From the IMG/VR virus record IMGVR_UViG_2585427795_000004: DNA of 8,078 bases, one strand, 5' to 3'. The notes under the pieces are model-generated. The model was given only the letters and a program-made list of their open reading frames with translations. It made no database searches and was not told the DNA's origin. A program made the position numbers and the translations under genes. Origin of the DNA: a virus (Duplodnaviria > Heunggongvirae > Uroviricota > Caudoviricetes). Shown here one piece after another: positions 1 through 8,078 of the stretch. Numbering within the stretch: position 1 is the stretch's first letter; each line of letters begins with the position of its first letter.

Positions 1-556
1 CCCCCTCGCCATCAATATCTTCCGGAAAACGGTCATAATCCGTCAGCGCGACGCATTTATAATCTGATGAGGACATGATATTGACTGACGGCCAGCCGAT
101 TTTCAGGTAGTTACCAGCAAGGAATGTTCTGTCATAAACGTTGTTGTCATTTTTGTTCGGACTCAGGCGACTGACCACTTCCGGGCTGACGCGAAACGTT
201 CTGGCGAGTCGTTTTTTGGAGTGTTCGCGGGCTTTTTCCTCCGTCATCTGTATGATCAGCATATCAGCAGGATCGCAAATCACGTTGTAAATCACCCAGC
301 CGTCAATCAGGCCGATAGTCTTGCCGGTTCGTGCCGGGCCAACAAATATCACTGCGTCGTATTCACGCGAGGCCAGGCAGTTCATCGGCTCAATAACATA
401 CGGTGCCACCAGCGGATCCCACGGGACTGAGTTCCCTGCCCCCATGGGCACCCGCATATACTGAGCAACGGCATCAGCAACCCGCATTCGTCTCGGTGCG
501 CGAAGGATATAACCTGAATCGGTTCGTGCTGCCTTTGCGGTTTCCTGATTCAGCAT
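1..556 (-). CDS. Phage terminase large subunit (lambda gpA-like), N-terminal 185 codons; gene continues past the window start
   Basis: Open minus-strand frame from ATG (complement of 554-556) to the window edge with no stop. Translation MLNQETAKAARTDSGYILRAPRRMRVADAVAQYMRVPMGAGNSVPWDPLVAPYVIEPMNCLASREYDAVIFVGPARTGKT... has a P-loop-like GPARTGKT and resembles the gpA N-terminal ATPase region (recalled, not searched). Its ATG overlaps the upstream gene's TAA as TAATG. Confidence 0.85.
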   Translation of the reverse strand, partial: MLNQETAKAARTDSGYILRAPRRMRVADAVAQYMRVPMGAGNSVPWDPLVAPYVIEPMNCLASREYDAVIFVGPARTGKTIGLIDGWVIYNVICDPADMLIIQMTEEKAREHSKKRLARTFRVSPEVVSRLSPNKNDNNVYDRTFLAGNYLKIGWPSVNIMSSSDYKCVALTDYDRFPEDIDGEG

Positions 557-1050
557 TACTCCTCCCGCTGTAATTCCTCCTCATCATCCGCACCTGCTTC
601 GGTCACCCGCAGGGCTATCTGATCGCGCAGATCATCAATAATGGACTGAACACGGCTCACAGCGGCAGGCTGCAGACCGCAGTCACGTTCAAGAATATCC
701 GGTAATGTCTCCAGCACCTGCACGACCGCTTTTGCCCAGATGGCAAACTCCCGTCTGACATCACTGGCCGGAATGAGTTGTGCCGTTTCCTGTTCGAACT
801 TAAGACGCTCACGTTCAGACTGATACCAGGCTTTGCGCTCATGCGCGTCCATTTCGCCTTCTGCAACCGGCGGTGGTAATGCCAGAAATGCCGACACAAT
901 ATCAACCACCCGATAAAGCTTGAGGTTGCTTTCATGCCCCCCTGCAACGGGTAGATTTTGCAGCCTTGCCGCAGCAGTCTGGCGATGTACACCTGACAGA
1001 GCCGCCAGTTGACTGATATTCAGCGTCAGATTTTTTAACTCTCGATCCAT
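556..1050 (-). CDS. Phage terminase small subunit (Nu1-like, N-terminal HTH DNA-binding domain)
   Basis: 164-aa ORF; ATG at 1050 preceded by GGAG with 5-nt spacing. N-terminus LNISQLAALSGVHRQTAAARL is HTH-like and the acidic C-terminus is typical of TerS. It sits directly upstream of, and is translationally coupled to, the large subunit, and about 175 bp downstream of the predicted cos. Confidence 0.8.
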   Translation of the reverse strand: MDRELKNLTLNISQLAALSGVHRQTAAARLQNLPVAGGHESNLKLYRVVDIVSAFLALPPPVAEGEMDAHERKAWYQSERERLKFEQETAQLIPASDVRREFAIWAKAVVQVLETLPDILERDCGLQPAAVSRVQSIIDDLRDQIALRVTEAGADDEEELQREE

Positions 1051-1153
1051 ACCCGCTCCAGAATGTTTTAAACATGCATCTTGCGAACAACTTTAGGCAA
1101 ACGGTGTTAGTGATGAACAAAAAACAATCAAAATCGACACCACAAAAATAAAA

Positions 1154-1185
1154 CCACTGTAATATCAATACATTACAGTAGTGGT
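1154..1185. promoter_or_regulatory. cosB-like element: inverted repeat ACTGTAAT(1156-1163)/ATTACAGT(1172-1179) enclosing an IHF-consensus match tATCAAtacaTTa (1163-1175)
   Basis: The dyad symmetry and the match to WATCAANNNNTTR are read directly from the sequence. Position between predicted cosN and the terS start matches where lambda cosB carries the I1 IHF site and Nu1-binding R elements. Confidence 0.45.
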
Positions 1186-1224
1186 GATGACGAATGAAAT
1201 TTCAAAAACTAGCCTTTTTCCGCG

Positions 1225-1236
1225 ACGCTCCCGCCC
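1225..1236. other. Predicted cosN; putative 12-nt cohesive end (minus-strand GGGCGGGAGCGT)
   Basis: Minus strand reads ...CGGGTCCTCCCGGTGGGGGGGGCTGCCACG-GGGCGGGAGCGT-CGCGG..., which aligns with my memory of lambda cos ...CGGGTCCTTTCCGGTG...GTTACG-GGGCGGCGACCT-CGCGG.... Orientation and distance to terS are as in lambda. Exact nick positions are inferred. Confidence 0.45.
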
Positions 1237-1602
1237 CGTGGCAGCCCCCCCCACCGGGAGGACCCGACAGCCTGACAACCGTGACGAGCATCTGAAACAG
1301 AGCTTTACATAATGGCATGAGGATAATTCAGAAGGACATCACAGCATGCCCACACAAATTAGTGTGAGTGTCCTGTTTCTTACTACGCGCAGGACTGACG
1401 AGCATGAGGGGAAAATACGAGAACCGAAATGCCTTATCTTCAGAAATGCAGCCAGCATCCGAACTGGACGATATTGTAAATTCACCTAAATACGAGGCAT
1501 TGCTGTAGTTGAATTACAGTACTGTATTAGCCTGACAGTGACAGAATACGATATTGACTCTGTCACTTGTGAAATGGTCAGAATGGTTAGCAGTTATGGT
1601 GA

Positions 1603-1809
1603 TCAATCAACCACCAGGGAATAATCCTTCGTATTCTTATCGTGCTTCACTAACGCTGCCTCAATTGCCCTGAATGCTTCCAGAGATACTTGATGTTCTA
1701 TACATGCAATTATAACATCCGGGTAACTCATCGAAATGGTGCTATTAAGCATAGTTTTTACACGAACCTGCTCTTGGGAGGGGGCCTCAGTACATTGATC
1801 TTTATGCAT
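1603..1809 (-). CDS. Hypothetical small protein (68 aa), function unknown
   Basis: ATG at 1809 preceded by GGAG about 8 nt upstream (minus strand catGGAGcgacaaaATG). No recognisable family. Divergent from the YdfO-like gene across a 272-bp intergenic region. Confidence 0.4.
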
Positions 1810-1993
1810 TTTGTCGCTCCATGCGTTTGTTCTTCACTTGTCGCTAAAAATATAACTTCAAATCTTTGAGCGTGGAAGTGTGGAAGTCACTGCGCGTTGA
1901 TCTTGCATGCATCGGTCGTTTGTTTCCCCCCTGGCATATCAGAAAAACCAGGTTTTATAGCGGAATCAATACTATGTATTTACCACCTGACTT

Positions 1994-2022
1994 TTGACAT
2001 AAATCATCAATAAAACATATAA
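1994..2022 (+). promoter_or_regulatory. Candidate sigma70 promoter for the YdfO-like gene
   Basis: TTGACA at 1994-1999, 17-bp spacer, ATATAA at 2017-2022 (or TATAAA with an 18-bp spacer), about 60-75 bp upstream of the start codon. Sequence-only prediction. Confidence 0.35.
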
Positions 2023-2096
2023 AGGTCAGACCAGATTGAAACGATAAAAACGATCTTGCAAACTACTCGCCCTCATATCATATGGAAGGTTTATCT

Positions 2097-2507
2097 ATGG
2101 ATCAGGTAGTCATTTTTAAACAAATATTTGATAAAGTTCGAAACGATTTAAACTATCAATGGTTTTATTCTGAGCTAAAACGTCACAATGTCTCACATTA
2201 CATTTACTATTTAGCCACAGAGAATGTTCACATTGTATTAAAAAATGATAATACAGTGTTATTAAAGGGCCTAAAAAACATTGTGTCTGTCAAATTTTCA
2301 AAGGATAGGCATCTTATAGAAACGACCTCTAATAAGCTGAAATCCAGAGAGATCACATTTCAGGAATACAGAAGAAACCTTGCTAAAGCAGGAGTTTTTC
2401 GGTGGGTTACAAATATCCACGAACAAAAAAGATATTACTATACCTTTGATAATTCATTACTCTTTACTGAAAACATACAGAGCACATCACAAATGTTTCC
2501 ACACTAA
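2097..2507 (+). CDS. DUF1398-family prophage protein (YdfO/YbcV-like); AT-rich moron
   Basis: 136-aa product from the ATG at 2097 ([13 protein letters not shown]...), which has a GGAAGG Shine-Dalgarno 8 nt upstream. The track's ATG at 2082 has none. Similarity to Qin-prophage YdfO is recalled from memory. The gene is visibly AT-rich and rich in ATA/AGA codons compared with its neighbours. Confidence 0.65.
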
Positions 2508-2826
2508 ACCATAACGTCCGGTTTCTTCTACCCCAGCACCGGACTGGCTGACATGAAGAGCAACCACACGTTCAGTTCACGCGTTAATAACCCGGTGAAC
2601 ATCGTTTTTGATTATTCCCCCACACTCGCGCAGAAGGAGTTCCCCGTCAGGCTACAGTCATAATTAATGCAGGAGTACAGCGACGATACAGCGCACAGAA
2701 ATAAATCAGACATCCATTGACTTCATAAAGACGGTGCATAGCATCGACAGGAGTAATTGCGTAAATTGAACTCTTGGCACACTTTAGCCACCGGCGAATC
2801 TTCAGCGGATTATCCTTGGCCGGTTT

Positions 2827-3291
2827 TTATCTGAGGCATTGCTCACGAATGTATAGCTGTGCCCCTTCCAGTTGTTTTTGCATTATTGTCAGTCGCGCTC
2901 TGAGGGTGAAATAATCCCGCTCAGCGGTGTCTTCCAGTCGGGGGGCGGCTGCATTATCCACGCCGGAGGCGGCGGTGCCTTCACGCACGGACGAACAGAC
3001 TGCCTTGATGCGCAACCGACGATGACCAGCGGCAACATCATCACGCAAAGCATCATTTTCAGCCTTCGCATCAGCTAACTCCTTCAGGTATTTTGCATCG
3101 AGTGCAGCAACATCACGCTGGCGTATCTGCATGTCAGTAATGATTGCGGTCGCCTGGTTGAGTTTTTCCGTCACATTATCGCGTTGCGCTTTGTAGGTAA
3201 TGGCATTATCACGGTAATGATTAACAGCCCATGACAGGCAGACGATGATGCAGATAACCAGAGCATAAATAATCGCGGCAACTCTGCTCAC
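2827..3291 (-). CDS. Rz: Rz i-spanin (inner-membrane spanin subunit)
   Basis: Translation from the GTG at 3291 ([38 protein letters not shown]...[31 protein letters not shown]) is near-identical to lambda Rz as I recall it. The GTG overlaps the endolysin TGA stop (GTGA). The track's TTG start at 3306 is probably an over-extension. Confidence 0.9.
2889..3071 (-). CDS. Rz1: Rz1 o-spanin (outer-membrane lipoprotein), embedded in the +1 frame of Rz
   Basis: 60 aa, [20 protein letters not shown]... with lipobox VGC and a proline-rich mature region ([14 protein letters not shown]). Near-identical to lambda Rz1 and wholly embedded in Rz, as in lambda. Confidence 0.85.
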
Positions 3292-3821
3292 TGCTCTATC
3301 CCCCAACAGGCTAATGCGCTCTCCTGATCACGACGAATAACCTGACCGTAACAGTTATTTGAACGAAGGCGGCAATCGCGCCCCCTGTCCTTAATCCACC
3401 AGCGAATCGCCTCGCAGGCACCTTTACGATCACCTGCATTCAGCCGCTTATAAAATGTCGACGGAAAACACTTACCGGGGCCAATGTTATAGGGACAAAA
3501 TGACGCGATACCCGCTTTCTGGGGTTCGGTCAGCGGCACTTTAATATTGCGCTCCACCCATGCCAGCGCCTTATCGCGTTCAATGGCATTAACCTGAGCG
3601 CATTTTTCCTTCGTCAGTTTCATGCCCGGAATAACAGGTTTACCATCCACCATCGTGGCACCACGACAGATGGTCCATATGCCGGAACCATCGCGGTATG
3701 CCGTAGTATGGTTACCCTCTTTTTCATCCAGAAACTGGTCAAGTATTTGAGGAGCAGACGCGCCTGCAGCAATCAGCGCCAGAACCGCAGCTGACAGGCC
3801 GTATTTGATTTTTGCGCTCAT
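3288..3821 (-). CDS. SAR endolysin (phage lysozyme, T4-lysozyme/GH24-like) with N-terminal signal-anchor-release domain
   Basis: 177 aa. N-terminus [15 protein letters not shown] is a Gly/Ala-rich weakly hydrophobic SAR-type segment, followed by the lysozyme E...D...T catalytic motif ([19 protein letters not shown]). Resembles the Qin/21-type lysozyme (recalled). Confidence 0.9.
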
Positions 3822-3876
3822 GGATATTTATCAGGATGCTACCAATGAAAGATACTGGAAAGCCAACTGCAAAAAG

Positions 3877-4191
3877 CTAACAACCTGTAATCGAGTTATC
3901 AGAACTGTTAATTTTTATGGTATACCGCGCCTCTGAACAGGGGCGCGTTTCTGGCAACAGCTCGTCCCCTTCACATAACCCGGCAGCAACATCCAGGAAG
4001 ACCTGTCTGATGCTCCTTCTGGCTGCTGCCTCATAAAACTCCAGCGCGGCACCTTCAACACGGTCCAGCGAGATGTCCAGGTCAAAAATTTCACCGTCAA
4101 AGCGTTTTTTGTCCCGTAACGCTAAAGTTACCGTAACTTTATTCTCAAAATTGCGGATCCCTTTCACAATCAGTTCATATTTTTGAGTCAT
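3877..4191 (-). CDS. YdfR-like small protein (DUF1327 family) located between holin and endolysin
   Basis: 104-aa ORF; ATG at 4191 with GGGGAGAG Shine-Dalgarno about 8 nt upstream. Position between pinholin and endolysin matches the Qin prophage essQ-ydfR-rrrQ arrangement. Family assignment is from memory and context. Confidence 0.6.
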   Translation of the reverse strand: MTQKYELIVKGIRNFENKVTVTLALRDKKRFDGEIFDLDISLDRVEGAALEFYEAAARRSIRQVFLDVAAGLCEGDELLPETRPCSEARYTIKINSSDNSITGC

Positions 4192-4195
4192 TGAA

Positions 4196-4411
4196 TTACT
4201 CTCCCCGTGCAGCCTTACGCTTGTCTTCTTTAATCTTGAAATAAAGGTTTGTCAGGTACGTCAGCAGGCCAAATACCAGGCTACCCAGCACACCTATTGC
4301 TGCCCACTGTGAGGGCGTGACTTTATCGAGCAGCTGTAAAAACCAGTAGCCAGCACTGCCTGCGGAGGTGCCGTAGGCAATGCCTGTTGAAATTTTGTCC
4401 ATGGATTTCAT
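4196..4411 (-). CDS. Class II pinholin (phage 21 S21-like), dual-start antiholin/holin
   Basis: [71 protein letters not shown] closely matches S21 as recalled. GGAGGTGAGG sits immediately upstream of the ATG at 4411, with a second in-frame Met three codons in (M-K-S-M). The track's start at 4468 is an unsupported N-terminal extension. Pairing with a SAR endolysin is the expected pinholin system. Confidence 0.9.
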
Positions 4412-4445
4412 AGCCTCACCTCCGCACGGAACGGATGGCATAGTT

Positions 4446-4473
4446 ATTATGTGTAGGCTTCCAGACACATCAA
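4446..4473 (-). promoter_or_regulatory. Weak candidate sigma70 promoter upstream of the holin
   Basis: Minus strand: TTGATG (complement of 4468-4473), 16-bp spacer, CATAAT (complement of 4446-4451), about 35 nt upstream of the holin start. Sequence-only, and the region is AT-rich, so it could be chance. Confidence 0.25.
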
Positions 4474-4510
4474 TCGGAGCCTTAATTGATATATATGCTG
4501 GAGACGATGC

Positions 4511-4537
4511 AATATAAAAAGCTCGCCGTAGCGAGCT
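4511..4537 (-). terminator. Rho-independent terminator downstream of the lipoprotein cassette
   Basis: Minus-strand RNA AGCUCGC-UACG-GCGAGCU followed by UUUUAUAUU: a 7-bp stem with 5 GC pairs, 4-nt loop and U-tract. Lies about 125 bp downstream of the TAG stop at 4663 and upstream of the holin. Confidence 0.6.
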
Positions 4538-4662
4538 AATAAAATGTATTTCTCTGATATTATGTTTATTTGTATTAGCTCAGACTTGACATCACAGGTT
4601 TCGTATATAGAACATCATCAAATCTGTCAGTTTGCTATGAATGAGATATAGTAATTGAAGAG

Positions 4663-5058
4663 CTAACCTCGCATGTCAAAGCCAGATTTCTGAAAATCTC
4701 TGTAGACTTCCGGATTGTTGAAGGCCGGAAATTTGGCTTTATGAGCTGCGGACTTTATCGCTTCGCAATAGGCTTTATCACCGTTACTGGTAGATATTTT
4801 TAACGCCGTGCCATCCTGAGAGAATTCCATATGCAACCTGCATTTTTTCCCTTTCCAGTTATGCGGCTCATCAAGTTTGGCATTAATTGCAGCTCTGATT
4901 CCCCGCGCTTGCGCCCCCCATTCATCCTGATCATCCCAGCGTCCTGAACTGCAACTACCTGTAGCAGTAGTTTTGTGGCAATCTGAAGGGTGTAAAGGTG
5001 TGCATCCCGCAACAAAACCGACCCAAAAAGTCAACATAACGATTTTCTTTAATCCCAC
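4663..5058 (-). CDS. Lipoprotein with a C-terminal domain homologous to TolA domain III (paralog 1)
   Basis: GTG start at 5058 with GAGGAG 6 nt upstream. Signal peptide MGLKKIVMLTFWVGFVAGC has lipobox VAGC and +2 Thr. C-terminal region ...GKKCRLHMEFSQDGTALKISTSNGDKAYCEAIKSAAHKAKFPAFNNPEVYRDFQ... shares the GKxCxLxM...GD..C...PEVY..F pattern and both cysteines with paralog 2 and with TolA-III. Confidence 0.7.
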   Translation of the reverse strand: MGLKKIVMLTFWVGFVAGCTPLHPSDCHKTTATGSCSSGRWDDQDEWGAQARGIRAAINAKLDEPHNWKGKKCRLHMEFSQDGTALKISTSNGDKAYCEAIKSAAHKAKFPAFNNPEVYRDFQKSGFDMRG

Positions 5059-5208
5059 TTCTTGCTCCTCAATCCATTAAAATCTCAGCAATAGTAGTTG
5101 TTACGTCCGCCACTGGCTCAGAGCTGACTATCCGCTAGATTTAGCTCAGTGCCGTAGTTGTGTCAGAACAAACCTAAGCCGAAACCGTTTATTACAAAAC
5201 AATAAATA

Positions 5209-5637
5209 TCAGGGTTTAAAATCCAGCACCCCATTTTGAAATACTTTATATACTTCCGGCGAAGGGGGGGCAGGTATATCAGCATTCTTTATCGCATTCA
5301 TCGCTTCACGACATAAATCGAGGTCTCCACTTTCTCTTTTAACCTCCAGTAGAAGGCCATTCGGGGCCATATGCATTCTCAGTGTACACTCTTTTCCTGA
5401 ATACTTACTCGCATCCCCGAACTGTTTTTCGATGGCGCTCTTGATTTGATGGGCATACAGACGGATATCCTCACTAACATCAGAAGTACGTTCAGATGAA
5501 CTCACATACTGTGTCTCTATTGCTTTATCGGAGTAATATGATGTACGGTCATGATAATTTGTCGATACAGCATCAGTGCACCCGATAATAATCCCACTAA
5601 TAATCAACGTAAGAATTGATGCGCTACGAAAACCCAT
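5209..5637 (-). CDS. Lipoprotein with a C-terminal domain homologous to TolA domain III (paralog 2)
   Basis: ATG at 5637 with GAGGA upstream. Signal peptide MGFRSASILTLIISGIIIGC has lipobox IIGC and +2 Thr. C-terminus ...YAHQIKSAIEKQFGDASKYSGKECTLRMHMAPNGLLLEVKRESGDLDLCREAMNAIKNADIPAPPSPEVYKVFQNGVLDFKP aligns residue-by-residue with E. coli TolA's C-terminus as I recall it (...YAGQIKSAIESKFYDASSYAGKTCTLRIKLAPDGMLLDIKPEGGDPALCQAALAAAKLAKIPKPPSQAVYEVFKNAPLDFKP), including the disulfide cysteines. Confidence 0.8.
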   Translation of the reverse strand: MGFRSASILTLIISGIIIGCTDAVSTNYHDRTSYYSDKAIETQYVSSSERTSDVSEDIRLYAHQIKSAIEKQFGDASKYSGKECTLRMHMAPNGLLLEVKRESGDLDLCREAMNAIKNADIPAPPSPEVYKVFQNGVLDFKP

Positions 5638-5666
5638 TTTTCCTCACATATGTCATATAGTAAAGG

Positions 5667-5696
5667 ATTATATATACCGTTGTTTTGGACGCTCAA
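5667..5696 (-). promoter_or_regulatory. Candidate sigma70 promoter for the lipoprotein cassette
   Basis: Minus strand: TTGAGC (complement of 5691-5696), 18-bp spacer, perfect TATAAT (complement of 5667-5672), about 30 nt upstream of the paralog-2 ATG. Sequence-only prediction. Confidence 0.4.
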
Positions 5697-6170
5697 ACAG
5701 CGAATCAGATCAAATAAAACGCACATTTGTTAACATTTACACAAAGTCTGCGTGGGATATTCTGAAAGAATATCCATAATGTGGAGAGAATCTATTGAAG
5801 TGCATGGTGCCGGGGGCCTCCCGGTGAATTCAGTACCAGCACCTGAATCCACGATTATCCCATATACCTACTCGCTGATTGCCCCTCCGCACAGGGGGAT
5901 TCACCATGCCAGTTTCTTTTAACAAACTCCCCGCAAACCAGAGAACAGTCAACCGCCTGAATTGTGAAGTATTTAAAAATTTCTCCCGCTAACTGATACC
6001 CGGCTAACAGTCTGGCGTTTTCTTTTTCAGCAACGGGAAAGCAACAACTACCACCCCCGCCACCAGCACACCGTCAGCCAGCACTGACATTATCCGGCTG
6101 CTGCAATGCCATTCACAAAAACAGTAAGCAATCACTTTTTACCGTAACAGGTGATAATCCAGATATGTAT

Positions 6171-6524
6171 CTACCCCAGATGAGTAATCCGAAGTTCATC
6201 CATACCACAGGTCCTGGCTATTCTGTTGTACTCCTGAACAAGAGCAAATAATTCTGAATTAGCAACCATGAACTCATCGCAAACCCTCTGTATAGCATCA
6301 CTATTCAGAATAATAACGTCTCTTCCCGAAAGACGATCAGGAGCACAGAACAAAACTGTCAAACGGCTGAAGGCCTTTGCTCGTGCTGCATTGACTATAT
6401 CAATACGCTGCCTAAGGATGAAACACCCCGACGCCTCATCAATATTCACTCTACCCACACCATATGAATGATAAATATTTAATGCTGAAAAAACCATTAG
6501 ACCGTATAACAAACACTCAATCAA
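6171..6524 (-). CDS. Hypothetical protein, no family recognised
   Basis: 354-nt ORF, but the 6524 start is TTG with no convincing Shine-Dalgarno, and the first in-frame ATG (codon 10) also lacks one. An overlapping plus-strand ORF (6268..6471) exists. It may be a real moron, a gene remnant or non-coding. Confidence 0.3.
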   Translation of the reverse strand: MIECLLYGLMVFSALNIYHSYGVGRVNIDEASGCFILRQRIDIVNAARAKAFSRLTVLFCAPDRLSGRDVIILNSDAIQRVCDEFMVANSELFALVQEYNRIARTCGMDELRITHLG

Positions 6525-6634
6525 TACTTAACAGAACTTTTATTTTTGACAAACATATAATGTTTTCAACAATATCCTGAGCCAGGTATATTCCAGTATA
6601 AGGCTCTGCCGGAAGGAATCTGGAAGAATGAATA

Positions 6635-6711
6635 TGGCGCGCTGTACTGGATTCGAACCAGTGACCGATTGCTTAGAAGGCAATTGCTCTGTCCGGCTGA
6701 GCTAACAACGC
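6635..6711 (-). tRNA. tRNA-Arg (anticodon UCU, reads AGA/AGG), phage-encoded
   Basis: 77-nt minus-strand cloverleaf GCGTTGT-TA-GCTC-AGCCGGACA-GAGC-A-ATTGC-CTTCTAA-GCAAT-CGGTC-ACTGG-TTCGAAT-CCAGT-ACAGCGC-G-CCA. All four stems pair, T-loop is TTCGAAT, and CCA is encoded. Confidence 0.85.
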
Positions 6712-6745
6712 TGAATACCGATAATGGACCGCCATCGGGGACCCG

Positions 6746-6757
6746 CCCCCCCCCCCC
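6746..6757. repeat. Homopolymeric C12 (G12 on the minus strand) tract in the inter-tRNA spacer
   Basis: Directly counted: 12 consecutive C at 6746-6757. Confidence 0.9.
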
Positions 6758-6818
6758 GCACCAACAACCCTGTTATCGTGTCGTCTGCTCTTCCTGATAA
6801 GCTCATGGCGGTTTGTGA

Positions 6819-6894
6819 TGGTGGCCCTTGCTGGATTTGAACCAGCGACCTGGCGATTATGAGTCGCTCGCTCTCACCACTGAGCTAAAGGACC
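6819..6894 (-). tRNA. tRNA-Ile2 (anticodon CAU, ileX/ileZ-like, reads AUA after lysidine modification); formally Ile/Met ambiguous from the anticodon alone
   Basis: 76-nt minus-strand cloverleaf GGTCCTTTAGCTCAGTGGTGAGAGCGAGCGACTCATAATCGCCAGGTCGCTGGTTCAAATCCAGCAAGGGCCACCA, closely resembling E. coli ileX as recalled. Anticodon loop is CTCATAA and CCA is encoded. Confidence 0.85.
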
Positions 6895-6927
6895 GGGTGA
6901 TCCTACCCACGTAATATGGACACAGGC

Positions 6928-7794
6928 CTAAGCGAGGTTCTTGTTTTCAAATTGTTCCGGACTGAGGCCGCCACACCAACTGTGCCGCCGCCACCGATTG
7001 TAATCACATTCGATATAATTAAACACCGTTGCCCGCATTATTTCCCGGCTGATAAAGTGTTCTCCATGGATACATTCCACTTTCAGCGAATGAAAGAAGC
7101 TTTCCACGCAGGCATTATCGTAGCAGCAACCTTTTGCGCTCATACTTCCACGCAGATTATGCCGCTTCAGTTGCGCCTGATAATCTGCTGAACAGTACTG
7201 GCCTCCACGGTCCGTGTGAACGATAACGTTCCGGGGCCTCTTACGCCGCCACAGCGCCATCTGCAGGGCATCGCAGGCCAGTTGCGCCGTCATGCGTGGC
7301 GACATTGACCAGCCAATAACGGCACGTGACCACAGGTCAATGACCACTGCCAGATACAGCCAGCCTTCATCTGTACGTAAGTACGTGATGTCTCCTGCCC
7401 ACTTCTGGTTCGGGCCACTGGCGTAAAAATCCTGCTCCAACAGATTTTCTGACACAGGCAGGCCGTGTGCGCGGTAGCTGACCGGGCTGAACTTCCGGGA
7501 GGCCTTTGCCCTCAGTCCCTGACGGCGCAGGCTTGCCGCCACGGTTTTTACGTTAAAGGGGTAACCCTGAGCACGCAGTTCATCCGTCAGGCGTGGGGCA
7601 CCGTAACGCTGTTTTGACCGGGTAAAAGCCGCGAGGACAACGCTGTCGCAGTGTTGGCGGAACTGCTGACGCGTGCTTATCCTTGTCCGCCGCTGACACC
7701 ACGTATACCAGCCGCTGCGGGCCACCCGGAGCACGCGGCACATTGCTTTGATGCTGAACTCAGCCTGATGTTTTTCAATAAAGACATACTTCAT
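6928..7794 (-). CDS. insF: IS3 transposase OrfB (InsF; DDE integrase-type catalytic domain)
   Basis: 288-aa product [32 protein letters not shown]... matches IS3 InsF as recalled. Its ATG overlaps the orfA stop (ATGA). The frameshift motif CCAAAAGG (complement of 7823-7830) lies just upstream. Confidence 0.95.
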
Positions 7795-8078
7795 TTCAGG
7801 CGCTTCGCGAAGTATGTCGCGGCCTTTTGGAGGATAGCCAGCTCTTCATCCCGTTCTGCCAGCTGGCGTTTGAGACGTGCAATCTCGGTAGACATCTCCA
7901 GTTCACGTTCAGAAGACGTCTGCTGATTTTGCTGTTTACTGCGCCAGTTGTAGAGTTGTGATTCATACAGGCTGAGTTCACGGGCTGCGGCAGTAACACC
8001 GATGCGTTCAGCAAGCTTCAGGGCTTCACTGCGAAATTCAGGCGAATGCTGTTTACGGGGTTTTTTACTGGTTGATAC
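7791..8078 (-). CDS. insE: IS3 OrfA (InsE, HTH transposase subunit), 5'-partial because the start lies beyond the window end
   Basis: Minus-strand translation from the window edge ...[95 protein letters not shown] matches IS3 InsE as recalled. Confidence 0.9.

Follow-up and report, generated by a model that had tools for sequence, protein, structure and literature searches.

Between the tRNA genes and the holin of a lambdoid late region lies a pair of small lipoprotein genes, here called paralog 2 and paralog 1 in the order of reading. An initial annotation of this viral DNA, a stretch of 8,078 nucleotides to which we refer as the window, described the pair as an autonomous moron with its own promoter and terminator, expressed in the lysogen without reaching the holin. 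Whether the region is such a unit, and what its two proteins might do, are the questions raised by this locus. The features on which the answers depend are as follows, by descending coordinates.

6524-6171: 117-aa phage ORF, between the tRNAs and the module
6135-6004: DUF3927 gene, between the tRNAs and the module
5748..5938, minus strand: STnc100-family sRNA gene (Rfam RF02076; cmscan 110 bits against a gathering score of 47)
5801..5828, minus strand: upstream mosaic junction, conserved STnc100 core CACCGGGAGGCnCCCGGCACCATGC (prophage comparison)
5667..5696, minus strand: sigma-70 promoter-like site, TTGAGC-18-TATAAT (consensus scan)
5209..5637, minus strand: paralog 2, 142-aa lipoprotein precursor (PF06519 at 2.4e-23)
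5059..5208, minus strand: intergenic spacer, 150 nt (scan and fold)
4663..5058, minus strand: paralog 1, 131-aa lipoprotein precursor with a GTG start (PF06519 at 1.3e-14)
4511..4537, minus strand: intrinsic terminator by sequence, 7-bp stem (5 G-C) and UACG loop, then UUUUAUAUU (fold and strict scan)
4440..4450, minus strand: approximate downstream mosaic junction (essD matches without the module)
4196..4411, minus strand: S21-type (class II) holin, first lysis gene (PF04971 at 1.8e-35)

The limits of the region emerge from junction classes drawn from 80 prophage copies. Upstream, the core CACCGGGAGGCnCCCGGCACCATGC is common to prophages that differ to either side of it; matches with another upstream context end at 5828, and matches with other cargo end at 5801. 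Downstream, similarity to module-free prophages ends approximately 30-40 nt ahead of the holin ATG, their essD matches stopping at positions 231, 243, and 255 of the query 4196-4700 (4426-4450). The holin allele accompanied the module in every copy examined, and among E. coli copies no downstream junction was found that parted the two at high identity. What is delimited in this manner is a module of some 1350 bp (1.35 kb, about 4450-5800) with a GC content of 0.412, as against 0.498 for the lysis genes at 2827-4411, a moderate difference. Full-length, near-identical copies occur in 772 of 5,426 complete E. coli genomes (~14%), and the phage record mEp460_ev081 carries the module at 99.9% identity.

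The same position is occupied by other cargo elsewhere. Prophage L004 shares the Q-tRNA-DUF3927-STnc100 upstream region but carries iraM/DUF1737, while Stx phages (H57, H59) place stx2AB in the same Q/tRNA-to-holin slot, in agreement with the initial annotation. L005 shows a further arrangement: immediately after the tRNAs comes a paralog-2-like gene, with STnc100 copies and a SASA-family esterase gene downstream of it. Going by these comparisons, the region has the architecture of a moron: it is a cargo module between antiterminator and holin in an E. coli prophage of the lambdoid (mEp460/Qin-like) type; as such it is an ordinary case, cargo modules between Q and holin being well known in lambdoid prophages. 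The moron description stands with regard to a discrete and exchangeable unit with junctions, an AT-richer composition, and a terminator, and is weakened with regard to the promoter and to the unity of the cassette, both considered below. Likewise, the slot is as described but the tRNAs do not adjoin the module, since the 117-aa ORF, the DUF3927 gene, and the STnc100 gene intervene. The junctions also show that a conserved sRNA core, that of STnc100, acts as the recombination joint at which cargo in the stx slot is exchanged.

Both proteins end their signal peptides in a match to the lipobox pattern [LVI][ASTVI][GAS]C. In paralog 2 the lipobox IIGC (Cys20, with Thr at +2) leads into a linker of ~35 residues and a TolA domain III (residues 55-142); paralog 1, 29% identical to it, has the lipobox VAGC (Cys19, also with Thr at +2), a Cys-containing linker, and a diverged TolA domain III. 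Paralog 2 matches PDB TolA chains at 5e-28 with 59% identity to E. coli TolA 334-421, and its AF2 model reaches a pLDDT of ~90 over residues 55-142. The AF2 model of paralog 1 superposes on E. coli TolAIII (3QDP) at 1.1 A with a TM-score of 0.92 (Foldseek). The lipobox cysteine is invariant among 19-20 aligned homologues, as are the disulfide cysteines across diverged members. In both proteins, by sequence and predicted structure together, a lipobox is followed by a disordered linker (~30-35 residues) and by TolA domain III as a free-standing unit. Paralog 2 retains both ligand strands of that domain nearly intact: where TolA has LLDIKP (the ColA box) and PLDFKP (the g3p/ColN/TolB strand), it reads LLEVKR and VLDFKP, respectively (sites taken from PMC4339652). 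Both proteins would be expected to be lipidated and, with threonine at +2, sorted to the outer membrane. The presence of TolA domain III in the two lipoproteins is a point absent from the initial annotation.

Host TolA domain III (PF06519; PDB 1TOL, 3QDP/3QDR, 2X9A, 1S62) thus has the same fold and disulfide as the module proteins are predicted to have. They differ from full-length TolA in that its N-terminal membrane anchor and long helical domain II are absent, replaced by lipoprotein signal peptides and disordered linkers; lacking these parts, they are not connected to TolQR or to the proton-motive force. The module proteins would instead be lipid-anchored, probably to the outer membrane. 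Nor are they encoded with tol-pal: no tolQRA-tolB-pal cluster lies at the locus, where the gene neighbours are an sRNA gene and a phage holin. Matches to the TolA models (TIGR02794, NF007065) are confined to profile positions 265-362/362 and 293-386/387; domain III alone is enough to bring paralog 2 above the TIGR02794 cut-off, which accounts for the mislabel 'tolA'. Judging from their dN/dS (0.26-0.33 for paralog 2; 0.11 for paralog 1 against its plasmid homologues), both genes are under purifying selection.

Relatives of these proteins are not restricted to prophages. Those of paralog 1 are located after nikB, both on conjugative plasmids of the I-complex and on pO157, with 88% identity, the same lipobox, and an ATG in place of the GTG start; Klebsiella IncF plasmids encode a third TolAIII lipoprotein of the same architecture; and Enterobacter and Citrobacter carry paralog-1 relatives as stand-alone chromosomal genes. 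Some 600 plasmids, pO157 included, bear relatives, as single genes in plasmid backbones with other flanks. The two genes do occur together here, as the term cassette implied, but they form a composite of two separable single-gene modules, a separability on which the initial annotation was silent. Since family members are monocistronic chromosomal and plasmid genes, they are presumably used outside lytic growth, and their distribution argues for a function not tied to lysis. A full-text search found no literature on these proteins, those of the plasmids (I-complex, pO157, Klebsiella IncF) included, and no transcript data for the locus, and neither paralog matched any model in PADLOC-DB 2.0. A remark on 'TolA' for EDL933_2012 in PMC11125564 concerns a tail-fibre gene and is irrelevant here.

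At the downstream end, the hairpin and U-tract claimed after paralog 1 were found. A stem-loop, AGCTCGC-UACG-GCGAGCU, occupies 4537-4520 (-13 kcal/mol) and is followed by UUUUAUAUU down to 4511. Under strict criteria (seven perfect pairs, at least five of them G-C, and a UUUU tail) it is the sole terminator in the window, against 0.01 per window in shuffled sequence and ~1.5e-4 for that 250-nt interval. By these sequence measures it is a bona fide intrinsic terminator, far beyond chance. It is identical in L182 and L186 and lies inside the module, ~65 nt from the downstream junction. Plasmid copies do not share it, since the DNA common to them and the module ends 3 nt past the stop codon. The distance from the hairpin to the holin had been put at ~125 bp; counted from the end of the U-tract to the holin ATG at 4411 it is 99 nt, the holin (MKSMDK dual start, 216 nt including the stop codon) starting there and not at the GTG at 4468. 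The stated lack of a terminator between the two genes was borne out: the spacer 5059-5208 contained no terminator-like site and no promoter-like site on the minus strand, its structure also being unexceptional (fold z-score of -0.68).

The upstream end is less clear-cut. The reported TTGAGC, 18 bp, and TATAAT are present ahead of paralog 2 on the minus strand, the -35 at 5696-5691 and the -10 at 5672-5667. A start near 5660 would be predicted, giving a 5' UTR of ~22 nt before the ATG at 5637, which is preceded by a GAGGAA Shine-Dalgarno sequence. The site matches 10 of 12 consensus positions; the window has three sites at this level, of which this one alone has a perfect -10; shuffled windows hold on average 1.9 sites of at least 10/12, and the chance level is ~0.012 per given 100-nt one-strand interval. 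The placement of the site exceeds chance modestly and is suggestive rather than compelling.

Conservation offers a further view of this site. The 160 viral-contig loci are 99-100% identical and for that reason uninformative. A scan of species-representative genomes yielded one Shigella locus only; informative variants were obtained solely from a search for contigs encoding related proteins. Of the loci fetched, 149 have TATAAT as the -10 and four have TGTAAT, the change A5671G (A-11 to G) being seen in the L179 lineage. The common and widespread lineage with TGTAAT (P0127, 91% identical protein) has an intact gene whose dN/dS of 0.26 indicates purifying selection despite the substitution. In the L005 and L182 lineages, where tRNA-Arg precedes the gene, the upstream region is unrelated and the promoter-like site is absent. 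The assertion of an own promoter accordingly stands as to a 10/12 site in the right place, but it depends on a single match with modest statistics that is altered by A-11 to G in one lineage and missing from others.

Taken as a whole, the best explanation of these observations is, in our estimation, a module built from two single-gene units, expressed in the lysogen, whose products act as TolA-domain decoys; we would assign it a probability of roughly 50%. Three competing accounts deserve discussion, and a fourth may be dealt with briefly.

The first would treat the pair as purely late cargo in the manner of stx2, transcribed essentially only from pR' by Q-modified polymerase after induction, with TTGAGC/TATAAT a weak or chance match and the terminator limiting leakage. 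The genes do share the orientation and position of late genes and the slot of stx2AB, and this account readily accommodates the lineage that keeps an intact, selected gene behind A-11 to G, the lineages that lack the promoter region, and the modest statistics. It accounts less well for a perfect -10 with an AT-rich upstream flank and the right geometry to a Shine-Dalgarno sequence and ATG, for a strong terminator directly before the holin, and for family members that are monocistronic on chromosomes and plasmids. In the window, moreover, an IS3 separates the late region from the sequence further upstream; this IS3/tRNA-Ile junction was absent from all complete E. coli genomes searched. We consider exclusively late expression unlikely, though worth keeping in mind.

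The second account concerns function. Were the TolAIII lipoproteins dominant-negative inhibitors of Tol-Pal, they could loosen the outer membrane, aiding lysis or release or promoting vesicle formation, if produced in bulk late in infection. An exported TolAIII construct has been employed for periplasmic protein release (McKay et al., PMC6195910), in a paper that cites Levengood-Freyermuth (1993) and Wan and Baneyx (1998). Those two earlier studies reportedly describe leakiness of cells that overproduce exported TolAIII. A part in lysis or vesicle formation therefore suits the nature of the protein equally well. The genes also lie directly upstream of the holin-endolysin-spanin cassette, and paralog 2 keeps the TolB-binding C-terminal strand. 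Against this role, relatives found on conjugative plasmids or as single genes in chromosomes have no lysis genes nearby, a profile search identified a complete spanin pair already present in the lysis cassette, the affinity of TolAIII for TolB is weak, and a terminator stands between the genes and the lysis cassette. An inhibitor of Tol-Pal strikes us as an unlikely, though not a negligible, identity for these proteins.

The third account arises from the upstream neighbourhood. The cargo module starts within the 3' part of the STnc100 gene, a circumstance that, together with the replacement of the sRNA terminator, went unremarked in the initial annotation. In the alignment, the STnc100 copies of L004 and L005 end in AGCCCCTCTCCGGAGGGGCT and a run of Ts. 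In the window this canonical GC-rich terminator gives way to an AT-rich hairpin at ~5775-5755 (-10.8 kcal/mol) with no U-tract, the replacement 3' end reading GGAUAUUCU-UUC-AGAAUAUCC followed by CACGCAG. With the terminator replaced by a hairpin of this kind, transcripts started upstream may read into the module. The window does not contain a different sRNA, sRNA-17 of E. coli K1 RS218, which has been placed in an mEp460-like prophage.

Expression in the lysogen might, then, come mainly from the STnc100 promoter by run-on. The junction inside the sRNA core and the contrast between GC hairpin with Ts and AT-rich hairpin lend themselves to this interpretation, as does the presence of the same sRNA 3' region ahead of the gene in PD4-type and L179-type contexts. 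STnc100 copies are, furthermore, transcribed in uninduced EDL933 at an RPKM of about 100-1900, one of them verified by Northern blot (PMC5331693). Yet the promoter of the sRNA is here a candidate only: it could not be located with confidence across eight aligned copies, and the best -35 candidate, TTGTCT in L004, is weakened to TTCTCT. Termination or processing at the AT-rich hairpin is still conceivable, and in the L005 and L182 lineages no sRNA lies upstream of the gene. That run-on supplies most of the transcription in the lysogen is, in our view, improbable.

The fourth account, in which the genes are decaying and functionless fragments of a captured tolA, would explain why PGAP calls paralog 2 a pseudogene in most genomes (RefSeq 'tolA, incomplete, missing N-terminus') and why matches are limited to the C-terminal third of TolA models, but is extremely hard to reconcile with intact ORFs that each have a start, Shine-Dalgarno sequence, signal peptide, and lipobox, with invariant lipobox and disulfide cysteines in diverged members, with dN/dS of 0.11-0.33, with a dedicated phage family (phrog_5772, to which paralog 2 is assigned), and with near-identical copies in 772 genomes.

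The reading preferred here, of lysogen-expressed decoys, would operate as follows. The sigma-70 site at 5696-5667 would drive low-level transcription of the gene pair in the lysogen, to which read-in from the STnc100 gene may add, and the transcript would end at the terminator 4537-4511, leaving the holin silent. After induction, Q-modified polymerase would pass the terminator, so that the genes would also be part of the late transcript. The proteins, lipidated and carrying Thr at +2, would be directed to the inner leaflet of the outer membrane, where their TolA-like domains may act as decoys for ligands that capture TolA, namely group A colicins, the g3p of filamentous phages, and possibly TolB. 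Colicin tolerance and entry exclusion would be the outcome. We infer this to be the most likely function of the domains. Binding of TolAIII to TolB is weak (Kd of 40-200 uM; PMC7391070), while colicin N is bound at about 1 uM (PMC4339652). At low dose, a decoy could therefore trap invaders without crippling Tol-Pal. Among the fold matches, PDB entry 2X9A is the complex of If1 g3p with TolAIII.

The pili of the plasmids that carry these relatives are receptors of TolA-dependent filamentous phages. We tentatively suggest, as a possibility short of an expectation, that mobile elements of Enterobacteriaceae, namely lambdoid prophages, plasmids of the I-complex, pO157, and IncF plasmids of Klebsiella, carry outer membrane-anchored TolAIII decoys which intercept the TolA-binding epitopes of group A colicins and of filamentous-phage g3p on their arrival in the periplasm. 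Such decoys would exclude entry and confer colicin tolerance through co-receptor mimicry, and would as such form a new class of factor. Conjugative plasmids would by their means offset the phage susceptibility conferred by their own pili, and how bacteria compete and how susceptible they are to phages would depend on a widespread determinant that has gone unrecognised.

Several known systems provide points of comparison. Llp of T5 and Cor of phi80, N15, and HK022 are small phage outer-membrane lipoproteins which block the entry of other phages and colicins by binding and inactivating the outer-membrane receptor FhuA. The module proteins would resemble them as small phage-encoded outer-membrane lipoproteins for which exclusion is proposed, but they share no sequence similarity with them, and the proposed mechanism is mimicry of a periplasmic co-receptor. 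In cells infected by Ff phages, the interaction of g3p-N1 with TolAIII blocks superinfection and confers colicin tolerance; there the ligand of the invader saturates host TolA, and the module would mirror this, a copy of TolA saturating the ligand of the invader.

The lambda-type morons bor and lom, to which the Juhala/Hendrix definition applies, are also extra DNA between conserved phage genes, AT-richer than their neighbours and with a promoter-gene-terminator layout, in which the promoter of the module is a putative one, and Bor is an outer-membrane lipoprotein made by the lysogen, as the module proteins would be. The module differs in lying upstream of the holin, in its co-orientation with the late operon, in having two genes, and in encoding unrelated proteins. 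With the stx operon it shares a slot downstream of Q and tRNA-Ile/Arg and upstream of the holin, but its cargo is a lipoprotein pair and not an AB5 toxin. A copy of the STnc100 sRNA flanks the stx operon as one flanks the module (PMC12370729), although the sRNA of the latter precedes the cargo and no longer has its terminator. Lastly, the module proteins are routinely mislabelled as 'tolA' or 'tolA pseudogene', and a 1,355-bp phage-related strain-specific region has been described with the annotation 'TolA protein, hypothetical protein' (PMC6854850).

The two lipoprotein genes and the signals around them form a discrete, exchangeable unit in the late region of a lambdoid prophage, which occupies the minus strand of the window.

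Features of the late region, in the direction of transcription
6898 to beyond 8078: IS3 copy (orfB 7794-6928, minus)
6894-6819, minus: tRNA-Ile(CAU)
6712-6818, minus: degenerate tRNA-Arg remnant between the two intact tRNAs, with a G12 homopolymer at 6746-6757
6711-6635, minus: tRNA-Arg(UCU)
6524-6171, minus: 117-aa ORF with a TTG start, matching phrog_2873 (2e-69)
6135-6004, minus: 43-aa DUF3927 gene, matching phrog_1470
5938-5748, minus: STnc100-family sRNA gene (RF02076; Rfam, 110 bits against a gathering score of 47)
5696-5667, minus: promoter-like site, TTGAGC (5696-5691), 18-nt spacer, TATAAT (5672-5667)
5637-5209, minus: paralog 2 (GAGGAA, ATG at 5637)
5058-4663, minus: paralog 1
4537-4520, minus: hairpin AGCTCGC-UACG-GCGAGCU (-13 kcal/mol), then UUUUAUAUU
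4411-4196, minus: S21-type holin
Downstream of the holin, minus: DUF1327/YdfR gene, then endolysin, then Rz with Rz1

The upstream junction, at 5801-5828, is marked by two classes of match among 5,426 complete E. coli genomes. In one, similarity extends from the holin through to 5828 and then ends, as in PD4, where the antiterminator region differs and tRNAs are lacking; in the other, 5801-6897 is common and different cargo follows, as in FXCREC043, with iraM, a DUF1737 remnant and another holin allele. Of 80 prophage copies from viral contigs, 40 break off upstream at 5828 and most others at tRNA-Ile (6895-6897). Downstream, essD alleles without the module lose similarity at 4426-4450, which sets that junction at ~4440-4450. 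The module therefore spans ~4450-5800 (~1350 bp); 105 nt separate its upstream end from the promoter-like site, and ~65 nt lie between the terminator and its downstream end. Full-length copies occur in 772 of the 5,426 genomes (14%). Among the strain-specific regions listed in a comparative study of UPEC is a phage-related one of 1,355 bp, with the annotation "TolA protein, hypothetical protein" (PMC6854850).

Present or absent between conserved flanks, furnished with a terminator and shifted in composition (41% GC against 50% in the lysis genes), the region is a moron by architecture, in a well-known cargo slot; the architecture itself is ordinary. The initial annotation had set it between the tRNAs and the holin, which is accurate for the slot, although the tRNAs do not adjoin the module, three other features lying between them. 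Its comparison of this slot with that of stx in Stx phages is borne out by the Stx2 prophages H57 and H59, in which tRNA-Ile/Arg/Arg are followed by stx2AB at the same position. By analogy, the module may also be likened to conversion genes of the bor/lom type.

Every element proposed from the sequence (promoter-like site, two ORFs, hairpin with U-tract) was found in its place, but the two signals are unequal, the terminator being the more convincing. Under strict criteria it is the sole terminator in the 8 kb on both strands, against 0.01 expected per window from dinucleotide shuffles, and the claim of an intrinsic terminator before the holin thus stands. Its distance from the holin requires correction: the holin starts at ATG 4411 (MKSMDK, dual start), and the U-tract ends 99 nt before it rather than about 125. 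As had also been suggested, no terminator separates the two genes; the 150-nt spacer holds neither a terminator-like nor a promoter-like site on the minus strand, and its structure is not unusual (z = -0.68). The promoter-like site scores 10/12, as do two others in the window, and of the three it alone has a perfect -10. Shuffled windows contain on average 1.9 sites of 10/12 or better, or ~0.012 per given 100-nt interval.

Nearly all module copies share 99-100% identity, which makes conservation a poor guide to the promoter (TATAAT is the -10 at 149 of the fetched loci, TGTAAT at 4). The informative comparison lies with three diverged lineages. In the first (the L179 type, whose paralog 2 protein, P0127, is 91% identical and listed in 90 blocks of the contig collection), the upstream region is the same as in the window and the -10 is TGTAAT, the critical A-11 having become G at window 5671. 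The gene is nonetheless intact (dN/dS 0.26, dS 0.17), and paralog 1 is absent. In the second, from the prophage of STEC17-190 (L005), a 67% identical gene follows tRNA-Arg behind an unrelated 278-nt upstream region, the best site of which scores 9/12. In the third (L182), the paralog 2 allele (311-739) is a chimera, its 5' two-thirds identical to the STEC17-190 type and its 3' third to that of the window, followed by identical paralog 1, terminator and holin; recombination has thus occurred inside the gene. The promoter-like site is therefore neither universal nor strictly conserved, and the proposal that the cassette has its own promoter is retained only in part: the site is a reasonable promoter candidate for the lineage of the window. 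The two lipoprotein genes are units that can be separated and that recombination has joined.

The initial annotation did not include the STnc100 gene, whose conserved core, CACCGGGAGGCnCCCGGCACCATGC, coincides with the upstream junction. The window and an iraM-carrying prophage (L004) are identical as far as this core; past it, the latter has the canonical GC-rich terminator, AGCCCCTCTCCGGAGGGGCT then Ts, whereas the window has sequence peculiar to the module, in which an AT-rich hairpin (-10.8 kcal/mol) lacks a U-tract. The canonical terminator is thus lost in the window copy. From this arrangement, the core appears to serve as a homologous-recombination joint for cargo exchange, and read-in from the sRNA promoter may offer the lipoprotein genes a second route to expression in the lysogen, although that promoter could not be placed with confidence. 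Stx phages have STnc100 copies 75 nt past stx2 (PMC12370729); in uninduced EDL933 they are transcribed, one having been confirmed by Northern blot (PMC5331693). The family has been linked to PasD sRNAs in the same region (bioRxiv 10.64898/2026.05.13.724894).

An alternative source of transcription may lie upstream. In the equivalent prophage L002 the antiterminator gene ends ~140 nt before tRNA-Ile, and by analogy Q and pR' should lie in the sequence upstream of the window's IS3. This element, only 3 bp from tRNA-Ile on its upstream side, separates the late region from that sequence, and the question of an own promoter matters here. The IS3/tRNA-Ile junction occurred in 0 of the 5,426 complete E. 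coli genomes. The same arrangement minus IS3 is shared at 99.9% identity by the phage record mEp460_ev081; a prophage of strain O177:H21 also has it, beside ydfJ, the Qin position.

Both proteins consist of a signal peptide with lipobox (IIGC, Cys20 in paralog 2; VAGC, Cys19 in paralog 1; Thr at +2 in both), a low-confidence linker of 30-35 residues, and a TolA domain III with pLDDT of about 90. The Pfam TolA C-terminal domain was matched at 2.4e-23 by paralog 2 and 1.3e-14 by paralog 1, and solved E. coli TolA domain III structures at 5e-28 and 5e-9, respectively; the paralog 1 model fits TolAIII 3QDP at 1.1 A (TM 0.92). While sharing this one domain with host TolA, they are not TolA: orthology was rejected, as the match covers no more than the last third of the TolA models, and membrane anchor, domain II and tol-pal context are missing. 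The paralogs are 29% identical to each other and under purifying selection (dN/dS 0.11-0.33). Paralog 2 is 59% identical to TolA 334-421 and keeps the disulfide cysteines. The TolA strands bound by colicin A and, at the C-terminus, by g3p, colicin N and TolB have been defined (PMC4339652, PMC7391070); paralog 2 retains both, with LLEVKR against 375-LLDIKP-380 and VLDFKP against PLDFKP, and paralog 1 reads ALKIST and GFDMRG. Both belong to phrog_5772, a family without assigned function, and PADLOC matched neither. RefSeq (PGAP) usually calls paralog 2 a pseudogene, "tolA, incomplete, missing N-terminus" (L002 6760-7020; L003 5001-5261), a status that is an artefact, and places the start of paralog 1 at an internal ATG, giving 124 aa, so the lipoprotein nature of both is hidden in public annotation.

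The relatives of paralog 2 that were found are confined to Escherichia and Shigella. The paralog 1 family is wider (members 78-89% identical), with single chromosomal genes amid metabolic genes in Enterobacter kobei and Citrobacter. On about 600 plasmids, 88% identical homologues occur, directly after the nikB relaxase in I-complex conjugative plasmids (IncK2/Z, IncI1/B/O, MPF_I) and adjoining a nikB remnant in pO157 (plasmid loci L006 4003-4434; L007 4965-5396; L187-L189 3465-3896). A third, distinct TolAIII lipoprotein (lipobox LITAC; L008 3812-4246) adjoins a thioredoxin-fold gene on about 300 Klebsiella IncFIB/IncFII plasmids. Pili of the conjugative plasmids are receptors of TolA-dependent filamentous phages, and carriage of these genes on such plasmids fits a role in exclusion.

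We tentatively propose, at about one chance in three, a new idea: that TolAIII lipoproteins act as decoys for TolA-dependent colicins and filamentous phages. To enter the cell, group A colicins and filamentous-phage g3p have to capture TolA domain III, the hub in the periplasm, and both bind it by strand addition (PMC4339652, PMC7391070) at the strands that paralog 2 conserves; PDB 2X9A is the complex of If1 g3p with TolAIII. Anchored by lipid to the inner face of the outer membrane, a copy of this domain would be the first to meet incoming ligands. Because TolAIII binds TolB weakly (40-200 uM; PMC7391070) and colicin N at about 1 uM (PMC4339652), modest amounts could trap invaders at little cost to Tol-Pal. 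The main functional rival, that bulk late expression sabotages Tol-Pal and so helps lysis or vesicle release, is favoured by the adjoining lysis genes; homologues outside phages, an already complete spanin pair and a terminator between lipoprotein and lysis genes speak against it. Exported free TolAIII reportedly conferred a tol-like phenotype with colicin tolerance in the 1993 work of Levengood-Freyermuth. Exported TolAIII has also been used to release periplasmic protein from cells (PMC6195910). This cargo, a common one, has been mis-annotated and not studied; the decoy proposal can be tested.

The slot holds further cargo. PHROGs labels phrog_1470 [quoted passage not shown], and the DUF3927 gene is possibly a second colicin-related gene there. 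In STEC17-190, the single TolA-like lipoprotein gene comes straight after the tRNAs, with STnc100 copies and a SASA-family carbohydrate esterase gene downstream of it; this prophage is stx-less but Stx-like, with five STnc100 copies, four close together (L005 1107-4057). The 117-aa ORF is without RefSeq annotation in L002, and the G-run of the tRNA-Arg remnant is G11 in O177:H21 against G12 in the window. Just past Rz, a plus-strand DUF1398 gene (2082-2507) in a 31% GC island (1950-2550) looks like another inserted cargo gene.

What the first reader, a model, noticed from the sequence alone, without database searches (positions are those of the whole stretch)
4663..5637. Two tandem prophage lipoproteins that carry TolA domain III: candidate periplasmic decoys for superinfection exclusion or colicin tolerance
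Both ORFs combine a lipoprotein signal peptide (lipobox Cys, +2 Thr) with a C-terminal domain that aligns with the C-terminal domain III of the host TolA protein, including both disulfide cysteines and the PxPPSxxVYxVFxNxxLDFKP tail. The paralogs have diverged from each other, so this is not a recent duplication. TolA-III is the periplasmic hub exploited by group A colicins and by filamentous phage g3p; my recollection is that periplasmic overproduction of free TolA-III makes cells tolerant to both and perturbs the outer membrane. The proposed exclusion or tolerance function is my inference. Alternatives are modulation of host Tol-Pal or a role in lysis timing.
Basis: partly seen in the sequence, partly recalled or inferred. 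Interest (0 to 1): 0.85.

Follow-up and report, generated by a model that had tools for sequence, protein, structure and literature searches.

The report
Mobile-element lipoproteins copying TolA's tip
A defective E. coli prophage carries two small outer-membrane lipoprotein genes that each display a copy of the tip domain of the host protein TolA, the docking point that many colicins and filamentous phages use to enter cells. Similar genes are common on plasmids and prophages, so they are probably untested decoys that protect the host cell.

Summary
On the minus strand, 5637..5209 (A, 142 aa) and 5058..4663 (B, 131 aa) each encode a lipobox signal peptide (Cys20 / Cys19, +2 Thr), a disordered linker and a TolA domain III. 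Support: Pfam PF06519 (2e-23 and 1e-14), and AlphaFold models that superpose on E. coli TolA-III at 0.6 and 1.2 Å.

The two genes are not tandem duplicates; they have separate histories.
- A occurs only in lambdoid prophages, at the Q–tRNA–[moron]–holin site. It is about 59% identical to host TolA-III and its β3 strand (LDFKP) is identical.
- B belongs to a mobile singleton family. It is found on pO157, on IncK/Z plasmids, and at varied chromosomal sites in Enterobacter, Serratia, Klebsiella and Citrobacter.

Both genes are under purifying selection: domain dN/dS is 0.03–0.17 across B comparisons and 0.09–0.29 for A. Other lipoprotein TolA-III genes lie in an operon with a secreted TonB-C-terminal-domain protein on about 370–380 Klebsiella cloacin-type plasmids.

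No functional study turned up in ten literature searches. Annotation pipelines call these genes "tolA" or a tolA pseudogene.

The most likely function is a non-energised TolA decoy that makes the cell tolerant to Tol-dependent bacteriocins and filamentous phages. This is inferred, not shown. The main rival is titration of TolB, giving outer-membrane leakiness.

The parts
5667..5696 (-). Sigma-70-like promoter candidate for the A-B unit: TTGAGC, 18-nt spacer, TATAAT. The -10 element ends 30 nt upstream of the A start codon.
   Evidence: It is the best-scoring site in 4300-6700 (10 of 12 matches). It is conserved with one -10 mismatch upstream of a 93%-identical A allele (L046), but not upstream of the 81% allele (L045). 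This is a consensus match only; activity is not shown.
5209..5637 (-). Gene A: 142-aa lipoprotein made of signal peptide plus lipobox (Cys20), a disordered linker (residues 21-54) and a TolA-III domain (residues 55-142).
   Evidence: PF06519 2.4e-23; 59% identical to E. coli TolA 334-421; AF2 domain pLDDT about 90; 0.6 Å rmsd to 2x9a_B.
5578..5580 (-). Codon of the lipobox cysteine (Cys20) of A. The lipobox is I-I-G-C, followed by Thr at +2.
   Evidence: Read from the translation. The column is invariant in alignment A1.
5212..5475 (-). TolA-III domain of A (residues 55-142), ending in a β3 strand LDFKP that is identical to TolA 417-421.
5065..5070 (-). Shine-Dalgarno GAGGAG, 6 nt upstream of the GTG start of B.
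   Evidence: Read. This stretch and the sequence just upstream are conserved in B homologues of other genera. PGAP's shorter 124-aa call, which starts at Met8, removes the basic n-region.
4663..5058 (-). Gene B: 131-aa lipoprotein made of signal peptide plus lipobox (Cys19), a conserved Cys-containing linker (residues 20-45) and a TolA-III domain (residues 46-131).
   Evidence: PF06519 1.3e-14; 31% identical to TolA-III; AF2 domain pLDDT above 90; 1.2 Å rmsd to 3qdp.
5002..5004 (-). Codon of the lipobox cysteine (Cys19) of B. The lipobox is V-A-G-C, followed by Thr at +2.
   Evidence: Invariant in alignments A1 and A2.
4666..4923 (-). TolA-III domain of B (residues 46-131), ending in β3 FDMRG.
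4510..4537 (-). Intrinsic-terminator-like hairpin AGCTCGC-TACG-GCGAGCT followed by TTTTTATATTG. It lies between B and the holin gene.
   Evidence: 7-bp stem, 5 G-C pairs. Together with the promoter candidate it gives a promoter-genes-terminator 'moron' layout inside the late operon.

Best explanation
A and B are small lipoproteins. [quoted passage not shown]

The real TolA-III is the docking point used by group A colicins and related bacteriocins and by the g3p protein of filamentous phages. It works for them only because it is coupled to the TolQR motor. An uncoupled copy tethered beside the porins should capture these invaders as they emerge into the periplasm and strand them, making the cell tolerant.

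A keeps the TolA β3 edge exactly and two of the three colicin A lysines, so it should mimic E. coli TolA closely. B has diverged at both edges and probably covers other ligands.

The pair forms a 'moron' with its own promoter candidate and terminator. It would therefore be expressed in the lysogen, and also from the late operon after induction.

Shown here: the gene structure, the fold, conservation of the interface, purifying selection, and the distribution on mobile elements.

Inferred: outer-membrane localisation, ligand binding, expression, and the tolerance phenotype.
For: 1. Architecture. Both proteins have a lipobox with Thr at +2 (not the Asp that retains lipoproteins in the inner membrane), a disordered linker and a TolA-III domain. 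They have no TolA domain I or II, so they cannot couple to TolQR.

2. Fold. The models match E. coli TolA-III, including its complexes with phage g3p and colicin A, at 0.6-1.3 Å.

3. Interface.
- TolA D418 and K420 on β3 are the residues whose proline substitution abolishes colicin N and g3p binding and gives a tol phenotype (PMC4339652).
- A has LDFKP, identical to TolA. B has FDMRG. The Klebsiella plasmid types have LDFR(P/L).
- At the colicin A site (L375-P380, K368/K379/K396; PMC3365938), A reads LLEVKR with H/K/K.

4. Selection. Domain dN/dS is 0.09-0.29 for A and 0.03-0.17 across all B comparisons (0.03-0.08 among the 79-89%-identical homologues).

5. Genomic company.
- At least three separate lipoprotein-TolA-III lineages sit on mobile elements involved in bacterial competition.
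- These are prophage moron sites, pO157 and IncK2/Z plasmids, about 306 large Klebsiella plasmids (the one inspected is conjugative), and about 370-380 small Klebsiella plasmids.
- On the one small plasmid inspected (L043), the gene is in an operon with a secreted TonB-C-domain-only protein, next to a cloacin-like bacteriocin operon.
- The TonB_C + TolA-III pairing recurs independently in Klebsiella/Raoultella chromosomes, in the opposite gene order.
- TolA-III and TonB-CTD share one obvious property: they are the two periplasmic hubs hijacked by bacteriocins and phages.
- Some chromosomal B copies lie beside defence-type genes (GmrSD + HEPN; AAA/DUF4435).

6. Affinity window. Colicin N binds TolA at about 1 µM, against about 40 µM for TolB-TolA (PMC4339652). 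A modest decoy level could therefore trap invaders without titrating TolB.

7. Precedent. Periplasmic g3p-N1, the mirror experiment, gives colicin A resistance and a 4-log drop in phage uptake by sequestering TolA (PMC10424213). From my own knowledge: Levengood-Freyermuth et al. 1993 (J Bacteriol 175:222) reported colicin and f1 tolerance on periplasmic TolA-III expression. That paper could not be read here.
Against: - There is no expression, localisation, binding or phenotype data for any member of the family.
- The promoter is only a consensus match, and it is not conserved upstream of the 81% A allele.
- Periplasmic TolA-III overproduction is known to make cells leaky (PMC6195910). A decoy therefore carries a cost, and the same property fits the rival explanation.
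- Only 1 of 50,697 deposited phage genomes carries the genes. The 99-100% allele in about 780 E. coli genomes could largely reflect vertical inheritance of one defective prophage rather than repeated selection.
- B has lost the colicin A lysines and altered β3, so it may not bind any known TolA ligand.
- PADLOC has no model for these proteins. That means only that they are not among known defence proteins.
Confidence: 0.45

Rival explanations
1. Tol-Pal modulator. The tethered TolA-III domains bind the N-terminus of TolB (TolA's physiological β3 ligand) and compete with TolA. Pal mobilisation falls and the outer membrane loosens. This would give leakiness or vesiculation that helps phage lysis, release of periplasmic or bacteriocin cargo, or production of decoy vesicles.
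For: - β3, the TolB site, is the best-conserved edge in A and in the Klebsiella plasmid types.
- Periplasmic TolA-III overproduction is used deliberately to make E. coli release periplasmic proteins (PMC6195910).
- A-B lies inside the late operon directly upstream of holin-endolysin-Rz/Rz1. One lineage sits beside a bacteriocin-immunity-lysis operon.
- The Tol-Pal review notes that modulating the TolB-TolA or TolB-Pal interactions could regulate vesicle production (PMC7391070).
Against: - The TolB-TolA affinity is weak (about 40 µM), so high expression would be needed.
- A complete spanin pair is already present.
- Most B copies (plasmid leading regions, chromosomal singletons) have no lysis or release genes nearby.
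- Pairing with a TonB-CTD-only protein is not explained by a Tol-Pal-specific role.
- On the Klebsiella plasmid, the LexA box serves the bacteriocin operon and not the TolA-III/TonB_C operon.
- A terminator separates B from the holin.
Confidence: 0.22
2. Protection linked to conjugation. The B family (and the 144-aa Klebsiella type) mainly serves conjugative plasmids. It would shield pilus-bearing cells from pilus-specific filamentous phages, which need TolA as co-receptor, or protect new transconjugants early after entry. The prophage copy would be a secondary acquisition. This is a narrower version of the decoy model.
For: - The 88% B variant lies directly after the nikA/nikB relaxase genes on IncK2/Z (MPF_I) plasmids, and in the psiB-psiA-hok leading region of pO157.
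- Another hit lies next to psiA (H211).
- The 144-aa type is on MOBP/MPF_I Klebsiella plasmids.
- Phage IF1, which attacks I-pilus-bearing cells (my own knowledge), has a g3p whose complex with TolA-III is solved (2x9a), and that structure is a top match for both models.
Against: - pO157 is non-mobilisable, and many B copies are chromosomal with no conjugation genes.
- The Col-type plasmids carry no pilus genes.
- A is confined to prophages.
Confidence: 0.13
3. A different, unknown ligand. The TolA/TonB-type fold is only a scaffold, and these lipoproteins bind something unrelated to TolA's known partners, such as an outer-membrane protein, peptidoglycan or a host factor. The function could then be serum resistance, adhesion or envelope stress tolerance, as with other prophage lipoproteins such as Bor.
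For: - B differs from TolA at 8 of the 13 non-cysteine interface positions mapped.
- B has a strongly conserved linker (CHKTTATGSCSSGRWDDQDEWG; linker dN/dS 0.07-0.17) that a mere tether would not need.
- More than 50 distinct 50%-identity clusters of proteins with a lipobox-like N-terminal motif and similarity to the B domain exist (most 105-210 aa), which suggests a broad and possibly housekeeping-like family.
Against: - A is too close to E. coli TolA-III (59% identity, identical β3, 0.6 Å) for a scaffold-only reading.
- The repeated association with TonB-CTD-only genes and with bacteriocin plasmids points to the import hubs.
Confidence: 0.15
4. Non-functional remnants: fragments of tolA captured by a decaying prophage, as the PGAP 'incomplete tolA pseudogene' label implies.
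For: - PGAP marks A as 'tolA, incomplete, missing N-terminus' in some genomes.
- The surrounding prophage is defective, with truncated tail fibre genes and IS insertions.
Against: - Both ORFs are intact and have good ribosome-binding sites and their own lipoprotein signal peptides.
- dN/dS is well below 1.
- There is no detectable nucleotide similarity to host tolA: blastn hit only 898 of 5426 genomes.
- The architecture is conserved in many lineages.
Confidence: 0.02

Closest known systems
TolA domain III of the Tol-Pal system (E. coli TolA residues about 325-421; Pfam PF06519; PDB 1TOL, 2X9A, 3QDP/3QDR, 1S62)
   Same: - Same fold, at 0.6-1.3 Å rmsd.
- Both disulfide cysteines are present.
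- A has an identical β3 strand (LDFKP) and is 59% identical overall. B is 31% identical.
   Different: - There is no transmembrane domain I (the TolQR coupling part) and no long helical domain II.
- Instead there is a lipoprotein signal peptide and a short disordered tether, so the domain is predicted to hang from the outer membrane and cannot be energised.
- The genes are on mobile elements, not in the tol-pal operon.
Engineered periplasmic TolA-III fragments (Levengood-Freyermuth 1993; Wan & Baneyx 1998) and periplasmic g3p-N1
   Same: - These are free TolA-III, or its ligand, placed in the periplasm, and they act as dominant-negative competitors of the TolA hub.
- Reported effects are leakiness (PMC6195910) and colicin or phage tolerance (PMC10424213; the 1993 paper is cited from my own knowledge).
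   Different: - Those are laboratory constructs: soluble, overproduced, and with the exact TolA sequence.
- A and B are natural, diverged, lipid-anchored genes under purifying selection on mobile elements.
Prophage or phage exclusion lipoproteins Cor (phi80/N15) and Llp (T5), and plasmid TraT
   Same: They are small outer-membrane lipoproteins encoded by a mobile element that protect the carrier cell against incoming phages or DNA. Cor and Llp act from the periplasmic face of the outer membrane.
   Different: - Cor and Llp block the outer-membrane receptor FhuA rather than imitating a periplasmic co-receptor.
- There is no sequence relationship: Pfam finds only TolA and TonB_2 in A and B.
- The mechanism proposed here is mimicry of the hub, not masking of a receptor.
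Lambdoid 'morons' at the Q-to-holin position (stx, and other cargo between Q/tRNAs and S)
   Same: - Same location: Q, then tRNAs, then cargo, then (nanS-p), then holin.
- There is a candidate own promoter and a terminator, and GC content is lower than in the neighbouring lysis genes.
   Different: The cargo is a captured host-domain mimic rather than a toxin or effector.
TonB C-terminal domain (PF03544) and secreted TonB_C-only proteins
   Same: - The fold is related (A also scores on TonB_2; TonB CTDs appear further down the fold searches).
- TonB_C-only genes are the operon partners of lipoprotein TolA-III genes in two lineages.
   Different: A and B are clearly of the TolA type. No TonB_C-only gene is present in this window.

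Membership tests
Pfam PF06519 (TolA C-terminal domain) | Score above the family gathering threshold (25 bits) across most of the 96-position model | tested here: met
   A: 82.6 bits, model positions 4-96. B: 54.6 bits, model positions 10-92.
Pfam PF06519 (TolA C-terminal domain) | TolA-III fold (α1-β1-β2-α2-α3-β3) with the conserved disulfide | tested here: met
   The AF2 domains have pLDDT of about 90 and the same order of secondary-structure elements. The best PDB matches are all TolA-III, with TM-score normalised to target length (TMt) 0.81-0.94 for the three E. coli TolA-III-only crystal chains (3qdp, 3qdr_A, 2x9a_B). C363 and C388 are conserved. The models are predictions, not solved structures.
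TolA proper (Tol-Pal inner-membrane protein; NCBIfam NF007065 / TIGR02794 equivalogs) | N-terminal transmembrane domain I that couples to TolQ-TolR | tested here: not met
   The N-termini are lipoprotein signal peptides ending in a lipobox Cys. The matches cover only model positions 265-362 or 293-386.
TolA proper (Tol-Pal inner-membrane protein; NCBIfam NF007065 / TIGR02794 equivalogs) | Long Ala/Lys/Glu-rich helical domain II that spans the periplasm | tested here: not met
   The proteins are 142 and 131 aa. Residues 21-54 (A) and 20-45 (B) are predicted to be disordered linkers.
TolA proper (Tol-Pal inner-membrane protein; NCBIfam NF007065 / TIGR02794 equivalogs) | Whole-protein score above the curated equivalog cut-off | tested here: not met
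   NF007065: 107.8 and 53.7 bits against a 213-bit cut-off. Under TIGR02794, A reaches 75.6 against 59.45, but only through its C-terminal domain. This explains the 'tolA' and 'tolA pseudogene' labels given by PGAP.
Bacterial lipoproteins (Lgt/LspA/Lnt pathway; Lol sorting to the outer membrane) | Signal peptide ending in a lipobox [LVI][ASTVI][GAS]C; the +2 residue is not Asp for outer-membrane sorting | tested here: met
   A: IIGC|T. B: VAGC|T. The Cys is invariant in the relatives. A lipobox-like motif is also found in more than 50 distant clusters. This is pattern inspection only; no dedicated predictor was available.
Bacterial lipoproteins (Lgt/LspA/Lnt pathway; Lol sorting to the outer membrane) | Actual lipidation and outer-membrane localisation | not testable with these tools
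   Needs globomycin or palmitate labelling and membrane fractionation.
Phage 'moron' (autonomous transcription unit inside a late operon) | Own promoter upstream and a terminator downstream, with composition different from the flanks | tested here: inconclusive
   There is a 10/12 promoter-like site at 5696..5667 and a good terminator at 4537..4520. GC is 0.38-0.46, against 0.47-0.53 in the lysis genes. The promoter is not conserved in one diverged allele, and there are no expression data.
Known anti-phage defence or superinfection-exclusion proteins (PADLOC-DB; Cor/Llp-type lipoproteins) | Sequence match to a described defence or exclusion protein family | tested here: not met
   There are no PADLOC hits. 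Pfam finds only TolA and TonB_2. PHROG 5772, which contains both proteins, has 'unknown function'.
TolA-hub decoy (functional class proposed here) | Binds TolA ligands (g3p-N1, colicin T-domains, TolB N-terminus) and confers tolerance | not testable with these tools
   Only the conservation of interface residues could be checked. A is identical at β3 and keeps K379 and K396. B is diverged.

The most novel reading that the evidence does not exclude
Mobile elements of Enterobacterales (prophages, conjugative and bacteriocin plasmids) have repeatedly captured the C-terminal 'hub' domains of the two envelope energy transducers. TolA-III is carried as an outer-membrane lipoprotein, and TonB-CTD as a secreted periplasmic protein. 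These are deployed as non-energised molecular decoys. The result would be a broad, receptor-independent layer of tolerance to Tol- and Ton-dependent bacteriocins and phages. This would be a natural defence strategy, co-receptor mimicry in the periplasm, that has not been described. The A-B pair in this prophage would be a two-specificity version of it.
Probability: 0.35. Interest if true: 0.85.

Novelty: new variant of a known kind. Interest (0 to 1): 0.66.

Why it matters
If these proteins are decoys, tolerance to colicins, klebicins and filamentous phages would be a transferable trait. About 16-23% of complete E. coli genomes carry A or B, and more than a thousand sequenced plasmids carry such a gene, including pO157 and common Klebsiella plasmids.

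That would bear on three things:
- bacteriocin- and phage-based therapeutics, through pre-existing, mobile and target-independent tolerance;
- how bacteriocin producers and plasmids compete in the gut;
- the Tol-Pal field, which would gain natural dominant-negative TolA-III variants with diverged ligand edges as probes of the TolA-TolB/colicin/g3p interfaces.

It would also correct a systematic annotation error: these genes are labelled 'tolA' or 'tolA pseudogene'.

If instead they loosen the outer membrane, they would be the first natural regulators of Tol-Pal encoded by mobile elements. Either result can be tested with a few plasmids and spot assays.

Tried and rejected
1. Recent tandem duplication is rejected.
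- A and B are 28% identical.
- A' alleles occur without B.
- B occurs without A on plasmids and in other genera.

2. Recent capture from the E. coli tolA gene is rejected.
- blastn with word size 11 using gene A hits only 898 of 5426 genomes, so the resident tolA is not detectable at the nucleotide level.

3. The pseudogene or remnant reading is rejected on dN/dS and intact signals.

4. SOS control was checked.
- There is no LexA box near A or B.
- On the Klebsiella plasmid, the only perfect box belongs to the bacteriocin promoter.

5. A TolB-box-like motif in the B linker (SSGRWDDQDEWG, against colicin E9 DGSGWSSENNPW recalled from memory) was considered.
- The spacing of the two Trp residues differs by one.
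- The second aromatic residue aligns with Tyr340 of TolA helix α1, which is inside the folded domain.
- It is not pursued as evidence.

6. Expression evidence was sought.
- One paper links a 32-fold ciprofloxacin-induced CP-933O gene (EDL933_2012) to 'TolA'.
- Its supplement annotates that gene as a tail fibre protein, so it cannot be used.

7. Literature: ten full-text searches found no functional study.
- The terms combined TolA-like, decoy, prophage, lipoprotein, pO157, klebicin/cloacin and prophage-encoded.
- One survey merely notes TolA and 'TolB family' genes on a cloacin plasmid (PMC10269471).
- The 1993 TolA-III overexpression paper is not held.

8. The deposited phage collection (tblastn) gave a single record, mEp460_ev081, so isolated phages offered no comparative series.
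Full report
**What is in the window**

The window is part of a defective lambdoid prophage of E. coli. All late genes are on the minus strand:
- IS3-family transposase ORF (insF-type, identified from memory; not run through any family search), 6928-7794
- two tRNAs, 6819-6894 and 6635-6711
- an unknown ORF, 6171-6524
- gene A, 5637..5209
- gene B, 5058..4663
- S21-type holin, 4468..4196
- DUF1327/YdfR
- lysozyme
- Rz with embedded Rz1

Identical DNA lies in the Qin-type prophage, with ydfJ on one side and rspB on the other, in E. coli O177:H21. There, an antiterminator Q gene and the tRNAs precede the cassette.

**Checking the observation**

Both ORFs exist as described.
- A begins MGFRSASILTLIISGIIIGC|TD and B begins MGLKKIVMLTFWVGFVAGC|TP.
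- Each has a basic n-region, a hydrophobic core, a canonical lipobox and Thr at +2.
- B uses a GTG start 6 nt downstream of GAGGAG. PGAP's shorter call removes the basic n-region.
- The lipobox Cys is invariant across 24 relatives.

The C-terminal halves are true TolA-III domains.
- Pfam PF06519 gives 2.4e-23 for A and 1.3e-14 for B.
- phmmer against solved structures returns only E. coli TolA-containing chains, at 5e-28 for A and 5e-9 for B.
- AlphaFold2 models place residues 55-142 of A and 46-131 of B at pLDDT of about 90, with the TolA-III order of secondary-structure elements.
- In both models the preceding 39-52 N-terminal residues (signal peptide plus linker) are disordered.
- Foldseek puts A on 2x9a_B (TolA-III bound to phage IF1 g3p) at 0.6 Å over 86 residues.
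- It puts B on 3qdp at 1.2 Å.

One detail needs correcting. The PxPPS...LDFKP tail is present in A only; B ends ...FDMRG.

**They are not TolA**

Neither protein has TolA domain I or II. They fail the NF007065 equivalog cut-off.

A passes TIGR02794 only through its C-terminal 98 positions. That explains why pipelines name it 'tolA' or an 'incomplete tolA pseudogene'.

**Two genes with two histories**

Distribution of A:
- Gene A is in 898 of 5426 complete E. coli genomes, and 959 of its 962 places are chromosomal.
- In IMG/VR prophage contigs, the 99-100% allele is followed by B and then the holin wherever the contig extends far enough downstream. Two different endolysin modules can follow.
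- The 65-68% alleles never have B. They sit 3.6-4.6 kb upstream of the holin.
- In complete genomes, diverged A alleles (81% and 93% nucleotide identity) lie in a Q–tRNA–A–(esterase)–holin layout, which is the slot used by stx in Stx phages.

Distribution of B:
- Gene B is in 1269 of 5426 E. coli genomes, and 536 of its places are on plasmids.
- An 88% variant lies after psiB-psiA-hok on pO157, and directly after the nikA/nikB-type relaxase genes on IncK2/Z plasmids.
- About 600 PLSDB plasmids carry it.
- Homologues at 47-89% identity are solitary genes in different chromosomal neighbourhoods in about 30 species. These include Enterobacter, Citrobacter, Klebsiella, Leclercia, Serratia, Raoultella, Rouxiella and Kluyvera.
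- Some of these copies lie next to defence-type genes: GmrSD + HEPN in Serratia, and a deaminase plus AAA/DUF4435 in K. indica.

Other points:
- Homology between the prophage B and the other B copies begins only about 45 nt upstream of the start codon. In the prophage, B therefore probably depends on A's promoter or on late transcription.
- Only one of 50,697 deposited phage genomes has the cassette. It is mEp460_ev081, whose flanks match the Qin-like prophage.

**A wider class**

An exhaustive profile-free search with B found 130 clusters at 50% identity.
- More than 50 of them are proteins with a lipobox-like motif near the N-terminus and similarity to the B domain; most are 105-210 aa.
- A third lineage is a 123-aa lipoprotein (…LLLTAC|K…, ending NAPLDFRP).
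- Its stop codon overlaps the start of a 121-aa secreted TonB_C-only protein.
- On the plasmid inspected, this pair lies beside a cloacin-like tRNase bacteriocin-immunity-lysis operon. About 370-380 small Klebsiella ColRNAI plasmids carry the pair.
- A 144-aa relative is on about 306 larger Klebsiella plasmids; the one inspected is conjugative.
- Independently, Klebsiella grimontii, K. michiganensis, a Raoultella MAG and a Klebsiella plasmid carry a secreted TonB_C-only gene (PF03544, 9e-16) immediately upstream of a B-like gene. This is the opposite gene order.

**Evidence of function**
- Nei-Gojobori dN/dS for the TolA-III domain is 0.09-0.29 between A alleles.
- It is 0.03-0.08 between B and its 79-89% homologues, and 0.14-0.17 for the more distant Rouxiella and K. 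grimontii homologues.
- The B linker is also constrained (0.07-0.17). It holds a conserved Cys pair.
- A promoter-like site (TTGAGC-18-TATAAT, 5696..5667) and a strong terminator hairpin (4537..4520) bracket the pair.
- GC content is somewhat lower than in the lysis genes.
- The promoter is only a consensus match, and it is absent upstream of the 81% allele.

**Interface mapping**

Published work identifies three sites on TolA.
- β3 residues D418 and K420 are essential for g3p and colicin N binding and for Tol function (PMC4339652).
- TolB binds the same edge (PMC7391070).
- Colicin A binds the opposite edge, L375-P380, with cation-π lysines K368, K379 and K396 (PMC3365938).

How the proteins compare:

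| Protein | β3 (TolA LDFKP) | Colicin A edge (TolA LLDIKP) | K368 / K379 / K396 |
|---|---|---|---|
| A | LDFKP (identical) | LLEVKR | H / K / K |
| B | FDMRG | ALKIST | E / S / H |
| Klebsiella plasmid types | LDFRP / LDFRL | not conserved | S/I/T and Y/T/T |

The edge most widely retained (identical or near-identical in A and the Klebsiella plasmid types, altered in B) is the one used by TolB, g3p and colicin N. A and B are unlikely to have the same ligand range.

**Most likely mechanism**

The most likely mechanism is a non-energised, outer-membrane-tethered copy of the TolA hub. It would capture Tol-dependent invaders and strand them.

Arguments in favour:
- the architecture;
- the conserved β3 edge;
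- carriage on mobile elements involved in competition;
- the recurrent pairing with TonB-CTD-only proteins, TonB-CTD being the other hijacked hub;
- the 40-fold affinity gap between colicin N and TolB for TolA;
- the mirror experiment with periplasmic g3p-N1;
- from my own knowledge, the 1993 report of colicin and f1 tolerance on periplasmic TolA-III expression, which was not readable here.

The main rival is titration of TolB with loosening of the outer membrane. It is supported by the use of periplasmic TolA-III to make cells leaky and by the position next to lysis genes.

It is weakened by four points: the many B copies with no lysis context, the TonB_C pairing, the terminator before the holin, and the weak TolB affinity.

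All functional statements are inference. No expression, localisation, binding or phenotype data exist for any member.

**Novelty**

The domain assignment is already in Pfam, RefSeq and PHROGs, where PHROG 5772 is listed as 'unknown function'. The bare observation is therefore not new.

Ten full-text searches found no study of these proteins. PADLOC has no model for them.

The following appear to be undescribed: a natural class of lipoprotein TolA-III genes on mobile elements, their pairing with TonB_C-only genes, and the decoy hypothesis.

I rate this as a new variant of a known kind (protective lipoprotein cargo of mobile elements), with moderate-to-high interest because it is widespread and easy to test.

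Noticed in passing
L043 (NZ_CP031718.1, Klebsiella pneumoniae 10-kb ColRNAI plasmid) 5905-6638: A two-gene operon with overlapping stop and start codons. It encodes a 123-aa lipoprotein TolA-III and a 121-aa Sec-secreted TonB_C-only protein. It lies on the opposite strand, about 0.85 kb from the start of the cloacin-like tRNase bacteriocin-immunity-lysis operon, with a small hypothetical ORF between. About 370-380 plasmids carry the pair at 99% identity or more.
   Followed up: partly
L040 7565-8393 (Klebsiella grimontii); also L038, L039, L041: A secreted 125-aa TonB_C-only gene (PF03544, 9e-16) lies immediately upstream of a B-like lipoprotein TolA-III gene near xseA/guaB. The gene order is opposite to the plasmid pair, which suggests the pairing arose or was kept independently.
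   Followed up: partly
L044 9001-9393 (pO157, NZ_CP038495.1) and L048 7001-7393 (IncK2/Z plasmid): An 88%-identical B variant sits in the psiB-psiA-hok leading region of the O157:H7 virulence plasmid, upstream of toxB. It also sits directly after the relaxase gene of I-complex conjugative plasmids.
   Followed up: partly
window 5209-5637; L001 20810-21070: Annotation error. PGAP names gene A 'tolA', and in some genomes marks it as an incomplete tolA pseudogene (annotated from 261 bp only), because the domain alone passes the TIGR02794 cut-off. In phage record LR597641 the holin is labelled 'Phage tail fiber protein'.
   Followed up: yes
window 4924-5001 (B residues 20-45): The B linker is not a neutral spacer. 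CHKTTATGSCSSGRWDDQDEWG, with a Cys27/Cys36 pair and an acidic, Trp-containing stretch, is conserved across genera (linker dN/dS 0.07-0.17). It loosely resembles a colicin TolB box, but the spacing differs and part of it belongs to helix α1.
   Followed up: partly
window 6928-8078: An IS3-family element (288-aa transposase ORF at 6928-7794, with more of the element running to the window end) lies immediately upstream of the prophage tRNAs. In related prophages, Q and the late promoter lie about 150 bp upstream of the tRNAs. In this copy, late transcription of A-B and the lysis genes may therefore be cut off from Q.
   Followed up: no
window 6819-6894 and 6635-6711: These are prophage tRNA genes. 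ARAGORN calls the first tRNA-Met (CAT), while PGAP annotates the first of the two prophage tRNAs at the equivalent position in a related prophage as tRNA-Ile, presumably the lysidine-modified ileX type. The second is tRNA-Arg (UCU).
   Followed up: no
window 6171-6524: A 117-aa ORF (PHROG 2873, unknown function, no Pfam hit) lies upstream of A in some carriers of the cassette. A 58% relative lies downstream of A' alleles in five IMG/VR contigs.
   Followed up: no
L002 (LR597641.1, phage mEp460_ev081) 3000-7600: This is the only deposited phage genome with the A-B cassette. Within the compared late region (ORF117, A, B, holin, YdfR-like gene, lysozyme) it matches the Qin-like prophage. This suggests the active phage picked up the module by recombination with a defective prophage.
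   Followed up: no
L007 8957-10736 (Serratia marcescens) and L013 8604-10948 (Klebsiella indica): Chromosomal B homologues lie next to defence-type genes: GmrSD_N plus a HEPN protein in Serratia, and a cytidine-deaminase-like gene plus an AAA_21/DUF4435 ATPase in K. indica.
   Followed up: no
L047 5217-6246 (Klebsiella IncFII/MPF_I plasmid); L011 7123-8247: Thioredoxin-fold or DsbC-like genes lie near plasmid TolA-III genes. A 182-aa thioredoxin-fold gene is directly upstream of the 144-aa type, and a TrbB-like gene is in the I-complex plasmids. This may matter for a disulfide-containing periplasmic domain, or it may be coincidence.
   Followed up: no

Follow-up and report, generated by a model that had tools for sequence, protein, structure and literature searches.

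A canonical IS3 element beside the tRNA-Ile2 gene of a Qin/mEp460-type lambdoid prophage, 3 bp from its mature 5′ end

We analysed a window of 8,078 nucleotides, the whole stretch of tailed-phage DNA recorded as IMGVR_UViG_2585427795_000004, in which the right end of a canonical IS3 element adjoins late-region DNA of a Qin/mEp460-type lambdoid prophage of E. coli. The element stands in the orientation of late transcription and enters 3 bp upstream of the mature 5′ end of a phage tRNA gene; it is probably the product of a recent, strain-specific transposition into the leader of the tRNA-Ile2/tRNA-Arg pair. Comparison with uninterrupted relatives places this insertion point beyond the late promoter and its terminator, a position that bears both on whether late transcription would survive the insertion and on what would happen to expression of the tRNAs.

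The IS3 element and the late region beside it

The IS3 portion occupies positions 6898-8078 on the minus strand, with its right end adjoining the tRNA; these 1181 bp (of 1258 bp) show zero mismatches to the complete 1258-bp IS3 of NZ_CP104788.1 (L025), and PGAP labels copies of this kind ‘IS3-like element IS3 family transposase’. On the plus strand the junction reads ...ctaaaggacc GGG TGATCCTACCCACGTAATATGG..., from which the terminal repeat begins at 6898; read as ...GGACC GGG TGATCCTACCCACG..., it likewise puts the first base of IS3 at 6898. The right terminal inverted repeat (about 39 bp, 6898-6936, minus strand) is identical to that of complete copies and agrees with the left end of the complete copy at 28 of 39 positions. 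TGATC opens both ends of the element, and complete copies in two further genomes have the same TGATCC start and AAGATCA end. Some BLAST matches seemed to carry IS3 up to 17 bp beyond 6898; these were chance likenesses of other flanks, and 6898 was retained as the end.

Two overlapping reading frames fill the element. The larger, orfB (6928-7794, minus; 288 aa), encodes the DDE/rve catalytic part of the transposase, with Pfam matches to rve (97.8 bits), rve_2 and HTH_21; orfA (7791-8078, minus), which matches Pfam HTH_Tnp_1, has its first four codons absent, the window ending 12 nt into the gene. They overlap as ATGA, and a −1 frameshift motif, CCAAAAGG, lies within orfA at 7823-7830; this combination of a helix-turn-helix orfA, an overlapping rve orfB and an A AAA G-type frameshift motif is that of the IS3 family. 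Because of the positions of orfA and orfB and their minus-strand orientation, 6898 is the right end of IS3 and the transposase genes are aimed at the tRNAs; the left end is predicted to fall at 8155. The earlier note on this DNA had IS3 starting at 6898 and the tRNA 5′ end at 6894 with GGG between them, and had the transposase genes facing the tRNAs: all of these coordinates and the identity of the element hold, and both transposase genes are on the minus strand, co-oriented with the tRNAs and lysis genes. The match of the window to the described features of IS3 and of these tRNAs is no chance match.

The gene next to the element (6819-6894, minus) was called by ARAGORN as a tRNA with anticodon CAU, and scores 69.4 bits against the Rfam tRNA model at 6822-6894. 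It is a homologue of ileZ of Stx phages, where homologues carry that label; 67 of its 76 positions agree with K-12 ileX, and identical sequences in L001 and in E. coli BKQWHE (L003) have the PGAP label tRNA-Ile. The C4:G69 and C5:G68 pairs, which are determinants for TilS, are both present in it. By its sequence features the CAU tRNA is assigned an Ile2 rather than a Met identity, with a predicted reading of AUA through lysidine modification. Downstream of it in the phage pair is tRNA-Arg (anticodon UCU; 6635-6711, minus; ARAGORN, and Rfam tRNA at 68 bits), whose sequence is labelled tRNA-Arg in relatives and which is probably co-transcribed with tRNA-Ile2. A literature search on ileZ returned nothing relevant.

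The 107-nt spacer between the two tRNA genes was also read for a separate tRNA-Arg promoter, a candidate that was rejected when no −35 element was seen. The spacer contains a homopolymer of 12 C (G12 on the late strand) at 6746-6757; its length varies from 5 to 13 C in relatives, so the tract is hypervariable or prone to sequencing error.

The remainder of the window, positions 1-6897, belongs to a lambdoid prophage of Qin/mEp460 type and represents its late region, read on the minus strand. In addition to the tRNAs it contains a DUF3927 ORF, an STnc100-like RNA, two TolA-like ORFs and genes for holin, YdfR, lysozyme and Rz, together with DUF1398, a 68-aa ORF, DUF1441 and the start of the large terminase gene. 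With L003 this region shares 99.6% identity, and it resembles many other genomes as well as phage mEp460_ev081; none of them has the IS3. The 31 differences from L003 are mostly clustered at 1245-1713 (the mosaic regions compared being 1196-1810 versus 2000-6897).

Several features of this region are worth recording in their own right. The window is a mosaic, in which the allele of the 68-aa ORF (1603-1809) is that of the lineage L014-L023 and the lysis genes are those of the lineage of L003 and L027-L046. The match to STnc100, an Rfam small RNA, is full-length (5748-5938, minus; 110 bits against a gathering threshold of 47) and lies between the DUF3927 and TolA-like ORFs. The latter two, at 4663-5058 and 5209-5637 on the minus strand, carry the TolA C-terminal domain (PF06519) and occupy the moron slot between the tRNAs and the holin gene; the 142-aa TolA-like protein is very widespread (40,386 index blocks), and is found as well in prophages with a DUF1133-type Q and a different packaging module.

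The uninterrupted site and the origin of the junction

In uninterrupted relatives, which are Qin/mEp460-type prophages, the order is Q antiterminator, pR′, tR′, a promoter-like module, CCC and tRNA-Ile2; a Q gene, a lambda-like pR′, a terminator immediately upstream and CCC at −3 to −1 were found in all 24 of the fetched relatives that share the tRNA. The empty site of L003 measures 143 bp from the Q stop codon to the tRNA, and comprises, in order, TTGATT-16-TGgTAAATT, a AACGATGGG element, a GC-rich hairpin with a T-run, and 42 nt ending in CCCCC. Because the −10 box and AACGATGGG of the relatives align, at equal spacing, with lambda pR′ and its sigma-dependent pause element, the empty site has a Q-dependent late promoter followed by tR′. 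The earlier note had expected such a promoter upstream of the tRNAs, and all 24 relatives bear this out. The Q of these relatives belongs to family PF03589 and not to the lambda Q family; a comparative paper on pR′ contained nothing relevant. In one relative (L014, 3783-4049 of UWXJ01000001.1) the called Q product has 88 aa instead of 273 aa, which suggests that its Q gene is disrupted.

Mapped on these relatives, the insertion point falls inside the C run, about 100 nt past pR′ and about 33 nt past tR′. Given a layout common to 24 of 24 relatives, IS3 would thus be downstream of both pR′ and tR′, and between the upstream promoters and the tRNAs and late genes. The GGG at 6895-6897, which reads CCC on the late strand and fills positions −3 to −1 relative to the tRNA, is native sequence, since CCC precedes the tRNA in every one of the 24 empty sites; this fits a 3-bp target duplication, of which it is presumably the right-hand copy, with the left-hand one expected at about 8156-8158. 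Three IS3 copies examined elsewhere have AGG/AGG (L025), TTT/TTT (L026) and no matching duplication (L024). On the side of tR′, pR′ and Q the empty-site flank reads GGGGGCAGAATAATAACGG, and the left junction predicted for a simple insertion is ...GCTGGGTAAGATCA at 8142-8155, followed by GGGGGCAGAATAATAACGGTCCGTAATTAATTCCGCAATAAAAAACCCGC, the side of tR′, pR′ and then Q.

Searches for the exact 40-nt right junction came up empty in 5,426 complete E. coli genomes, as they did in species-representative genomes, metagenomes, IMG/VR and phage records; the predicted left junction likewise occurred in no collection searched. Because the junction is absent from these genomes and the other collections, we regard the event as rare and probably recent. 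Exact-protein look-ups with the 142-aa TolA-like protein, the 68-aa ORF product, lysozyme and Rz returned empty sites only, with Q directly upstream, and a k-mer comparison located every 31-mer of the window in other loci save those of the junction and of one silent SNP near 6055. This tRNA occurs 154 times in the fetched loci, never with an insertion sequence at −3 and only once with IS3 nearby, so there is no sign that IS3 targets tRNA genes.

Insertion sequences are present elsewhere in the relatives, with IS1 and IS5-type transposase genes just downstream of Q and IS3-family transposase genes inside the late or lysis region. One relative (L026, 3001-4258 of NZ_CP191548.1) has a complete IS3 with its TTT/TTT duplication between a four-tRNA cluster (Ile-Lys-Thr-Gly) and the holin gene, in late-gene orientation.

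The junction could instead be a rearrangement breakpoint, at which a deletion or inversion between IS3 copies removed the Q/pR′ side and detached the tRNAs and late genes; we consider this unlikely. Prophages of this type are IS-rich and mosaic, and IS3-mediated rearrangement is not rare, one of the three copies checked (L024) having unmatched flanks; moreover, the left junction lies outside the window and its predicted form is in no collection. The right junction is absent everywhere too, however, so these absences reflect only that the source genome is missing from the collections, and the right flank is empty-site sequence to its last base, CCC included, as in a simple insertion. An assembly artefact, that is, a repeat-induced misjoin of an IS3 copy to the tRNA, is scarcely credible: although IS3 is multi-copy (E. 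coli genomes have a median of 4 matching places) and no other DNA shows this junction, the terminal repeat meets the native flank with its very first base and with no base of either out of place, and a misjoin within the repeat makes no new junction between an IS end and unique DNA, so that a real IS3 end must abut the tRNA.

Transcription of the late genes and tRNAs

In the layout of the relatives, the pause site of pR′ and the terminator tR′ both precede the IS3 position, so that polymerase arriving there would already be modified by Q. Such polymerase is resistant to terminators of both the intrinsic and the Rho-dependent kind, a resistance that Yang and Roberts reportedly described in 1989. 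Prediction of intrinsic terminators over 6400-8078, the IS3 part included, returned none. After induction, and given Q and pR′ beyond the element, Q-modified polymerase would cross the 1.26 kb of IS3 and the lysis and packaging genes would still be expressed, leaving the late region lengthened rather than severed.

The earlier note had held that the insertion severs the late transcript and that the prophage is defective. By the above analysis severing is unlikely, and we think it improbable that IS3 blocks Q-dependent late transcription, leaves the lysis and morphogenesis genes silent and makes the prophage defective from this insertion. In the inferred layout the element does stand between pR′ and every late gene, and reporter results indicate that it is polar for ordinary polymerase: when a promoter was set deeper than 150 bp within IS3, no expression was detected beyond the element, and the final 50 bp at the right end, which contain a pause site and a rut-like element, cut expression 1.9-fold (PMC12095673). 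This polarity would be met, however, by a polymerase that is already Q-modified and terminator-resistant, in an element with no predicted intrinsic terminator. Induced cultures have yielded Stx2a phages of which 13 genomes have IS629, itself of the IS3 family, downstream of stx2 (PMC4587872). Against the claim of a defective prophage, the window has intact late genes: its holin, YdfR, lysozyme, Rz and DUF1441 (small-terminase) proteins do not differ from the products of intact annotated genes of L003, with the holin, endolysin, spanin and terminase genes at 4196-4411, 3288-3821, 2827-3291 and 556-1050, respectively, on the minus strand.

The tRNAs are a different matter. Immediately upstream of tRNA-Ile2, the relatives have a module of TTGC[A/G][A/G], 17 nt, TATTAT and 9 mostly G+C nucleotides, which end at the 5′ end of the tRNA (TTGCGG-17-TATTAT-9 nt in the uninterrupted relatives of the window). 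Among 149 loci, which represent several unrelated upstream contexts and 47 distinct upstream sequences, TTGC and TTATTAT recur with constant spacing; the 40 nt just upstream of tRNA-Ile2 are common to phiP27, an Stx2a phage and other prophage types whose contexts are otherwise unrelated, and the likeness among them begins at the TTG of the module. In L003 the module, recognized by sequence conservation, is at 12894-12934 on the minus strand, which would lie past 8155 relative to the window. In K-12, TATAAT precedes the mature end of ileX by 10 nt. The module's G+C-rich stretch resembles the discriminator of stable-RNA promoters.

We infer that the phage tRNAs have a promoter of their own, active in the lysogen, from which transcription would start 1-4 nt ahead of the mature tRNA; the basis is conservation among related modules together with one sentence on a different phage, an Stx2a phage for which Sy et al. 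give a mapped start site driving the tRNAs. By comparison with empty sites, IS3 sits between the −10 box of the module and tRNA-Ile2. The tRNAs thus appear to have been split by IS3 from a promoter of their own, which the earlier note had overlooked.

The comparison with empty sites supports the view that the tRNAs are cut off from their upstream promoters, pR′ and the proximal module both being displaced by 1258 bp. In the lysogen, both tRNAs would lose their own promoter, and what expression remained would come from the right end of IS3, through its outward promoter P3R or through read-through, and would be weak at best. The P3R motif (TTGGTG ... CAATTT; 6949-6979, minus) faces the tRNA, and 55 nt separate the end of its −10 box from the tRNA 5′ end; PMC12095673 describes it, with reference to Charlier 1982, and PMC8860574 calls it a strong outward promoter. 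A second outward promoter-like signature at this end (TTTAAT-15-TACAAT; 6997-7023, minus), also located here, is described in PMC12095673 as well. In the reporter experiments of that work, however, no promoter activity was detected from the 150-bp right end of wild-type IS3. Of the suggestion in the earlier note that read-through or a hybrid promoter could rewire the tRNAs, what stands is that an outward promoter has been published for this end; its activity is contested. Lower expression of the tRNAs is therefore likelier than rewiring through P3R, which is possible.

The IS3-derived leader retains CCC at −3 to −1, and processing by RNase P would probably still work. In silico, the GGAUCA of the IS3 tip together with CCC can pair with GGUCC of the acceptor stem; the predicted acceptor pairing falls from about 1.0 to 0.06, with an energy difference of about 2 kcal/mol. 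We take this modelled competition between leader and acceptor stem as a weak hint.

The displaced tRNA promoter, provided that it is present beyond 8155, would now fire into the left end of IS3. This raises the prospect of a promoter swap, in which IS3 landed at the start site of a constitutive, stringent-type phage tRNA promoter that now drives the transposase genes from outside, while the rare-codon tRNAs are expressed only from the outward promoter of IS3 or after Q antitermination. We hold such a swap to be quite improbable; were it true, this would be a hyperactive IS3 copy, and AUA and AGA tRNAs otherwise expressed in the lysogen would become dependent on induction.

Improbable too is the proposal that IS3 serves as a mobile promoter, with constitutive expression of the AUA and AGA tRNAs from P3R or by read-through of the transposase genes, and that the insertion is kept since the host benefits. 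P3R, at 6979-6949, does face the tRNA and is termed strong (PMC8860574), it is named as the basis of the argE activation reported by Charlier 1982, and the IS3 genes and the tRNAs are co-oriented. The wild-type 150-bp right end, by contrast, was inactive in the reporter and has a repressing pause element, and the native tRNA promoter was probably already active, so that nothing would be gained. Moreover, the leader derived from IS3 is predicted to compete with the acceptor stem, and the occurrence of the insertion in 0 of the 5,426 complete genomes gives no sign of selective spread.

The meaning of the insertion is mainly one of housekeeping, as one more insertion sequence in a prophage late region, of which there are many among the fetched relatives. 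The locus would offer a natural test of the passage of Q-modified polymerase across IS3, and a natural knock-down of phage AUA and AGA tRNAs that appear to have a lysogen-active promoter. The most useful by-product is the evidence for phage tRNA genes travelling with their own promoter; for annotation, a conserved promoter-like module and these genes form one cassette.

Comparison with known systems

Compared with canonical E. coli IS3 (IS3 family, 1258 bp), the element in the window has the same terminal repeat, orfA/orfB arrangement, frameshift motif and rve catalytic domain, and its sequence is without any difference; the insertion site alone is new. The IS3 mobile promoter described for activation of argE (Charlier, Piette and Glansdorff 1982) has the same right end, with the same P3R motif facing a promoterless gene. 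In the argE case, however, a silent gene gained a promoter, whereas the tRNA in the window appears to have lost one.

The IS629/IS1203v insertions in the Stx2 prophages of O157:H7 are likewise IS3-family elements in the Q-dependent late region of a lambdoid prophage, and IS1203v beside stx2 has been linked to altered toxin expression (PMC8136144). Those elements stand in or downstream of stx2 or in coding genes; the IS3 in the window precedes the entire moron and lysis block, with its end at −3 of the first tRNA gene.

The closest likeness of the surrounding DNA is to the lambdoid late regions with tRNAs (ileZ-argN-argO of 933W/Sp5, phiP27; Qin; mEp460), whose counterparts among the relatives share Q, pR′, tR′, tRNA-Ile2, tRNA-Arg, morons, holin and endolysin. 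The tRNA-proximal promoter module of the relatives is common to Stx phages, in which the tRNA-driving start site was mapped; in the window, IS3 stands where the Q/pR′/tR′ part would be. The locus is an ordinary strain-specific IS insertion in a well-known type of prophage late region, and not a new kind of system.
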